64,000 bases of DNA from an uncultured Bacilli bacterium (lineage in GTDB: Bacteria > Bacillota_I > Bacilli_A > RF39 > UBA660): positions 139,736 through 203,735 of the forward strand of contig CAKOMW010000002.1 of the NCBI GenBank assembly GCA_934096805.1, read 5' to 3'. The notes below the pieces were generated by a model. It was not told the origin of the DNA, ran no database searches, and was given only the letters and a program-made list of their open reading frames with translations. The position numbers were made by a program, and so were the translations under genes. This document shows, piece by piece, positions 1-64,000 of this stretch. Each line of letters starts with the position of its first letter. Within the stretch, counting starts at the first letter, position 1.

Positions 1-77
1 AGTACATTGAAAATACTTAGTCTTTTTTTCGACTTTTTTCTATAAAAAATAATATACTTAATTAAGGAAGTGATATT

Positions 78-779
78 TTGCTTTTAAGTTTAATTGAGTT
101 ATTAAAGACATTTTTATTTTTTAAGACATCATACTCTAATAATGTTTTTCCTGAACCATTAAGTAAAGAGGAAGAGGAAAAATATATTGAATTATTGCTA
201 AAAAAAGATAAGCATGCAAGAGATACTTTGATAGAACGAAACCTAAGATTGGTGGCCCATATTGCAAAGAAATATGAAAATTCTAATACAGATAATGATG
301 ATTTGATAAGTATAGGAACAATTGGTCTTATCAAAGGAATAGATTCATATTCTAAAAAACACAATACAAAAATTACAACTTACTGTGCTAGATGCATTGA
401 AAATGAAATCCTTATGTATTTCAGAGCTAATAAAAAAAATAACTTAAATATATCTTTAGATGAGCCAATCGGGTATGATAAAGAGGGTAATGATATTACA
501 ATATTAGATGTTTTAAAAACTCCAAGGCCTGATTATGTAGAAGAAATGCATAAAAAAGATAATATTGAATTATTAAAAAAGTATTTGAAACTTCTGACAC
601 CAAGAGAAAAGGAAATAATAGTAAAAAGATATGGATTAGATAATGAAGATGAACAAACCCAAAAACAAATAGCTAAATCACTTAATATTTCTAGAAGTTA
701 TGTATCAAGAATAGAGAAAAGGGCAGTGACTAAGATACTTAGAGAATTTATAAAAAAGGAAGAACCAAGAAAAGAATAA
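78..779 (+). CDS. sigK: RNA polymerase sporulation sigma factor SigK (pro-sigma-K); TTG start
   Basis: 233 aa, colinear with B. subtilis SigK including the pro-sequence (NNVFPEPLS), region 2 (LIERNLRLVAHIAKKYEN, DLISIGTIGLIKGIDSY) and region 4.2 (ISRSYVSRIEKRA); reading frame is uninterrupted. Confidence 0.8.
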   Translation: MLLSLIELLKTFLFFKTSYSNNVFPEPLSKEEEEKYIELLLKKDKHARDTLIERNLRLVAHIAKKYENSNTDNDDLISIGTIGLIKGIDSYSKKHNTKITTYCARCIENEILMYFRANKKNNLNISLDEPIGYDKEGNDITILDVLKTPRPDYVEEMHKKDNIELLKKYLKLLTPREKEIIVKRYGLDNEDEQTQKQIAKSLNISRSYVSRIEKRAVTKILREFIKKEEPRKE

Positions 780-857
780 GAAAATAAAAAAGTAATTGCA
801 TCAAATTAGACGAAACCACTTGTATAAAACAAAGATAAGTAGTATATTATATATAAA

Positions 858-894
858 GAAGCACGTTCCTTGAACGTCGGCTTCCAAGTTTTTT
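858..894 (+). terminator. rho-independent terminator after sigK
   Basis: GC-rich hairpin gaagcacgttc-ctt-gaacgtcggcttc followed by TTTTTT. Confidence 0.6.
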
Positions 895-898
895 GGTT

Positions 899-936
899 GC
901 GACGTTTCTCTATATCAGAGAGACGTCGCTATTTTA
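899..936 (+). terminator. second hairpin terminator (13-bp stem, one mismatch)
   Basis: gcgacgtttctct-atatc-agagagacgtcgc followed by tatttta; GC-rich island in an AT-rich background. Confidence 0.45.
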
Positions 937-1084
937 TTACATATAAAGTTTATGTATTAACATGATGATTATATATAATTGCAATAGGGAGATTATAAAA
1001 AACATTAAGATTGTACAATCTTTCTTGCTCATCATAATAACCACCTCGCTTTCATAGAAAGTGAAGTCAACGCCCAAAGATACG

Positions 1085-1260
1085 TGCATGATGTAACTAT
1101 ATACTATATAAAAGCACAATGCAAATGAGCAAAAATGACATTTGGTATAAAAAACAGTATACAAAATCAAGAATTGCTCTAAGACAAAAATAACTTTTAA
1201 TATAAAAAAAGCATACTAAAAAGTATTGTTTTGTATAAATTAAACAAATTTCTTGAAAAA
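1085..1260. repeat. degenerate solo copy of the Rpn-element leader
   Basis: tataaaagcacaatgcaaatgagc matches the leader core tataaaaacacaatgcaaatgagcaa found upstream of every Rpn-family ORF in the window; no associated ORF. Confidence 0.35.
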
Positions 1261-1379
1261 GAAGTTTTTTTGTATTAAAATTAAACTATAAAAACTAAAG
1301 AGGAGGACAGGTGTAAACAAAAAATCTACGCATAACATATAAACACCTAATAAGTAATATGGTAAACAAATATTCGTCT

Positions 1380-1389
1380 GGGGGGGGGG
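1380..1389 (+). repeat. poly-G homopolymer (10 G) separating an upstream ATG (1359) from the copy-A reading frame
   Basis: Seen directly. ATG at 1359 is in frame 0 and stops at 1401. The long ORF is open from 1366 in the +1 frame and encodes a signal-anchor TM segment (KTIKIISIIILLILIVISISFALG) before the annotated ATG at 1582. 11 G or 8 G would fuse ATG-1359 to the long frame. Confidence 0.6.
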
Positions 1390-1581
1390 CAAAATACTAC
1401 TAACCCTATAAATAAGAAAGGGAAAACAATAAAAATAATATCAATAATAATACTTTTAATACTAATAGTAATTAGTATATCTTTTGCATTAGGAAATATT
1501 GATATAAATATACTAGGAAGAAGAAATATAAAAATATCTAAATGCGAACTAGATATAAACTTTAAAGAAAGTGAAGAACTA

Positions 1582-2802
1582 ATGCTAGTAAGTAAATATC
1601 CCATATCAAAAGAAGAAGCATTAAAGTATAATGCAAAAGAAATAAATATAACAAACAATTCTACATGTGATACAGCTTATTATAAAGTAACAATAAAAGA
1701 CTTAGTAAATTCATCTATAAATAAAGATAAGATTAACTATCAAGTAATAGATAAAAGTACAAATACAGAAACAATAGATAAAAACCCAGATAACTTTAAT
1801 ATAAGTGATTCACTTACTAAAGGAAATACCAAAACATATACAATAAGACTATGGATAGATGAAAGTGCAACCAATACAGATTTATTTATAAATGGAAATA
1901 CAACAAAACCAATAGAATATAAATATGCACTTAACATAGAATCAAGTGATGAAGAGATAAAAGGAGCAGGCATGACAGCAACAGAATTTGCCCAAGCAAA
2001 TGTAGGACAAAATGGCCTAGAACTAGTAACTCATACAATAGATAATACCCTTCAAGTAGATAATAAATTTGCAACAGAATATAGATACAGAGGAGGAGAC
2101 TCAGTAGTAAAGAACTATGTAACATTTAATAATGAAATATGGAGAATAATAGGAATAATACCAACTGAAGATACCTCAGGTAATGTAGAAAATAGAATTA
2201 AGATAATAAGAGATACTTCAATAGGAAATATGAAATGGAATACAAATGATACTAATGATTGGACAAGTGCAACTTTAAATACATACTTAAATAATGATTA
2301 TTATAATACGTTAACAAGTGATGCCAAAAACATGATAGGAACAACAAAATACTATCTTGGAGGATATAACTCTGCAGGTATAACATCTGATGTAATGTGG
2401 CAATATGAAAGAAAGAATGATGCTAATCGAAGTGGATATTATTATGGTACAAATCCAATAATGCAAAATGATGCGAATAAAAAGATAGCAATAATGTATG
2501 CCAGTGATTATGGATATGGAGCATCAAAAGAATGTACAAGTAATGTAGGTGATTATGGGAACAATGCAAGTTGTAAAACAACAAATAATTGGTTAGACAA
2601 AAGTCAAGATACATGGTTGCTTCCGCAGTATTCAGACCTTTCCAACTATGCTTTCCGTGTGAACTCGGCTGGCGATGTCAGTAACAACAGCGTCGACGGC
2701 AGCTACGAACGTGCGGTCCGCCCAGTCCTAAGTCTGTCATCTAACGTAAAGATCTCAGGTGGAGAAGGGACTTTCAGTAAACCATACACGTTGTCACAAT
2801 AA
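1582..2802 (+). CDS. Surface protein paralog A with C-terminal C-type-lectin-like domain (currently N-terminally truncated / phase-OFF). The open frame extends back to 1366
   Basis: C-terminal 250 aa about 85-90 percent identical to 49720-51150 (TEYRYRGGDSVVKNYVTFNNE...AVRPVLSLSSNVKISGGEGT); GC-rich 3' end with hypervariable NNC-codon block at 2644-2712. Confidence 0.75.
   Translation: MLVSKYPISKEEALKYNAKEINITNNSTCDTAYYKVTIKDLVNSSINKDKINYQVIDKSTNTETIDKNPDNFNISDSLTKGNTKTYTIRLWIDESATNTDLFINGNTTKPIEYKYALNIESSDEEIKGAGMTATEFAQANVGQNGLELVTHTIDNTLQVDNKFATEYRYRGGDSVVKNYVTFNNEIWRIIGIIPTEDTSGNVENRIKIIRDTSIGNMKWNTNDTNDWTSATLNTYLNNDYYNTLTSDAKNMIGTTKYYLGGYNSAGITSDVMWQYERKNDANRSGYYYGTNPIMQNDANKKIAIMYASDYGYGASKECTSNVGDYGNNASCKTTNNWLDKSQDTWLLPQYSDLSNYAFRVNSAGDVSNNSVDGSYERAVRPVLSLSSNVKISGGEGTFSKPYTLSQ
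2644..2712 (+). other. hypervariable block (DGR VR-like) in copy A
   Basis: 69 nt differing at about half of positions from the equivalent block of copy B, while the following 40 nt are identical; 13 of 23 codons are NNC (aac, ggc, gtc, agc, gac, tac...). Confidence 0.55.
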
Positions 2803-2823
2803 ATTAAAAAATTCATTAACATA

Positions 2824-2852
2824 TTGCATAATTATTTAGTTTTATGTATAAT
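2824..2852 (+). promoter_or_regulatory. sigma-A type promoter for ileS leader (TTGCAT-17-TATAAT)
   Basis: ttgcat aattatttagttttatg tataat. Confidence 0.6.
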
Positions 2853-2858
2853 ATCTTA

Positions 2859-3117
2859 TGAGGTTATTCTTTTCGGGGGCCCAAGTAACCTCATATTATT
2901 GTGTCAAAAACAAATGATGAAGACGGAAATATATTGTTTTTTAAAGAGAGTTAGTGGTAGGTGTAAACTAATAAAAAAATATATTTCAGATCACTTCTGA
3001 TGTGTTTTATTAAAAGTAAAAACGGTTACGCGTTATAGTATTGAGTAAAAAAATAAGGTGGTACCACGAACATTTCGTCCTTTGGTAACATCTTTTTATT
3101 TTTAAGGAGGAGTTAAT
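2859..3117 (+). promoter_or_regulatory. T-box riboswitch leader of ileS
   Basis: about 260-nt leader; AGAGA box (ttaaagagagttagtgg), T-box core aaggtggtaccacg at 3055-3068, terminator hairpin plus ctttttattttt before the RBS aaggagg. Confidence 0.7.
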
Positions 3118-6100
3118 ATGTTTAAAGAATTAAAGAAAGGACAAATAAGTGAAATTGAAGCATTTTATTCTGAATTTTGGGAAGAAGATAATGTTTTACA
3201 AAAGAGTATAGATAAAAATGATAAATATTTTGTGTTTTATGATGGTCCAGCAACTGCAAATGGGTTTCCGGGGCTTCATCATATGGTTGCTAAGTTTTTG
3301 AAAGATAGTTTTTGTAAGTATAAAACAATGCAAGGTTATAAAGTGCTTAGAAAAGTAGGATGGGATACTCATGGTTTACCTGTTGAACTTGCTGTGGAAA
3401 AAGAATTAGGTTTTAAGTCTAAGACTGATATTGAAAAATATGGTATCGAAGCATTTAATAAAAAATGTAAAGAATCAGTATGGAAAAATGAAAAAGCCTT
3501 CAGTGATTTGACTACCAAAATGGGGCAATTTATAGATTTGAAACATCCATATGTTACATATGATAATAATTACATTGAAACAGAATGGTGGATCTTAAAG
3601 AAATTCTTTGATGAAGGGTTATTTTATGAAGGACATAAGATATTGCCATATTGTCCTAGATGTGGAACAGGTCTTGCATCGCATGAAGTAGCACAGGGAT
3701 ACAAAGAAGTGACTGTAGATACAGTAACTGTACCATTTAAATTAAAAGATGAAGATTGTTACTTCTTAGTATGGACAACAACTCCTTGGACATTATTAGC
3801 AAATGTTGGGTTGTGCGTTAATCCAGAAGAAGAATATATAAAAGCAGAATCAATGGGTTATAATTTTATTGTTGCTAAAAAGCTAGCTAATAAAGTGCTA
3901 GGGGATGATTATAAAGTCCTTGAAACATATAAGGGCAAAGAACTAGAACATAAAGAATATGAACAATTAATATCAGAAATTTCAGTAAATAAAAAAGCTT
4001 TCTTTGTATGTTGCGATAACTATGTAACAATGGAAGATGGTACAGGAATAGTACACCTTGCACCGGCATTCGGAGCTGATGATGCCTTAGTAGGAAGAAA
4101 ATACAATCTTCCATATATAAATCCAGTCGGGGAAGATGGATGCTATACAGAAGGACCATGGAAAGGAACACTTGTTTTTGATGCAGATCTTGAAGTTATA
4201 AAATACTTAAAAGCAAATGATAAATTATTCAAAAAACAAAAAATAGTACACAACTATCCTCACTGCTGGAGATGTTCAACACCACTTATTTATTACTCTA
4301 AACCAAGCTATTACTTAGAAGTAACTAAAATAAAAGACAAAATAATCGAGGCTAATAAAACTGTAAAATGGCATCCAGCATATGTTGGAGAAAAACGTTT
4401 TGGTAACTGGTTAGAAAATTTAAATGACTGGGCGATATCAAGAAACAGATATTGGGGTACACCACTTCCTTTATGGAAATGTGAATGTGGCCATACTCAT
4501 ATGATTGGAAGCAGAGAAGAACTCGTAAACCTTGCTTTAGAAGACATAGATACTTCAATTGATTTACATAGACCATACGTTGACAATGTTCATATTAAAT
4601 GTGATAAATGTGGTAAAACTATGACTAGAACAACAGATGTAATTGATTGTTGGTTTGATTCTGGTTCAATGCCATTTGCCCAATACCATTATCCATTTGA
4701 AAACAAAGAATTATGGGAAACCCAATTTCCAGCAGATTTCATTGCCGAAGGAATAGATCAAACAAGAGGATGGTTCTATACACTTCTAGTAATATCAACA
4801 TTTTTAACAGGAAAAGCACCATACAAAAATGTTTTAGTAAATGACTTATTACTTGACAGTGAAGGCAAAAAAATGTCTAAATCGAAAGGAAATATCGTTG
4901 AACCATTTACTACTATGAAAGAATACGGAGCAGATACAGTAAGATTCTATCTTCCATATGTATCACCAGTATGGACACCACTTAAATTTGATGTAAATGG
5001 TCTAAAAGAAGTACATTCTAAGTTCTTTAACCCTCTTAAAAACACATATTCATTCTTTACAATTTATGCTAATATTGATAATATCGATCCTAGAGAATAC
5101 AATATAGAATACAAAGATTTAGAAGAAATAGATAAATGGTTATTTTCAAAACTAAATAAATTAATCAAAAATGTAACAGATTCATATGAAGAATATGACT
5201 TAAATAAAGTAGTAAAGTATTTAACAGACTTTGTAAGTGAAGATTTATCTAATTGGTATATTAGAAGAAACAGAAAAAGATTCTGGGGAAATGAATTAAA
5301 TAACTCTAAAAAATGTGTTTATTATACAACATATAAAACATTATTAGATTTATCAAAGTTAATTGCTCCAATAACACCATTTATATCCGAAGAAATATAT
5401 CAAAACTTAACAAATGAAGAATCTGTTCATCTAAGTGATTTCCCAAAATATAATAAAGAATTATTAAACGAAGAAATAGAAAAGAAAATGGACTTAGTAA
5501 GAGATTTAATATCACTAGGAAGAAATGCTAGAGAAGAAAAGAAAATAAAAGTTAGGCAACCAATCAAAGAAATAATCCTTGATGGTAAAAACAAAGATAT
5601 TTTAAGTGATTTAACTGACTTAATAAAAGAAGAATTAAATGTCAAAGAAATAGTCTTTGAAGATGATTTGTCAAAATATATGAACTTTGTTATAAAACCA
5701 AACTTTAAAGAAGCCGGAAAAGTACTTGGTTCAAAAATGAAAGACTTTACTAACTTTTTAAGTGATTTAAACGAAGAACAAATAAATAAATTAAGAAATA
5801 ACGAACCAGTCACATTTGAAAACCTAGAAATAACAAGTAACTTAATAGATATAAAAATTATTTCTAAAGAAGGATTCAACACAGCAAGCTTAGATAATAA
5901 TTTTATAATATTAAATACAACTTTAGATGAAGAATTAATAAAAGAAGGATATGCTAGAGAATTTGTTTCAAAGATACAAAACTTAAGAAAAGAAAAAGAC
6001 TTTGATATAGAAAATAGAATAAAATTATCTTATAATTCAAATGATTATTTTGATGATATAGTAAAAGAATTTAATGACTATATTAAAAAAGAAACTTTAT

Positions 6101-6189
6101 CACTAGAAATAGTAAAAGATAATAATCTTAATAACAAACAACTAGTAAATGATATTGAAGTAGCATTTGATGTTGAGAAGATAAAATAA
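3118..6189 (+). CDS. ileS: isoleucine--tRNA ligase
   Basis: 1023 aa; HMGH-type motif (PGLHHMVAK), KMSKS (KKMSKSKGN), zinc-binding CxxC pairs; class I aaRS architecture. Confidence 0.95.
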   Translation: MFKELKKGQISEIEAFYSEFWEEDNVLQKSIDKNDKYFVFYDGPATANGFPGLHHMVAKFLKDSFCKYKTMQGYKVLRKVGWDTHGLPVELAVEKELGFKSKTDIEKYGIEAFNKKCKESVWKNEKAFSDLTTKMGQFIDLKHPYVTYDNNYIETEWWILKKFFDEGLFYEGHKILPYCPRCGTGLASHEVAQGYKEVTVDTVTVPFKLKDEDCYFLVWTTTPWTLLANVGLCVNPEEEYIKAESMGYNFIVAKKLANKVLGDDYKVLETYKGKELEHKEYEQLISEISVNKKAFFVCCDNYVTMEDGTGIVHLAPAFGADDALVGRKYNLPYINPVGEDGCYTEGPWKGTLVFDADLEVIKYLKANDKLFKKQKIVHNYPHCWRCSTPLIYYSKPSYYLEVTKIKDKIIEANKTVKWHPAYVGEKRFGNWLENLNDWAISRNRYWGTPLPLWKCECGHTHMIGSREELVNLALEDIDTSIDLHRPYVDNVHIKCDKCGKTMTRTTDVIDCWFDSGSMPFAQYHYPFENKELWETQFPADFIAEGIDQTRGWFYTLLVISTFLTGKAPYKNVLVNDLLLDSEGKKMSKSKGNIVEPFTTMKEYGADTVRFYLPYVSPVWTPLKFDVNGLKEVHSKFFNPLKNTYSFFTIYANIDNIDPREYNIEYKDLEEIDKWLFSKLNKLIKNVTDSYEEYDLNKVVKYLTDFVSEDLSNWYIRRNRKRFWGNELNNSKKCVYYTTYKTLLDLSKLIAPITPFISEEIYQNLTNEESVHLSDFPKYNKELLNEEIEKKMDLVRDLISLGRNAREEKKIKVRQPIKEIILDGKNKDILSDLTDLIKEELNVKEIVFEDDLSKYMNFVIKPNFKEAGKVLGSKMKDFTNFLSDLNEEQINKLRNNEPVTFENLEITSNLIDIKIISKEGFNTASLDNNFIILNTTLDEELIKEGYAREFVSKIQNLRKEKDFDIENRIKLSYNSNDYFDDIVKEFNDYIKKETLSLEIVKDNNLNNKQLVNDIEVAFDVEKIK

Positions 6190-6199
6190 ATAGTACAAT

Positions 6200-6223
6200 A
6201 AAGGGCTTATAGCTCTTTTTTTG
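6200..6223 (+). terminator. rho-independent terminator after ileS
   Basis: aaagggcttatagctcttttttt. Confidence 0.6.
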
Positions 6224-6267
6224 TTTTATAAAATAAAATGAAGATTGACACTGTTACAAAAAATATA

Positions 6268-6596
6268 TAATTAAGCTATATGAGAAGTTATTATTAATAT
6301 TTAATGAAAATGATAATCAGTTTCTTAAAGATTTAAGTAAGGGTGATGAGATAATGGAAAAGTATGTTAAAGAATCTAAAGAAGTAAGTGAACAAGATGA
6401 AGTAATAGGAATGTATGATAAGGAGTTACATGATGAAAAGCTTCGTTTGGCAGAAAATGATGAGTACAGAGAAAATGGAAAACAAGAAAAAGCTAAAGAA
6501 ACTGCACTTAAAATGCTTCAAGATAATTTAGATTTAGATACTATTTCTAAGTATACTGAACTTTCTATTGAAGAATTAAAGAGTTTACGACAATAG
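6268..6596 (+). pseudogene. 3' fragment of an Rpn/YhgA-like (PD-(D/E)XK, Transposase_31-type) gene, subfamily II
   Basis: frame open from 6249; KLYEKLLLIFNENDNQFLKDLSKGDEIMEKYVKESKEVSEQDEVIGMYDKELHDEKLRLAE is near-identical to the C-terminal third of the intact copy at 38113-39054; the N-terminal two thirds are absent. Confidence 0.7.
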
Positions 6597-6717
6597 GCTC
6601 TTTTTCTTTTAAAACACTAAATTACAAAAACAATTGTTATTTTTTATAAGATATGATATAATACTTCTTGCACTCAAAAGATATAAGTTGCATATATTTG
6701 ATATTGGAGGAGATAAC

Positions 6718-7329
6718 ATGCTAAGTAAATTAAGCGAAAGTTTTATAAATAATTTAGGAGTAGATTGCGATATTATATATGAATCAATAAAAGATATTGT
6801 ACCATTTATTTCAGAATGGCAACTAAAACAAGGATACTTTTATGATGAAGATAAAAAAATAAAAATTATATTAAAAGAAGATAAGCCTAAAAAAGGAATG
6901 CCATATAATAATATTATTATTACTGATGCTATTGCTAATCAAGTAACTTGGCTAAAGGTTTATAAAGATAAATTATTTTGCGAAAAAAATATAATTACAA
7001 GCGAAGAAGATAAAATAAAAGCTTCAACATATTTATTTGATGAAGAAGAATATACTAAAAAGATTTATTCCTTTGTATATAATAATGATTATATTACAGT
7101 TGGAGTACAGTATGATAAAGTTAATAATAAGATGGAAGTCTCTTTAAACACTAATTTAGACGAAGAAAAAGTTACCGATATTTTAAGTAACTATGATATT
7201 TTAAATATTAGAATGTGTGAAGAAAAGAAAGATATTGCTGACTTATTAAAAAATATTTATTTTGATTCATTCTGCGAAACAAAAAAGGAAACAAATAATC
7301 ATGTACTAAAGAGAATACATAAAGGATAA
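6718..7329 (+). CDS. hypothetical protein
   Basis: ORF with RBS ggagga 8 nt upstream of the ATG at 6718; no recognisable motifs. Confidence 0.5.
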   Translation: MLSKLSESFINNLGVDCDIIYESIKDIVPFISEWQLKQGYFYDEDKKIKIILKEDKPKKGMPYNNIIITDAIANQVTWLKVYKDKLFCEKNIITSEEDKIKASTYLFDEEEYTKKIYSFVYNNDYITVGVQYDKVNNKMEVSLNTNLDEEKVTDILSNYDILNIRMCEEKKDIADLLKNIYFDSFCETKKETNNHVLKRIHKG

Positions 7330-7393
7330 TCCTTATGATTTATTCTTTTTTTTTGTCTATTTTTATGTTAAAATTATTTTAGGAGATGATAAG

Positions 7394-8086
7394 ATGAATA
7401 AAAAAGGATTTACATTTGTTGAACTATTAGCGGTAATAGTAATTTTATCTATAATTACAACCCTTACAGTTGTATCTTACAAACACTATGCTAAGCAAGC
7501 AAAAGAAGATGAACTTATTGCTTTAAGAGGAACAGTTGAATCAGCTTATAATAATTACAGGTCAAAAATGTTATATACAAATGGAATAGTAAACAATGAA
7601 GTGAAATTCGGATTTTTAGTTGAGAATAACTATATTCCTAAAAATTTCAATTACAATGATGTTAAATTTAGTGCCAATGATTTAAGTGATAGTAAAATTA
7701 AAGTAGTAACCAAAGGAGAAATGCTAAATGAAACATATTTGAATGGAGGAAGCTGTAACTTTACCGAAATGATAAAATATGGAATATGTAAAACAGATAC
7801 TGATGATAGTTCAGTTGAAGTAAAAGAAGAAAATGGTCAAAAACATGTTGAAGGAACTAGTGATAACGCTACTTACTGTCTCACAGAAGATGCATCATCC
7901 GCTACCACAAATTACTGTCTAGATAATGGGAAAAAAGTCTTTGTAGTACCTTCAGAAGATGAAGCCTATTGTTTATATGTTAAGCATACCAATAATGGAA
8001 CTCGAAAAGAACTAATAAATGATTTTTTAGACTGTAATAAACCATATTGCATGACTAAAGAATTAAGGGAACAAAAATGCAAATAA
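7394..8086 (+). CDS. type IV prepilin-like protein (class III signal, GFTFVE), Cys-rich C-terminal domain
   Basis: MNKKGFTFVELLAVIVILSIITTL is a canonical prepilin peptidase cleavage/methylation motif; stop overlaps mutL start. Confidence 0.7.
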   Translation: MNKKGFTFVELLAVIVILSIITTLTVVSYKHYAKQAKEDELIALRGTVESAYNNYRSKMLYTNGIVNNEVKFGFLVENNYIPKNFNYNDVKFSANDLSDSKIKVVTKGEMLNETYLNGGSCNFTEMIKYGICKTDTDDSSVEVKEENGQKHVEGTSDNATYCLTEDASSATTNYCLDNGKKVFVVPSEDEAYCLYVKHTNNGTRKELINDFLDCNKPYCMTKELREQKCK

Positions 8087-9837
8087 TAAAAATAATGGAT
8101 GAAGACTTATCCAACAAAATAGCAGCAGGTGAAGTAGTAGAATCCTTAATGAGCGTAGTAAAAGAATTAGTGGAAAACTCAATTGACGCTAACTCTTCAA
8201 TAATAAAAATTTATCTTTCAGATTCTGGTATTAAATCCATAAAAGTAGTAGACAATGGAAAAGGAATGTCAAGAGAAGATGCCAATTGTTGTATTCTTAG
8301 ACATGCCACTAGTAAGCTATATACTAAAGATGACCTATTTAACATCAATACTTTAGGCTTTCGAGGAGAAGCCATGCCTTCAATTGCTAGTGTTTCCCAA
8401 ATGATTATCAAAACCAGTGATGGTGAAGAATCTACAAAAATAATAGTAAAGGGAGGTACAGTTGAAGAAATAAAATCAACAGATTTAAGAGGAGGCACCA
8501 CCATTGAAGTAAGTGACATTTTCTATAATACTCCTGCTAGGTTTAAATATCTAAAAAGCTTACATACAGAACTCGCAAACATAACAAACTATGTAAACAA
8601 AATGGCTTTAGCTAACCCTGACATATCATTTTATCTTGAAAACGATGGAAAAGTTTTATTAAACACAGATGGTTCCTCTAATCTCTTAAAAGTAATTAAT
8701 AGCATTTATGGACTTGAAGTAACAAAAAAAATGTTAAAAGTAGAAAGATCAAGCAGTGACTATAAAGTAACTGGATATATTTCTTATCCCGAAATTAATC
8801 GTTCTAGTAGAAACAATATAACCCTTTTAGTAAATGGAAGATATGTTAGAAACAATGATATTACAAGAACAATACTTGATGGCTATCACACATATTTACC
8901 AATCAACCGTTATCCTATTGTTGTATTAAATATTGAAGCCGATCCTTATATAATTGATGTAAATATTCATCCCACTAAAATGGATATCAAATTCTCTAAA
9001 ATAGAAGAATTAAAAGAAATGATTTTTTCCTTAGTTAGTGAGTCATTAAATAAACTCACCTTAATACCAGAGGCAAAATACGAACCACGTCCTATATCTA
9101 ATATTGAAACAGTAACTACTTTAAATGACAAAATAGACTTTAAAGATGAAAAAACTTGCGATACACTAGAAGAAAAAGTGAAATTTGAAGAACTAAACTT
9201 TGATTTTGATAATGACTATACTATTAGTGATAGAAAAGAAGAATATCATAAAGAAAAAATGAAAAAAATAAAACCACTTGCTCTTGCTCATGGAACATAT
9301 ATAATTGGTGAAAACGAAGATGGAATATTTTTAATAGACCAACATGCTGCCAATGAAAGAATCAATTATGAATACTATCTAAAAGAACTAGGAAAAGAAA
9401 ACACTCTTACAAAAGACCTTTTAATACCAATAAAAATTGAACTTTCTAATAACGAATATCTTAGTTTAAAAGAAAATATAAATGTTTTAGATAAAATGGG
9501 CTTTGTTTATGAAGAATTTGGTTTTAATACACTTATTATAAGAAGCCATCCTGCTTGGATTAAACAAGGCTATACAAACGAAACAATTAGAAAAATAATT
9601 GAAGTTATAATTGAAAAAAAAGAATTTAGTAAAGAAAAATTTTTAGAACGTGTTGCCATAACTTTAGCATGCAAAATGTCCATTAAAGCCAATGAACACA
9701 TCTCAGACGAAGAAATGAACTCTTTACTAAATAGATTAAGAGATACAAACAATCCTTTCACTTGTCCACATGGAAGACCCACAATTATTACATTTTCTAT
9801 TTATGAATTAGAAAAAATGTTTAAGAGGGTTGTATAA
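8077..9837 (+). CDS. mutL: DNA mismatch repair protein MutL
   Basis: IAAGEVVESLMSVVKELVENSIDA GHKL ATPase motifs; conserved C-terminal dimerisation/endonuclease region (LIDQHAANERINYE, ACKMSIKAN, FTCPHGRP). Confidence 0.9.
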   Translation: MQIIKIMDEDLSNKIAAGEVVESLMSVVKELVENSIDANSSIIKIYLSDSGIKSIKVVDNGKGMSREDANCCILRHATSKLYTKDDLFNINTLGFRGEAMPSIASVSQMIIKTSDGEESTKIIVKGGTVEEIKSTDLRGGTTIEVSDIFYNTPARFKYLKSLHTELANITNYVNKMALANPDISFYLENDGKVLLNTDGSSNLLKVINSIYGLEVTKKMLKVERSSSDYKVTGYISYPEINRSSRNNITLLVNGRYVRNNDITRTILDGYHTYLPINRYPIVVLNIEADPYIIDVNIHPTKMDIKFSKIEELKEMIFSLVSESLNKLTLIPEAKYEPRPISNIETVTTLNDKIDFKDEKTCDTLEEKVKFEELNFDFDNDYTISDRKEEYHKEKMKKIKPLALAHGTYIIGENEDGIFLIDQHAANERINYEYYLKELGKENTLTKDLLIPIKIELSNNEYLSLKENINVLDKMGFVYEEFGFNTLIIRSHPAWIKQGYTNETIRKIIEVIIEKKEFSKEKFLERVAITLACKMSIKANEHISDEEMNSLLNRLRDTNNPFTCPHGRPTIITFSIYELEKMFKRVV

Positions 9838-9884
9838 TACAACATATTTGTGTATAATATTTAATTACCTAGGAGGTGTGGTTT

Positions 9885-10145
9885 ATGAATGTTGATGTAA
9901 CAGTAAATAGTGTAAGAGAGATAGAATCAGGTACAAACATGCATGGGGTAGTTTCTTCAAACGAAGGCTTAAGTTATAATGAAGCTAGCAACGCTGTATA
10001 TTATTCCTTAGATCAAGAAGGATACTTTGTTAACTCTATTTTTTTAACATATAAAGATGAAAACGCTTACCTTTTTGAAGCAATCGTTAAAAATAAACAT
10101 TATGATGATATGATGAATGAGATATTTGTAAAAACAAGACGTTAA
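9885..10145 (+). CDS. small hypothetical protein
   Basis: aggagg RBS 9 nt upstream; 86 aa. Confidence 0.4.
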   Translation: MNVDVTVNSVREIESGTNMHGVVSSNEGLSYNEASNAVYYSLDQEGYFVNSIFLTYKDENAYLFEAIVKNKHYDDMMNEIFVKTRR

Positions 10146-10154
10146 GGTGATTAA

Positions 10155-10883
10155 ATGATTTATGCAATTGTTGGTCCTACTGGAGTAGGCAAAACTAATC
10201 TTAGTATAAAACTTGCTAAAAAATTAAACGCAGAAATTATTAATTGTGATAGTATGCAAATATACAAAGAATTTAAAATCGGAGTAGGCAAAATAACCGA
10301 TAGGGAAAAAGAAAATATTACTCATCACTTATTTGATGTTGTAAGTATATCTGAAGACTACTCCGTTTTCGATTACCAAAAAGAAGCTAGAAAAATACTA
10401 GATAGTTTATTACAACAAAATAAAAATATTATAATTGTCGGAGGAACCGGTCTATATTTGAAAGCACTTTTATATGACTACACATTTGATAAGAATAAAA
10501 ATGGTAATAAAAAACTATATGATTTTAAATTAATTGGTCTTACTAAAGATAGAGATATTTTATATCAAGACATTAATAAAAGAGTAGATAGTATGATTAA
10601 TGATAATTTAGAAAACGAGGTAAGAGAATTTTACAACAAAGAAATAAACTCTAGAGCTATTACTACTGCAATTGGATATAAAGAATTTTATTCATATTTT
10701 AAAAATGAAATAACTTATGAAGAAACTATTTCTTTAATAAAAAAGAATTCAAGAAACTATGCTAAAAGACAATATACTTTTTTTAATAATCAATTTGCAG
10801 ATATAAAATGGTACAATACAATGAAATTATCTCCTGATGAAATAGTTTCTGATATAATGAGGGATAATTATGAAGATAAATGA
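10155..10883 (+). CDS. miaA: tRNA dimethylallyltransferase
   Basis: P-loop IVGPTGVGKT; MiaA-like length and motifs; no hfq downstream. Confidence 0.85.
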   Translation: MIYAIVGPTGVGKTNLSIKLAKKLNAEIINCDSMQIYKEFKIGVGKITDREKENITHHLFDVVSISEDYSVFDYQKEARKILDSLLQQNKNIIIVGGTGLYLKALLYDYTFDKNKNGNKKLYDFKLIGLTKDRDILYQDINKRVDSMINDNLENEVREFYNKEINSRAITTAIGYKEFYSYFKNEITYEETISLIKKNSRNYAKRQYTFFNNQFADIKWYNTMKLSPDEIVSDIMRDNYEDK

Positions 10884-11502
10884 TAAATTCACTAACAAAA
10901 TACATAGATCCTATAATATTAGGAACATTGAATTAGAAGAAGATTTTAAATTTTTAGAAAAAAACATTTTATTTGAAAATGATAATACGATAATATATTG
11001 TCCTTCCTATTCTTCGGATGTCTGTTTTAAAATTGATAAGTCTTTACTTTATAAAGCACGAGAAACCTATGAAATCGAAGAAATGATTTCTGCTCTTGCA
11101 GATAAACAAGAAAACGTTAAATTGACTGAATTTCCGTATGGTGTTGTAACTCAAGGGAGAAGAGTAATTGGACAAGAAGTAAGACTATACAAAGAATACG
11201 AACCATTATCTAAAAAAGTTTATTCTTTAACAAATGAACAATTTCTAATTGTATGTAAAAAAGTTTCAGAAATAATAAAAGAGTTAATTAATAATGATAT
11301 TTATTATTTAGATATTCATGAAGATAATTTCTTAGTCAATGATGATTTAGATGTAAAGGTAATTGACTTTTCATATAATTGCGTTATATTCTGTCATAAT
11401 AATCAAAATGAAAGTAGATTTTGTCACGAAAAATTAGAATCAATGTTTACTAAGCTAAGTAATTGTCAAAAAGAAGAAAATAACAGTCACAAAACCAGAT
11501 AA
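10870..11502 (+). CDS. small protein-kinase-like fold protein (atypical kinase/APH/Kdo-kinase-like)
   Basis: catalytic-loop-like YYLDIHEDNFLVNDDLDVKVIDFSY (HxDxxxxN ... IDF); start overlaps miaA stop (ATGA). Confidence 0.45.
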   Translation: MKINDKFTNKIHRSYNIRNIELEEDFKFLEKNILFENDNTIIYCPSYSSDVCFKIDKSLLYKARETYEIEEMISALADKQENVKLTEFPYGVVTQGRRVIGQEVRLYKEYEPLSKKVYSLTNEQFLIVCKKVSEIIKELINNDIYYLDIHEDNFLVNDDLDVKVIDFSYNCVIFCHNNQNESRFCHEKLESMFTKLSNCQKEENNSHKTR

Positions 11503-11536
11503 ACTGTTGTTTTTTCAACAATTTTTTTAAAAAAAA

Positions 11537-11565
11537 TTGACAAAAGCAAAAAAATGTGCTATAAT
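11537..11565 (+). promoter_or_regulatory. consensus sigma-A promoter TTGACA-17-TATAAT
   Basis: ttgaca aaagcaaaaaaatgtgc tataat. Confidence 0.7.
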
Positions 11566-11612
11566 TTAGACACTTAATTAGATACCATAGTAGAGAAATA
11601 GGGGGTTATATT

Positions 11613-12044
11613 ATGGAAAATAGGAGATTAAATTATCATTTTGAATATGTTAATGAAAATGAATTTAGAAAAAAAGAAAGGTCAGTAAGAAAATACAACA
11701 TGTTGGCATATAAGAAATTACAATTTGAATATTATCCAGCCATTAGAGAAGGTAATTTTCTTGGTAAACTAGTTGAAAAATCTACTAAAGATGATTCAGA
11801 AAAATATGAATTAAAATTACCTACAGATTCATTATTTTCTAAAGTACATGGTGACGTTGTTTTACATTACACAGTTTATTTAGATAAAAATGTTGTGTTA
11901 CTTGAAACTATCACACCAGAAGATATTTTAGATGAGGGTCATCGTAGTGAGCTAGGAACATACAAAGGAGTTATGATTTCTAGTACTAATGCTCAAAAAG
12001 ATATGTTTAAAGTTAATTTATTAAATGCATTGAACCATAAATAA
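11613..12044 (+). CDS. hypothetical protein (143 aa)
   Basis: RBS agggggt; no secure family assignment. Confidence 0.5.
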   Translation: MENRRLNYHFEYVNENEFRKKERSVRKYNMLAYKKLQFEYYPAIREGNFLGKLVEKSTKDDSEKYELKLPTDSLFSKVHGDVVLHYTVYLDKNVVLLETITPEDILDEGHRSELGTYKGVMISSTNAQKDMFKVNLLNALNHK

Positions 12045-12146
12045 TTGGTTCTTTTTCATTAAAATACAAAAAAACCTAAAAAAGATAAAAAAATAAAAAA
12101 AGAATATTGATTTATTATAAATTATATGATATTATTAAAAAGCAGT

Positions 12147-12223
12147 GGACCCTTAGCTCAGTTGGTTAGAGCATCCGGCTCATAACCGGGAGGTCGTAGG
12201 TTCGAGCCCTACAGGGTCCACCA
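12147..12223 (+). tRNA. tRNA-Met (anticodon CAT; elongator or Ile-lysidine type)
   Basis: cloverleaf ggaccct...agggtcc acceptor, anticodon loop ctCATaa, TpsiC gttcgag, encoded CCA. Confidence 0.85.
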
Positions 12224-12228
12224 TACAT

Positions 12229-12313
12229 GCGGGTATGGCGGAATTGGCAGACGCACTAGACTTAGGATCTAGCGGAGTGATCCATGGGGGTTCAAGTCCC
12301 TTTACCCGCACCA
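12229..12313 (+). tRNA. tRNA-Leu (anticodon TAG) with long variable arm
   Basis: acceptor gcgggta/tacccgc, anticodon loop ctTAGga, long variable arm, GGTTCAAGTCC T-arm, CCA. Confidence 0.85.
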
Positions 12314-12349
12314 ACTTGTTTAATAATTCGTTTATTCGAATTCTATAGA

Positions 12350-12379
12350 AGTCAATCGAAAGATTGCTTTTTTATTTTT
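12350..12379 (+). terminator. terminator after tRNA pair
   Basis: caatcgaaagattg hairpin followed by cttttttattttt. Confidence 0.5.
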
Positions 12380-12412
12380 ATAAGATTACGCAAACAATTG
12401 TATAAAAATTGT

Positions 12413-12441
12413 TTGACAACAGATATAAAACATGTTATAAT
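12413..12441 (+). promoter_or_regulatory. consensus sigma-A promoter TTGACA-17-TATAAT
   Basis: ttgaca acagatataaaacatgt tataat. Confidence 0.7.
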
Positions 12442-12487
12442 ACTGTAATCTTTTAAGATACTAATATTAATTTATGGAGGACCTAAT

Positions 12488-12910
12488 ATGAAAAAAGAAT
12501 GCTTAACCACTTATCAATTTTTACTTCTTTACAGTGCACTATCTATCTATAAAGAAAATTCATTTTTTATATACAATAAAGAATTAGAACAAAAACTAGC
12601 TAAATTCCATGATGTTGAAGCATTTAACATTTTATTTTCGAATATTGAATTAAAACAAACTAATAAAATATTTTCTTTAAACTTAGACGAAGCCTTTGAT
12701 TTAGCATACAAAAAAGGATTGTTAATAGAAGTGCCATTAAGTGACAATAATATATCAGTTATTAATTTTTCAAATGAATTTGCAAATGATATTATAAATA
12801 GTTTTGATAATTCAATAATATATATTGTAAACGATTTAATTGACATGGCAAACGAAGACAAAAAAATATCATTTACTAATAAAAAGAATATTAGAAAGCT
12901 GTACAAATAA
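12488..12910 (+). CDS. hypothetical protein (140 aa)
   Basis: RBS ggagga; no motif recognised. Confidence 0.5.
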   Translation: MKKECLTTYQFLLLYSALSIYKENSFFIYNKELEQKLAKFHDVEAFNILFSNIELKQTNKIFSLNLDEAFDLAYKKGLLIEVPLSDNNISVINFSNEFANDIINSFDNSIIYIVNDLIDMANEDKKISFTNKKNIRKLYK

Positions 12911-12940
12911 TAAATAAATCAAAAAATGAGGGAGATAATA

Positions 12941-13432
12941 ATGAAAACAATATTTTTAGACATTGATGGAGTTTTAAACGACGATGAATTCATGGAAAAA
13001 GCACGTGAACATGATGAAAGATATAATGTTTTCAGTGGAGATTTAGATAAAGAAAAATTAATTCTTTTGAGAAAAATAATCCATAAAACAGACAGCTCAA
13101 TAGTACTCTCTTCTGCTTGGAGAAATGGTATAAATAAATGTGGCAAAATACTAGTGCCAAATGATGAATTTACTATTGAATTATTTAAAATTTTTCATTA
13201 TTATGGATTAGAAATACATGATATTACTGGTTTTCATCCTACTGGGAAGAGATTATTTGAGATAAGAAACTATTTACACGAACATCCTGAGATCACTAAT
13301 TATGTTATTTTAGATGATGAATATATGCCCGATAAAAACTTAGTTCAAACTGATTTTTACAACAAAGGACTTTGTATGAAACATGTTAATGCTTCAATAG
13401 AAATACTAAATAATAAAGTAAGGAAGAGATAA
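12941..13432 (+). CDS. HAD-superfamily phosphatase of the PNKP / Swiss-army-knife RNA-repair type
   Basis: MKTIFLDIDGVL (DxDG motif I), VLSSAWR (motif II-like), VILDDE (motif IV). Confidence 0.6.
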   Translation: MKTIFLDIDGVLNDDEFMEKAREHDERYNVFSGDLDKEKLILLRKIIHKTDSSIVLSSAWRNGINKCGKILVPNDEFTIELFKIFHYYGLEIHDITGFHPTGKRLFEIRNYLHEHPEITNYVILDDEYMPDKNLVQTDFYNKGLCMKHVNASIEILNNKVRKR

Positions 13433-13433
13433 T

Positions 13434-13904
13434 ATGAGTTTAGTTAAAGTAAAAGAATATTTTAAAAAGTATAATATGGAAGATAAGATAATGGAATTTG
13501 CCACCTCAAGTGCAACGGTAACGTTAGCATCAGATGCCATAGGATGTACACCCGATGAAATAGCAAAAAGTTTAGCTTTTACAGTAGGGGACACTCATGT
13601 TATAATAGTGATGGCAGGAAATTCTAGAATAGATAATGCTAAGTATAGAAAAGAATTCAATACTAAAGCTAAAATGATAAACAAAGAAGAACTAGATAAA
13701 CTAATAGGACACGAAGTCGGAGGAATTTGTCCCTTTGCTATACACGATAATGTTTTAGTATACTTAGACAATAGTCTAAAAAGATTTAAATACATTTATC
13801 CTGCATGTGGCAGTAGCAACAGTGCTATTAAACTCAGTATTTTAGAACTAGAAAAATATTCTAACTATGTAAAATGGATAGATGTTTGTAAGGAAGTGAA
13901 ATAA
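13434..13904 (+). CDS. YbaK/EbsC-family aminoacyl-tRNA deacylase
   Basis: GHEVGGICPFA matches the YbaK/ProX GxxxGGxxPF signature. Confidence 0.7.
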   Translation: MSLVKVKEYFKKYNMEDKIMEFATSSATVTLASDAIGCTPDEIAKSLAFTVGDTHVIIVMAGNSRIDNAKYRKEFNTKAKMINKEELDKLIGHEVGGICPFAIHDNVLVYLDNSLKRFKYIYPACGSSNSAIKLSILELEKYSNYVKWIDVCKEVK

Positions 13905-14344
13905 TGGAAAAATTAATGGCATTTTTAACAGTCAGAGAAGAGTTGGAGAAAAGAATAAGTAATTATAGCTCATATAAAGATTTACATCAAATGAAAGTAC
14001 TAAGAGAACAGTTGCTTAAAAATAATGAACTAATAAAAAAAGAACTTAATGAAATTGGAGCTCTATGTATCACATCAAGAGAAGATGCTAAAGTAGGGAA
14101 CATTGATACACGCATAAGAACAAATATCGATAATTTAGTAGGGATATCTAAAGCCATTAAAGATGATGACTTTCGTCTATTATTTTTACACGATGATTTA
14201 GACATCTTTATAAAAAGTATAATTGGTAATGAAGTTTATATAAAAAGCACGTCTAACCAAGAAATAGATATTAATAAAAACAACATATTAGGCTATTTAG
14301 TTCCCTCTAGAGTACTAGAAAAAGAAAATAAGAAACACTTGTAG
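13904..14344 (+). CDS. hypothetical protein
   Basis: 146-aa ORF translationally coupled to the preceding gene. Confidence 0.45.
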   Translation: MEKLMAFLTVREELEKRISNYSSYKDLHQMKVLREQLLKNNELIKKELNEIGALCITSREDAKVGNIDTRIRTNIDNLVGISKAIKDDDFRLLFLHDDLDIFIKSIIGNEVYIKSTSNQEIDINKNNILGYLVPSRVLEKENKKHL

Positions 14345-14400
14345 TTTTTTATTTTTTTATTTATGAAACAAATTTCGATTAACACTGTCTTGACTTTACC

Positions 14401-15237
14401 ATGATTTTGGGTATAATTATTATAGGATGTGATAATTTGAAAACAAGAGTTCTTAGTGCGATAATTATGATTGCAATAGTGGTTCCTTTAATAATACTAG
14501 GGGGAATACCATTTAAAATACTAGCAATAATTATGTCAATTTTAGGCTTAAAAGAATTAATTGACTTAAGAAAAAAAGAAAGCAATATTCCCATTGCTAT
14601 GGAAATAATATCATATTTATTCGTGATGTTTTTAATAGCCTTTGGTAATAATTACTATTTTGTGAACTATTCACTTACTTATCAAATATTTATAGTACTT
14701 TTCTTAGTCTTTTTACTACCATTAGTATTAATTAATAATAATGATAAATATAATATAAAAGATGCTTTATATTTGATGGGTTCAACCCTTTTCTTAAGTA
14801 TTTCTTTTAATACATTTATTTTAGTAGAAAATATTGGACTTACTTATATCCTTTATATCATTTTAATAACAGTTATCACTGATACTTTTGCCTATGTTGG
14901 TGGTAATTTAATAGGTAGACACAAGCTATGTCCCAAAATAAGTCCTAACAAAACAGTTGAAGGTGCAATTGTTGGTGGATTAGTTGGCACAATGATTCCA
15001 ACTTTGTTCTATGCCTTTGTAATTGGTACTAATCCTAATATATTTATTGTAGCAATAGTGACTCTTGTTCTATCAATAATTGGACAACTCGGAGATTTAG
15101 TTTTTTCAAGTATAAAAAGATACTATAAAGTAAAAGATTTCTCTAATCTTATCCCAGGACACGGAGGAATATTAGATCGCTTAGATAGCCTAATCTTTGT
15201 AGTATTAGCGTTTGTATTATTTATGAATATTTTATAA
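14401..15237 (+). CDS. cdsA: phosphatidate cytidylyltransferase
   Basis: multi-TM protein with the CdsA C-terminal signature (SPNKTVEGAIVGG...IKRYYKVKDFSNLIPGHGGILDRLDS). Confidence 0.85.
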   Translation: MILGIIIIGCDNLKTRVLSAIIMIAIVVPLIILGGIPFKILAIIMSILGLKELIDLRKKESNIPIAMEIISYLFVMFLIAFGNNYYFVNYSLTYQIFIVLFLVFLLPLVLINNNDKYNIKDALYLMGSTLFLSISFNTFILVENIGLTYILYIILITVITDTFAYVGGNLIGRHKLCPKISPNKTVEGAIVGGLVGTMIPTLFYAFVIGTNPNIFIVAIVTLVLSIIGQLGDLVFSSIKRYYKVKDFSNLIPGHGGILDRLDSLIFVVLAFVLFMNIL

Positions 15238-15248
15238 GGAGATTTATT

Positions 15249-16292
15249 ATGCTAACATTGATTTTATTTATATTTATTTTAGGTATAATTGTTTTAATTC
15301 ATGAAGGGGGACACTTTCTATTTGCAAAATTAGTAGGCGTTCATGTTTATGAATTCTCTATTGGAATGGGTCCTAAACTTATTCAAAAGATTGCTAAAGA
15401 CGGGACTAAATACTCAATAAGAGCCATTCCTATAGGAGGATTCGTCTCTCTAGCAGGAGAAGAAATAGACGAAAAAGAATTAGAGAAAACAAAAGGGAAT
15501 AATTTACAAGATAAAAAACCATGGCAAAGATTTCTTGTTATGTTCATGGGAGTTGGTTTCAACTTTCTATTTGCTTTTTTAATTCTTATTTTATCTGGTT
15601 TAATATATGGTGCCCCAGATACAAAACCAGTTCTTACTGAAGTAGTAGAAAACTATCCGGCTTACAATGCAGGGTTAAAAAGTGGTGACAAAGTAGTAAG
15701 AATAAATGGACATAAGATAACTTATAAAGAAGATATCTCCTTATATCTAGCAATTGAAGACTTAAATAAACCAGTTGCCTTTGAAGTAATCAGAGAAGAT
15801 GGAACAACTGCCACTTATAATGTACAAGCAGTAAAAGAAAAAACCAATGATACTGATAGATACGTAATGGGTATAGTAATGGGAAGCGAACCTAAACGAG
15901 GACTTATTCCTTCAATTGTATACGGAGTAAATGAAAGCCTTGCTATATTTAAACAAATGTATGTGGTATTAGGAAATCTTTTCACCGGAGGAGTTTCAGT
16001 TAATCAATTAAGTGGCCCAGTTGGCATCTACACAGTAGTAGGACAAATGCAAAGCCAAGGTATCAATGCCTTAATATACTTGATGGCACTTCTAAGCATT
16101 AACGTTGGAGTAATAAACCTTTTACCACTTCCAGCATTTGACGGAGGAAGAATACTATTCCTAATAATAGAAAAAATAAAAGGTAAACCAGTTAGCCCTA
16201 AAGTAGAAAATACTATTCATTCAATTGGATTTATTCTCTTAATACTTTTAATGCTATATGTCACGTTTAATGATATCTTAAGACTATTCTAA
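15249..16292 (+). CDS. rseP: RIP site-2 metalloprotease RseP/RasP
   Basis: HEGGHFLFAK (HExxH), PDZ domain, LPLPAFDGGRI (LDG motif). Confidence 0.9.
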   Translation: MLTLILFIFILGIIVLIHEGGHFLFAKLVGVHVYEFSIGMGPKLIQKIAKDGTKYSIRAIPIGGFVSLAGEEIDEKELEKTKGNNLQDKKPWQRFLVMFMGVGFNFLFAFLILILSGLIYGAPDTKPVLTEVVENYPAYNAGLKSGDKVVRINGHKITYKEDISLYLAIEDLNKPVAFEVIREDGTTATYNVQAVKEKTNDTDRYVMGIVMGSEPKRGLIPSIVYGVNESLAIFKQMYVVLGNLFTGGVSVNQLSGPVGIYTVVGQMQSQGINALIYLMALLSINVGVINLLPLPAFDGGRILFLIIEKIKGKPVSPKVENTIHSIGFILLILLMLYVTFNDILRLF

Positions 16293-16296
16293 ATAT

Positions 16297-16318
16297 AAAA
16301 GCCGATTATGGCTTTTTT
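16297..16318 (+). terminator. terminator after rseP
   Basis: aaaagccgattatggctttttt. Confidence 0.6.
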
Positions 16319-16359
16319 GGTTGCAAAAAGTTTTACAAATGATATAAGGATAAAAAGAT

Positions 16360-17512
16360 AAAAAAGTATAAGTTTTTTAAATTATATATAAAACAATATT
16401 TTTAATAAAAAAATAAGAATCAAATAAGAAAATTCTCTTAAGGGAAATATCTATTTTGGTTCTTTTTTATGTATTTAAAACTTAAAATTACTCATTTGCA
16501 TTGCATTTTTATATGTTATATATTGGTTTTGAAAGGAGGGAAAAGTATGAATCTTATTGGTGATAAGAAAGCTGTTTTAGATAAAGCTATGTCTAAAAAT
16601 GATGCTTATGAACTTGAAGATAGATATGATGGTTATAAAATACCAATTGTATCAGATGCAATGTTTAGAACAATGTTTTATAATGAATCAAGAAAGAAAT
16701 ATGGATGCTATTTAATTGCACTTCTACTAAAGAAAGACTTTAATGAAATCTATAATAATACTACTTTAATAAAAGCTAATATAGATGAAGAAAAAGAAAA
16801 TAAATCTAGAAAGACAGTAGACTATTTATGTAGAATAGATGATGTAGTAGTCAATGTAGAAATGAATAAAAATGCATCCAAGACAAGTTTAGCAAGAAAT
16901 CTAGGTTATATGTTTTCATTATATAATGGTGGAATGACTAAAGGAGATGATTATTTCTTTGAAACTTGTATTCAAATTAACATAAATAACTTTACATTTC
17001 AAGATAAAAACGAAGTATTAGATGAGTATATGATAGTTAATCTAAAAGACAGTGAAGAAGTGTATACAAATAAAATACATATTTATAATATTTACTTGCC
17101 AAATATAAGAAAAAAAGATTATAATAGTCTTGAGGAATATGAGAAGTTATTATTAGTATTTAATGAAAATGATAATAATATTCTTAATGAATTGAGTAAG
17201 GGTGATAAGATTATGAAAGAATATATTGATGATTCTAGAAAAGCAAGTGAACAAGATGAAGTAATAGGCATGTATGACAAAGAGTTGCACGAAGAAAGAT
17301 TAAGAAAATCAGAGTTAAGAGAAGCTAATGAGAATGGAATACAGCAAGGAATACAACAAGGTCGTAGCGAAGGCATCAAAGAAGGTATCGAGAAAACTGC
17401 CCTTAACATGATTCAAAAAAACATTGATTTAAACATCATCTCAGAATGCACAGGTCTTTCATTAGATGAACTAAACAAATTGAAATAGATTAATTTCTAT
17501 TTCTTTTTACTT
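16360..17512 (+). mobile_element. Rpn-family element copy 1 (leader + nuclease gene + 3' hairpin)
   Basis: about 190-bp leader nearly identical (as reverse complement) to the leaders at 39064-39270, 46990-47210, 47690-47868 and 62828-63050; 3' inverted repeat gaaatagattaatttctatttc + T-run at 17482-17510. Confidence 0.65.
16547..17488 (+). CDS. Rpn/YhgA-like recombination-promoting nuclease / putative transposase (PD-(D/E)XK, Transposase_31 type), subfamily I
   Basis: ATG with RBS aaaggaggg; N-terminal IPIVSDAMFRTMF and VDYLCRIDDVVVNVEMNKN (D...E.K PD-(D/E)XK-like) and a C-terminal G-rich repeat GIQQGIQQGRSEGIKEGIEK followed by TGLSLDELNKL, typical of Rpn proteins. The ORF-track start at 16469 includes leader sequence. 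Confidence 0.65.
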   Translation: MNLIGDKKAVLDKAMSKNDAYELEDRYDGYKIPIVSDAMFRTMFYNESRKKYGCYLIALLLKKDFNEIYNNTTLIKANIDEEKENKSRKTVDYLCRIDDVVVNVEMNKNASKTSLARNLGYMFSLYNGGMTKGDDYFFETCIQININNFTFQDKNEVLDEYMIVNLKDSEEVYTNKIHIYNIYLPNIRKKDYNSLEEYEKLLLVFNENDNNILNELSKGDKIMKEYIDDSRKASEQDEVIGMYDKELHEERLRKSELREANENGIQQGIQQGRSEGIKEGIEKTALNMIQKNIDLNIISECTGLSLDELNKLK

Positions 17513-17537
17513 GCTTATTAAATGTTTTATCAAAGTA

Positions 17538-18833
17538 TTACTTCTGCTTCAAATTCTTTTTAATAATCAAATACTGATATGTTGTAATAAATAGGAACTG
17601 TAACAAATAAGCAATTAATAAAGCATACATATTTATATTTAGGAATAAGAGTAAGAACAAAACAATATTTTTGATAATATTACTAAACAAATTAGAGTAC
17701 ATAACGTTTTTACTCTTATTCATAGCTAAAAGAGCAGTAGCAAGTGGTCCTTGCACATATGATATTAAAAATATTATACAAGCTAGAAATAAATAATTAA
17801 GACCAATACTTTCATTGAATAAAAGCCTCATTATTGTATCTGGAAATATAAGCAATATTATTGAACATGGTATACCTATAAGTAAACTAAAAGATATTCC
17901 TTGAATAATTTTACGTTTAATTGCTTTATAGTTCTTTTCTTCATTATACTTAGTAAGAGTAGGGAGTAATGCATTACTAATCGCACCACTAAAGAAACAA
18001 GGGAGAGTTACCATAGGTATAACATACCCTGTTATGATACCATATTCTGATGTTATATATGAATTGCTATAACCTAACTTCAGAAGAACAAACGTAATAA
18101 TAATAGGTTCTAGAAACATACTAAGAGAAGATATTAATCTACCAGCAGTCGTAGGAATAGAAATGCTCATTAAATCCCTCATGTCATTAGGATCAATTAT
18201 AATATCACTTTTATGAATAGTTACTTTTTTAGGCAAAAATAGAAATAATATAAATATTGAAGCTAACTCACTTATAACATTATACAAAACAATACCACTT
18301 ATACACACTATTAAACCATACTGTAATAAATAAGGAGTTATTACAATAGTTATAATAATTCTTACAATCTGTTCAAATAAATTAGAAATAGTATGAGGGA
18401 CCATTCTTTCTTTACCAAAAAAATATCCTCTAGCAATACTAGATAAAGTAATAAAAGGAAGAGTAAAACTTATACATAATATAGGATAATATAAATCTTT
18501 ATTAGCAAGTAAATTATTACTAATAAAAGGACTTAATACTATTAATACTAAAATAATAAATATATCAAATAAAATAGCTATAGGTATAATACCAAAGACT
18601 ATTTTTTTATTATTTCTTTTGTTTTCAGATACAAGTTTGCTAATAGCAATAGGTAAGCTTAAAGTACATATTGTAATAAATAATGTAAAAGTAGGCATTA
18701 TCATCATATAAAGACCTATTCCTTCAACACCAATATATCTAGTAGTTATAATTCTAATTACTAAAGATAATATTTTAGTAATAAAACCACCAATAATAAG
18801 AATAATTGTAGACTTAATAAACTTATCTTTCAT
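17538..18833 (-). CDS. MOP-superfamily polysaccharide flippase (SpoVB/MurJ-like)
   Basis: 431 aa, about 12 TM segments, N-terminal KSTIILIIGGFITKILSLVIRIITTRYIGVEGIGLY resembles SpoVB/MurJ family. Confidence 0.65.
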   Translation of the reverse strand: MKDKFIKSTIILIIGGFITKILSLVIRIITTRYIGVEGIGLYMMIMPTFTLFITICTLSLPIAISKLVSENKRNNKKIVFGIIPIAILFDIFIILVLIVLSPFISNNLLANKDLYYPILCISFTLPFITLSSIARGYFFGKERMVPHTISNLFEQIVRIIITIVITPYLLQYGLIVCISGIVLYNVISELASIFILFLFLPKKVTIHKSDIIIDPNDMRDLMSISIPTTAGRLISSLSMFLEPIIITFVLLKLGYSNSYITSEYGIITGYVIPMVTLPCFFSGAISNALLPTLTKYNEEKNYKAIKRKIIQGISFSLLIGIPCSIILLIFPDTIMRLLFNESIGLNYLFLACIIFLISYVQGPLATALLAMNKSKNVMYSNLFSNIIKNIVLFLLLFLNINMYALLIAYLLQFLFITTYQYLIIKKNLKQK

Positions 18834-18921
18834 AATAAATTAATATGAAATCAAAAAGATAACTTGCTAAAATATTGAAAATATGTTAAATTAGTTATAG
18901 ATAATAATGAGGTGTTTTTGT

Positions 18922-21105
18922 ATGGAAGAAAAAAATAAAACAAATGATATAAAAAAGAAAAAAATAATTAAAATAACACTATATACTTTATGTTTAATAT
19001 TAATACTAGCAATAGGGTCTTTTGCAGTTTATACTGCTAATGTACCAGGTACTGCTTTAAATAAACTTTTAGTGGCATCACCTGATTTTAAATTTAATTT
19101 TACTGAGTCCAATAGTGTTACTCTAAATAATCCAAAAAATAGTGATAAACAAGACTTTAGTTTTAATGTAAAAGGTTCATCTAAAGAGACTAATTATATG
19201 TTTGATATAGACTATAGTATTTATTTAATAATAAACAAAGATAATACTATATCAAATGATAAAGTATATGTTCAGTTATTTGATAAAGATAATAAAAAGA
19301 TAACTGAGGCAACAACAATAAGTAATTTAACTAAAGTAGAAAATAAAGATAATGAGTATGTATTAAAAACAAATAATATGATACTAAGTAATCAAACAAA
19401 AACAGACAACTATATCTTAAAATATTGGTATAATTCTAATAAAGAAATAGAATACACCAAAGATAATACTAGTCAAACAGGAACATATAAAAACAATGGA
19501 ATATTTAATATGACAGTTAATGTTTCAATGAATAAGTTTGACTATGGAAAAGTAGAAAGCTTAAGTATAACAACAGCACCAACAAAAACAGTATATAATG
19601 TTGGAGAAACATTCGACCCAACAGGAATGATAATACAAGCAACACTTAATAATAATACAACCAAGAGTATAACAGATACAAATGATTTAAAAATAAATCC
19701 AAATACAACTTTAACAGCATCAGATACATCAATCACAATAACATATGCAAATAAAACAGCTACACAAGCTATTAAAGTTATAGATTTAAGTAAAGATACA
19801 AGTGGAGCAAATGCACCAGTTCTTACAAGTAATATGATACCAGTATATTATGATGACACAAATAATGTATGGAAAAAAGCAGACTCTACTAATAAGGATA
19901 GTTCTGCTATTTGGTATAATTATGATTATAAAATGTGGGCAAATGCTGTGACTGTTACAGATACAAATAGAAGTACTTATCTAAATGCAAATGCAGGTAC
20001 AGAAATAAATATAAATGATATAAATACAATGTGGGTATGGATACCAAGGTATACTTATACATATTTAAATACAAATACACCACAAGAGATAGGTATTAAG
20101 TTTGAAAATGGAACAGAAAGTACAGGTACAATAAAGTGTACTGATAATGTATCAGGAAGTGGCACAACATCACAAACATGTACAGATAGTAAAAACGGAA
20201 GTTTAAAAGTAGGAACAAGTACATATACCCATCCAGCATTTACATTTGGAGATAAAGAACTAACAGGATTATGGGTAGGTAAGTTTGAGAGTAGTGCAAC
20301 AACAATACCAACAAGTACTTCAACAACAGAATCTACAGTAATAATAAAACCAAATGTACAATCATTAAGATATAAAGCAGTATCATATTTCTTTCGCGAT
20401 GCCCGACAAATGGAGAAAGCAAATAATGTATATGGTTTTCCGCAAAGAATTAGTACATCATTTAATTGGAATGGAGAATTAATTGGAGATACAAATAATA
20501 TAGATATACATATGATGAAGAATACAGAATGGGGAGCAGTAACATATCTATCACATAGTAAGTATGGAATAAATAAAGAAATAGCATTAAATAGTAATAG
20601 TTTATATACAACAGGATGTGGACCTCAATCAAGTGGTTCAACATCATCAGGTTCAACATGTAATGCATATAATACAGAATTAGGACAAACATCAAGTACA
20701 ACAGGAAACGTATATGGTGTGTATGATATGAGTGGAGGTTCCTATGAATATACAATGGGCAATATGGTAAACTCTTCTAATCAGTTCTATGCATCAAATG
20801 CAAGTAATTGGAGTACAACAACATATCCATTATTAAAGTACTATGATAGTTATACATATAATACAAGTTATACAACATATACAAGAGGAAGATTAGGAGA
20901 TGCAACAGTAGAAATGGCACCAACAGGAAACACAGGCAATTGGTATTCAGATTACGTCAACTTTCCGTACTCGTTCAACTCTTGGTTCGAACGTGGGGGC
21001 ACCTTCGTTAATGGTACGAATGCGGGGGCTTTCAACTTCGGCAACAACAATGGTAATGCGACCAATTACTACTCGTTTCGCGTTTCTCTTGGCGCTCTGG
21101 ACTGA
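18922..21105 (+). CDS. Membrane-anchored surface protein paralog C with C-terminal FGE-sulfatase/C-type-lectin-fold domain (DGR-target-like)
   Basis: signal-anchor KKKIIKITLYTLCLILILAIGSFAVYTANVPG; FGE/CLec hallmarks GVYDMSGGSYEYTMGN and C-terminal ERGGTFVNGTNAGAFNFGNNNGNATNYYSFRVSLGAL. Confidence 0.7.
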   Translation: MEEKNKTNDIKKKKIIKITLYTLCLILILAIGSFAVYTANVPGTALNKLLVASPDFKFNFTESNSVTLNNPKNSDKQDFSFNVKGSSKETNYMFDIDYSIYLIINKDNTISNDKVYVQLFDKDNKKITEATTISNLTKVENKDNEYVLKTNNMILSNQTKTDNYILKYWYNSNKEIEYTKDNTSQTGTYKNNGIFNMTVNVSMNKFDYGKVESLSITTAPTKTVYNVGETFDPTGMIIQATLNNNTTKSITDTNDLKINPNTTLTASDTSITITYANKTATQAIKVIDLSKDTSGANAPVLTSNMIPVYYDDTNNVWKKADSTNKDSSAIWYNYDYKMWANAVTVTDTNRSTYLNANAGTEININDINTMWVWIPRYTYTYLNTNTPQEIGIKFENGTESTGTIKCTDNVSGSGTTSQTCTDSKNGSLKVGTSTYTHPAFTFGDKELTGLWVGKFESSATTIPTSTSTTESTVIIKPNVQSLRYKAVSYFFRDARQMEKANNVYGFPQRISTSFNWNGELIGDTNNIDIHMMKNTEWGAVTYLSHSKYGINKEIALNSNSLYTTGCGPQSSGSTSSGSTCNAYNTELGQTSSTTGNVYGVYDMSGGSYEYTMGNMVNSSNQFYASNASNWSTTTYPLLKYYDSYTYNTSYTTYTRGRLGDATVEMAPTGNTGNWYSDYVNFPYSFNSWFERGGTFVNGTNAGAFNFGNNNGNATNYYSFRVSLGALD
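20950..21102 (+). other. VR-like hypervariable-type block at 3' end of copy C
   Basis: about 20 of the last 47 codons are NNC (aac, ttc, tac, ggc, acc) and G/C-ending codons otherwise rare in this genome are abundant (gcg, ccg, acg, tcg, ggg, cgc). Confidence 0.45.
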
Positions 21106-21340
21106 CGAAGTCAGTCAACTCTGTGGGTAGGAAGATGATTGAATTGGTCATTTCTTTCGAATTATAATGTTTGTGACCAAGCAACGTTGGTGTCAGTTCG
21201 GGCTCTGTTTTCCCCGAACTGACCCTGTTCGAAGAACAGGCAGTGCATAAAATAAGATATGTGAAAATAAAAAGAAGAGGTATGAGGGTTATACTTTTGG
21301 TTTCCTTTAGGGAACCAAAAGTTGGTTGAATTTTGTTCTT
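21096..21340 (+). other. GC-rich structured intergenic island with three hairpins, two carrying GAA triloops
   Basis: gactgac-gaa-gtcagtc overlapping the stop codon; gtcagttcggg-ctctgttttc-cccgaactgac; cctgttc-gaa-gaacagg; acttttggtttcc-ttta-gggaaccaaaagt. Confidence 0.45.
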
Positions 21341-21491
21341 TGGAGTCTTTTGATTTTATAAAGCTTATCGAAAATAATAATTGAGGATTATGTTATATTG
21401 GACATAATTCTTTTTTTAGTTCCTTTATGAAAATAATCTTCACTAATAAAAAAATAATACAATATCTTATTTAAAATACATATAATTAATT

Positions 21492-22418
21492 ATGAAATAT
21501 AAGTATCTTTTTTTTGTTCTTATTTTAAGTATAATTATATATTTTATTTATAATACATCTGGTTTTTATATAGGTCTTTTTAATATCTTAAAACAAATTA
21601 TTATTCCTATATTATTATCTTTCTTTTTTGCTTTTAGTTTTTATCCATTATATAAATTACTATGTAATAAAATAAATAGATATTTATCATTATCTATTAT
21701 TTTAATAAGTGTACTTTTTATATTTTTTTTAATGTTTTATTATTCATTTCCTCTTATATATGATGAATTTATTATATTAATTGATTATTTTGATATAAAG
21801 ATTATTAATTATATATATGATTATATAAATATAAATTTTATTACTAAGTCTATTGGTTTATTTACTAGTTTTATATTTGTTTTATTTCTTACTTTTTATT
21901 TTTTATTTTATTTTGATAGAATTATTCTTTTTATCAAGAGTTTATTTAAGTCTAAGTATTATAATTTATTATCTAATATTTATGATGATTTAAATAATTA
22001 TTTTAAAGGTTTTTATCTTCTTATGTTTATAGAAATAATAGAATATTTAATAATATATTATGTAATAGGGCATCCACTTTTTTTAATTCTTGCAGTTTTA
22101 AGTGGAGTAACTAGTATTGTTCCTTATATTGGTGCTTTACTAACTAATTTAATTGCTCTTATTACTAGTTTATCGATATCAAAAGAATTATTTATTTTAA
22201 CTGCTATTAGTATGATAGTAGTGCCAATATTAAACAACTATTTAGTGGAAGTAAAAATATACTCAAATAAGGTTAAATTACCTGTTATAGGTATAATTGT
22301 GTCTATGGTTGTTTTTAGTGCTATATTCGGGGTATATGGGGTAATATTCTGTATACCAATGTATATAGTATTTAAAAATATATTTAATTTTCTTTATTCT
22401 GGAAATAACCATTTATAA
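21492..22418 (+). CDS. AI-2E family (UPF0118/PerM-like) transporter
   Basis: 308 aa, 7-8 TM segments, conserved C-terminal VPYIGALLTNLIALITSL motif. Confidence 0.55.
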   Translation: MKYKYLFFVLILSIIIYFIYNTSGFYIGLFNILKQIIIPILLSFFFAFSFYPLYKLLCNKINRYLSLSIILISVLFIFFLMFYYSFPLIYDEFIILIDYFDIKIINYIYDYININFITKSIGLFTSFIFVLFLTFYFLFYFDRIILFIKSLFKSKYYNLLSNIYDDLNNYFKGFYLLMFIEIIEYLIIYYVIGHPLFLILAVLSGVTSIVPYIGALLTNLIALITSLSISKELFILTAISMIVVPILNNYLVEVKIYSNKVKLPVIGIIVSMVVFSAIFGVYGVIFCIPMYIVFKNIFNFLYSGNNHL

Positions 22419-22917
22419 CCATTTTACTTTCATTAACAACAATAAATGCTTCTTTATCAAATCTTCTAATTAATCTATTTAAACTACTTAAATTATTTTT
22501 ATCAGTTTCAATGAATAATAAGTTCATATCTCTTTTTTTAGTATTACCTTTAATATCCATAATTGATACAGCATATCCTTTTTCATATAATCTAGATAAC
22601 ATATCTGGATAGGCTTCATCTGTTATTACTTGAACAGTATAGTTTCCTTTTATAAAATGAGCAGATATTAATCCACCAACATAAGTACCACTGGCGAAAC
22701 CTAAGGCATAGCTAATTCCTATTAAAATACTAGAACTATCAGTATTAATAGCTTCTTTTACTACTAGAAACCATATTAATACTTCAAAAAAACCTATTAT
22801 ACTAGCATCTCTATAATTACCTTTTACTGTTACTAATGTTCTAAAAGTACCAAGCGAAACATCAAGTACTCTTGCCAAAAATATTTTAAAACATAATAAA
22901 AACATAATAATCACCAT
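22384..22917 (-). CDS. UPF0316/DUF2179-type membrane protein
   Basis: LDVSLGTFRTLVTVKGNYRDASIIGFFEVLIWFLVVKEAI N-terminal membrane module followed by a soluble domain; family assignment is tentative. Confidence 0.45.
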   Translation of the reverse strand: MVIIMFLLCFKIFLARVLDVSLGTFRTLVTVKGNYRDASIIGFFEVLIWFLVVKEAINTDSSSILIGISYALGFASGTYVGGLISAHFIKGNYTVQVITDEAYPDMLSRLYEKGYAVSIMDIKGNTKKRDMNLLFIETDKNNLSSLNRLIRRFDKEAFIVVNESKMVINGYFQNKEN

Positions 22918-22958
22918 TATTATGTTGTATAATTTTGAATTTTTTAAACTAAAAAGTA

Positions 22959-23054
22959 TTAATATCCTAAATAAGATACTACAATTGCCACAGTTGAACC
23001 TAAAATAGCAATTAACATTATATATGTCATAATTTTTTGAAATTTCTTATTCAT
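22959..23054 (-). CDS. 31-aa hydrophobic peptide (MNKKFQKIMTYIMLIAILGSTVAIVVSYLGY)
   Basis: consensus RBS ggagga 9 nt upstream; single TM segment; immediately upstream of 22384-22917. Confidence 0.3.
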   Translation of the reverse strand: MNKKFQKIMTYIMLIAILGSTVAIVVSYLGY

Positions 23055-23158
23055 AGCATTTCCTCCATGTAACAATTGTACCATTTCTTAAAACATATGT
23101 CAAAATTAATTGGTTACAATTTTTAATAAATAATAGTTTATTTAATAGAATTAATTAG

Positions 23159-23809
23159 GTGATTGTGATGAAAATGAGATTAAAAAATAGTACTAAACGT
23201 TTTAAAAAATATAAAATAAACATAAAACTAACTAAAAAAAATATCTTTATATTTCTTATCTCATTCTTAATAATTAGTTTTATATGTGGTATAATATTTT
23301 ACCTTTATTTAAATAATTCAGATAAAGATATAATAAATAAAAATATAAGTAATTACTTTGTCTTAAAAGATAGTTATAATTATGTTAATTTATTTTTTAA
23401 AAGTAGTTTTAATAACATAATAAATAGTTCAATTATATGGTTACTTGGTATTAGTGTAATAGGAATAGTAGTAGTTCTTTTCATATTCTTTTCTTCATTT
23501 TTTAGTCTAGGATTTAGTATGAGTGCAATTATTGGTTTATATGGTGCCAAAGGAATCGGAGGATTACTTTGCTATTTACTATTTTCTAGATGTTTATTTC
23601 TGATTAATATATTTATTCTTACTTTTTTTTCTATTAATATATCTATTAAAATATTTAAGATATGTTTTTTAAAGGATGAAATAAATATTAAAGAAGAAAT
23701 AAAAAAATATTATAAAATACTTATTTTATCACTTTGTATAAGTATTATATGTAGCATTTTAGAAATATTTGTAGATCCATTCATGATAAAACTATTTAAC
23801 TTAATTTAA
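23159..23809 (+). CDS. SpoIIM-like integral membrane protein
   Basis: 216 aa, about 5 TM segments, size and topology of stage II sporulation protein M; B. subtilis-like neighbourhood (spoIIM ... xerD-deoB). Confidence 0.45.
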   Translation: MIVMKMRLKNSTKRFKKYKINIKLTKKNIFIFLISFLIISFICGIIFYLYLNNSDKDIINKNISNYFVLKDSYNYVNLFFKSSFNNIINSSIIWLLGISVIGIVVVLFIFFSSFFSLGFSMSAIIGLYGAKGIGGLLCYLLFSRCLFLINIFILTFFSINISIKIFKICFLKDEINIKEEIKKYYKILILSLCISIICSILEIFVDPFMIKLFNLI

Positions 23810-23856
23810 ACTTTATTTTTATATGATTTTATAGTATAATTATGTCGGTGATACAA

Positions 23857-24960
23857 ATGAAACGAGTAGTAATAGGAATGTCTGGGGGAGTAGACTCATC
23901 AGTTGCTGCAATTATCCTAAAAAACAAAGGCTATGATGTAGTAGGACTTTTTATGAGAAACTGGGATAGCTTAATAAACAATGATATAAAAGGGAATCCA
24001 ACTCTAAATGAAAATATTTGCACTCAAGAGCAAGATTATAATGATGCTTTAAAAGTCTGTAAACAAATAGGTATAGAGTTACACAGAGTTGATTTTGTCA
24101 AAGAATACTGGGATTATGTCTTTACTTATTTTTTAGACGAATTAAAAAAGGGTAGGACTCCTAACCCTGATGTTATGTGCAATAAATATATAAAGTTTGA
24201 TTTATTTAAAAAAGAAGCCCTAAAACTAGGAGCAGATTACATTGCAACTGGTCACTATGCTAGAATAATTGATAATAATCTCTATAAAGGAATAGATAAG
24301 AATAAAGACCAATCATATTTTCTAGCACAACTTTCTAAAGAACAACTAGAAAATGTTTTATTCCCAATTGGTGACTTAGAAAAACCTGAAGTTAGAAAGA
24401 TTGCATTAGAATATGATTTAGTTACCGCGAAAAAGAAAGACTCTACAGGAATATGTTTTATTGGTGAAAGACATTTTAGAGAGTTCCTAAGCAACTATTT
24501 ACCTAATCAACCAGGTAAAATTGTTAATATAGAAACTAATGAAGTACTTGGTAACCATATTGGACTTATGCACTATACAATTGGACAGAGAAGGGGACTT
24601 AACGTCGGAGGAACTGAAGATAGGATGTTTGTTGTTGGTAAAAATTTAGATAAAAACGTTCTTTATGTTGCAATCGGAGAAAACAACAAATATTTATACT
24701 CTGACAGTTGTATAATTGATAATTTAGTAATTAATTATGAAGAACAATTAGAAGAATGTAATGCAAAATTTCGTTATAGAAGCAATGATATAAAAGTAAA
24801 AATCAAAAAACTAGATAATGATAACTTATTAGTTTCTTATGATGATGTAAAATCAGTTACTCCAGGTCAAGTTTGTGCTTTATACATTGATGATAGATGT
24901 ATCGGAAGCGGAATTATAAAAGAAGTCAGAAAAAATGGAAAGAAACTTTGGTATCTATAA
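23857..24960 (+). CDS. mnmA: tRNA-specific 2-thiouridylase MnmA
   Basis: PP-loop VVIGMSGGVDSSVAA; catalytic Cys pair; C-terminal beta-barrel domain. Confidence 0.9.
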   Translation: MKRVVIGMSGGVDSSVAAIILKNKGYDVVGLFMRNWDSLINNDIKGNPTLNENICTQEQDYNDALKVCKQIGIELHRVDFVKEYWDYVFTYFLDELKKGRTPNPDVMCNKYIKFDLFKKEALKLGADYIATGHYARIIDNNLYKGIDKNKDQSYFLAQLSKEQLENVLFPIGDLEKPEVRKIALEYDLVTAKKKDSTGICFIGERHFREFLSNYLPNQPGKIVNIETNEVLGNHIGLMHYTIGQRRGLNVGGTEDRMFVVGKNLDKNVLYVAIGENNKYLYSDSCIIDNLVINYEEQLEECNAKFRYRSNDIKVKIKKLDNDNLLVSYDDVKSVTPGQVCALYIDDRCIGSGIIKEVRKNGKKLWYL

Positions 24961-24989
24961 AAAGTCATTAATATTATAATGGCTTTTTA
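24961..24989 (+). terminator. terminator after mnmA
   Basis: aaagtcatta-atat-taatggcttt + tttt. Confidence 0.55.
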
Positions 24990-25000
24990 CTTTGCAACAC

Positions 25001-25029
25001 TTGACATTTGTTGACACTGGTGTTAGAAT
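25001..25029 (+). promoter_or_regulatory. sigma-A promoter TTGACA-17-TAGAAT
   Basis: ttgaca tttgttgacactggtgt tagaat. Confidence 0.55.
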
Positions 25030-25060
25030 TAAATTATACAAAATAAGGAGGTTACTTTAT

Positions 25061-25834
25061 ATGAACGAAGTAAACAGAATAATTAATGAAAGTGGAATAT
25101 CAAAGGTAAGTGTAGCTAAATTTTTAGGAGTTTCTCGTCAAATGTTATATAATTATTTAGCTCTTTCTTCATTAGAAGAATTACCAAAAGATAAAGAAAA
25201 TAGATTACTACTTTTTCTTGGTGTAGAAAAAGAAGATGAGTTAAAAAATATCAAGGTTAATGAAAAATACATCAAAGAATTAGAAGCAAAAATATCTGAT
25301 GGAATAGTTGACAATGCTAGAGAACAAATAACTGATTTCAAAGGCTTAAGTAAAAAAGAACAATCTTTACTTACCGATTTATTTGTTTATTTAAAAGAAA
25401 AAATAACTGAAGACAATGAAACAAATACTGAAGTTAATTACCAAACATTAAAGTATTTATTAAACTATTTACAAGCTATGGACCAAATGGAAGAATTAAA
25501 ATATATTTTAGCATATTTTGCTAAAACTAACTGTGCCACTAACGTAAATGAATTTATATATGATGAGGATAAACAATATATTTTTGAAGGCATTTTCTAC
25601 TCTGCTATGACGCTTTATTCGAGTAGGGGAGCATCACGTAGTAAAGTAGCAGAACAACATAAAAAGTTTGAAATAGAAATTGCTAAAAAACAAGAAGACA
25701 AATTAAGTAGAACTGAAGAACTATTTACTTTAAGAAAACAAGCTTTACAAGAACTTGGTTATTCTTCAATTAATGAGGCAAATGGAAAAGAAGTTTTTGA
25801 AAAAATTGCTGAAATTATGTCTAGAAAACTTTAA
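25061..25834 (+). CDS. HTH (XRE-like) domain protein
   Basis: RBS aaggaggt; N-terminal ISKVSVAKFLGVSRQMLYNY helix-turn-helix. Confidence 0.55.
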   Translation: MNEVNRIINESGISKVSVAKFLGVSRQMLYNYLALSSLEELPKDKENRLLLFLGVEKEDELKNIKVNEKYIKELEAKISDGIVDNAREQITDFKGLSKKEQSLLTDLFVYLKEKITEDNETNTEVNYQTLKYLLNYLQAMDQMEELKYILAYFAKTNCATNVNEFIYDEDKQYIFEGIFYSAMTLYSSRGASRSKVAEQHKKFEIEIAKKQEDKLSRTEELFTLRKQALQELGYSSINEANGKEVFEKIAEIMSRKL

Positions 25835-25885
25835 TATAATTAAATACGAATATTTTATAAAATTATTATGCTTATAATTTAAATC

Positions 25886-25911
25886 AAGATGGATAATCCA
25901 TCCATCTTTTT
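25886..25911 (+). terminator. rho-independent terminator
   Basis: aagatggat-aatcc-atccatctt + ttttaa. Confidence 0.6.
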
Positions 25912-26297
25912 AACTGTCGATTTAAATTACAGCACTCTATCTTCTCCTAAAAAAGTATACACTCCCCCTACTTCATTAAATTTGAAAAAGAGAGTAGTAT
26001 CCTAAATTAAATTATGGTATAGATGGATTAGAAATCAGACATATCTATAATAGTATTTATTGTTTTTTGTGTTTTTTTAATAGTTTTAGCATTTAAATTT
26101 TTTATATTTTAAAACTCATAATGAAATAAAAATTAATGATAGATATTTGGAAAAAGAAGCTGAACTTAAAGAATTAAGAGAACATAATATTAATATATAT
26201 AAAGAAGAAAATAATCAAAAAGAAGATGAAATATAGCTCATCTTCTTATCTTTTTTCTATCAAAACACAACTTCCGATAATTGATATTATGACATTT

Positions 26298-26744
26298 TTA
26301 CTCAATTTGACTAGTTATGTCTTTACTAGTAATATTAAATTTAATGTGATTTTCAACTACTCCAGAATAGAAATATAACTCATATATTTCTTTTTTAGTA
26401 ATATTATACTCTAATATATATGGTACAGTTTGATTATTTTTTATTATATTACTATTGTTAATATAAGTATTAGGTACTTGTACTTTATTGATATCATAAA
26501 GTTTAAAAGACTTATCACTATCAATAGTAATAGTGCTGCCAGTTTTATTAGTTATGTTTAATTTAATGTTTAGTTTTTTATTAGTTTCATCATATATGAC
26601 TTCATATATTTTCAAGTTAATTTTATCTGCAGTTGCATCTTCATTAACTGAATATTCTGGTTTTATTGGTATCTTTTTATCGCATCCTATTACAAGTAAA
26701 CAAACAGACAAAGCAATTAACGAGATTAAAATTTTTTTAATAAT
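26298..26744 (-). CDS. lipoprotein (GTG start, lipobox LVIGC)
   Basis: extended N-terminus VILLKKILISLIALSVCLLVIGCDKK with RBS gggag. Confidence 0.5.
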   Translation of the reverse strand: MIKKILISLIALSVCLLVIGCDKKIPIKPEYSVNEDATADKINLKIYEVIYDETNKKLNIKLNITNKTGSTITIDSDKSFKLYDINKVQVPNTYINNSNIIKNNQTVPYILEYNITKKEIYELYFYSGVVENHIKFNITSKDITSQIE

Positions 26745-26772
26745 ATCACGCTCCCTTTTTTATTATATTTTT

Positions 26773-27942
26773 TTAAATTAATTTATCTAAGTATGACTCC
26801 CCTATCATCGGAGGGTCTACTTCAAAATTATCAGCAATAGTTGCACCAATATCAGCAAAAGTAGACATAATTGGTAAATTTTTTGGATTTCTAAAGACTC
26901 TACTATAGATTATAACAGGTGTATTTTCTCTAGTATGGTCAGTTCCTGTATATGTTGGATCATTACCATGATCAGCAGTTATAATAAGCAAATCATCATT
27001 ATTTAAATTATTAAGTAACATAGGAATTTCTACATCAAATTCTTCGATTGCATTAGCATAACCTAAAGAATCTCTACGATGTCCATATAATGTATCAAAA
27101 TCATTCAAATTAGCAAAGCATAAACCAGTGAAGTTTTTAGTCATGACATCTAGTAATTTATCAACTGCTTCCTTATTAGAATGTGAAGTTAGCTTCTTAG
27201 TTATTCCTTCTCCATCAAATATATCATATATTTTTCCAATAGATATAACACTAAGTCCTTTATCTTTTAGTTTATTTAATACTGATTTAGTTGGAGGTTT
27301 CAAACTAAAATCACGTCTATTACCAGTTCTTTTGAAATTATCTTTATTACTTCCAATGAAAGGTCTAGCAATAACACGACCAACTTTCCATTCATCTTTT
27401 GTTGTGATGTTCCTAATTATTTCACAATATTTATAAAGAAGATCTACCGGTATTACTGCTTCATGTGCTGCTACTTGAAGAACTGAATCAGCTGAAGTAT
27501 AAATAATTAAAGCTCCAGTTTTTATATGTTCTTCTCCCAATTCTTTGATTATTTCAGTACCAGAGGCAGCCACATTTCCAATTACCTTTCTTCCTGTTTG
27601 AGTTTCAATTTCTTTTATTAGTTCCTTAGGAAAACCTGTTTCTGTAAATGTTTTAAATGGAACATTATTTCTTAATCCAATTATTTCATAATGACCATTT
27701 AAAGTGTCTTTTCCTTTATTATTAGGTCTTGCAATTGTATAATAAGCCTCTGTTTCATCATTTTCATTCATATTAATTGTGTCTAAAAAACCTAGTTTTT
27801 TTAAATTAGGAATAAATAAATTATGCTTGTCATTAATATGTTTTAATGTGTTAGAGCCAACATCTCCATAATTTACAGCATCCTGTGCTTCCCCTACTCC
27901 AAGTGAATCTAAAACTATTAAAAATATTCTCTTAAATTTCAT
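26773..27942 (-). CDS. deoB: phosphopentomutase
   Basis: MKFKRIFLIVLDSLGVGEAQDA...; alkaline-phosphatase-superfamily metal ligands; full-length colinearity with DeoB/Drm. Confidence 0.9.
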   Translation of the reverse strand: MKFKRIFLIVLDSLGVGEAQDAVNYGDVGSNTLKHINDKHNLFIPNLKKLGFLDTINMNENDETEAYYTIARPNNKGKDTLNGHYEIIGLRNNVPFKTFTETGFPKELIKEIETQTGRKVIGNVAASGTEIIKELGEEHIKTGALIIYTSADSVLQVAAHEAVIPVDLLYKYCEIIRNITTKDEWKVGRVIARPFIGSNKDNFKRTGNRRDFSLKPPTKSVLNKLKDKGLSVISIGKIYDIFDGEGITKKLTSHSNKEAVDKLLDVMTKNFTGLCFANLNDFDTLYGHRRDSLGYANAIEEFDVEIPMLLNNLNNDDLLIITADHGNDPTYTGTDHTRENTPVIIYSRVFRNPKNLPIMSTFADIGATIADNFEVDPPMIGESYLDKLI

Positions 27943-27953
27943 GCTATTCCTCC

Positions 27954-28853
27954 TTAAATTTTGTTTCTTTTATGATATTTTAAATAATCATTTCTTTTTT
28001 TCTCATTACTAACATGTGTATATATAGTAGTAGTACTAATGTCACTATGTCCTAAAAGCTCTTGAATGCTTCTTAAATCTGCTCCACAGTTTAACATATG
28101 AGTAGCAAAAGAATGTCTAAGCATATGTGGAGTAATGTTTTTGGTAAGACCTTGTTTCTTAGCTATTTTTTTAAGTATTAACCCAAAACTTTCTCTGCTA
28201 ATCTGTTCTCCTTTATTATTTAAAAACATATAGTCAGTTAATTTTCCTTTCAAAAAACTTCCTCTTATATCCAAATACATTTTTAAATAGTTAAGTGAGT
28301 AAGAACTAACTGGTATAATCCTTTCTTTGCTTCCTTTACCAAAGACTTTAACAACAGCATTTTCAAAATCTACATCATGCATTTTTAGATTTGTCAGCTC
28401 ACTAATTCTAACTCCCGTAGAATACAACATTTCTAACATTGCTTTATTACGATAATCTTCTTTTGTATAAAGTGAAATGTCAAGTAATTGTTTTACTTCT
28501 TTGACAGATAAAACATTAGGCAAAGTTTTCTTTTTTTTAGGTCTATCAATGTTCTCACAAGGATTAATATCTATTTGTTTTTCTTTCAATAAATAGATAT
28601 AAAAGTTGTTCATTGAGGTAATACTATTTGTCTTGGAACTCACTTTATTTAAACTAAAGCTATCTGTCAAATACTGCTCAATGTCTTTTTGAGTAACACT
28701 TAATAATTTTTTATTTTTATTTATTAGGTATTTCTCAAAGGCAATTAGGTTACATTTGTATTTCTTTATGGTAGCTTCACTTAAGTTCCTTTCATACTTT
28801 AAATAATCAATATAATCTAAAATAAAGTCATTGATTTTATAAATATTCCCCAT
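27954..28853 (-). CDS. xerD: tyrosine recombinase XerC/XerD family
   Basis: R..H..R..Y catalytic tetrad context (HMLRHSFATHMLNCGADLRSIQELLGHSDISTTTIYTHV); adjacent to deoB as ripX/xerD is in B. subtilis. Confidence 0.7.
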   Translation of the reverse strand: MGNIYKINDFILDYIDYLKYERNLSEATIKKYKCNLIAFEKYLINKNKKLLSVTQKDIEQYLTDSFSLNKVSSKTNSITSMNNFYIYLLKEKQIDINPCENIDRPKKKKTLPNVLSVKEVKQLLDISLYTKEDYRNKAMLEMLYSTGVRISELTNLKMHDVDFENAVVKVFGKGSKERIIPVSSYSLNYLKMYLDIRGSFLKGKLTDYMFLNNKGEQISRESFGLILKKIAKKQGLTKNITPHMLRHSFATHMLNCGADLRSIQELLGHSDISTTTIYTHVSNEKKRNDYLKYHKRNKI

Positions 28854-28980
28854 ATATATACCTCTTACTAAATATTATAGCATTTTTATTTTAATTATTG
28901 AAGAATATATTTAAAAAGTTTACATTATTTGATACAATAAATATGAAAGTTTTAGAAAAAAAGAAAGGAATGATACTACT

Positions 28981-30195
28981 ATGAATGAACCATTAGCAAT
29001 TAAATTAAAACCAAAATCTTTAAAAGATGTTATTGGACAAGAAAAATTAATAGGAAAAGATAAAATTATTTCTAATATGGTTAAAAATAATAAGATTTTT
29101 TCAATGATTTTATATGGTGAACCTGGTATTGGTAAAACTAGTATTGCCACTGCAATGGTAAATGATTTAAAAACAAACTATCGTTTTTTAAATGCTGTTA
29201 TTCATAAAAAACAAGATTTTGATATAGTTATTGAGGAAGCTAAAATGTATGATGGTATGATTTTAATTGTTGATGAAATACATAGATTAAATAAAGATAA
29301 ACAAGATATTTTGCTCCCTTGTTTAGAAAGTGGACTTATTACATTAATTGGGCTTACTACCTCTAACCCATATCATGTTATAAATCCCGCTATAAGAAGT
29401 AGATGTCAAATATTTAAATTAGAACCTCTTAGTGAAAATGATATTTTAAAAGGACTTAAAAAAGCTATTAAAACAGAATACTTAAAAGATATTAAAATAA
29501 ATAATGAAGCACTAAAGTATATTGCAAAAATATCTAAATATGATTTAAGATTTGCTTACAATCTACTTGAAGTATCATATTATTACAATAAAGAACATGA
29601 TATTAATATAGACGTAGTTAAAACCATTAATAATACACCAATTGTAACAGGCGATAAAAATGAAGAAAGCTATTATAATTCACTATCAGGACTTCAAAAA
29701 TCTATAAGAGGATCTTCAGTAAATGCTGCCCTTCATTATTTAGCACAGCTTCTTATTATGGAAGACTTAGACATTATTTTCAGGAGATTATCCGTTATAT
29801 GTTATGAAGATATAGGACTTGCTAATCCCTCAATTGGCCCAAAACTAAATGCAGTAATTTCAGCTTGTGAAAGAGTTGGTTTACCTGAGGCAAGAATTCC
29901 TTTATCTAATATTGTAATTGAAATGTGTCTTTCTCCAAAAAGTAACAGTGCTTATTTAGCAATAGATAAGGCCATAAACGAAATAAAAGAAAAGTCTATT
30001 GGAAATGTTCCAAGTTTTATTAAAAGTCCTAATATAGGCTATTTATACCCTCATAATTACCCAAATAGTTTAGTTAAGCAAAATTATATGCCTGATAAAA
30101 TAAAAGATAGTGTGTACTATCATCCTAAAGAAACATCCAAGTATGAAAAATCTTTAAAGAGTGTGTATGAAAAGATTAATAAAATAATAAACTAA
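28981..30195 (+). CDS. rarA: replication-associated recombination protein A (AAA+ ATPase RarA/MgsA)
   Basis: Walker A GEPGIGKTS, Walker B ILIVDEIHR, sensor motifs, MgsA C-terminal domain. Confidence 0.85.
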   Translation: MNEPLAIKLKPKSLKDVIGQEKLIGKDKIISNMVKNNKIFSMILYGEPGIGKTSIATAMVNDLKTNYRFLNAVIHKKQDFDIVIEEAKMYDGMILIVDEIHRLNKDKQDILLPCLESGLITLIGLTTSNPYHVINPAIRSRCQIFKLEPLSENDILKGLKKAIKTEYLKDIKINNEALKYIAKISKYDLRFAYNLLEVSYYYNKEHDINIDVVKTINNTPIVTGDKNEESYYNSLSGLQKSIRGSSVNAALHYLAQLLIMEDLDIIFRRLSVICYEDIGLANPSIGPKLNAVISACERVGLPEARIPLSNIVIEMCLSPKSNSAYLAIDKAINEIKEKSIGNVPSFIKSPNIGYLYPHNYPNSLVKQNYMPDKIKDSVYYHPKETSKYEKSLKSVYEKINKIIN

Positions 30196-30324
30196 ATTTT
30201 ATAAATTATACTTTTTTAAAAGAACAGGAATTTGTTCTTTTTTATATTTTGAATTAATTAGAAGATATAAATTTACTAAAAAAGACCATTACAATATTAT
30301 TAGTAATAGTCAAGAAATATTATT

Positions 30325-31017
30325 TTAATCTATATTGAAGAAATTAGTAATTCCCTCTACTCCATCATAGTAATAATTCATCGCTTCAGCACATAAGCTC
30401 ATCTTTTCTTTATCTATAGTTTTATTTTCTTTATATTCTTTTATTATTTGATTAACTAAATTATCATAGTAGAAAGTAATTGAACCATATTTTGACATGA
30501 TAAGAACATTTACTAGGGCATCTATTTTTGATTTAATATCATCTTCTATATTAGATAATAAATAGTCATTAAGTTCTATCTTTTCTCCATCAATTTCTAG
30601 TTTATCTCCTAAAATACTAGATAATTTCTTTTGCAATGGTAATTGTTCATTTTTAATGTCCTCAATTAAATAATTTTTATATTGTAATGCCTTTTCTACA
30701 GTGTATTTTGATATTTCTTTTTGCTTATCATTTATATTTTTAGGAATTATTTCACCCATAGCAAAATCTTTTTCTGCTGTTTTGTTAAATTCTACAACGG
30801 TTTCAGTATCAACATCAATTAAAAGCCAATATTCTGGTATTACCCCTCCTGAAATATCCCAAACTTTATCATCTTCTCTAGTCAACAAGACACCAACGTA
30901 TAGTTTATTGTTGTGGGCTCTAAGCATTGGATATAGAGGAATATATGTTTCCAATCCCTTTTCTTTTTTTATTTTGTTTGCAATATCTAGATACTTATCT
31001 AAGTTTAAATTATTCAT
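30325..31017 (-). CDS. hypothetical protein, translationally coupled to the upstream ECF-type sigma factor (possible cognate regulator)
   Basis: 230 aa; overlaps the 31010-31492 ORF by 8 nt. Confidence 0.4.
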   Translation of the reverse strand: MNNLNLDKYLDIANKIKKEKGLETYIPLYPMLRAHNNKLYVGVLLTREDDKVWDISGGVIPEYWLLIDVDTETVVEFNKTAEKDFAMGEIIPKNINDKQKEISKYTVEKALQYKNYLIEDIKNEQLPLQKKLSSILGDKLEIDGEKIELNDYLLSNIEDDIKSKIDALVNVLIMSKYGSITFYYDNLVNQIIKEYKENKTIDKEKMSLCAEAMNYYYDGVEGITNFFNID

Positions 31018-31492
31018 TATATCTCTCCTTTATCTTTTTTCTAGCATTATATAAATAATATTTTATATTAGATTCGCTAGTTTCAGTATTTTTACTTATT
31101 TCTTTTATTGAAAGGTCATTTAGGTAATACATTTTAAATATTGTTGCTTCTTTTTCTGTTAAACCAATATTATCTAAATTATTTATAATCTCTTTATATA
31201 TGATTTTATCTATCAAAAATACTTCATAACTAGTTTGATACTCTTCTTCAAATGTTATATTGTTTTTTTCTTTAATATATTGTTTTGCTCTGGTGCACCA
31301 AATATTATGAGCAATTTTCCATATTAAATTTTCTATTTTGTCTACTTTTACATTCGCTCCAAAGTATTCAAATATGGCAAGAAAAATACTATTCGTTAAG
31401 TCTTCAGCATCTTCTTTATTATTTGTTTTCTTTAAAGACCAATTATAAATCTTAGAATAATATTCATCATAAATCAAATCCATATCAATCAC
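31010..31492 (-). CDS. ECF-type sigma-70 family factor
   Basis: 160 aa with region-2-like segment (EDLTNSIFLAIFEYF) and region-4 HTH (LSIKEISKNTETSESNIKYYLYNARKKIK). Confidence 0.55.
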   Translation of the reverse strand: MIDMDLIYDEYYSKIYNWSLKKTNNKEDAEDLTNSIFLAIFEYFGANVKVDKIENLIWKIAHNIWCTRAKQYIKEKNNITFEEEYQTSYEVFLIDKIIYKEIINNLDNIGLTEKEATIFKMYYLNDLSIKEISKNTETSESNIKYYLYNARKKIKERYNE

Positions 31493-31570
31493 CTTTCACT
31501 TATATAGTGTTATTTTTTTATATTTGGTTAGTTATTGATTATATTTTTTATATAATTTTAGAAAAGTATT

Positions 31571-32245
31571 CTATTTAATTATATCATTAATTATATAACT
31601 AGTAATTAATAACCCTGCACTTGCAGGAACAAAACAATTACTTCCAATAATAGTTCCTTTTGTTTTAATAGGCATTTCAGTTGATGATACACAAGGTATT
31701 TTACCATTTATTTTTTCATCTTTTACCCATTTTCTAAGAATCTTGGCAATTTTATCATAACTAGTTTTCCTAATATCAATAATCTCTATTTTACTAGGAT
31801 CCATTTTATTACCCATTCCCATTGAAGTAATAAATTTAATCTTTCTACTTAAGCATTCTTTTATTAATAGCTTTTTAGTATTTATGCTATCACAACAATC
31901 TATTAAGTAATCAAAGTCATAATCAAAGAGTTTTTTATAATTTGTTTCATCTATAAACTTATCTATTATTGTAACATTGCAATTTTCATTAATATCTTTT
32001 ATTCTTTCATAGAAAGCATCAGTTTTCTTACGTTTTATATTTTTATTAGTAGCAATTATTTGTCTATTTAAATTAGTTATATCAATAATATCAAAGTCTA
32101 CCAATATGATATTATTTATTCCTGATCTTACAAGAGACTCGGTAACATAGCCTCCTACTCCACCGAGACCCACCACTAATACTTTTGTATCTGTTATTTT
32201 TTTTATATTTTCTGTTCCTATTAATATTTCTAATCTTTCTAACAT
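31571..32245 (-). CDS. ThiF-family E1-like enzyme, probable tRNA threonylcarbamoyladenosine dehydratase TcdA
   Basis: Rossmann GxGxxG KVLVVGLGGVGGYV ... LVDFDIIDITNLNRQ. Confidence 0.65.
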   Translation of the reverse strand: MLERLEILIGTENIKKITDTKVLVVGLGGVGGYVTESLVRSGINNIILVDFDIIDITNLNRQIIATNKNIKRKKTDAFYERIKDINENCNVTIIDKFIDETNYKKLFDYDFDYLIDCCDSINTKKLLIKECLSRKIKFITSMGMGNKMDPSKIEIIDIRKTSYDKIAKILRKWVKDEKINGKIPCVSSTEMPIKTKGTIIGSNCFVPASAGLLITSYIINDIIK

Positions 32246-32270
32246 AGTACCTCCAAAAAAGAAGAAGAGC

Positions 32271-32993
32271 TTAGTCTTCTTCTAGGTTATGATATACATC
32301 TTGAACATCTTCGATTTCTTCTAAAGCATCAATAAGTTTATATATTTTTTCTTTCTTTTCATCATCAAGAGCTACAGTCATACTTGGAATGAATCTTACT
32401 TCATTCATTATTTTTTCTTCAATACCAGCTTCTTCTAAAGCCTTATTCATATTGATAAAGTTTTCAAATGTTGTATAAATAACATATGAGTCTTCTTCAG
32501 TAATAAAATCGATAGCATCATTATTAAGGGCTATCATCATTACTTCATCTTCATCGTAAGTCTTAGGAAGAACAATAATGCCTTTTTTCTCAAACATATA
32601 GCTAACAGAGCCGTCAGTACCTAAATTACCACCACGTTTAGTAAAGGCTGCCCTTACCATACTAGCAGTTCTATTCCTATTATCAGTCAAACAATCAACC
32701 ATAACTGCCACTCCATTAGGCCCATATCCTTCATACCTTACTGATTCATAGTTTGTAGAATCATTCATATTGTGTGCTTTATCAATTGCTGCTTGTATCC
32801 TATCCTTAGGCATATTTTCTGCTTTAGCTTTATCAATAATCATTCTAAGTGACGGATTGTTATCAGGGTTTTTGTCTCCTCCTTTAGCAGCCACATAGAT
32901 TTCTTTAGCTAATTTTTGAAAGATTTTACTTCTCTCAGCATCTATTAATCCCTTTTTCCTTTTAATTGTTGCCCATTTTGAATGTCCACTCAT
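32271..32993 (-). CDS. YebC/PmpR family DNA-binding transcriptional regulator
   Basis: MSGHSKWATIKRKK N-terminal signature and full-length colinearity. Confidence 0.85.
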   Translation of the reverse strand: MSGHSKWATIKRKKGLIDAERSKIFQKLAKEIYVAAKGGDKNPDNNPSLRMIIDKAKAENMPKDRIQAAIDKAHNMNDSTNYESVRYEGYGPNGVAVMVDCLTDNRNRTASMVRAAFTKRGGNLGTDGSVSYMFEKKGIIVLPKTYDEDEVMMIALNNDAIDFITEEDSYVIYTTFENFINMNKALEEAGIEEKIMNEVRFIPSMTVALDDEKKEKIYKLIDALEEIEDVQDVYHNLEED

Positions 32994-33004
32994 CTTATCA
33001 CTCC

Positions 33005-33709
33005 TTAACTTATTAATTTGATTAACATTGGACCTAGTAGTAGTAAAAGCAGTAATGGTATAAAAAATATTACTGATACTATACTTATTTTTACTGGCAT
33101 CTTACTAATTATTGCTTTTGTTTCTAATACCCTTTTTTCTCTTAAATAATCTATTTGATTATACATAGTTTCAACAATATCATTACCAAAGGTATTAGCC
33201 TGTTCAATATTTAATATAATATTATTCACAGTATCACTAGGAATTCTTTTTCTTAAGTCCTCTAATGAATTATTTAAATCTTTTCCAAGATTAATATCTT
33301 TTAATACCTTTTGTATTTCAACTGATAAAGAAGAATCAATGTTTTTAGAAGTAATTTCTAAAGATGTTTTTATGCTCCTACCTGCCTCTAGAGAAAGAGC
33401 AAATACTTCAAAAAAATATAAAGCATCTTTTTCTATTACTTTTCTTCTTTCATTAATCTTAGTATCTAGTACAATAGGAACAAAGAGTACATACACTAAA
33501 AAAGCAATAATTGGTGCAAGTATGTAACCAAAATCCAAGAAATATAATACCACAAAAAATACTAAAATAGAAGATATTAATCTAATATTTAGCAACTTTA
33601 TAGGGTCAGTATTAGAATCTATACCTAGATAAGCTACTTTTTTTTGCATATTTTCAATCTGTCTTTCACTATAAATTTTGTATTCAACTGTTCTTTTATT
33701 TCCTTTCAT
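33005..33709 (-). CDS. Tad/type II secretion platform protein (TadC-like, T2SSF domain)
   Basis: 3 TM segments, T2SSF-like central domain; paired with the upstream TadB-like gene. Confidence 0.6.
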   Translation of the reverse strand: MKGNKRTVEYKIYSERQIENMQKKVAYLGIDSNTDPIKLLNIRLISSILVFFVVLYFLDFGYILAPIIAFLVYVLFVPIVLDTKINERRKVIEKDALYFFEVFALSLEAGRSIKTSLEITSKNIDSSLSVEIQKVLKDINLGKDLNNSLEDLRKRIPSDTVNNIILNIEQANTFGNDIVETMYNQIDYLREKRVLETKAIISKMPVKISIVSVIFFIPLLLLLLLGPMLIKLIS

Positions 33710-33710
33710 G

Positions 33711-34712
33711 TTACCACTCTCTTATCTTTACGATTTTTTTAACTAATATAATATACACTATATATATTAAAATAATTGATATTAATATTATATTTCCTAT
33801 AACTGAAGTAATAAATGTTACAAAGTAAGTTGGATCTAAAAAATAAATAAATATAAATATTAAAAACGGAATAGCAACAAGTACTTTAAAGACAAAATTT
33901 GATAAAGCAAGTGTTGACTCCATTTCGTCTTTTATTCTTTTTCTTTCGATAAAGCTTCTTTCTATTGAAGAGAAAATTTTTGTAATTTTCCCTCCAGTTT
34001 GATTTAAAATAACTAGAGATGAAGCCATATATTTTACTTCTTCCAATTTTACACGTGAAGCAAATCTATCAAATACCACTTGTAAATCAAGTCCATATGT
34101 TAAATCAATTAAGATTTTCTTAAATTCATTACTAATAGGGCCTTCTAATTCAGTTGAAACAAGTTCTACAGCTTGCATAATACTTCTTCCTGATTTAAAA
34201 GCATTATTCATAATAATTACAGCCTTTAAAAAATCTTGTTCTATTCTTTTTTTCATTCTTTTTTCTTTTATTTTTAAGAAAACATCTAGAATAAAGAACC
34301 CTATTAAGAGTGATGCTGTTATTTGAATAAAACTAAACATTTTAAACTTTAATATATTTGATATAATCATAAGTAAAACTGCACATATTGAAAATAATAT
34401 TTTTTTTGATACAAAGTCTAAACTTGTTTCTTTGTACCTACTATCAACTTCTACAAATTTTTCATATCGTTTGCTATAATCAGTTAATATTTTACTTTTA
34501 CTAATTTTTTTACTAATTCCTTTAATTAAACTATAATAAATACTTTGAACTTTTAAAGTAAAAGAAGTTGGTTTATCTGATAAGGCTGTAATTGAAAAGT
34601 TTATAATTCTTTTCTCTTTTTTAATAGAGGTAAGTATTTTAAGAGTTATTATAAAAGCAATAATTACTACTAATATTAGTAATACTTGGATAGCTATATA
34701 TAAACTTTTCAT
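33711..34712 (-). CDS. Tad/type II secretion platform protein (TadB-like, T2SSF domain)
   Basis: N-terminal TM, T2SSF domain (FLKAVIIMNNAFKSGRSIMQAVELV), C-terminal TM bundle. Confidence 0.6.
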   Translation of the reverse strand: MKSLYIAIQVLLILVVIIAFIITLKILTSIKKEKRIINFSITALSDKPTSFTLKVQSIYYSLIKGISKKISKSKILTDYSKRYEKFVEVDSRYKETSLDFVSKKILFSICAVLLMIISNILKFKMFSFIQITASLLIGFFILDVFLKIKEKRMKKRIEQDFLKAVIIMNNAFKSGRSIMQAVELVSTELEGPISNEFKKILIDLTYGLDLQVVFDRFASRVKLEEVKYMASSLVILNQTGGKITKIFSSIERSFIERKRIKDEMESTLALSNFVFKVLVAIPFLIFIFIYFLDPTYFVTFITSVIGNIILISIILIYIVYIILVKKIVKIREW

Positions 34713-34724
34713 ATTATTCCTCCT

Positions 34725-36059
34725 TTAAACTAGTCTTTCAAAGATATCATCAACGGTTTTAACACCTTTGCTTTTTATTTTTTTATATACTTTAGGTATG
34801 TATTTATATAAAACAAATGAACCGTTTACTTCCCCAGAGTCTGTTAATCCTTTTTCTTTGAAAGCAAATATTTCTTTTAGAATTATTTTACCTTCTCTTA
34901 TTCCTGTAACTTCACTAATTGAAGTTATTTTTCTTTTTCCATCAGATAATCTTTCAATATTTACAACGATGTCTATAGCATTTTCTATATATTCTCTAAT
35001 TGCTAATACAGGTATTTGAATACCAGCCATTAAAACCATTGTTTCTAGACGATTAAGGGCATCTTCTGCTCCATTGGCATGAAGAGTTGATAAAGAGCCT
35101 TCATGTCCTGTGTTCATGGCTTGTAGCATGTCAAATGCTTCTTTTCCACGCACTTCTCCAACAATTATACGATCTGGTCGCATACGAAGGGAATTTATTA
35201 CTAAATCACGAATAGTTACTTCTCCTTCTTTTTCATAGTTCATTGTTCTTGTTTCTAAAGAAATAACATGATTTTGTTTTAATTTTAACTCAGCAGCATC
35301 TTCAATAGTAATAATTCTTTCTTCATCAAGTATGAATGATGATAGAACATTTAAAACAGTAGTTTTTCCAGAACCTGTACCACCACATACTAAAATATTT
35401 AACTTAGCCATAACACAGGCTTCCAAAAATCTAGCCATATATGGAGTAAAAGTACCATTTCTAATTAAGTCATCCGCACTAGATAAGTTTTCCTTAAACT
35501 TTCTTATAGTAAGCACTGGTCCATTTAAAGCAAGTGGTGGAATAATAGCATTTATTCTCGAACCATCACTAAGTCTAGAATCAACCATGGGATTAGCTAT
35601 ATCAATAGTTCTTCCAAGAGGTTGAATCATCCTTTGAATAGTTCTTATAATATGTTCATCATTAATAAATGAAACAGATTCATCTTTTATTATTTTACCA
35701 TCTATTTCAATGTATATTTCATCAGGGGCATTAACCATTATTTCAGTAATGCTTTTATCATCTAAAAGCTCAGTAATTGGACCATAACCATTTATTTCAT
35801 TTTCAATTAAGTTAAAAATATGATTTCTTTCTAAATTAGTTAAGTCATATCCTTCCAAAGTAGTATTAATTTCATCATTTATATAATCATTTAAGTATTT
35901 ACCAGTTGGTATATCATTATCTATTATATTTTGAATAATTTTATTTCTCAAAGAATCTAATAAGTTTTTGTCTTTAAAGACACTGTAATCATTTATATCA
36001 GTATTAATATTTCTATTTTTATTTTCAATTTCAAATAGTTCAGAAAGTGTTTTTCTCAT
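34725..36059 (-). CDS. CpaF/TadA-type secretion ATPase (VirB11/GspE superfamily)
   Basis: Walker [12 protein letters not shown], Asp box, His box; 444 aa. Confidence 0.8.
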
Positions 36060-36814
36060 TATTGCACCTCCTTATTATAAAGTTTCTTAGCAATTAGACC
36101 AAAGTGTTTTAAATCTTTTTTAGAAGAAAAGCCATTTGCTAGAATTGGTATTAAGCCTGATGCTACTATCTTATCTAGTTTATTTATATATAGTGTTTTT
36201 GGTAATGTAAAATCAATATTATTTTTTATAATACTTCTTATATCAAATGTTGTATAATAGCTTTTATTCATAATAGATTCATTTAAGACTGTATAATAAT
36301 TATCGAATGAAGCATCTTTTAGTATTGATATAAAAGTTCTTGTATTTTTTAAAGAATATAAATCATTTGATAAAAGAACTAAAATATTATCGCAATTATC
36401 AAGTAAAATGATATTAATTTCATTAAGAATATGAGTTGTATCAAGTAAAATAACATCATATTTATATAAAACAGTATTAAGAATTAAAGGAATATATTTA
36501 GAGTCAATTTTATTAGCTTGTCTTGGGTCTTTTACTGAAGAGATTATATCTATATTTTCATTATAGTTATAGATATAGTCCTCAACTTTTTCATATCTAT
36601 TATTTGATAAATCTTCTACTAAATTAAAGATAGTTTTATCTGCTTTCATGTTTAAAGAAAGAGCAATATCTCCCCCGAACAAATCAAAATCAATAATCAA
36701 AACTTTATAACCAAGTAAATGATAAGTTCCTGCAAGATTAAGAGTAGTAACAGTCTTCCCTACTCCTCCTTTTGCAGAAGTAACTGCAATTATTTTTCCT
36801 TTATCTTTTTTCAT
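36059..36814 (-). CDS. CpaE-like ParA/MinD-family ATPase
   Basis: deviant Walker A SAKGGVGKTVT. Confidence 0.65.
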   Translation of the reverse strand: MKKDKGKIIAVTSAKGGVGKTVTTLNLAGTYHLLGYKVLIIDFDLFGGDIALSLNMKADKTIFNLVEDLSNNRYEKVEDYIYNYNENIDIISSVKDPRQANKIDSKYIPLILNTVLYKYDVILLDTTHILNEINIILLDNCDNILVLLSNDLYSLKNTRTFISILKDASFDNYYTVLNESIMNKSYYTTFDIRSIIKNNIDFTLPKTLYINKLDKIVASGLIPILANGFSSKKDLKHFGLIAKKLYNKEVQ

Positions 36815-36826
36815 ATTTAACCCTCT

Positions 36827-37144
36827 TTATTCTAAATTAACTTCTAAATGATATTTTTTTATTCCTATTATATTTCCAAATATTGAATCTATTTCTTTTT
36901 TTAAATGGATTCCTCCATAAGAAATACTTACTATTTCAATATCTTTGTCATTATCTTTTATTATTTTTTTTATTTCATTTAAATCCTTATTCTCTTTTTC
37001 ATATTCCATAGCAAGTTCTCCGACATTATTTAATTTAGTATTATTTATAGCTATGTAACAAGTATCAAAAACATATGCAAAAAGTGCAATAACAAGTGGT
37101 AATAAAAATACGAAGAGCACTAATGCCTGAGCTTTATTATTCAT
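36827..37144 (-). CDS. TadE/Flp-type prepilin-like protein
   Basis: MNNKAQALVLFVFLLPLVIALFA; shares the NNKAQALV N-terminal motif with two neighbours. Confidence 0.55.
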   Translation of the reverse strand: MNNKAQALVLFVFLLPLVIALFAYVFDTCYIAINNTKLNNVGELAMEYEKENKDLNEIKKIIKDNDKDIEIVSISYGGIHLKKEIDSIFGNIIGIKKYHLEVNLE

Positions 37145-37484
37145 TTAATATTACCCTTTCAGTACTTATTTCATAAGGATTATTGAAAAAAGTTGATGCA
37201 AATGGTGTGATTAAATCAATCTTAGTTGTAAGTGTAATTGTACTTTTATTATTATTATTTTTGTAACTCAATGTAACATCCTTTGGCAAAGTGCTTTTTA
37301 TTTCTTCGTAACTTTTACCTTTTTGTTTGTAAAGTGCTACATCATTCATCATACCTTCCAAAGTATTTTTATTGTAAAAGACAAAAGCAAAGTCTATTAC
37401 AATAAATAAAATCATGATAATTATTGGTAGCAAAATAACAAACTCTACAAGAGCTTGGGCCTTGTTATTTATTCTTTTCAACAC
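37137..37484 (-). CDS. TadE-like pseudopilin (probable GTG start with RBS ggagaagg)
   Basis: (M)LKRINNKAQALVEFVILLPIIIMILFIV; the ORF-track start at 37526 lies inside the preceding gene. Confidence 0.5.
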   Translation of the reverse strand: MLKRINNKAQALVEFVILLPIIIMILFIVIDFAFVFYNKNTLEGMMNDVALYKQKGKSYEEIKSTLPKDVTLSYKNNNNKSTITLTTKIDLITPFASTFFNNPYEISTERVILNE

Positions 37485-37674
37485 AGTACCCTTCTCCAGC
37501 TTTGGCACCTTTATGATATTCTTCACCTACTAAAGCACAGGAAGATTTAGTAATTGAATCTTTTAAATATCCTCCTAGAAAAGTTACTAATGATATAGCA
37601 AGCACACTAATTAAAGCAATTATTAAAACGTATTCTACTAATGCCTGAGCTTTGTTATCTAATCTCATATACAA
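37465..37674 (-). CDS. Flp-type pilin
   Basis: 69 aa, MYMRLDNKAQALVEYVLIIALISVLAISLV; xxxEY Flp motif followed by a hydrophobic helix. Confidence 0.6.
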   Translation of the reverse strand: MYMRLDNKAQALVEYVLIIALISVLAISLVTFLGGYLKDSITKSSCALVGEEYHKGAKAGEGYCVEKNK

Positions 37675-37756
37675 TCACCTATTTTCCTACATTAATTTTA
37701 TTATTTTTTTTGCTTGTTGTCAATTGAATTCTAATAAAAAGTGATATAAAATATAA

Positions 37757-38083
37757 ATGAAGGGATTTGATTTTATGTTTTTAATACTTAATAAAGATAA
37801 AAAGCTTAAAATTAATAGAATTAATAAAATAAAAGGCTTAATGTTTAAAAAAGAGGCAATAAATGAAGGATACATATTTTATAACTGTGGTAGCATTCAT
37901 ACTTTTTTTATGAAACAAGAAATAGATGTTATAGTAATAGACAAAGATAATAAAATAGTAAAAATGAAAAGTAACTTTAAAAAAAATAAAATCTTAATAT
38001 CTAAAGGTACAACTACTTTAGAACTTCCTCTTAATACTTGTAAATATTTCAAATTAAATGATAAAATAAAAATAATAGATTAA
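37757..38083 (+). CDS. DUF192-like small protein
   Basis: 108 aa, weak similarity to the COG1430/DUF192 fold; opposite strand to the pilus genes. Confidence 0.35.
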   Translation: MKGFDFMFLILNKDKKLKINRINKIKGLMFKKEAINEGYIFYNCGSIHTFFMKQEIDVIVIDKDNKIVKMKSNFKKNKILISKGTTTLELPLNTCKYFKLNDKIKIID

Positions 38084-38087
38084 TTTA

Positions 38088-39270
38088 AGACAAAAAAAGA
38101 AATAGAAATAATCTATTTCAATTGGTTTAGTTCCTCTAATGAAAGACCTGTACATTCTGAAATATCAGTAATATCATAACCTTTTTGAAGCATTTTAAGT
38201 GCAGTTTCTTTGATGCCTTCATCATGTCCTATATCGTGTCCTTCTTTAAAGCCTTTTTCTCTGTACTCATCAATTTCCGCTAAACGAAGCTTTTCATCAT
38301 GTAACTCTTTATCATACATTCCTATTACTTCATCTTGTTCACTTGCTTCTTTTGATTCTTTAACATACTTTTCCATTATCTCATCACCCTTACTTAAATC
38401 TTTAAGAAGTTGATTATCATTTTCATTAAATATTAATAATAACTTCTCATATAGTTTAAGTTTATTATAATCTTTTTTTCTTATATTTGGCAAGTATATA
38501 TTAATAATTCTTATCTTATTACTATATATTTGAAAATCATTAATATCTTTGGGTATATGATTAATATTTGTTATATAGCATTCTTCTAGAACATCTTTTC
38601 TACCTCTGAATCTAAAGTTATTTATGTTTATTTGAATTACTTCATTAAAGTTATACTTCTTTCCTCTTTTCATATTTGCACTATATAAAGAAAACATATA
38701 ACCTAGATTTCTTTCTAAACTAGACTTTGAAGTATTATTATTAACTTCAACATTAAGTATCTTACCTTTAATCTTACACAATAAATCTACTGTCTTATTA
38801 CTTTCTTCATTTTTATACTTATCTATATTATTTTTTATAAACTTAGTATTTTTTAATACCTCATTATAATCCTCATTAAATATAGAAGCAATTAAATAAC
38901 AGATATACTCCATTCTAGATTCATTATTAATCATAGTCTTAAACATAGAATCAGATACAATTGGTATTTTATAGCCTTTGTAATAGTCAAGTAACTTATA
39001 ACTATTTGTTTTAGATATTTCTTTATCTAAAGTACATTCTCTAAGATCTAACATAATTTTCACCTCCTTTCATAGAAATATTTACCCCTTTTCTAATTCA
39101 ATATATACCATATAAAAACGCAATGCAAATGAACAATTTTAAGTTTTAAATACACAAAAAAGAACCAAAACAGATATTTTCCTTAAGGGAATTTTCTTAT
39201 TTGATTCTTATTTTTTTATTAAAAATATTGTTTTATATAGAATTTAAAAAACTTATACTTTTTAATTACT
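38088..39270 (-). mobile_element. Rpn-family element copy 2 (subfamily II)
   Basis: same leader (39064-39270) and 3' hairpin gaaatagaaataatctatttc (38099-38119) + T-run as the other copies. Confidence 0.6.
38113..39054 (-). CDS. Rpn/YhgA-like PD-(D/E)XK nuclease / putative transposase, subfamily II
   Basis: IPIVSDSMFKTMINNE, VDLLCKIKGKILNVEVNNN, C-terminal GFKEGHDIGHDEGIKE...TGLSLEELNQLK; ATG 7 nt after aggaggtg. Confidence 0.6.
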   Translation of the reverse strand: MLDLRECTLDKEISKTNSYKLLDYYKGYKIPIVSDSMFKTMINNESRMEYICYLIASIFNEDYNEVLKNTKFIKNNIDKYKNEESNKTVDLLCKIKGKILNVEVNNNTSKSSLERNLGYMFSLYSANMKRGKKYNFNEVIQININNFRFRGRKDVLEECYITNINHIPKDINDFQIYSNKIRIINIYLPNIRKKDYNKLKLYEKLLLIFNENDNQLLKDLSKGDEIMEKYVKESKEASEQDEVIGMYDKELHDEKLRLAEIDEYREKGFKEGHDIGHDEGIKETALKMLQKGYDITDISECTGLSLEELNQLK

Positions 39271-40420
39271 TTTTTAATTTTGTTCCTTTTATTTTATCAT
39301 ATTGTTCTAATAAGTTACCAGGAGTCGTTTTTATAATTTTTTCTTCCTCTTTTTTATTGTCTATAGCAATTGATACCAAATTATCAAATAATTCAGTTTG
39401 ATTCTTTTTCTTAGGCAACCACATATAACCAGCAAGAGAACCTGGAATAGTATTAATTTCATTGACATATATCTCTTTTGTTTTATCATTTATTAAAAAG
39501 TCAATTCTAGCAACGCCACTGCCTTCAAGTACCTTAAATGTCTTTATAGCATATTCCTTTATATCATTTATCATCTCTTTAGATATAAGAGGTTTAGTTT
39601 TCTTTGTATCAACTTCAGTTTTAGAAAAATTATTAACATACTTTTCTTTAAAAGAATAAAACTCACTACTAGAATTTATTTCTTCTATTTCAGATACAAT
39701 TTGTTTTTTATAATTACCAAGTACACTTACATTTACTTCTTTTAAGTTAGGTATTCTTTCCTCAACAATAATTTTTCTATCATATTTTGAAACATTTTTA
39801 ACTTTACTAAAAAATTCTTTTTCATTTTCTGCGATTTCTATTCCAATACTTGAACCAAGTGAAGATGGTTTGATAAATACAGGAAATTTCAAAGTAGCTA
39901 ATTTCTTTTCAACAAGCTTTTTATCACTTAATTCATCAGAATAAAACCAAGTATAGTTAGCAACATTTATATCATTCGTAGTCAATAATTGTTTTTGAAT
40001 AACTTTATCTTGTCCAATGGCCGCTCCAATGACACTAGGACCAGCATATGGGACTCCTAACATATTAAGATAGCCTTGTATAGAGCCATCCTCTAAATAC
40101 GCACCATGACCAATTGGCACAACTAAATCAATTACACATAAATTCTTTTTATAAAATCCTAGTCTTTGTAAAACAAAAGTCTTATCATATTTAACTAAAG
40201 CAACTTTTTTAGCATATCTCTTTACCAAATCAATATCCCTATAATGAAGAATGTTTTTTAGATGCTCTCCTGTGTACCACACATTATCTTTATCTATATA
40301 TATAGGTATTATTTTATACTTGCTTTCATCAGCATAACCCATTGCTTCAATTGCCGAAATTATGCTTATTTCATGTTCGACACTTTTTCCTCCAAAAATA
40401 ACTGCAACATTTAATCTCAT
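39266..40420 (-). CDS. ddl: D-alanine--D-alanine ligase
   Basis: MRLNVAVIFGGKSVEHEISIISA and ATP-grasp motifs (EERIPNLKEVNVSVLGN, NEINTIPGS). Confidence 0.85.
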   Translation of the reverse strand: MRLNVAVIFGGKSVEHEISIISAIEAMGYADESKYKIIPIYIDKDNVWYTGEHLKNILHYRDIDLVKRYAKKVALVKYDKTFVLQRLGFYKKNLCVIDLVVPIGHGAYLEDGSIQGYLNMLGVPYAGPSVIGAAIGQDKVIQKQLLTTNDINVANYTWFYSDELSDKKLVEKKLATLKFPVFIKPSSLGSSIGIEIAENEKEFFSKVKNVSKYDRKIIVEERIPNLKEVNVSVLGNYKKQIVSEIEEINSSSEFYSFKEKYVNNFSKTEVDTKKTKPLISKEMINDIKEYAIKTFKVLEGSGVARIDFLINDKTKEIYVNEINTIPGSLAGYMWLPKKKNQTELFDNLVSIAIDNKKEEEKIIKTTPGNLLEQYDKIKGTKLKK

Positions 40421-40474
40421 CTTATTACTTCCTTTCATTAATAGTATATCAAATTATTAGAAAAAGAAAAAGTG

Positions 40475-41221
40475 CTATTCTGCAACTTGTTCTCCTTTTA
40501 TCTTAACTTTAAACTGATAATTAGTATTACTTGAAGAAACTACTGCGTGAGAACTACCCCATACTTCTCCAGCAGCCGTACATGTAGCTTTTGTTGTATA
40601 AGTAGTATCACTACATACCATATCTTTTTCCTCAGTATTTAACTTTATATCATTATTTCCATTTCCACTTACCCAAGCTTTTAGGACATATGATGCTTTA
40701 TCAGTCTTAGAAAATACTCCATCATCTAGTACAAATTCATTAAAGAACCCATTACTAGATACTTTAGATTGTAAACTTGAAATAGCAACACCAGTAGTAG
40801 CAGTACCTATAATATATTCTTGTTTCTCTGTACCATTTTCAGTATATTTTTTTAGTAAATTAATTTTCACATCGTCACTTGTTATCCCTTCATTACTAAT
40901 GATATCCAAACCTAAATCATATTTTAATATAGCTTCTCCATTAATAGTAGAAACTACATCAAAAGTATATGCTTTATCATCAGTAATACTTGTACCAACT
41001 GCATCAGTAACAGGCTTTTGATCACTTAAAATCATAGCTTTTTCGTTTGCAAAATTAAGTTCTAACTTACCAGAAATAAGTTCATTTTCACTAGTTCCGA
41101 TGAAATTAGCATAATAGTAGGCAAAAGTAGAGCCTAAGACCACTAATACTAAGATAATTGTAGATATAATAACTATCATTTTATCCTTTTTTGATTCTTT
41201 TACTTGTTCCATATATAACAC
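40475..41221 (-). CDS. short member of the surface-protein paralog family (N-terminal module only)
   Basis: anchor KMIVIISTIILVLVVLGSTFAYYYANFIG and YVLKAWVSGN motif shared with copies A, B and C; lacks the lectin-like C-terminus. Confidence 0.5.
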   Translation of the reverse strand: MLYMEQVKESKKDKMIVIISTIILVLVVLGSTFAYYYANFIGTSENELISGKLELNFANEKAMILSDQKPVTDAVGTSITDDKAYTFDVVSTINGEAILKYDLGLDIISNEGITSDDVKINLLKKYTENGTEKQEYIIGTATTGVAISSLQSKVSSNGFFNEFVLDDGVFSKTDKASYVLKAWVSGNGNNDIKLNTEEKDMVCSDTTYTTKATCTAAGEVWGSSHAVVSSSNTNYQFKVKIKGEQVAE

Positions 41222-41338
41222 CTTACCTTATACTTAAATCTTACTAAAAAGTTACAAAAATGTCAATATAACAACAACTATTTTTTAAAAAGTTTTGTCT
41301 AGTAAAAAGAAAAAAGTCCCAAAAAGGAACTTAAACAA

Positions 41339-41563
41339 TTATTTAACTTCATCAACTTTTGCAATCATCTTTAAGATTTCTTCAATTTCTTCATCATCAG
41401 TTACAGAAGTAACAAATTTTTTACCATCAGCAACAGTTTCTCTTAAAACTGTATAATCATTCGTATCATCAAGAGCATAAGCATATATATAGTTATACCC
41501 GAAAAAATTAACTCTTTCTACCACTAGAAATTCTCTACCATCCAATATAATTATTTCATTCAT
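41339..41563 (-). CDS. DUF1292 (YrzB-like) small acidic protein
   Basis: 74 aa, FLVVE...YIYAYALDD...EEIEEIL pattern typical of DUF1292. Confidence 0.5.
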   Translation of the reverse strand: MNEIIILDGREFLVVERVNFFGYNYIYAYALDDTNDYTVLRETVADGKKFVTSVTDDEEIEEILKMIAKVDEVK

Positions 41564-42072
41564 AAGCTTTTTCCACCATTATTCAAATTATTCTCAACAA
41601 AGTTTGCAAGTTCCCCACTTTGAACTACTTGCTCATAATTTTCTTTACTTGGAGCAAAGTAATTACCAGTTGTCTCGGTCATATAATTACAAAATTCTAA
41701 AAAGTCATCATATGTAGTTGTTGTTTGTTCTACTTGAGGAGCATCAGGGATATCAACGACATCAGAAGAATTTTCAGTCATTACTTTATTTACATGATTT
41801 ACTCCAAGAACTCCACCACCAATAATTGCAATTGATAATACTGCCGCTAAAGCTTTTTTACGTGCATCTTTAAACTTAGCTGCCACTCTCTGATTATATT
41901 CTTCTGCTCTTGCTTTATCTTCCTCAATTAATTTAGCAATTCTTTGATTTTGTAACTCAACAAACTCATCTAGCTGTTTTTTATTATCTCTATTTACAAA
42001 TATACGCTTTGTTTCATCATACGAGATAACTAATTCTTCTTGTTTTTCAAAATTTTTATAGTTATTTTGCAT
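41560..42072 (-). CDS. hypothetical single-pass membrane protein
   Basis: coiled-coil N-terminus, TM AAVLSIAIIGGGVLGV; stop overlaps the DUF1292 start. Confidence 0.45.
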   Translation of the reverse strand: MQNNYKNFEKQEELVISYDETKRIFVNRDNKKQLDEFVELQNQRIAKLIEEDKARAEEYNQRVAAKFKDARKKALAAVLSIAIIGGGVLGVNHVNKVMTENSSDVVDIPDAPQVEQTTTTYDDFLEFCNYMTETTGNYFAPSKENYEQVVQSGELANFVENNLNNGGKSL

Positions 42073-42159
42073 TAAGCATTACCTCCATTCACATTATAGC
42101 ATAATAATTTATAATTGGAAATACCTTTAAGAAAAAAAGACTTAATCAAAAGTCTTTAA

Positions 42160-45135
42160 TTAGCATTTATATTCATAAGTTTTTTTAGTTATGGAAGTCT
42201 TTTTGCTACTACAAGTTGAATATGTTTTAGTAGCTCCTTGTCTTCCACTTGTAGAACAACTAGACACATTACTTGTTGAAGATGTATAGTTTCCATATCT
42301 AGAACATGATTCTTCACATTTTTGCATCTTGCACTTTCTTTTAGTACCAGTACCAGACCAGTAATATTTATATAAATTTTTAGTAGAAGAAGTACAATAC
42401 TTTATAGATACACCTGAACTACAATAACGAGTAGCCGCGTTTGATGAAGAACCCCAACTATAATCATGTCCTGTACAACTTCCAGTATAAGTAGTTTTTA
42501 CATAATATGATGATGAACTACAAGTAACTTTAGTAGAACCGTCATTTGTTTCTCTACAACTACTAGGATATGTAGTGCTAACTAATTTCCAAGTTTTAGT
42601 ACATGGTTGATGATATGTCTTAGATTTAGTAGCAGTATTTCCTACAACATCCTTACATTTAGCAGTTACTGTACCACCTGTTGTATTAAAATGACTTGTA
42701 TATGATTCCCCACTTGGAGAAGTAATACTTTTTGTATCAACACCACTTCCAGAGTCTGTACATGTAAATGAAATCTTAGTTGAACCTTTTATTTCAGTTT
42801 TTTCTGGCGAAATAGTAATAACTGGGTCTTTCTTGTCTATTTTCATACTAAATTTAGCAGAAGTAGCTTTATTTCCAGCGTTGTCTACACAAGTAGCAGT
42901 TACCGAATCAGTCCAATTTGAACCATCACTCACTTTAGTAGTGAAATAACTATGTACAGTATCTCCTGTTGAAGGACTTACCATTGATTTTGATTTTACA
43001 CCACTTGTAGCATCAGCAGCACTTAATGATACTTTAATATCAGACATAGTCCATTTACCTGAAGTATATTTACTATTATCTTTAGTTTTAGTACCACTTA
43101 AAGTACAAGTTGGTGGTGTTTTATCTAATTTAGCAACATATGTAACATAGCCACTACATTTTTTAGTATTATTTCCACGACATGCTTTAGCATAATAAGT
43201 AGTAGATGATGTCTCTGTACTTACTGAAGGTTTAGTTGTACTATATATATTATTAGCAGAAGTACCATAATAATATGTTACATTTGAACCACTTCCACTT
43301 GCTTCCAAAGTGTAATCAGCTTTATGCCATTTACCACTTGAAATACTATCACTTGCTGCCAGTGTTGGAGCATCAGGTGCTTTTTCCTCAATTTGATTAA
43401 TATAAGTACTACAATTAGCAGTGTTTCCAACCTCACTTTTAACATGTAAATAATAGAAACCATTTTCATCAACTGTATTATAAACTGTTTGATAATGTTC
43501 ACTTGTATTCATAAAATAACTAGGATCAGAATAACCATTTGTCCAAAGATATCCACTAAGACCAACCTCATCCCTCATTGTACCTGTAAGAGTAGCAGAA
43601 GTCTTATCCTCATCATAAGTAACAGTAATATTGCAACTTGGCATTTTACTCTTATCAACCATTTTTACGTTATCACTATTTATAACACCATTTCCATTAT
43701 TACCAACATTATCTTTTATATTCTTAGTATCAAAACTTAAATATGCATAAGCACCATCTTTATTTTTTTCATAAGCTTTTATTATAAAATTATTAGAAGT
43801 ACTTAAATTTGATACATATTCTATTTTACTAAAATCAGTATAAGTTACATCTGATATATTAAACGAACTCTTATCAATACCATTTGTATCACTACAAGAT
43901 AAACTATAAACTACATAATCAGTTATATTATCTGAAATATCTAATTGTGTTTTTAATGAAGTAAGATTAAAATCTGAATATGGTCCTTTAAACACACATA
44001 CTGGACCAGTATTATCAATAATAAGACCTGCACTATCACTAACCATATCATTACCATTATCATATTCATCATATATTTGATTAGCATTATATTTTAATTT
44101 AAATATTCCATCACTTTCATTAATGACAACTTTTATAATTGCACTTACCTTTTTTTCACTCACATACTGCTTATTAGAACTAGTGTTTACAACAACATCA
44201 CTTTTAGAATCAAAACCTTCTTTTTTAATAAAGCCATTAATTTTACTATCATCATCGCAAGTAATTTTATAATATACAGACTCACCGTTTTTAGCAATAT
44301 TCTTTAAAGTATTTAGACCTGCATCAGCATAAGCTCTAGATAACTTACAACTTGGCCCTTTCCCATCAATTTCTATCCCTAGTTCTACTTGAACATTTGG
44401 AATAGCACTTCCTTTGTATTTACTAGTAATAGAGTTTTCATTAAACTTTACTTTACCTTCTCCAAAAGCATCAGAAGATGAAGTATAAGTACCCACTACT
44501 TTAAATTGTTTCTTTTTAGAATCAATATACTCTTTTGATGTATTAGAATCTTCTAAAGATGAATATGTTCCATTAGTAGTACTAAACATATCATACAAAT
44601 TATTTTTAACAACATTTATATCTTTTCCTTTACAAGCCAATGTCACATTAGCAATATTCTTTCCTTGTTTTACTCCAATTTTCTTTTTATCACTAGTAAA
44701 ATTACAACTTAATACATTATCAAAGTTTTCTGTACAAACTTTATTACCCTTAGTATTAGTATAACCATTATCACATACTACACATCCTGTATATTTATAA
44801 CCATTACCAGACTTAGTCATATATACATAACTTTTACTACAAGAATTTCCTTTTGCATCCTTTAAATCATTTGAAATATAATTATTTGATTTTAGATACG
44901 TATACCACAAAACAATATTACCATCTTCATCAGTATTAGATATAATTTTTCTTTTATTATCACTGAAATAACTCTTAGCAGAAAGAACTAAACTTCTTTC
45001 TAATTGATCATTAACAGTATTATGTCCTTGTATTATGTATCTATTAATAACTAATATGGCAAGAGTTAATAATATTCCTACAATCACTAAAGCTACAAGT
45101 AATTCTATTATTGTAAAACCTTTTCTTTTCTTCAT
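42160..45135 (-). CDS. giant type IV prepilin-like protein (991 aa) with Ig-like repeats and Cys/Ser/Thr-rich C-terminus
   Basis: MKKRKGFTIIELLVALVIVGILLTLAILV canonical G/FTxxE prepilin signal; repeated DxxGN Ig-like motifs (TATCVDNAGNKAT, TAKCKDVVGNTAT). Confidence 0.65.
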   Translation of the reverse strand: MKKRKGFTIIELLVALVIVGILLTLAILVINRYIIQGHNTVNDQLERSLVLSAKSYFSDNKRKIISNTDEDGNIVLWYTYLKSNNYISNDLKDAKGNSCSKSYVYMTKSGNGYKYTGCVVCDNGYTNTKGNKVCTENFDNVLSCNFTSDKKKIGVKQGKNIANVTLACKGKDINVVKNNLYDMFSTTNGTYSSLEDSNTSKEYIDSKKKQFKVVGTYTSSSDAFGEGKVKFNENSITSKYKGSAIPNVQVELGIEIDGKGPSCKLSRAYADAGLNTLKNIAKNGESVYYKITCDDDSKINGFIKKEGFDSKSDVVVNTSSNKQYVSEKKVSAIIKVVINESDGIFKLKYNANQIYDEYDNGNDMVSDSAGLIIDNTGPVCVFKGPYSDFNLTSLKTQLDISDNITDYVVYSLSCSDTNGIDKSSFNISDVTYTDFSKIEYVSNLSTSNNFIIKAYEKNKDGAYAYLSFDTKNIKDNVGNNGNGVINSDNVKMVDKSKMPSCNITVTYDEDKTSATLTGTMRDEVGLSGYLWTNGYSDPSYFMNTSEHYQTVYNTVDENGFYYLHVKSEVGNTANCSTYINQIEEKAPDAPTLAASDSISSGKWHKADYTLEASGSGSNVTYYYGTSANNIYSTTKPSVSTETSSTTYYAKACRGNNTKKCSGYVTYVAKLDKTPPTCTLSGTKTKDNSKYTSGKWTMSDIKVSLSAADATSGVKSKSMVSPSTGDTVHSYFTTKVSDGSNWTDSVTATCVDNAGNKATSAKFSMKIDKKDPVITISPEKTEIKGSTKISFTCTDSGSGVDTKSITSPSGESYTSHFNTTGGTVTAKCKDVVGNTATKSKTYHQPCTKTWKLVSTTYPSSCRETNDGSTKVTCSSSSYYVKTTYTGSCTGHDYSWGSSSNAATRYCSSGVSIKYCTSSTKNLYKYYWSGTGTKRKCKMQKCEESCSRYGNYTSSTSNVSSCSTSGRQGATKTYSTCSSKKTSITKKTYEYKC

Positions 45136-45199
45136 AACAACCACCTATCCTATAATATAATTGTAACTTAAAAAATAATAAAGTGCAACAAAAAAACTG

Positions 45200-45886
45200 C
45201 TAGTTCTTAAGAATAACAGTTTTTAATTTATTTATAACTTTTTTCTCTATTCTAGATATATAAGATTGACTTATTTTTAATTTATCTGCAACATCTTTCT
45301 GAGTCATTTCAGAATACCCATAAAGACCATATCTTAAACACATTATTTCTTTATCTCTAGAATCAAGTTTTTCTAATTCATTTCTTAATAATTGCTTATC
45401 AAGCTCTTCATCAAGAGGTTTAGTAACTATATCTTTTTCTGTTCCTAAAATATCTTCAAGATGTAGTTCATTTCCATCGGCATCAAAACTCAAAGACTCT
45501 TCAAAAGAAATATCTGTTTTGCTTTTTTTTGTTTTTCTAAGAAACATTAGAATTTCATTATCTATACATCTAGAACAATAAGTAGCTAATCTAATATTTT
45601 TATCTTTAGAAAAAGTGTTAATTCCTTTGATTAATCCTATTGAACCAATACTTACTAAATCCTCTAAATCAACTTTAGTATTTTCATATCTTTTAGCTAG
45701 AAAGACCACTAATCTTAAGTTGTGTTCAATTAACTTGTTTCTAGCAGAGTTATCTCCTTTAAAAGATAAATCAATCAGTTTATCTTCTTCCTCTCTTTCA
45801 AGTGGAGGAGGTAAAATATCCGTTGCACCTACATAAAAGATATTATTTTTTCTAAATAATCTTTTTAAAAATATTATAAACTTCAC
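45200..45886 (-). CDS. sigE: RNA polymerase sporulation sigma factor SigE (pro-sigma-E); GTG start
   Basis: YVGATDILPPPLEREEEDKL pro-sequence junction, LIEHNLRLVVFLAKRYEN, DLVSIGSIGLIKGINTF, ISQSYISRIEKKV; colinear with B. subtilis SigE. Confidence 0.85.
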   Translation of the reverse strand: MKFIIFLKRLFRKNNIFYVGATDILPPPLEREEEDKLIDLSFKGDNSARNKLIEHNLRLVVFLAKRYENTKVDLEDLVSIGSIGLIKGINTFSKDKNIRLATYCSRCIDNEILMFLRKTKKSKTDISFEESLSFDADGNELHLEDILGTEKDIVTKPLDEELDKQLLRNELEKLDSRDKEIMCLRYGLYGYSEMTQKDVADKLKISQSYISRIEKKVINKLKTVILKN

Positions 45887-45889
45887 TGT

Positions 45890-46003
45890 ATCATCTCCCT
45901 ATGCAAAATTATATCAACATCTCCTAGTAAAAATTTGTCATTTGATAAACCAATTAATACATTATATTTATAACCAATATCTTTTATGAATATTTTATCA
46001 ATA
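45890..46003 (-). pseudogene. duplicated 3' end of spoIIGA (114 bp, 2 mismatches versus 47875-47988) retained directly upstream of sigE
   Basis: seen directly; encodes ...IDKIFIKDIGYKYNVLIGLSNDKFLLGDVDIILHREMIQ* whose TGA overlaps the sigE GTG; contains the sigE RBS agggag. Confidence 0.8.
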
Positions 46004-47210
46004 ATATTCACTTTTTATTCATAAAAACAAAAGAAATAGAGATTAATCTATTTCAATTTTTGTAGTTCATCTAATGAAAGACCTGTATATTTGGAAACAA
46101 CTTCTAAATCAACATTATCTTGAATCATTTGTTTAGCTATGCTTACTCTTTCTTCTTTTCTGCCTTCGCTACGACCTTGTTGTATTCCTTGTTGTATTCC
46201 ATTCTCATTAGCTTCTCTTATCTCTGATTTTCTTAATCTTTCTTCGTGTAACTCCTTATCATACATGCCTATTACTTCATCTTCTTCACTTGCTTTTCTA
46301 GAATCATCAATATATTCTTTCATAATCTTATCACCCTTACTTAATTCATTAAGAATATTATTATCATTTTCATTAAATACTAATAATAACTTCTCATATT
46401 CCTCAAGTTTATTATAATCTTTTTTTCTTATATTTGGCAAGTAAATATTATAAATATGTATTTTATTTGTATACACTTCTTCACTGTCTTTTAGATTAAC
46501 TATCATATACTCATCTAATACTTCGTTTTTATCTTGAAATGTAAAGTTATTTATGTTAATTTGAATACAAGTTTCAAAGAAATAATCATCTCCTTTAGTC
46601 ATTCCACCATTATATAATGAAAACATATAACCTAGATTTCTTGCTAAACTTGTCTTGGATGCATTTTTATTCATTTCTACATTGACTACTACATCATCTA
46701 TTCTACATAAATAGTCTACTGTCTTTCTAGATTTATTTTCTTTTTCTTCATCTATATTAGCTTTTATTAAAGTAGTATTATTATAGATTTCATTAAAGTC
46801 TTTCTTTAGTAGAAGTGCAATTAAATAGCATCCATATTTCTTTCTTGATTCATTATAAAACATTGTTCTAAACATTGCATCTGATACAATTGGTATCTTA
46901 TAACCTTCATATCTTTTTTCAAGTTCATAGGCATCTTTTTCAGACATAGCTTTATCTAAAACAGCTTTCTTATTACCAATAAGATTCATACTTTTCCCTC
47001 CTTTCAAAACCACTATATACCATATAAAAACACAATGCAAATGAGTAATTTTAAGTTTTGAACATAGAAAAAAGAACCAAAATAGGTATTTCACTTAAGG
47101 GAATTTTTTATTTTGATTCTTATTTTTTATCAAAAATATTGTTTTATATATAATTTAAAAAACTTATACTTTTTTATTCTTTTTATAAGTATCAATCAAT
47201 ACTTAGAGTG
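46004..47210 (-). mobile_element. Rpn-family element copy 3 inserted between spoIIGA and sigE
   Basis: 3' hairpin gaaatagagattaatctatttc 46033-46054 + T-run; leader 46990-47210 including ttataagtatcaatcaatacttagagtg. Confidence 0.65.
46048..46989 (-). CDS. Rpn/YhgA-like PD-(D/E)XK nuclease / putative transposase, subfamily I
   Basis: about 95 percent identical to 16547-17488 and 61874-62827 except in the C-terminal G-rich repeat region (GIQQGIQQGRSEGRKEERVSIAKQ). Confidence 0.65.
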   Translation of the reverse strand: MNLIGNKKAVLDKAMSEKDAYELEKRYEGYKIPIVSDAMFRTMFYNESRKKYGCYLIALLLKKDFNEIYNNTTLIKANIDEEKENKSRKTVDYLCRIDDVVVNVEMNKNASKTSLARNLGYMFSLYNGGMTKGDDYFFETCIQININNFTFQDKNEVLDEYMIVNLKDSEEVYTNKIHIYNIYLPNIRKKDYNKLEEYEKLLLVFNENDNNILNELSKGDKIMKEYIDDSRKASEEDEVIGMYDKELHEERLRKSEIREANENGIQQGIQQGRSEGRKEERVSIAKQMIQDNVDLEVVSKYTGLSLDELQKLK

Positions 47211-47325
47211 TATGAATTAAAGTAGTGCAATCATTTTCCTTATCCTACTTAATAAGTATTAACAATCTTTTTATTAAACTTAAATATTTTTTTATAAAAT
47301 AATTTAAAAAGACAATGTTACTTTT

Positions 47326-47526
47326 TTATTTTATTATTTGCCAATAGCCTGTTTTATCAGAGCCAACTCTTTCAATTACCGAATTATCAATTAATATTTT
47401 AAAATTTCTTTTAATTGTTCTTGCATTAACATTAGTTATATCAGCTATTTCATTTATAGCATTTAATATATTATCCATCTCATTATCAATATAATATATT
47501 GGTTTTATTTCATCAAATAAATTCAT
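47326..47526 (-). pseudogene. orphan C-terminal winged-HTH fragment (Fic/AlbA_2-associated HTH type)
   Basis: 66 aa ...NVNARTIKRNFKILIDNSVIERVGSDKTGYWQIIK with no upstream catalytic domain. Confidence 0.4.
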
Positions 47527-47560
47527 TTATATCACACCACATATAATATTAGTATATCAC

Positions 47561-47584
47561 AAATGTCACTGTAAATGTCACTGT
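47561..47584. repeat. tandem 12-mer direct repeat (aaatgtcactgt x2)
   Basis: seen directly. Confidence 0.5.
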
Positions 47585-47689
47585 ATTTATAATTCTTTGT
47601 TATAGTTAACCAATTTCATGATATATACATATCAGTTAGTAATTTATTACTAACTATAATTTAGATAATTAAAAGTTGTCCTGCTTTAA

Positions 47690-47868
47690 TCTTTCAATAA
47701 CAATATATACCATATAAAAACACAATGCAAATGAGCAATTTTAAGTTTTGAATACATAAAAAAGAATCAAAATAGATATTTCCCTTAAGGGAATTTTCTT
47801 ATTTGATTCTTATTTTTTTATTAAAAATACTGTTTTATATAGAATTTAAGAAACTTACACTTTTTTCT
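47690..47868 (-). repeat. solo Rpn-element leader abutting the spoIIGA stop codon
   Basis: ccatataaaaacacaatgcaaatgagcaattttaag...tttcccttaagggaattttcttatttgattc matches the other leaders; no downstream nuclease ORF. Confidence 0.6.
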
Positions 47869-47870
47869 AA

Positions 47871-48644
47871 CTACATCATCTCCCTATGCAAAATTATATC
47901 AACATCCCCTAGTAAAAATTTGTCATTTGATAAACCAATTAATACATTATATTTATAACCAATATCTTTTATGAAGATTTTATCAATAAAAAAACATTTC
48001 ATCAAACCATTGCCACTTATAGTATTATAGGGAACGTATATATACTTATCACTTTCTAAATTAATATTTTTATTAAGCACTAAAATAGGTTTATCAAAAT
48101 ATGGGTCATATAAATTATTACCAGTATCTAAATAACCAATTAAATTTAAAATATCAGAGCCATTATATAAAGTAACACTATAAAGATTAGATAAATTATT
48201 CTTATAACTTTTACTAAGACGAACATACAAAACTATTATAAAAATAGAAACCATTAAAATTAAAATATTATTTAAAGAAAAACCATTAGTAAAGAAAATA
48301 ACTCCCGAAGATGCTTCCCCTCTTTCAATATTAATTAAATATAAAGAACCACCAAGAATAATAGAAAGCACTATTAAATAAACAAGATTAATAAATGTAT
48401 ATTTAATACTTTTATAAGAAAAAGTAATTATAAGCATAACAATTCCTAAAAACATTTTAATAAAAAAGAATAGTAACCCTCCAATAGATAAAAAAAGAAT
48501 AAAAACAGATAATCCTCCAAACAAAGCACCAAGTATTATTCTTTTTAACTTAGCATTTCTTTTTAAAATAGTATTTATTCCATAAAGAATAATAAAATCA
48601 AATAAAAAATTAATAAAAAAAACATAATCTAAGTATATAGTCAT
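47871..48644 (-). CDS. spoIIGA: sigma-E processing peptidase SpoIIGA
   Basis: MTIYLDYVFFINFLFDFIILYGINTILKR N-terminus and aspartic protease motif GYLDTGNNLYDP, both colinear with B. subtilis SpoIIGA. Confidence 0.8.
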   Translation of the reverse strand: MTIYLDYVFFINFLFDFIILYGINTILKRNAKLKRIILGALFGGLSVFILFLSIGGLLFFFIKMFLGIVMLIITFSYKSIKYTFINLVYLIVLSIILGGSLYLINIERGEASSGVIFFTNGFSLNNILILMVSIFIIVLYVRLSKSYKNNLSNLYSVTLYNGSDILNLIGYLDTGNNLYDPYFDKPILVLNKNINLESDKYIYVPYNTISGNGLMKCFFIDKIFIKDIGYKYNVLIGLSNDKFLLGDVDIILHREMM

Positions 48645-48705
48645 AATACCACCAAGTAAATTATATAAACTATATAAATAAAAATATGTCGAAAAAAAGA
48701 TATCA

Positions 48706-49563
48706 CTATCCTATAGCAATATCTCCCTCTTTACTATTTACTTTAAGTTGATACATTCCTTTATAAGCTTTACCAATTACTACATCACCAGTAGTTTTAC
48801 CAACGCTAACTGAAGCATTTTTAACTTTACGTATAGCAATATCCCCATCATTTGTACTAATACTAGAATTATTAGTTAAATTAATTCCATTAATAGCAAT
48901 ATCTCCTGATACAGTTTTAATATTAGCTTCATCTCTTATTTTATTTACAGCAACATCTCCATCTATTGTATTAATATCTAAAACATGAACTTTATTAATA
49001 GCAATATCCCCATCATCACTCTTAATAGTGGCTTTATTAATTTTACTTAAAGCAATATCTCCGTTAGTAGTATTAATATTTACACTAATCTTGTAATCAT
49101 TACATATAGCAATATCTCCATCAGTAGACACAACATCAACAGTACCAATATAACTTTTAGGTAAGAAAAGAACTAATTTTTGTTTTAAAAAACCTTTCTT
49201 TTCAGAAAAACTATGGTCTATAGCATTAATAACTAAATTCCCTCCATTAGAAGAAGATAATTCAATATTATCCTTATCTGTACCATAATACTTAAGAATA
49301 ATCTTATCACCAGAAGTCTTTTTAATAGCAAGATCATAATATAAAGTATCAAGTTCAATGTCTTTAACCTCAGAAATATTATACTGTTTTTCAAAGACTA
49401 AATTAAGTCTTAAATCAATAACTCCACATAAACGAAGTAGCATAAGTATTACAAAAACACTTACAAAAACTAAAATAATAATATTATTCCTACTAAGTTT
49501 CTTATCTTTAGCTTTAACATCATTACTTACATCTTTTTTCTTTTCATTATCTTTTTTACTCAT
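48706..49563 (-). CDS. DUF4097-like membrane-anchored protein with GDIAI beta-helix repeats
   Basis: N-terminal TM then nine or more repeats of [T/D]NGDIAI[N/R]K. Confidence 0.5.
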   Translation of the reverse strand: MSKKDNEKKKDVSNDVKAKDKKLSRNNIIILVFVSVFVILMLLRLCGVIDLRLNLVFEKQYNISEVKDIELDTLYYDLAIKKTSGDKIILKYYGTDKDNIELSSSNGGNLVINAIDHSFSEKKGFLKQKLVLFLPKSYIGTVDVVSTDGDIAICNDYKISVNINTTNGDIALSKINKATIKSDDGDIAINKVHVLDINTIDGDVAVNKIRDEANIKTVSGDIAINGINLTNNSSISTNDGDIAIRKVKNASVSVGKTTGDVVIGKAYKGMYQLKVNSKEGDIAIG

Positions 49564-49719
49564 AACTAAACTCCTTTTTATTTATATTTTTAATAGGCTT
49601 AAGAGGTCTGTGCGACAAGCGATATTAGAACATTATACAAATTACACTCTATTTATTTACTAATCTTATTTTCTACTGCTCGCCGCAAAATTTTACCTTG
49701 CAGGCTCGCTCATGTTTAC

Positions 49720-51150
49720 TCAACTGATACTAAGAGTATACGGACTACTTGAAGTTCCTTCTCCACCTGAAATCTTTACGTTAGATGACAGACTTAGGAC
49801 TGGGCGGACCGCAAACTCGTAGTTGTAGAAGTAGTTGGCGTTAAGGACACCGCCGGCATCAGCAACAAGGAAAGCGCCGTGGGAAATGTCTGAATACTGC
49901 GGAAGTAACCATGTATCTGCACTTTTATCTAACCAATTATTTGTTGTTTTACAACTTGCAGAGTTATTATATTTATATAAGTTCTGTGTACATTCTTTTG
50001 ATGCTCCATATCCATAATCACTTGCATACATTATAGCTATCTTTTTAGATGAATCACTTTGCATTATTGGATTTGTTCCATAATAATATCCTGTTCTATT
50101 GGCATCATTCTTTCTTTCATATTGCCACATTACATCTGATGTAATTTCTGGATAATTATTATATCCTCCAAGATAATATTTTGTTGTACCTATCATGTTT
50201 TTTGCATCAGTAGTCAAGGTATTATAATAATCATTATTTAAGTATGTATTTAATGTTGCAGTTGTCCAGTTATTTGTAATTTTTGTAGTCCAATGCATAT
50301 TCCCTATGGATTCATTTCTTACTATTTTAATTCTATTTTCTACATTGCCATCTGTATCTTCAGTAGGAATTACTCCGATGATTCTCCATACCTCATTGTT
50401 AAATGTTACATAGTTTTTTACTACTGAGTCTCCTCCCCTGTATCTGTACTCTGTAGCAAAGTTGTCATCTACTTGGAGAGTATCATCTATTCCGTGAGTA
50501 ATTTTTTCAATACCATTTGTGCCTACTGGTATATTTAATAATGGTACCATTTCTTTTGGAGCATCCTCATTATTCACATTAACTCTAAACTTATAACTAT
50601 AAGTAGCTTTGTTAAGTTTATCTGCATCAAAGTTATAGTCTAACCAAGCTCTTAGTCTATATGTTGTTTCATGTTCATTTACCGAGGTTGTAAATGTTTC
50701 TTCTTGTGATTTTATTACATAACTATTTAACTTATTTATAGTGGTAGGTCCAGTTACTAATGTTTCTGTATTGTTTTCTACTTTAGTAAGATATACTTTT
50801 ATATTACTATCTGTAAAACTAGTATAATTATTATTAATAGTTAATGGTTCTAAAACTATATTATAATTCATTTTTCTATCTTCATTAGTGGTCATCATAC
50901 TATATACTTTAAATTCAAAGTAATTAGAACTATTAATACCTTTCTTATCACTAGTAGGAAGAACATTAGTAAGACTTATTTCATTTGTTTCAGCATAAGA
51001 CATCTTTACTTGTCCAGTTGTTATTTTATTACCTAAAGTTGCTAAACCTACATTATATACTGCATAACCTGCGAATGATATAACACTAATCATAAAAAGC
51101 GACAGTGTTATCATCATTAATATTTTTTTACTTTTACTCATATTATCCAT
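49720..51150 (-). CDS. Surface protein paralog B with C-terminal C-type-lectin-like domain
   Basis: signal-anchor ILMMITLSLFMISVISFAGYAVYNVG; C-terminal half homologous to copy A; hypervariable block at 49813-49881. Confidence 0.75.
   Translation of the reverse strand: MDNMSKSKKILMMITLSLFMISVISFAGYAVYNVGLATLGNKITTGQVKMSYAETNEISLTNVLPTSDKKGINSSNYFEFKVYSMMTTNEDRKMNYNIVLEPLTINNNYTSFTDSNIKVYLTKVENNTETLVTGPTTINKLNSYVIKSQEETFTTSVNEHETTYRLRAWLDYNFDADKLNKATYSYKFRVNVNNEDAPKEMVPLLNIPVGTNGIEKITHGIDDTLQVDDNFATEYRYRGGDSVVKNYVTFNNEVWRIIGVIPTEDTDGNVENRIKIVRNESIGNMHWTTKITNNWTTATLNTYLNNDYYNTLTTDAKNMIGTTKYYLGGYNNYPEITSDVMWQYERKNDANRTGYYYGTNPIMQSDSSKKIAIMYASDYGYGASKECTQNLYKYNNSASCKTTNNWLDKSADTWLLPQYSDISHGAFLVADAGGVLNANYFYNYEFAVRPVLSLSSNVKISGGEGTSSSPYTLSIS
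49813..49881 (-). other. hypervariable block (DGR VR-like) in copy B
   Basis: 14 of 23 codons NNC (cac, ggc, ttc, gcc, gtc, aac, tac ...); flanked 3' by 40 nt identical to copy A (gcggtccgcccagtcctaagtctgtcatctaacgtaaagat). Confidence 0.55.
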
Positions 51151-51271
51151 ACTGTAACCTCTCTTTATTATCTATTACAATTATATAAAATATTTAATGC
51201 TTTGTAAAGATATCTTTCTTTTTAATTTTACATTATTTTAATTTTTTGTTAAAATGTATGTGGTGGTTTAT

Positions 51272-52390
51272 ATGAATATAATTGGATTAATCGCAGAATA
51301 TAACCCTTTTCACTTGGGTCATGTTTATCATATTAAAAAAATAAAAGAAATGTATCCTGATTCTTTACTTGTATGTGTTATGTCTTCTTGTTTTTGTGAA
51401 CGTGGTGAAGTAAGTGTTCTTAATAAGTGGGATAAAACTAAATTATGTCTTAATAATGGTATAGATATTGTTATTGAGCTTCCTTTTGTTTTTTCTTCTC
51501 AAAGTGCCGATATTTTTGCTAAAGGTGCAGTTGGAATATTAAATGCTATGGGAGTAAATAAGATTGTTTTTGGTAGTGAGTCTAATGATATAAAACTATT
51601 ATCTGACATTGCAAATCTTCAAGTAAATAATAATAAGTTTGATACTTTAGTTAAATCTTATTTAGATAAGGGTAATAATTATCCTACTAGTTTATCTCTT
51701 TCATTAAAACATTTTAATATTAAAAAAATTGATAGTCCAAATGATTTACTTGGTATTTCTTATATAAAAGAAATTATAAAAAATGAATATAATATTGAAC
51801 CAATAAGTATTAAAAGAATTAATAACTATCATGCTAAAGAAATAGATAATGAAATAATTAGTGCTAGTTTAATTAGAAAATTAATTAATGATAACAAAGA
51901 TATATCTAGTTATATTAACTATGATGATAAAATTATCTATAGAAATACTAATTATTTAGATTTATTAAAATATAAAGTTAGTATTAGTAAAGACTTATCT
52001 ATATATAAAACAGTTGATGAAGGAATTGAATCAAGATTATTAAAGTATATTAATGATTGTTTTTCTTTAGATGACTTAGTTTCTAGAATTAAAACTAAAA
52101 GATATACTTATAACAAAATAAATAGAATGTTAATTCATATTCTAACTGATTTTAAAAAGAATGATTTTAATAATGAATTATCTTACATAAGAGTATTAGG
52201 TTTTAATAGCAATGGTAAAAAATATTTAAATACTATAAAGAAAAATGTTAGTATACCTCTTATTACTAATTATAAAAGTAATTTATATAAAGAACTTGAT
52301 ATTGAGTACAGAGTCACTAAAATATATTCTCTTATTGTAAAAGATGATAGCTTAATAAAAAAAGAATTAAATAAGCCAATAATTATTTAA
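51272..52390 (+). CDS. tmcAL: tRNA(Met) cytidine acetate ligase TmcAL (YlbM family nucleotidyltransferase)
   Basis: GLIAEYNPFHLGHVYHIKK (HxGH-like), VCVMSSCFCERGE, ELPFVFSSQSADIFAKGAV colinear with B. subtilis YlbM. Confidence 0.75.
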   Translation: MNIIGLIAEYNPFHLGHVYHIKKIKEMYPDSLLVCVMSSCFCERGEVSVLNKWDKTKLCLNNGIDIVIELPFVFSSQSADIFAKGAVGILNAMGVNKIVFGSESNDIKLLSDIANLQVNNNKFDTLVKSYLDKGNNYPTSLSLSLKHFNIKKIDSPNDLLGISYIKEIIKNEYNIEPISIKRINNYHAKEIDNEIISASLIRKLINDNKDISSYINYDDKIIYRNTNYLDLLKYKVSISKDLSIYKTVDEGIESRLLKYINDCFSLDDLVSRIKTKRYTYNKINRMLIHILTDFKKNDFNNELSYIRVLGFNSNGKKYLNTIKKNVSIPLITNYKSNLYKELDIEYRVTKIYSLIVKDDSLIKKELNKPIII

Positions 52391-52409
52391 TTCTTTTATT
52401 TTCACTTTT

Positions 52410-53381
52410 TTATTCATCATCTTCAAGAGCAATTATAATATTGTGTGCTATTCTTTCTATTACAGGGACAGCAACACTATTACCAGCTTGTTTATATAGT
52501 TTAGCATCAGACATATTTTCTGGTAATTTATATTTTTTAGGATATCCTTGTGCATAGAAACATTCTAAAGGAGTAAGTTTTCTAATTCCATATTTTGTTT
52601 TTATAAGAGGAACATTGTGTCCTCCTTCTCCCATATTAGCGGTCAAGGTTGGTACTAGTTTGCTTTGATTTTTTCTTACGTATCTTCTTCTCCATTGATA
52701 TACTGTAGAATCATCGTCCATTTCTTTTTCTAGCATGTTATACATTTCATCTTTATATTTTCCTTTTGTATAATAATATTTATCTAAAACTTTGTTTTCA
52801 TAATCAAATATGTCTTTTATTTGTTTTTTTAATGGTATTGGCAAAGGCATTTTAAACTTTTCATAGTCTTTTTTTTCTCTAAAGGCTACAATATAAACTC
52901 TTTCTCTGTTTTGTGGAATATTGCCGTATTCACAGGCATTTAATATTTGGGAACTTATTTTTCCTTTATATCCTGCTTTTTCTAAACATTTTATAACAGT
53001 ATTAAATGTATTACCATTATCATGTCCAACTAAATTTTTAACATTTTCTAAAAAGATTACTCTAGGTTTTCTTTTTTTAAATATTCTTTCCATTTCAAAG
53101 AATAAATCTCCTGTTTTATCGTCTTGAAATCCTTTTCTATATCCTGCAACAGAAAAAGAAGTACATGGGAATCCCCCGACCATAATGTCGAATTCAGGTA
53201 TATCATCAATTAAAACATCATGAATATCTCTGCAGTCAACTTTATTTTTAAAATTTAATTCATATGTTTCCTTAGCAAATTTATCAAATTCATTTGCATA
53301 AACAATTTCACATTTTTTAGTGTTTAAAAAACCTAAATCAATCCCTCCGACTCCAGCGAATAAACTACATATTTTATACAT
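52410..53381 (-). CDS. DNA (cytosine-5)-methyltransferase
   Basis: motif I LFAGVGGIDLGF, motif IV GGFPCTSFS, motif VI ENV, motif X QAGNSVAVPV; start with RBS gggagg. Confidence 0.8.
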   Translation of the reverse strand: MYKICSLFAGVGGIDLGFLNTKKCEIVYANEFDKFAKETYELNFKNKVDCRDIHDVLIDDIPEFDIMVGGFPCTSFSVAGYRKGFQDDKTGDLFFEMERIFKKRKPRVIFLENVKNLVGHDNGNTFNTVIKCLEKAGYKGKISSQILNACEYGNIPQNRERVYIVAFREKKDYEKFKMPLPIPLKKQIKDIFDYENKVLDKYYYTKGKYKDEMYNMLEKEMDDDSTVYQWRRRYVRKNQSKLVPTLTANMGEGGHNVPLIKTKYGIRKLTPLECFYAQGYPKKYKLPENMSDAKLYKQAGNSVAVPVIERIAHNIIIALEDDE

Positions 53382-53462
53382 GTGATTACCTCCCCTGCGG
53401 CGTGCCGCAAATAAATACGAACTTAAAATGAGTAAATTCATCTTTTCCTTTCATATTTATTT

Positions 53463-53990
53463 TTAAATATTCTTTTTTTCAATTCTTCCTCTTCGGATAT
53501 TAAAGATAACAGTTGGTTCAATTTCCAAATCATTAATTATTTTATCAATTATACTAAAGTGTGGTCTTTTTCCTTGTTTTTGATATGATTCAACAGTGCC
53601 ATATGAAGATATTTCTATTTGTTTTAATTGTTCTGAGTTAATTCCTGTATCATATACATATAGCATATTTGTATCAAGATTAAATCTTAAAAAGACTAAG
53701 TCATCAAATTCACATTTTGGACCAAAACTACTCAAGTCTCCATCAAAATTACTTGTAGCTTTGAACTCAATCTTTTTGCCATCTCGTGTCTTAGCATCTC
53801 CCCCAGACTTTTTATTCCATAAAAGATCTAGGCAATAGCAACCCATTGGTTCACTGATTGCATCTGGCATATTCATACCTCTTGATACTAAGCTTTTAAT
53901 ATATGTATTCAAATCTTTCCATTTAAAATAAGCATCACAAGTTTCTTGTATTCTTAGTTCATCAATTTCTACTAAATAATTATTTTTCAT
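53463..53990 (-). CDS. putative type II restriction endonuclease (cognate of the adjacent C5-MTase)
   Basis: 175-aa ORF immediately upstream of and co-oriented with the MTase; small size and position typical of a type IIP REase; family not assignable from sequence alone. Confidence 0.4.
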   Translation of the reverse strand: MKNNYLVEIDELRIQETCDAYFKWKDLNTYIKSLVSRGMNMPDAISEPMGCYCLDLLWNKKSGGDAKTRDGKKIEFKATSNFDGDLSSFGPKCEFDDLVFLRFNLDTNMLYVYDTGINSEQLKQIEISSYGTVESYQKQGKRPHFSIIDKIINDLEIEPTVIFNIRRGRIEKKNI

Positions 53991-54060
53991 TCAATAATAC
54001 CTAAGTGAATTTACTCATAAATAAATTATAACATATTTTTAGTGATTTTTATAATTATTT

Positions 54061-54094
54061 TTGCTTAAAAATAAAAGAGTTATTATACTCTTTT
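54061..54094 (-). terminator. rho-independent terminator
   Basis: aaaagagt-ataata-actctttt followed by atttttaagc on the minus strand. Confidence 0.55.
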
Positions 54095-54524
54095 ACAATA
54101 TCTCAATTTCTTCGATTAAGTCTAATTGTTCCATTAAAGCATTTCTTATTTTCTTTTTACAAATAAGAATATTTTTATTTAGTAATTCTTTATCGTTTTG
54201 TATTTTTTGGGCTTTTATTAAAGCATCATTAACTATTCTACTAGCATTATCTTTAGCTTCTTTTACAATCAAATCAGCTTGACGTTCTGCTAATCTTTTT
54301 ATTTCTGAAGTTGTATATTCAGTTTGACTATTTAAATAAGTATAAGAAGATTCCATTTTTTTATATTGTTCTAATTCCTTATTTAATCTTGCTATTTCAT
54401 CTCTTTGATTTCTAATAGTTAGAACATTCTCTTCTGTTTTTTTTATTACATAATCAACAAACTCATTAACTTCATTTTTATTATAACCCATTGTTTCTTG
54501 ACTGAAATTGTCCATACAAAACAC
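54093..54524 (-). CDS. DivIVA-domain protein
   Basis: N-terminal GYNKNEVNEFVDYV and coiled coil. Confidence 0.6.
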   Translation of the reverse strand: MFCMDNFSQETMGYNKNEVNEFVDYVIKKTEENVLTIRNQRDEIARLNKELEQYKKMESSYTYLNSQTEYTTSEIKRLAERQADLIVKEAKDNASRIVNDALIKAQKIQNDKELLNKNILICKKKIRNALMEQLDLIEEIEIL

Positions 54525-54530
54525 CTCTAA

Positions 54531-54935
54531 TTACCAATCTAATTCGTTTTCTTCTTTTTTACTTTTACTTCCTTTTTCTCCTTCACTTATTTTGCCTTCA
54601 ACATTAAAGTTATTTGGAGCACATAAAAATATTCCATTTCCTAGCTTTTGCATAGTTCCCCCAATAGCATAAATTGTACCACCAAGAAAGTCTACAATTC
54701 TTTTAGCAACTTCTGGAGTTACTCTTTTTAAATTCACTACTACAGAGCATCTCTTTTTAAGATAATCTGCTATTTGTTGTGATTCTGAATAAGCACGAGG
54801 CTCCATAAGAATCATTTGAGCTCCTCCGACCATATCTTTAAAGCCCTCATTTGTTTCATAGTATTCGTCTTCTTTTTTATCTGGGCTTTTTTTATCATCA
54901 CCAATAAAACTTTTAAAATCAAATTTCATAATCAT
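54531..54935 (-). CDS. sepF: cell division protein SepF
   Basis: C-terminal SepF domain VVVNLKRVTPEVAKRIVDFLGGTIYAIGGTMQKLGNGIFLCAP. Confidence 0.75.
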   Translation of the reverse strand: MIMKFDFKSFIGDDKKSPDKKEDEYYETNEGFKDMVGGAQMILMEPRAYSESQQIADYLKKRCSVVVNLKRVTPEVAKRIVDFLGGTIYAIGGTMQKLGNGIFLCAPNNFNVEGKISEGEKGSKSKKEENELDW

Positions 54936-55038
54936 TCCTCCAACTAGTATTCATATATATGATATCAAAAACAAAAGACAATTTCAATATTTTTTACAAA
55001 TAAATTAAAAGATATCAATCTTTAGTTGACATCTTTTA

Positions 55039-55323
55039 TTATCTTGTAACTTGCTTTGTAAGTTTTTCTAATTCTTCTGATGTGGCATTTATTTTAGTTT
55101 GCTTTTTTAATGCTAAAGCAAATAATAGTCCCGATGACACAATCATAGTATATGCAGGAACTGAGCACACATAATCACTTACTTCTTGCATGAATGGTGC
55201 ACCGAGTCCTACAAAGCCTCCACTTATCCCTAAACTAAGTGAACCACATATATAATACTTTTGTTTAGTTTTTAAATTGTTTATATTTATTTTTAAGTTT
55301 TCTATTCTTTTATTTTCTTTCAT
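55039..55323 (-). CDS. small hypothetical membrane protein
   Basis: 94 aa, two hydrophobic segments. Confidence 0.35.
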   Translation of the reverse strand: MKENKRIENLKININNLKTKQKYYICGSLSLGISGGFVGLGAPFMQEVSDYVCSVPAYTMIVSSGLLFALALKKQTKINATSEELEKLTKQVTR

Positions 55324-55341
55324 AAAACCCCCAAAGTCTAG

Positions 55342-56469
55342 TTATTGTTTTAAAAACTTTTCATACTTTTCTATATTTTTATCAGTTAAATCTGTATGAG
55401 ATAGTTTTTCAATTAGACTTTTTTGTTCTCTAGATAATTTCTTAGGGATAACTATTTTTAATTTTACATAGAAATCTCCATAGTTGGAATAGTTTACATC
55501 TTTTACACCTTTTCCTTTTATTCTAAGAACATCGTTTGATTCACTACCTGCTGGTATTGTAAGCGAAACAGTGCCTTTTGGTAGTTTTATATCTTTTTTA
55601 CAACCATTAATGGCTTCAACTATGGTAATAGGAAGTTCTAGAATCAAATCATTTCCATGTCTTTCATAAAAATTATGATCTTTTACTTTGAATTCTATAT
55701 ATAAATCTCCATTTTCACCACCATCCATTGATGGTTCTCCAAGATTAGAAAGTCTAATTCTATTACCATTGTCTATACCTTCTGGTACAGTAACAGTTAT
55801 TGTTTTTTCTACTTTTTGTACTCCCTTGCCACGACATTTAGAACAAGATTTTTCAAAAGTAACGCCTTTTCCTTTACAATCAGGACATGTTGTTTTAGAT
55901 AAGAAACTACCAAACATTGTATTTTGTTGTTTTGTAACAGTTCCACTTCCATGACATGTTTCACAGTTATGTTCTTTAAAACCACCTTTTCCATCACATT
56001 CACTGCATTTTTCAGTAGTAGTTATTTCTATATCTTTTTTACAACCTAGAATAGCTTCCATAAAAGTAATATTCATTACTAAAAGGGAATCATTTCCACG
56101 GGTATTTCTTCTTTTTCTACTGCTTGAGAATCCTGAAAAACCTGAGAATCCTCCGAAGCCTCCACCCATTCCTCCGAATAAATCATCTAATATATCAGAC
56201 AGATCTATATCTTGGAAGTTGAAATCAAATCCTCCGGCACCTGGTCCTTCGAACGCAGCATGGCCATATTGGTCATATTTCTTACGTTTATCAGGATCAG
56301 ATAAAACAGCATAAGCTTCTTGAGCTTCTTTAAATTTTTCAGCTGCGTCTTCTTCTTTAGAAACATCTGGATGATATTTTTTAGCAAGACGCCTAAATGC
56401 CAATTTTATATCAGATTCACTAGCATTTTTATCTATTCCAAGAATCTCATAATAATCTCTTTTTGTCAT
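55342..56469 (-). CDS. dnaJ: molecular chaperone DnaJ
   Basis: J domain with HPD (KYHPDVSK), G/F-rich linker, four CxxCxGxG zinc-finger repeats. Confidence 0.95.
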   Translation of the reverse strand: MTKRDYYEILGIDKNASESDIKLAFRRLAKKYHPDVSKEEDAAEKFKEAQEAYAVLSDPDKRKKYDQYGHAAFEGPGAGGFDFNFQDIDLSDILDDLFGGMGGGFGGFSGFSGFSSSRKRRNTRGNDSLLVMNITFMEAILGCKKDIEITTTEKCSECDGKGGFKEHNCETCHGSGTVTKQQNTMFGSFLSKTTCPDCKGKGVTFEKSCSKCRGKGVQKVEKTITVTVPEGIDNGNRIRLSNLGEPSMDGGENGDLYIEFKVKDHNFYERHGNDLILELPITIVEAINGCKKDIKLPKGTVSLTIPAGSESNDVLRIKGKGVKDVNYSNYGDFYVKLKIVIPKKLSREQKSLIEKLSHTDLTDKNIEKYEKFLKQ

Positions 56470-56482
56470 ACTACTCCTTCTT

Positions 56483-58282
56483 TCATTTTTTTATTTTTTT
56501 AAATTCTTTTAGTGTTTCTTCAAACATCGAAAGGGCATCATCTATTGTATTATCATTAGCTATATCAATACCAACACTCTTTAATATTTCAAGAGGATAA
56601 TCAAATCCACCACTTCCTAAAAATTTCATATAGTTTGAAACAGCATTTTCTTTATTATTTAATATATCATTTGCTATTTTACAAGCAATTGATATTCCAG
56701 TTGCATACTTATATACATAAAAACTATTATAAAAATGAGGGATTCTTGCCCATTCTAATCTAATTAAATCATCATTTATGACGGATGGACCATAATATTT
56801 TTTATTTAAATCATAGTATATATTACAAAAATCATCACAAGTAAGAATTTCATCATTAAATGTTTTCATATGGACAATTGCTTCAAATTCTGCAAATTGT
56901 GTTTGTCTATATAAAGTGGTTCTTATATGTTCCATTAAATTATTTAAATAATATAACTTTTCATTATTATCTTTTGCATTTAAATAACAATATCTATTAA
57001 GTAATATTTCATTAACAGTAGAAGCTATTTCCGCTAGAAAAATAGGATAAGATGCATCATGATATTCTTTATTTTTATGTGAATAAAAGCTATGCATTGA
57101 ATGTCCTAATTCATGAGCAATAGTTGATACATCATTAAAAGTTCCACTAAAGTTTAATAGAACATAAGGAAGGGTGTCATAACTACCCCATGAATAAGCT
57201 CCACTTCTTTTATTTTTATTATTAAATACATCTATACATTTACTATCAAATAGATTTTTTAAGTCTTTTATATAATTGTCTCCAAGTGGAGAAAGTGCTT
57301 TTATTACTAATTCTTTTGCCTCTTCATAAGTATATTTTTTATCTATATTCTTTACTAATGGAACATATAAATCATACATATGCATTTCATTTAGATTAAG
57401 TATTTCTTTTCTAAGTTCCACATATTGATGTAATAAATCCATTCTCTCATTTACTTTGTTTATTAGCTTATTATATAAATCTTCACTTATATCATCATTG
57501 TCTAAGCTCATTGTAATAGGATTTGCATATTTTCTTGTTTTAGCAAGAAAACTATCTACTTTAAGATTACCTTTAAATGTAGATGAAATTGTATTCTTTA
57601 GACCATCATAACCATTATACAAAGATGTAAAAGCTTCTTTTCTTGTCTCTCTATTATTAGACTTAATATATTTTGAATAAGTACTATTATTTAATTCTAC
57701 AATATTTCCATCCTCATCCTTGATATCAGAAAATTTTAAATCCACATCATCAATCATATCAAATGTATCTGAAGGATTTCTAAAGACTTCTCCCAAAGAT
57801 GCAAGTAGTGTTTCTATTTCTTTTGTTAAAGTATGTTCTTTTGTTCTAAATGTATCTTTTAAAACAAATTCATATTTTTTTAGTTCATTGTTTTCATTCA
57901 TATATTTTTCTACTACAGTATAATTACTTTTAAGCAGTTCTGGTGTAAAGAATGATATATCAGAAAATATCTTATCACAAATATTATCTATTTTTTTTAC
58001 TAAAGCAAGATTTTCTGATATTGACATATCTTCATGATGTTTCATATTAGCATATACTACTAATTTATCAATAGTTCTAATTATTTCATAATATTTGTTT
58101 ATTGCTTCAAGTAAAGTTTTATCACTATCAAGCAAATGGTTTTCATATAACTTAAATTCTTTGGTTAAACTAAGTATTTTATTTAAGTCATTTTCTACTT
58201 CTTCACTACTCTTATAAATCTTAGATAAGTCCCACTTATACTTATCGTCAATCTCACATCTTTGTTTGATTTTTTCTTTCAT
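56483..58282 (-). CDS. pepF: oligoendopeptidase F (M3B family)
   Basis: HELGHSMH zinc-binding motif; about 600 aa M3B architecture; unusually located between dnaK and dnaJ. Confidence 0.8.
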   Translation of the reverse strand: MKEKIKQRCEIDDKYKWDLSKIYKSSEEVENDLNKILSLTKEFKLYENHLLDSDKTLLEAINKYYEIIRTIDKLVVYANMKHHEDMSISENLALVKKIDNICDKIFSDISFFTPELLKSNYTVVEKYMNENNELKKYEFVLKDTFRTKEHTLTKEIETLLASLGEVFRNPSDTFDMIDDVDLKFSDIKDEDGNIVELNNSTYSKYIKSNNRETRKEAFTSLYNGYDGLKNTISSTFKGNLKVDSFLAKTRKYANPITMSLDNDDISEDLYNKLINKVNERMDLLHQYVELRKEILNLNEMHMYDLYVPLVKNIDKKYTYEEAKELVIKALSPLGDNYIKDLKNLFDSKCIDVFNNKNKRSGAYSWGSYDTLPYVLLNFSGTFNDVSTIAHELGHSMHSFYSHKNKEYHDASYPIFLAEIASTVNEILLNRYCYLNAKDNNEKLYYLNNLMEHIRTTLYRQTQFAEFEAIVHMKTFNDEILTCDDFCNIYYDLNKKYYGPSVINDDLIRLEWARIPHFYNSFYVYKYATGISIACKIANDILNNKENAVSNYMKFLGSGGFDYPLEILKSVGIDIANDNTIDDALSMFEETLKEFKKIKK

Positions 58283-58331
58283 ATTTTCTCCTTTTTATAT
58301 ATAAGGGAAGTCGTTTGACTTCCCTTTTTTA

Positions 58332-60182
<1,851 letters not shown>

Positions 60183-60743
60183 TTACTCATTTATTATAAC
60201 CATTGCTGGTCGTAAAACTTTGTCTTTATATGTATAACCCTTCTTATAAACTTCTAAAACAACTGAAGGTTCCTTAGTTTCATCTTTTTTTACTGCTACG
60301 CTTTGATGATACAAAGGATTAAACTCTTTACCAAGAGCATCTATTTCTTTCACTTCATAGCTATTTAATAAGTCAATAATTTGGTTATAAATGAGTCTAA
60401 AACCATCAAGATAACTCTTAAATGTTTCATCTTCATTTTTGAGTGCTATTTCAAAATTGTCTACAATCAGTAGTAATGAAGATAATAAATCACCATTAGC
60501 ATATTTGAGCAAATTAGATGTTTCCTCATCTTTCCTTTTACGATAATTAATTAAATCTGCTTTGTGTCTTAAAACCTCATTGTTAGAGTTTTCCATTTCT
60601 TTTTTTAAAGCATCAATTTGTTGTTTCAAATTATCAATTTCTTCATGTTTATTCTTTTTGTTTTTGGTATGCTTTTCAGACATTTTGTTTGAACTTTCTA
60701 GTACTTCTTCATTCAAAGTCTCATTAATTTCTTTCTCTTCCAT
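60183..60743 (-). CDS. grpE: nucleotide exchange factor GrpE
   Basis: coiled-coil N-terminus and GrpE C-terminal domain (RHKADLINYRKR, VLRPAMVII). Confidence 0.9.
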   Translation of the reverse strand: MEEKEINETLNEEVLESSNKMSEKHTKNKKNKHEEIDNLKQQIDALKKEMENSNNEVLRHKADLINYRKRKDEETSNLLKYANGDLLSSLLLIVDNFEIALKNEDETFKSYLDGFRLIYNQIIDLLNSYEVKEIDALGKEFNPLYHQSVAVKKDETKEPSVVLEVYKKGYTYKDKVLRPAMVIINE

Positions 60744-60754
60744 AATCTCTCCTT

Positions 60755-61741
60755 TTATTTAAGATGCTCCTTTATATAACTTAAAAGCGATACTACTCGA
60801 TCATATTCCATTCTCTTTGGACCAATTATTGCAATCGTTCCTTCATCACCGTCAGTTTTATATTTTGTTTTTATAACAGTCACATCATCATCTAGATTAG
60901 ATTCTTGTCCAATATAAATATTTATATCTCCATCATCCTCAGAAACTGTATCAAACAAAGAAGTATCTTCAAATTTATTAAGAATTTTTTTAATTTTATC
61001 TACGTTGTTAAATTCTGGTTGGTTTAAAATATTATTTTTACCTACAAATGACATATCGTTTTTACTAATCATATCACTAAATACATCGTAGAAAGCATTG
61101 TAGATTATTTCATGTTGTTCAACATATTGATTAATAATTGGTTTTATTTCAAACTCAAGTTTTTTATTAATTTCGTCTATTGGTGTTCCAATAAGCAACT
61201 TATTGATTAACTCTACAGTTTTTTGAATATCTTCATTTGAAACATTTGAAGCTTCAATATTCTTATGTTCAACATGACCTTTATCAGTAACAATAATTGC
61301 TAAAATTTTAAAATCACCAAGAGGTAGAACCTCAACTTTCTTAAGTTTGTTTTCATTGGACTTAGAACCAAGAACAACTGATGTATAATCAGTAAGTTCA
61401 GATATAATAGCAAGACTCTTTTTAATCACATCATTCATTTCTAATTTATTATTATTAAAAATAAGTTGAAGTTTTAATAAGTCATCACCATTCATTTTCT
61501 TGGGCTCCATCAAATTATCTACATAATATCGATAACCCTTTTCACTAGGTATTCTACCTGATGAAACATGAGTCTTTTGTAAATAACCTAGGTCCTCCAA
61601 AGTAGACATATCATTTCTGACTGTAGCACTGGAACAATTAAGTTCATCACATATTAGTTTAGAACCAACTGGATTAACACTCTTAACGTACTCAGTAACA
61701 ATCAGTTGTAGTATTTTTTCCTGTCTCGAAGTTAACATCAT
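60755..61741 (-). CDS. hrcA: heat-inducible transcription repressor HrcA
   Basis: MLTSRQEKILQLIVTEYV winged-helix N-terminus; RBS aaggaggt; precedes grpE-dnaK. Confidence 0.85.
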   Translation of the reverse strand: MMLTSRQEKILQLIVTEYVKSVNPVGSKLICDELNCSSATVRNDMSTLEDLGYLQKTHVSSGRIPSEKGYRYYVDNLMEPKKMNGDDLLKLQLIFNNNKLEMNDVIKKSLAIISELTDYTSVVLGSKSNENKLKKVEVLPLGDFKILAIIVTDKGHVEHKNIEASNVSNEDIQKTVELINKLLIGTPIDEINKKLEFEIKPIINQYVEQHEIIYNAFYDVFSDMISKNDMSFVGKNNILNQPEFNNVDKIKKILNKFEDTSLFDTVSEDDGDINIYIGQESNLDDDVTVIKTKYKTDGDEGTIAIIGPKRMEYDRVVSLLSYIKEHLK

Positions 61742-61748
61742 AACCTCC

Positions 61749-61775
61749 TTTAGCACTCGCTTTTTCCTTGTGCTA
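61749..61775. promoter_or_regulatory. CIRCE operator (imperfect)
   Basis: ttagcactc-gctttttcc-ttgtgctaa versus consensus TTAGCACTC-N9-GAGTGCTAA. Confidence 0.6.
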
Positions 61776-61796
61776 ATTATATTATAATATTATATG

Positions 61797-61823
61797 TTAG
61801 CATTGTCAAGATATGAGTGCTAA
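61797..61823. promoter_or_regulatory. CIRCE operator (second copy)
   Basis: ttagcattg-tcaagatat-gagtgctaa. Confidence 0.65.
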
Positions 61824-61845
61824 TTTTTTTAATTTTTTTTCAATA

Positions 61846-63050
61846 AGTGTAAAATAAAAGAAATAGAATTAATCTATTTCAATTTTTGTAGTTCTTCAAA
61901 TGAAAGACCTGTGCATTCTGAGATGATGTTTAAATCAATGTTTTTTTGAAGTAGTTTAAGAGCAGCTTCTTTAGCTTTTTCTTTTTTTCCTTGCTGTATT
62001 CCTTCTTTGATGCCTTCACTACGACCTTGTTGTATTCCATTCTCATTAGCTTCTCTTAACTCTGATTTTCTTAATCTTTCTTCGTGTAACTCTTTATCAT
62101 ACATTCCTATTACTTCATCTTCTTCACTTGCTCTTCTAGAATCATCAATATATTCTTTCATAATCTTATCACCCTTGCTTAATTCATTAAGAATATTATT
62201 ATCATTTTCATTAAATACTAATAATAACTTCTCATATTCCTCAAGTTTATTATAATCTTTTTTTCTTATATTTGGCAAGTAAATATTATAAATATGTATT
62301 TTATTTGTATACACTTCTTCACTGTCTTTTAGATTAACTATCATATACTCATCTAATACTTCGTTTTTATCTTGAAATGTAAAGTTATTTATGTTAATTT
62401 GAATACAAGTTTCAAAGAAATAATCATCTCCTTTAGTCATTCCACCATTATATAATGAAAACATATAACCTAGATTTCTTGCTAAACTTGTCTTGGATGC
62501 ATTTTTATTCATTTCTACATTGACTACTACATCATCTATTCTACATAAATAGTCTACTGTCTTTCTAGATTTATTTTCTTTTTCTTCATCTATATTAGCT
62601 TTTATTAAAGTAGTATTATTATAGATTTCATTAAAGTCTTTCTTTAGTAGAAGTGCAATTAAATAGCATCCATATTTCTTTCTTGATTCATTATAAAACA
62701 TTGTTCTAAACATTGCATCTGATACAATTGGTATTTTATAACCATCATATCTATCTTCAAGTTCATAAGCATCATTTTTAGACATAGCTTTATCTAAAAC
62801 AGCTTTCTTATCACCAATAAGATTCATACTTTTCCCTCCTTTCAAAACCAATATATAACATATAAAAATGCAATGCAAATGAGTAATTTTAAGTTTTAAA
62901 TACATAAAAAAGAACCAAAATAGATATTTCCCTTAAGAGAATTTTCTTATTTGATTCTTATTTTTTTATTAAAAATATTGTTTTATATATAATTTAAGAA
63001 ACTTATACTTCTTAATTATTTTTATAAGTATTAATCAATACTTAGAGTGT
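61846..63050 (-). mobile_element. Rpn-family element copy 4 inserted between the hrcA promoter/CIRCE region and argS
   Basis: 3' hairpin gaaatagaattaatctatttc 61860-61880; leader 62828-63050 including ttataagtattaatcaatacttagagtg. Confidence 0.65.
61874..62827 (-). CDS. Rpn/YhgA-like PD-(D/E)XK nuclease / putative transposase, subfamily I
   Basis: ATG 62827 with RBS ggaggg; C-terminal repeat variant GIQQGRSEGIKEGIQQGKKEKAKE. Confidence 0.65.
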   Translation of the reverse strand: MNLIGDKKAVLDKAMSKNDAYELEDRYDGYKIPIVSDAMFRTMFYNESRKKYGCYLIALLLKKDFNEIYNNTTLIKANIDEEKENKSRKTVDYLCRIDDVVVNVEMNKNASKTSLARNLGYMFSLYNGGMTKGDDYFFETCIQININNFTFQDKNEVLDEYMIVNLKDSEEVYTNKIHIYNIYLPNIRKKDYNKLEEYEKLLLVFNENDNNILNELSKGDKIMKEYIDDSRRASEEDEVIGMYDKELHEERLRKSELREANENGIQQGRSEGIKEGIQQGKKEKAKEAALKLLQKNIDLNIISECTGLSFEELQKLK

Positions 63051-63108
63051 CTTATCAAAGACTTATATGGAAACATTATAGCTGGATGTTTTTGCATTCT
63101 AAAGTTAT

Positions 63109-64000
63109 TTACATTTCACTTGGAATATCTATTATTAACATGCTAAGTAGTTTTTTTATGACATCATAAGTGTATGAAAGTAGGTTAAGCCAATCATTTT
63201 TATTATTTTCATCCTCTAAGTTAGATATATTATTATTTTGATAGAAAGTATTGGTAAGGACTGCTAAATCATAAAGATATTCTGCAATATAATTAGGCAT
63301 TCTTTCATCACATGAACGTGTTACAACATTGTTTACATCAAGTAGTTTTTTTCTTAAGTTTCTATCATCTTCATTATATATTTTACTGCTCAAAATACTA
63401 TTTTCTTTTTTTGAATTAATAAGTTTTCTTATTCTAACAGCAGTATATAAAATATATGGTCCTGTTTTTCCATTTACATCAGCAAATTTTTCTATATCAA
63501 ATATATAGTTCTTTTCACGATTGTTTTGAAGATCTGCAAACTTAAGGATTGAGTTAACTATTATATCAATGTCTTCTTTTTTCATGTTTTTATTAGATTC
63601 TTTTTTCGATATAAATATTTTTTTTGTTTGTTCAATTAAATCATCTAGTTTTAGAGTTTCGCCACTTCTAGTTTTGAATGGCTTACCATCTGGGCCATTT
63701 ATCGTTCCAAAGGCATCATGTTCTAAAGATACATTTGGTGTTAGCCCGCTTTTATAACAGGCTCTGAAAACTTGTTCAAAATAAAGACTTTGTCTATTGT
63801 CTACGACATATATAATATAATCTGGATTAAAATCTTTCATTCTTTGATAAATTGTAGCAAGATCGCTTGTAGCATATAGGAATCCTCCTGTTTTACCTTG
63901 AATAATAAGAGGTGGAACTTGTTTTTTGTCGTCTTCTTTAGCTACTCTTATTATTTTGGCTCCGTCGTCTATTTCAACTACTTTTTTTTCTTCAAAAAAT
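63109..64000 (-). CDS. argS: arginine--tRNA ligase (C-terminal part; gene continues beyond the window edge)
   Basis: frame open to position 64000 (…IIQGKTGGFLYATSDLATIYQRMKDFNPDYIIYVVD); DALR anticodon-binding domain KTGPYILYTAVRIRKLI. Confidence 0.8.
   Translation of the reverse strand, partial: FFEEKKVVEIDDGAKIIRVAKEDDKKQVPPLIIQGKTGGFLYATSDLATIYQRMKDFNPDYIIYVVDNRQSLYFEQVFRACYKSGLTPNVSLEHDAFGTINGPDGKPFKTRSGETLKLDDLIEQTKKIFISKKESNKNMKKEDIDIIVNSILKFADLQNNREKNYIFDIEKFADVNGKTGPYILYTAVRIRKLINSKKENSILSSKIYNEDDRNLRKKLLDVNNVVTRSCDERMPNYIAEYLYDLAVLTNTFYQNNNISNLEDENNKNDWLNLLSYTYDVIKKLLSMLIIDIPSEM

Follow-up and report, generated by a model that had tools for sequence, protein, structure and literature searches.

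Strain-variable islet of defence-type modules between spoIIGA and sigE in an uncultured gut Bacilli species, flanked by a long duplication of the spoIIGA 3' end

Few gene pairs in endospore formation are as conserved as spoIIGA and sigE, and their tight coupling is usually taken for granted. Foreign DNA is known within other sporulation genes in the form of gene-intervening elements, namely skin in sigK, SPβ in spsM, gin in gerE and yin in yabG, and in the Bacillus subtilis cascade sigE acts before the known excisions of such elements. An element of the skin/gin type interrupts a sporulation gene and encodes a site-specific recombinase, while an integrative element is recognized by a tyrosine or serine integrase at one end and a repeat that represents its att site.

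The rpn genes have toxin–antitoxin and antiphage roles, lack inverted repeats and target-site duplications, and are not autonomous transposases (Zhong et al. 2023, PMC10400941). Members of the RpnL/RpnS family (Rpn/YhgA-like, COG5464; PMC10400941; Kingston et al. 2017, PMC5350276) combine an N-terminal PD-(D/E)XK domain with a C-terminal Rpn HTH domain and hypervariable C-terminal repeats of four amino acids, occur in many copies per genome, are gained and lost as single-gene units, and lie near other defence genes. In this family an internal translation start yields the RpnS antitoxin, and the RpnL nuclease is toxic. Some integrative elements, such as islands that target tRNA and tmRNA genes, carry a duplicated 3' end of the target that keeps the gene functional (Mageeney et al. 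2020, PMC7192596).

The locus described here lies in a window of 64,000 nucleotides (the whole stretch of DNA that was analysed) from an uncultured Bacilli bacterium, and its features are collected in Table 1. The genes spoIIGA, sigE and those of the islet between them are all on the minus strand. In this lineage a SpoIIGA (peptidase U4) gene stands directly upstream of a co-oriented SigE-type gene, the arrangement that defines spoIIG, and in the window this adjacency is broken by an insert of 1.87 kb. The best NCBIfam match of the sigma factor scored slightly below the equivalog cutoff of 339 bits, and the best SpoIIGA identity in the genome contig collection was 59%, with the lineage lying near MAGs of the 'Mycoplasma sp. 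CAG:611' type. The spacer of ~1.9 kb is bounded by a direct repeat consisting of the final ~38–39 codons of spoIIGA and measuring about 115–120 bp: a repeat search returned 120 nt at 97% identity, and blastn of the flanks returned a core of 115 nt (98.3%, two mismatches, E=4e-56). The original prediction, made from the letters alone, had placed this duplication at 45890–46003 and 47875–47988, with two mismatches and covering the last 38 codons, and the alignment agrees within 1–5 nt. Its claims that the sigE-proximal copy preserves the AGGGAG ribosome-binding site and a TGA/GTG overlap within a 42-codon ORF were likewise confirmed; this ORF (45883–46011) encloses the repeat copy and is incidental. 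The final five nucleotides read GTAGT in the upstream copy versus ACAGT in the sigE-proximal copy, which creates a new TAG stop, and SpoIIGA ends in HREMM here versus HREMIQ at empty sites, where the alleles (P0001/P0002) encode 258 aa.

Table 1. Features of the spoIIGA–sigE locus, in the direction of transcription (window coordinates).
Feature	Position	Strand	Remarks
spoIIGA, 257 aa	47871-48644	-	PF03419 E=7e-39; TIGR02854
DR-L, upstream repeat copy	47870-47989	-	Native spoIIGA 3' end
Leader A, Rpn-type upstream module	47691-47866	-	90% identical to leader B
Tandem 12-mer ACAGTGACATTT x2, then TGaTATACT	47561-47584	-	Conserved fic upstream element
fic remnant, SoFic-like, 66-aa ORF	47326-47526	-	From alignments to intact alleles
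fic tail, non-coding	47258-47325	-	Common to Fic-only alleles
Segment, 43 nt	47215-47257	-	Between fic tail and Rpn unit
Rpn unit D, ~1.19 kb	46025-47214	-	Absent from Fic-only alleles
DUF6273-family gene, 3'-end fragment	47176-47214	-	Part of unit D
Leader B, ~175 nt	47001-47175	-	Part of unit D
rpn ORF, intact, 313 aa	46048-46989	-	PF12784 E=4e-13; TIGR01784 65 bits
rpn 3' hairpin and T-run	46022-46054	-	GAAATAGA-ttaatc-TCTATTTC, -7.2 to -7.7 kcal/mol
Junction sequence, ~20 nt, TTTATGAATAAAAAGTGAATA	46005-46024	-	In remnant alleles L013/L021; absent from Fic-only alleles
DR-R, sigE-proximal repeat copy	45885-46004	-	Contains sigE RBS AGGGAG and TGA/GTG overlap
sigE, 228 aa, GTG start	45200-45886	-	NF006158; best NCBIfam match SigE, 313 bits

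Apart from the fic remnant and rpn, the insert has no ORF. The intact Rpn gene that had been predicted, together with its leader and its 3' hairpin and T-run, was borne out by domain searches and folding. The protein scored 50 bits against PF12784 (cutoff 27.4) and 65 bits against TIGR01784 (cutoff 52.1), which identifies the N-terminal PD-(D/E)XK domain, and a precomputed match to PF27070 (HTH_Rpn_C) identifies the C-terminal HTH domain, an architecture shared with RpnL/RpnS. It differs from the RpnL/RpnS proteins described in belonging to the PF12784/TIGR01784 branch and in coming from an uncultured Bacilli lineage of 27% GC. An exact look-up of the window Rpn protein found nothing on record, and a PDB sequence search with it gave no match.

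As with RpnL/RpnS, the gene is present in many copies, the window holding four full units, one solo leader and fragments, and other defence genes lie nearby, in this case the SoFic-like fic and a type II restriction–modification system 4 kb away. Unit D is 92–94% identical in nucleotide sequence to units B and E and to the unit at locus L055, with sharp ends. The proteins of units B, D and E are near-identical to residue ~262, after which hypervariable G-x-x-x repeats (GIQQ/GRSE/GIKE/GKKE) vary in number and sequence and give lengths of 313 versus 317 aa, so that the variable four-amino-acid repeats typical of RpnL/RpnS are found here too; a conserved Met (within EVIGMYDKELHEE) lies ~22 residues ahead of them. 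The 5' ends of the units are ragged: units B and C begin at AAAAAGTATAAG, while D, E and L055 run ~40 nt further, the extra sequence being the last codons of a DUF6273-family gene that was the previous neighbour. No terminal inverted repeats were found on the Rpn units, no flanking direct repeat above chance was found at units B, C and E, and no target-site duplication was visible where alleles differ by an Rpn unit. In this the units resemble RpnL/RpnS, single-gene units that come and go without either mark, and they depart from insertion sequences on both defining counts: identical ends with terminal inverted repeats are missing, and in place of a short duplication of fixed length there is a repeat of 115–120 bp at one site and none at three others.

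The orphan HTH gene fragment of the original prediction is real, and proved to be an internally deleted SoFic-like fic gene. A 720-bp deletion between 8-nt microhomologies AAATGAAA, with the junction at 47448–47455, has brought the first 26 aa into frame with the last ~40 aa (winged HTH). The intact gene in alleles L014–L017 encodes 322 aa and contains PF02661, and the L014 protein matches the PADLOC SoFic model (PDLC03963) with E=1.6e-39 over residues 38–310. With its predicted Fic domain and C-terminal winged HTH the intact L014 protein thus resembles SoFic, whereas the window allele lost the Fic domain (PF02661) through the deletion, and the 66-aa ORF that is left has no Pfam or PADLOC match. 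The second solo leader was present as described, and was found to sit upstream of the fic remnant, joined to the fic module at the position of the ribosome-binding site. It carries a palindrome with 41-nt arms that folds into a terminator-like hairpin (47746–47827, -19.7 kcal/mol) followed by a U-run, and a putative sigma-A-like promoter, TTGCAT-17-TATATT. An Rfam scan of 45000–48800 at E<=1 returned no match, and the leader is accordingly none of the known RNAs. This highly conserved leader of ~175 nt, with hairpin and promoter, which is also found detached upstream of fic, is a further difference from the RpnL/RpnS genes described. The tandem 12-mer noted earlier could be given an identity, for an identical copy precedes fic at three unrelated loci of other species (L014, L038 and L044), and it may represent a putative operator or promoter of the fic module. 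At unrelated loci in other species the fic module is 89–90% identical in nucleotide sequence, and the homology between loci stops 4 nt past the stop codon.

The junction was compared across alleles of the same species, taken from short metagenome contigs, and it exists in four states. The empty state, with a 4-bp TGA/GTG overlap, was found in six contigs (L007–L011 and L019). The Fic-only state (L014–L017 and L053) has a leader, an intact fic gene and both repeat copies, with no Rpn. The remnant state (L013 and L021) retains ~0.55 kb with neither gene, and again both repeats. The window shares the state of deleted fic plus Rpn with L001–L003, L012 and L018, an arrangement assembled independently in several samples and by different assemblers. 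In 16 related species spoIIGA and sigE are likewise compact, adjacent or overlapping, with no insert. The empty sites in the same species and in its relatives show that the insert is derived, and the predicted insertion into a compact ancestral pair is upheld by this comparison. The predicted absence of sigG downstream of sigE also stands, though it is typical of the lineage: no second sigma gene lies within 5 kb in any same-species contig or in any of the 16 related species.

In all filled alleles the left junction is the same (GGGAGATGAT abutting GTAGTTAG and the leader), SpoIIGA has 257 aa and the repeat is present in both copies, from which it follows that the duplication occurs without Rpn in the insert. 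The left-junction 24-mer had its sole match among metagenome contigs in one from GCA_013146565.1, and a search with P0128 for an allele with full fic plus Rpn turned up Fic-only alleles alone. The remnant alleles L013/L021 contain a 43-nt filler, whose 37-nt core had no other match in the window or among the compared loci. Empty allele L011 and Fic-only allele L014 differ by 9 nt in spoIIGA and 1 nt in sigE, versus up to 20 nt between filled alleles. Among filled alleles the leader region of the insert is up to ~10% divergent, which makes the insert old relative to the clade. Empty alleles are nested among filled ones, a pattern that suggests exact loss of the islet by way of the repeat, as do repeat SNPs that left copies, right copies and empty sites have in common; the nesting could also reflect recombination between strains. 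Junction parsimony favours an ancestor with Rpn, and the Rpn unit may have been part of the original insert, as the window combines the fic tail of Fic-only alleles with the 20-nt right junction of the remnants. In the sister species (L051/L052) candidate leader remnants 3' of spoIIGA were rejected, their local alignment being no better than that of 6% of shuffles.

We favour the interpretation, at a probability of roughly 60%, that the spacer is a strain-variable islet of defence- and toxin-type modules that was captured by illegitimate or templated recombination and later remodelled. The islet (leader, deleted SoFic-like fic and RpnL/RpnS-type unit) sits where the spoIIGA stop overlaps the sigE start. 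A single founding event would have linked foreign DNA to the final base of the spoIIGA ORF at one end and to a point ~115–120 bp upstream at the other, whether through two separate illegitimate joints, an unequal exchange between sister chromosomes or the repair of a break with a switch of template, and not by the action of a transposase; no clear microhomology is visible at the founding junctions. Insertion into an overlapping pair would destroy one gene unless the overlap were duplicated, and in a spore-former only an event of the latter kind could persist. The islet would thus have survived because the duplication preserves both genes, spoIIGA being completed by the new TAG stop at 257 aa and sigE keeping its native ribosome-binding site and start context. 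As the allele comparison shows, similarly sloppy recombination then remodelled the islet through an event that added or removed the 1.25-kb Rpn segment, the microhomology deletion inside fic and a large deletion that gave rise to the remnant alleles, while homologous recombination between the repeat copies could excise the islet exactly and is probably the source of the nested empty alleles. The long duplication is specific to the spoIIGA–sigE site, neither the neighbouring restriction–modification insertion nor the neighbouring insertion of a pilin-like gene having a long flanking repeat.

In this interpretation the Rpn gene is cargo and probably did not cause the insertion. The original prediction had correctly regarded the duplication as far longer than that made by a transposase, and had attributed it to an Rpn element that moved into the operon and left the footprint of Rpn-promoted, RecA-independent recombination. 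That account is tempting: the units are multi-copy, and at unrelated loci they are sharply bounded over ~1.19 kb; a leader of the Rpn type forms the left end of the insert; other Rpn paralogs of the genome could supply the activity in trans; junction parsimony permits an ancestral state with Rpn; and RpnA of E. coli is reported to be a DNA endonuclease and to increase recombination independently of RecA (Kingston et al. 2017, PMC5350276). It is nevertheless unsupported and now has to be corrected. The duplication is present without Rpn in L014–L017 and L053, and without either gene in L013 and L021; none of units B, C and E is flanked by a repeat; the ragged 5' ends include DNA of a previous neighbour; and rpn genes lack inverted repeats, target-site duplications and autonomous transposition, their role being that of toxin–antitoxin or antiphage systems (PMC10400941). 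Movement of the Rpn element is accordingly an unlikely origin of the repeat.

An integration of the Campbell type, in which a circle carrying the islet and a spoIIGA 3' copy of ~115 bp recombined homologously with the chromosome, is equally doubtful. A single crossover within 115–120 bp of homology would yield exactly this topology, and the repeat stops exactly where the spoIIGA ORF does. SNPs common to left copies, right copies and empty sites show that the repeat copies exchange sequence, so that homologous recombination acts on them, and the fragments of earlier neighbours on Rpn units indicate that capture of host DNA occurs in the lineage. However, the Pfam lists contain no recombinase or integrase and no replication or transfer gene in the insert or its neighbours, the phage and plasmid collections gave no match to the insert (blastn, distant mode), and no free copy of the repeat or copy in another context was found; moreover, the circle merely shifts the question to how it gained a spoIIGA fragment. 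As in islands that supply a 3' end to their target, a duplicated end keeps the gene working. The islet departs from them in having no integrase, in a content that is a mosaic of 0.5–1.9 kb and not a multigene island, and in a duplicated segment that also serves the downstream gene through its ribosome-binding site and start overlap. In place of an att site the repeat is host coding sequence.

A more speculative possibility, slightly less probable again, is that the repeat works as a reversible switch, RecA-mediated or stimulated by an Rpn nuclease, or that Rpn-type nucleases promote templated insertions with target duplications of ~100 bp. If a switch operated, recombination would precisely rebuild the translationally coupled spoIIGA–sigE operon and re-acquisition would uncouple it again; populations of the bacterium would then contain heritable variation in sigE expression and in how efficiently cells sporulate, and the phage-defence genes would be carried along by the switch. 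Templated insertion promoted by Rpn would be a way of capturing genes that has not been described before.

It is very improbable that the islet is a skin-like element whose excision in the sporulating mother cell rebuilds the operon. Like skin and gin it is foreign DNA in the sporulation regulatory machinery, flanked by direct repeats whose recombination would restore the native order; the repeat would permit this exactly, the theme is a known one, and empty alleles nest among filled ones. In contrast to skin and gin, the islet encodes no site-specific recombinase, its repeat is ~115–120 bp of host gene and not a short att core, and its cargo consists of defence genes and not a prophage. It splits an operon and interrupts neither ORF, so no coding frame has to be restored by excision; sigE acts earlier than the known excision events, and nothing points to regulated excision. 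That the spacer is ancestral intergenic sequence or an assembly artefact can be dismissed, given the empty sites in six same-species contigs and 16 related species and the independent assembly of the filled structure in many samples.

Under the favoured capture of an islet by illegitimate or templated recombination, defence genes such as fic and rpn would spread as promoter-carrying modules through sloppy recombination and not by transposition, and selection at an overlapping gene pair could fix an unusually long 'target duplication'. The four versions of the junction occur among natural strains of one uncultured human-gut species, sampled in Hadza and other cohorts, and constitute a ready allelic series on the extent to which operon coupling matters for pro-sigma-E expression.

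In the window three terminator-like hairpins stand between the spoIIGA promoter and sigE and separate the gene from that promoter, in line with the original prediction that sigE would depend on read-through of the Rpn hairpin or on a promoter within the element. The leader hairpin alone passed the terminator pattern scan, and the fic tail has no convincing terminator (-1.9 kcal/mol). A promoter scan of this AT-rich region returned 31 sigma-70-like sites versus 32 expected from shuffles, and promoter claims therefore cannot rest on it. All islet modules are co-oriented with sigE, which would most likely be transcribed from islet promoters by transcripts that in part pass the weak rpn terminator; a promoter-like element within the repeat could contribute or take their place. 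Developmental control would be kept at the SpoIIGA-dependent processing of pro-sigma-E. Across the close clade the SigE protein is 100% identical, whether the allele is empty, Fic-only, a remnant or Rpn-containing (0 aa versus 0–6 nt changes across states, a synonymous-only signal from very few substitutions); spoIIGA is intact in every allele, and in the filled ones both it and sigE are complete ORFs.

The minus strand of the window (26.6% G+C) carries spoIIGA, an insert and sigE in that order, with every module of the insert oriented as sigE. A repeat search of the window found the insert bounded by a direct repeat of 120 nt (45885-46004 versus 47870-47989, 97%), and blastn of the flanks against each other gave a core of 115 nt with 2 mismatches (E=4e-56), matching in extent and position the 114-bp duplication of the original prediction. 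The copy next to sigE retains AGGGAG and the overlapping TGA/GTG, also as predicted. The spoIIGA-side copy ends ...ATG ATG TAG, versus ...ATG ATA CAG TGA: two substitutions in the final 5 nt of the repeat (ACAGT→GTAGT) supply a new stop, and the repeat ends exactly where the spoIIGA ORF ends.

Features of the window, alleles of the spoIIGA-sigE junction and fic copies in other species
Feature	Position or contigs	Strand	Description
spoIIGA	48644→47871	minus	257 aa, PF03419 E=7e-39
Insert	between spoIIGA and sigE		1.87 kb
sigE	45886→45200	minus	228 aa, top NCBIfam match SigE, 313 bits
Rpn unit B	16364-17512	+	complete
Rpn unit C	38090-39260	-	complete
Rpn unit D	47214-46025	-	in insert
Rpn unit E	63050-61850	-	complete
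Type II R-M pair	52427-54091	-	inserted directly after divIVA stop codon vs L007, L013, L014
Bsp6I-like REase of pair	53463-53990	-	
C5 cytosine methylase of pair	52410-53441	-	
Prepilin-type gene insertion	42109-45188 (ORF 42160-45144)	-	994 aa, N-terminal methylation motif
State 0	L007-L011, L019		empty
State 1	L014-L017, L053		leader A, intact 322-aa Fic gene, 60-nt tail, repeat, sigE; no Rpn gene
State 2	L013, L021		leader A, first ~30 nt of fic, 43 nt, 19-nt junction, repeat; ~0.55 kb total
State 3	window, L001-3, L012, L018		leader A, fic with 720-bp in-frame deletion, 43 nt, 1.19-kb Rpn unit, ~20-nt junction, repeat
fic in other species (L038-L049)	L038 1060-2028; L044 4001-4969		

Contigs of the same species were recovered by exact and near-exact protein look-ups. 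An empty site was present in metagenome contigs L007-L010 (SpoIIGA 96% identical), L011 (99%) and L019, where SpoIIGA has 258 aa and ends in HREMIQ, with a 4-bp overlap between the spoIIGA stop and the start of sigE. A GTDB scan also placed sigE directly downstream of spoIIGA in 16/16 related species ('Mycoplasma sp. CAG:611' and uncultured Tenericutes/Bacilli MAGs; SpoIIGA 36-59% identical). The claimed insertion, for which an empty site in relatives was the proposed check, is therefore borne out by both same-species alleles and the compact arrangement of relatives. The absence of sigG downstream of sigE stands, but is normal for the lineage and not peculiar to the window, since in none of the 16 related species does another sigma gene lie within 5 kb.

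The junction was found in four allelic states among the compared contigs, with L004 and L005 consistent with State 1 over their extent. Leader A, before fic, and leader B, inside Rpn unit D, are Rpn-type upstream modules of ~175 nt. Two repeat copies, a 257-aa SpoIIGA and an identical left junction (GGGAGATGAT/GTAGTTAG-leader) are common to all filled states, which argues for one founding event followed by remodelling; spoIIGA is intact in every allele, and the fic start codon is mutated in State 2. Because States 1 and 2 keep both repeats in alleles that lack Rpn, the duplication does not require an Rpn gene in the insert, and crediting an 'Rpn element' with the insertion and its duplication is not supported. 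No TSD was visible at the Rpn-unit indel when State 1 and State 3 alleles were aligned.

The Rpn units themselves also speak against that attribution. Units B, D and E and a unit from another strain (L055) were 92-94% identical across ~1.19 kb with sharp limits, while unit C was only ~75% identical to the others overall. Their leaders were ~90% identical among the copies compared, and the window contains six copies of the leader core versus 0 expected. Rpn proteins B, D and E are near-identical over 262 residues, after which G-x-x-x repeats differ in number and sequence, matching the variable-repeat signature of RpnL/RpnS (Zhong et al. 2023, PMC10400941). Genes of the rpn type act as toxin-antitoxin antiphage genes, have no IRs or TSDs and are not autonomous transposases (Zhong et al. 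2023, PMC10400941); consistent with this absence of TSDs, blastn of the flanks found no flanking direct repeat around units B, C and E. The upstream ends of the D, E and L055 units are the last codons (…PYTLSI and stop) of a DUF6273-family gene, the true upstream neighbour in L055, which argues that Rpn units were copied with variable flanks, not cut at defined ends. The window also holds a degenerate Rpn 3' fragment at 6265-6580 (+) and a leader-core match without an adjacent Rpn ORF at 1098-1129 (-). Metagenome contigs often end at Rpn units; L007, for example, breaks inside one.

Alignment with the intact allele revealed the supposed 'orphan HTH gene fragment' as a Fic gene with an internal deletion, its 66-aa ORF joining the first 26 and last ~40 Fic codons between two AAATGAAA microhomologies. 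The intact protein has PF02661 and HTH domains (PADLOC SoFic match, 1.6e-39). The predicted tandem 12-mer is present but belongs to the fic upstream region; because it is perfectly conserved in 3/3 contexts and followed by an extended -10-like TGaTATACT, the 12-mer region is the putative control region of fic itself. The 'solo leader' is an Rpn-type copy, as described, but not solo: leader A is fused to fic where the Rpn RBS would stand. Each leader can fold at a long palindrome with a U-run (copy A, -19.7 kcal/mol; copy B, -14.5), after which come TTGCAT-17-TATAGT/TATATT and an RBS. The fic module (ORF plus ~65-133 nt upstream) is 89-90% identical in nucleotides at unrelated loci in other species, the homology ending 4 nt past the stop codon. 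Across many species-level clusters the 322-aa Fic protein keeps 82-91% identity (4804 matches at E<1e-20), compared with only 36-68% for SpoIIGA in related lineages, and its neighbourhoods in other species are unrelated (a TnpB-like fragment and polA, or GGDEF/ABC genes). Such identity in unrelated surroundings indicates a self-contained promoter-plus-gene module, frequently transferred horizontally.

Only 9 nt in spoIIGA and 1 nt in sigE separate the empty allele L011 from Fic-only L014, less than the distances between filled alleles, which reach 20 nt. Within the insert, the stretch from the leader to the fic start varies by up to ~10% among filled alleles, and SNPs in the repeat are shared by left and right copies as well as by empty sites. 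This pattern fits an old insertion whose repeats may have recombined, with secondary precise loss generating some empty alleles; recombination between strains is an alternative source of it. Since State 3 combines the fic tail of State 1 with the right junction of State 2, an Rpn-containing ancestral filled state would be parsimonious, and a weakened form of the Rpn idea therefore survives. In the sister-species contigs L051 (1640-1850) and L052, SpoIIGA is 85% identical and spoIIGA ends ...TTG ATG TAG T, the derived ATG-TAG-T ending with the breakpoint of filled alleles; truB follows, not sigE. The spacer downstream of spoIIGA in these contigs showed no significant similarity to the Rpn leader (p~0.06). 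The breakpoint may mean that uncoupling predates the species split, or may be coincidence.

Because spoIIGA contains the sigE RBS and its stop codon overlaps the sigE start codon, a simple insertion at the junction would destroy one gene. The founding event instead probably comprised two independent joints ~115-120 bp apart, for which illegitimate recombination, exchange between misaligned sister strands (unequal sister exchange) and template switching during break repair are candidate mechanisms; selection for sporulation would then have retained the duplicated configuration. No diagnostic microhomology was found at the insert junctions. Integration of a circle carrying a spoIIGA fragment by a Campbell-type single crossover would yield the same repeat-insert-repeat topology, and is considered unlikely. 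Independent assemblies from several samples gave the filled structure, and an assembly artefact was therefore rejected.

SigE is 100% identical across States 0-3 in the close clade (0-6 nucleotide differences). The predicted change in its transcription context holds, as folding placed three terminator-like hairpins between the spoIIGA promoter and sigE. Transcription of sigE would therefore have to start at promoters in the leaders and pass the weak rpn hairpin (-7 kcal/mol), and/or come from promoter-like elements in the repeat, where TGaTAAAAT (5' edge) and TTCATA-18-TATAAT (inside) match at a frequency equal to chance in AT-rich DNA. Constitutive sigE transcription would be tolerable because pro-sigma-E, in the B. 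subtilis pathway, is inactive until processed by SpoIIGA.

The insert is a variation on known themes: islets of defence genes, rpn genes gained or lost singly, and sporulation genes that harbour foreign DNA. It is valuable because it provides a natural series of alleles at an important sporulation operon of an uncultured gut lineage. Spore-formers are predicted among the relatives of this lineage, RF39/RFN20/ML615J-28 (PMC10868615).

Two nearby strain-variable insertions, compared with alleles without them, were clean, with no long repeats. The R-M pair has no target duplication relative to L007, L013 and L014. The prepilin-type gene, directly downstream of sigE, has no flanking repeat; L007 has 28 nt in its place, and the gene product measures 975 aa in L019 and at least 683 aa in L021. 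DUF6273-like secreted proteins with the C-terminus ...SGGEGTSSSPYTLSI(S/D) are encoded at 49720-51150 (-) and 1582-2802 (+) in the window and at 1785-3296 in L055. A G10 homopolymer at 1380-1389 (+), within a 27%-GC genome, lies in the upstream part of ORF 1582-2802; an ATG at 1360, with AAAGAGGAGG before it, stands 20 nt ahead of the homopolymer. The frame from this ATG has only 14 codons before a stop with G10, but a G9 version would lead into the signal-peptide-like N-terminus of the 406-aa ORF 1582-2802 (a DUF6273-family paralog). This ORF looks like a slipped-strand phase-variable gene for a surface or secreted protein.
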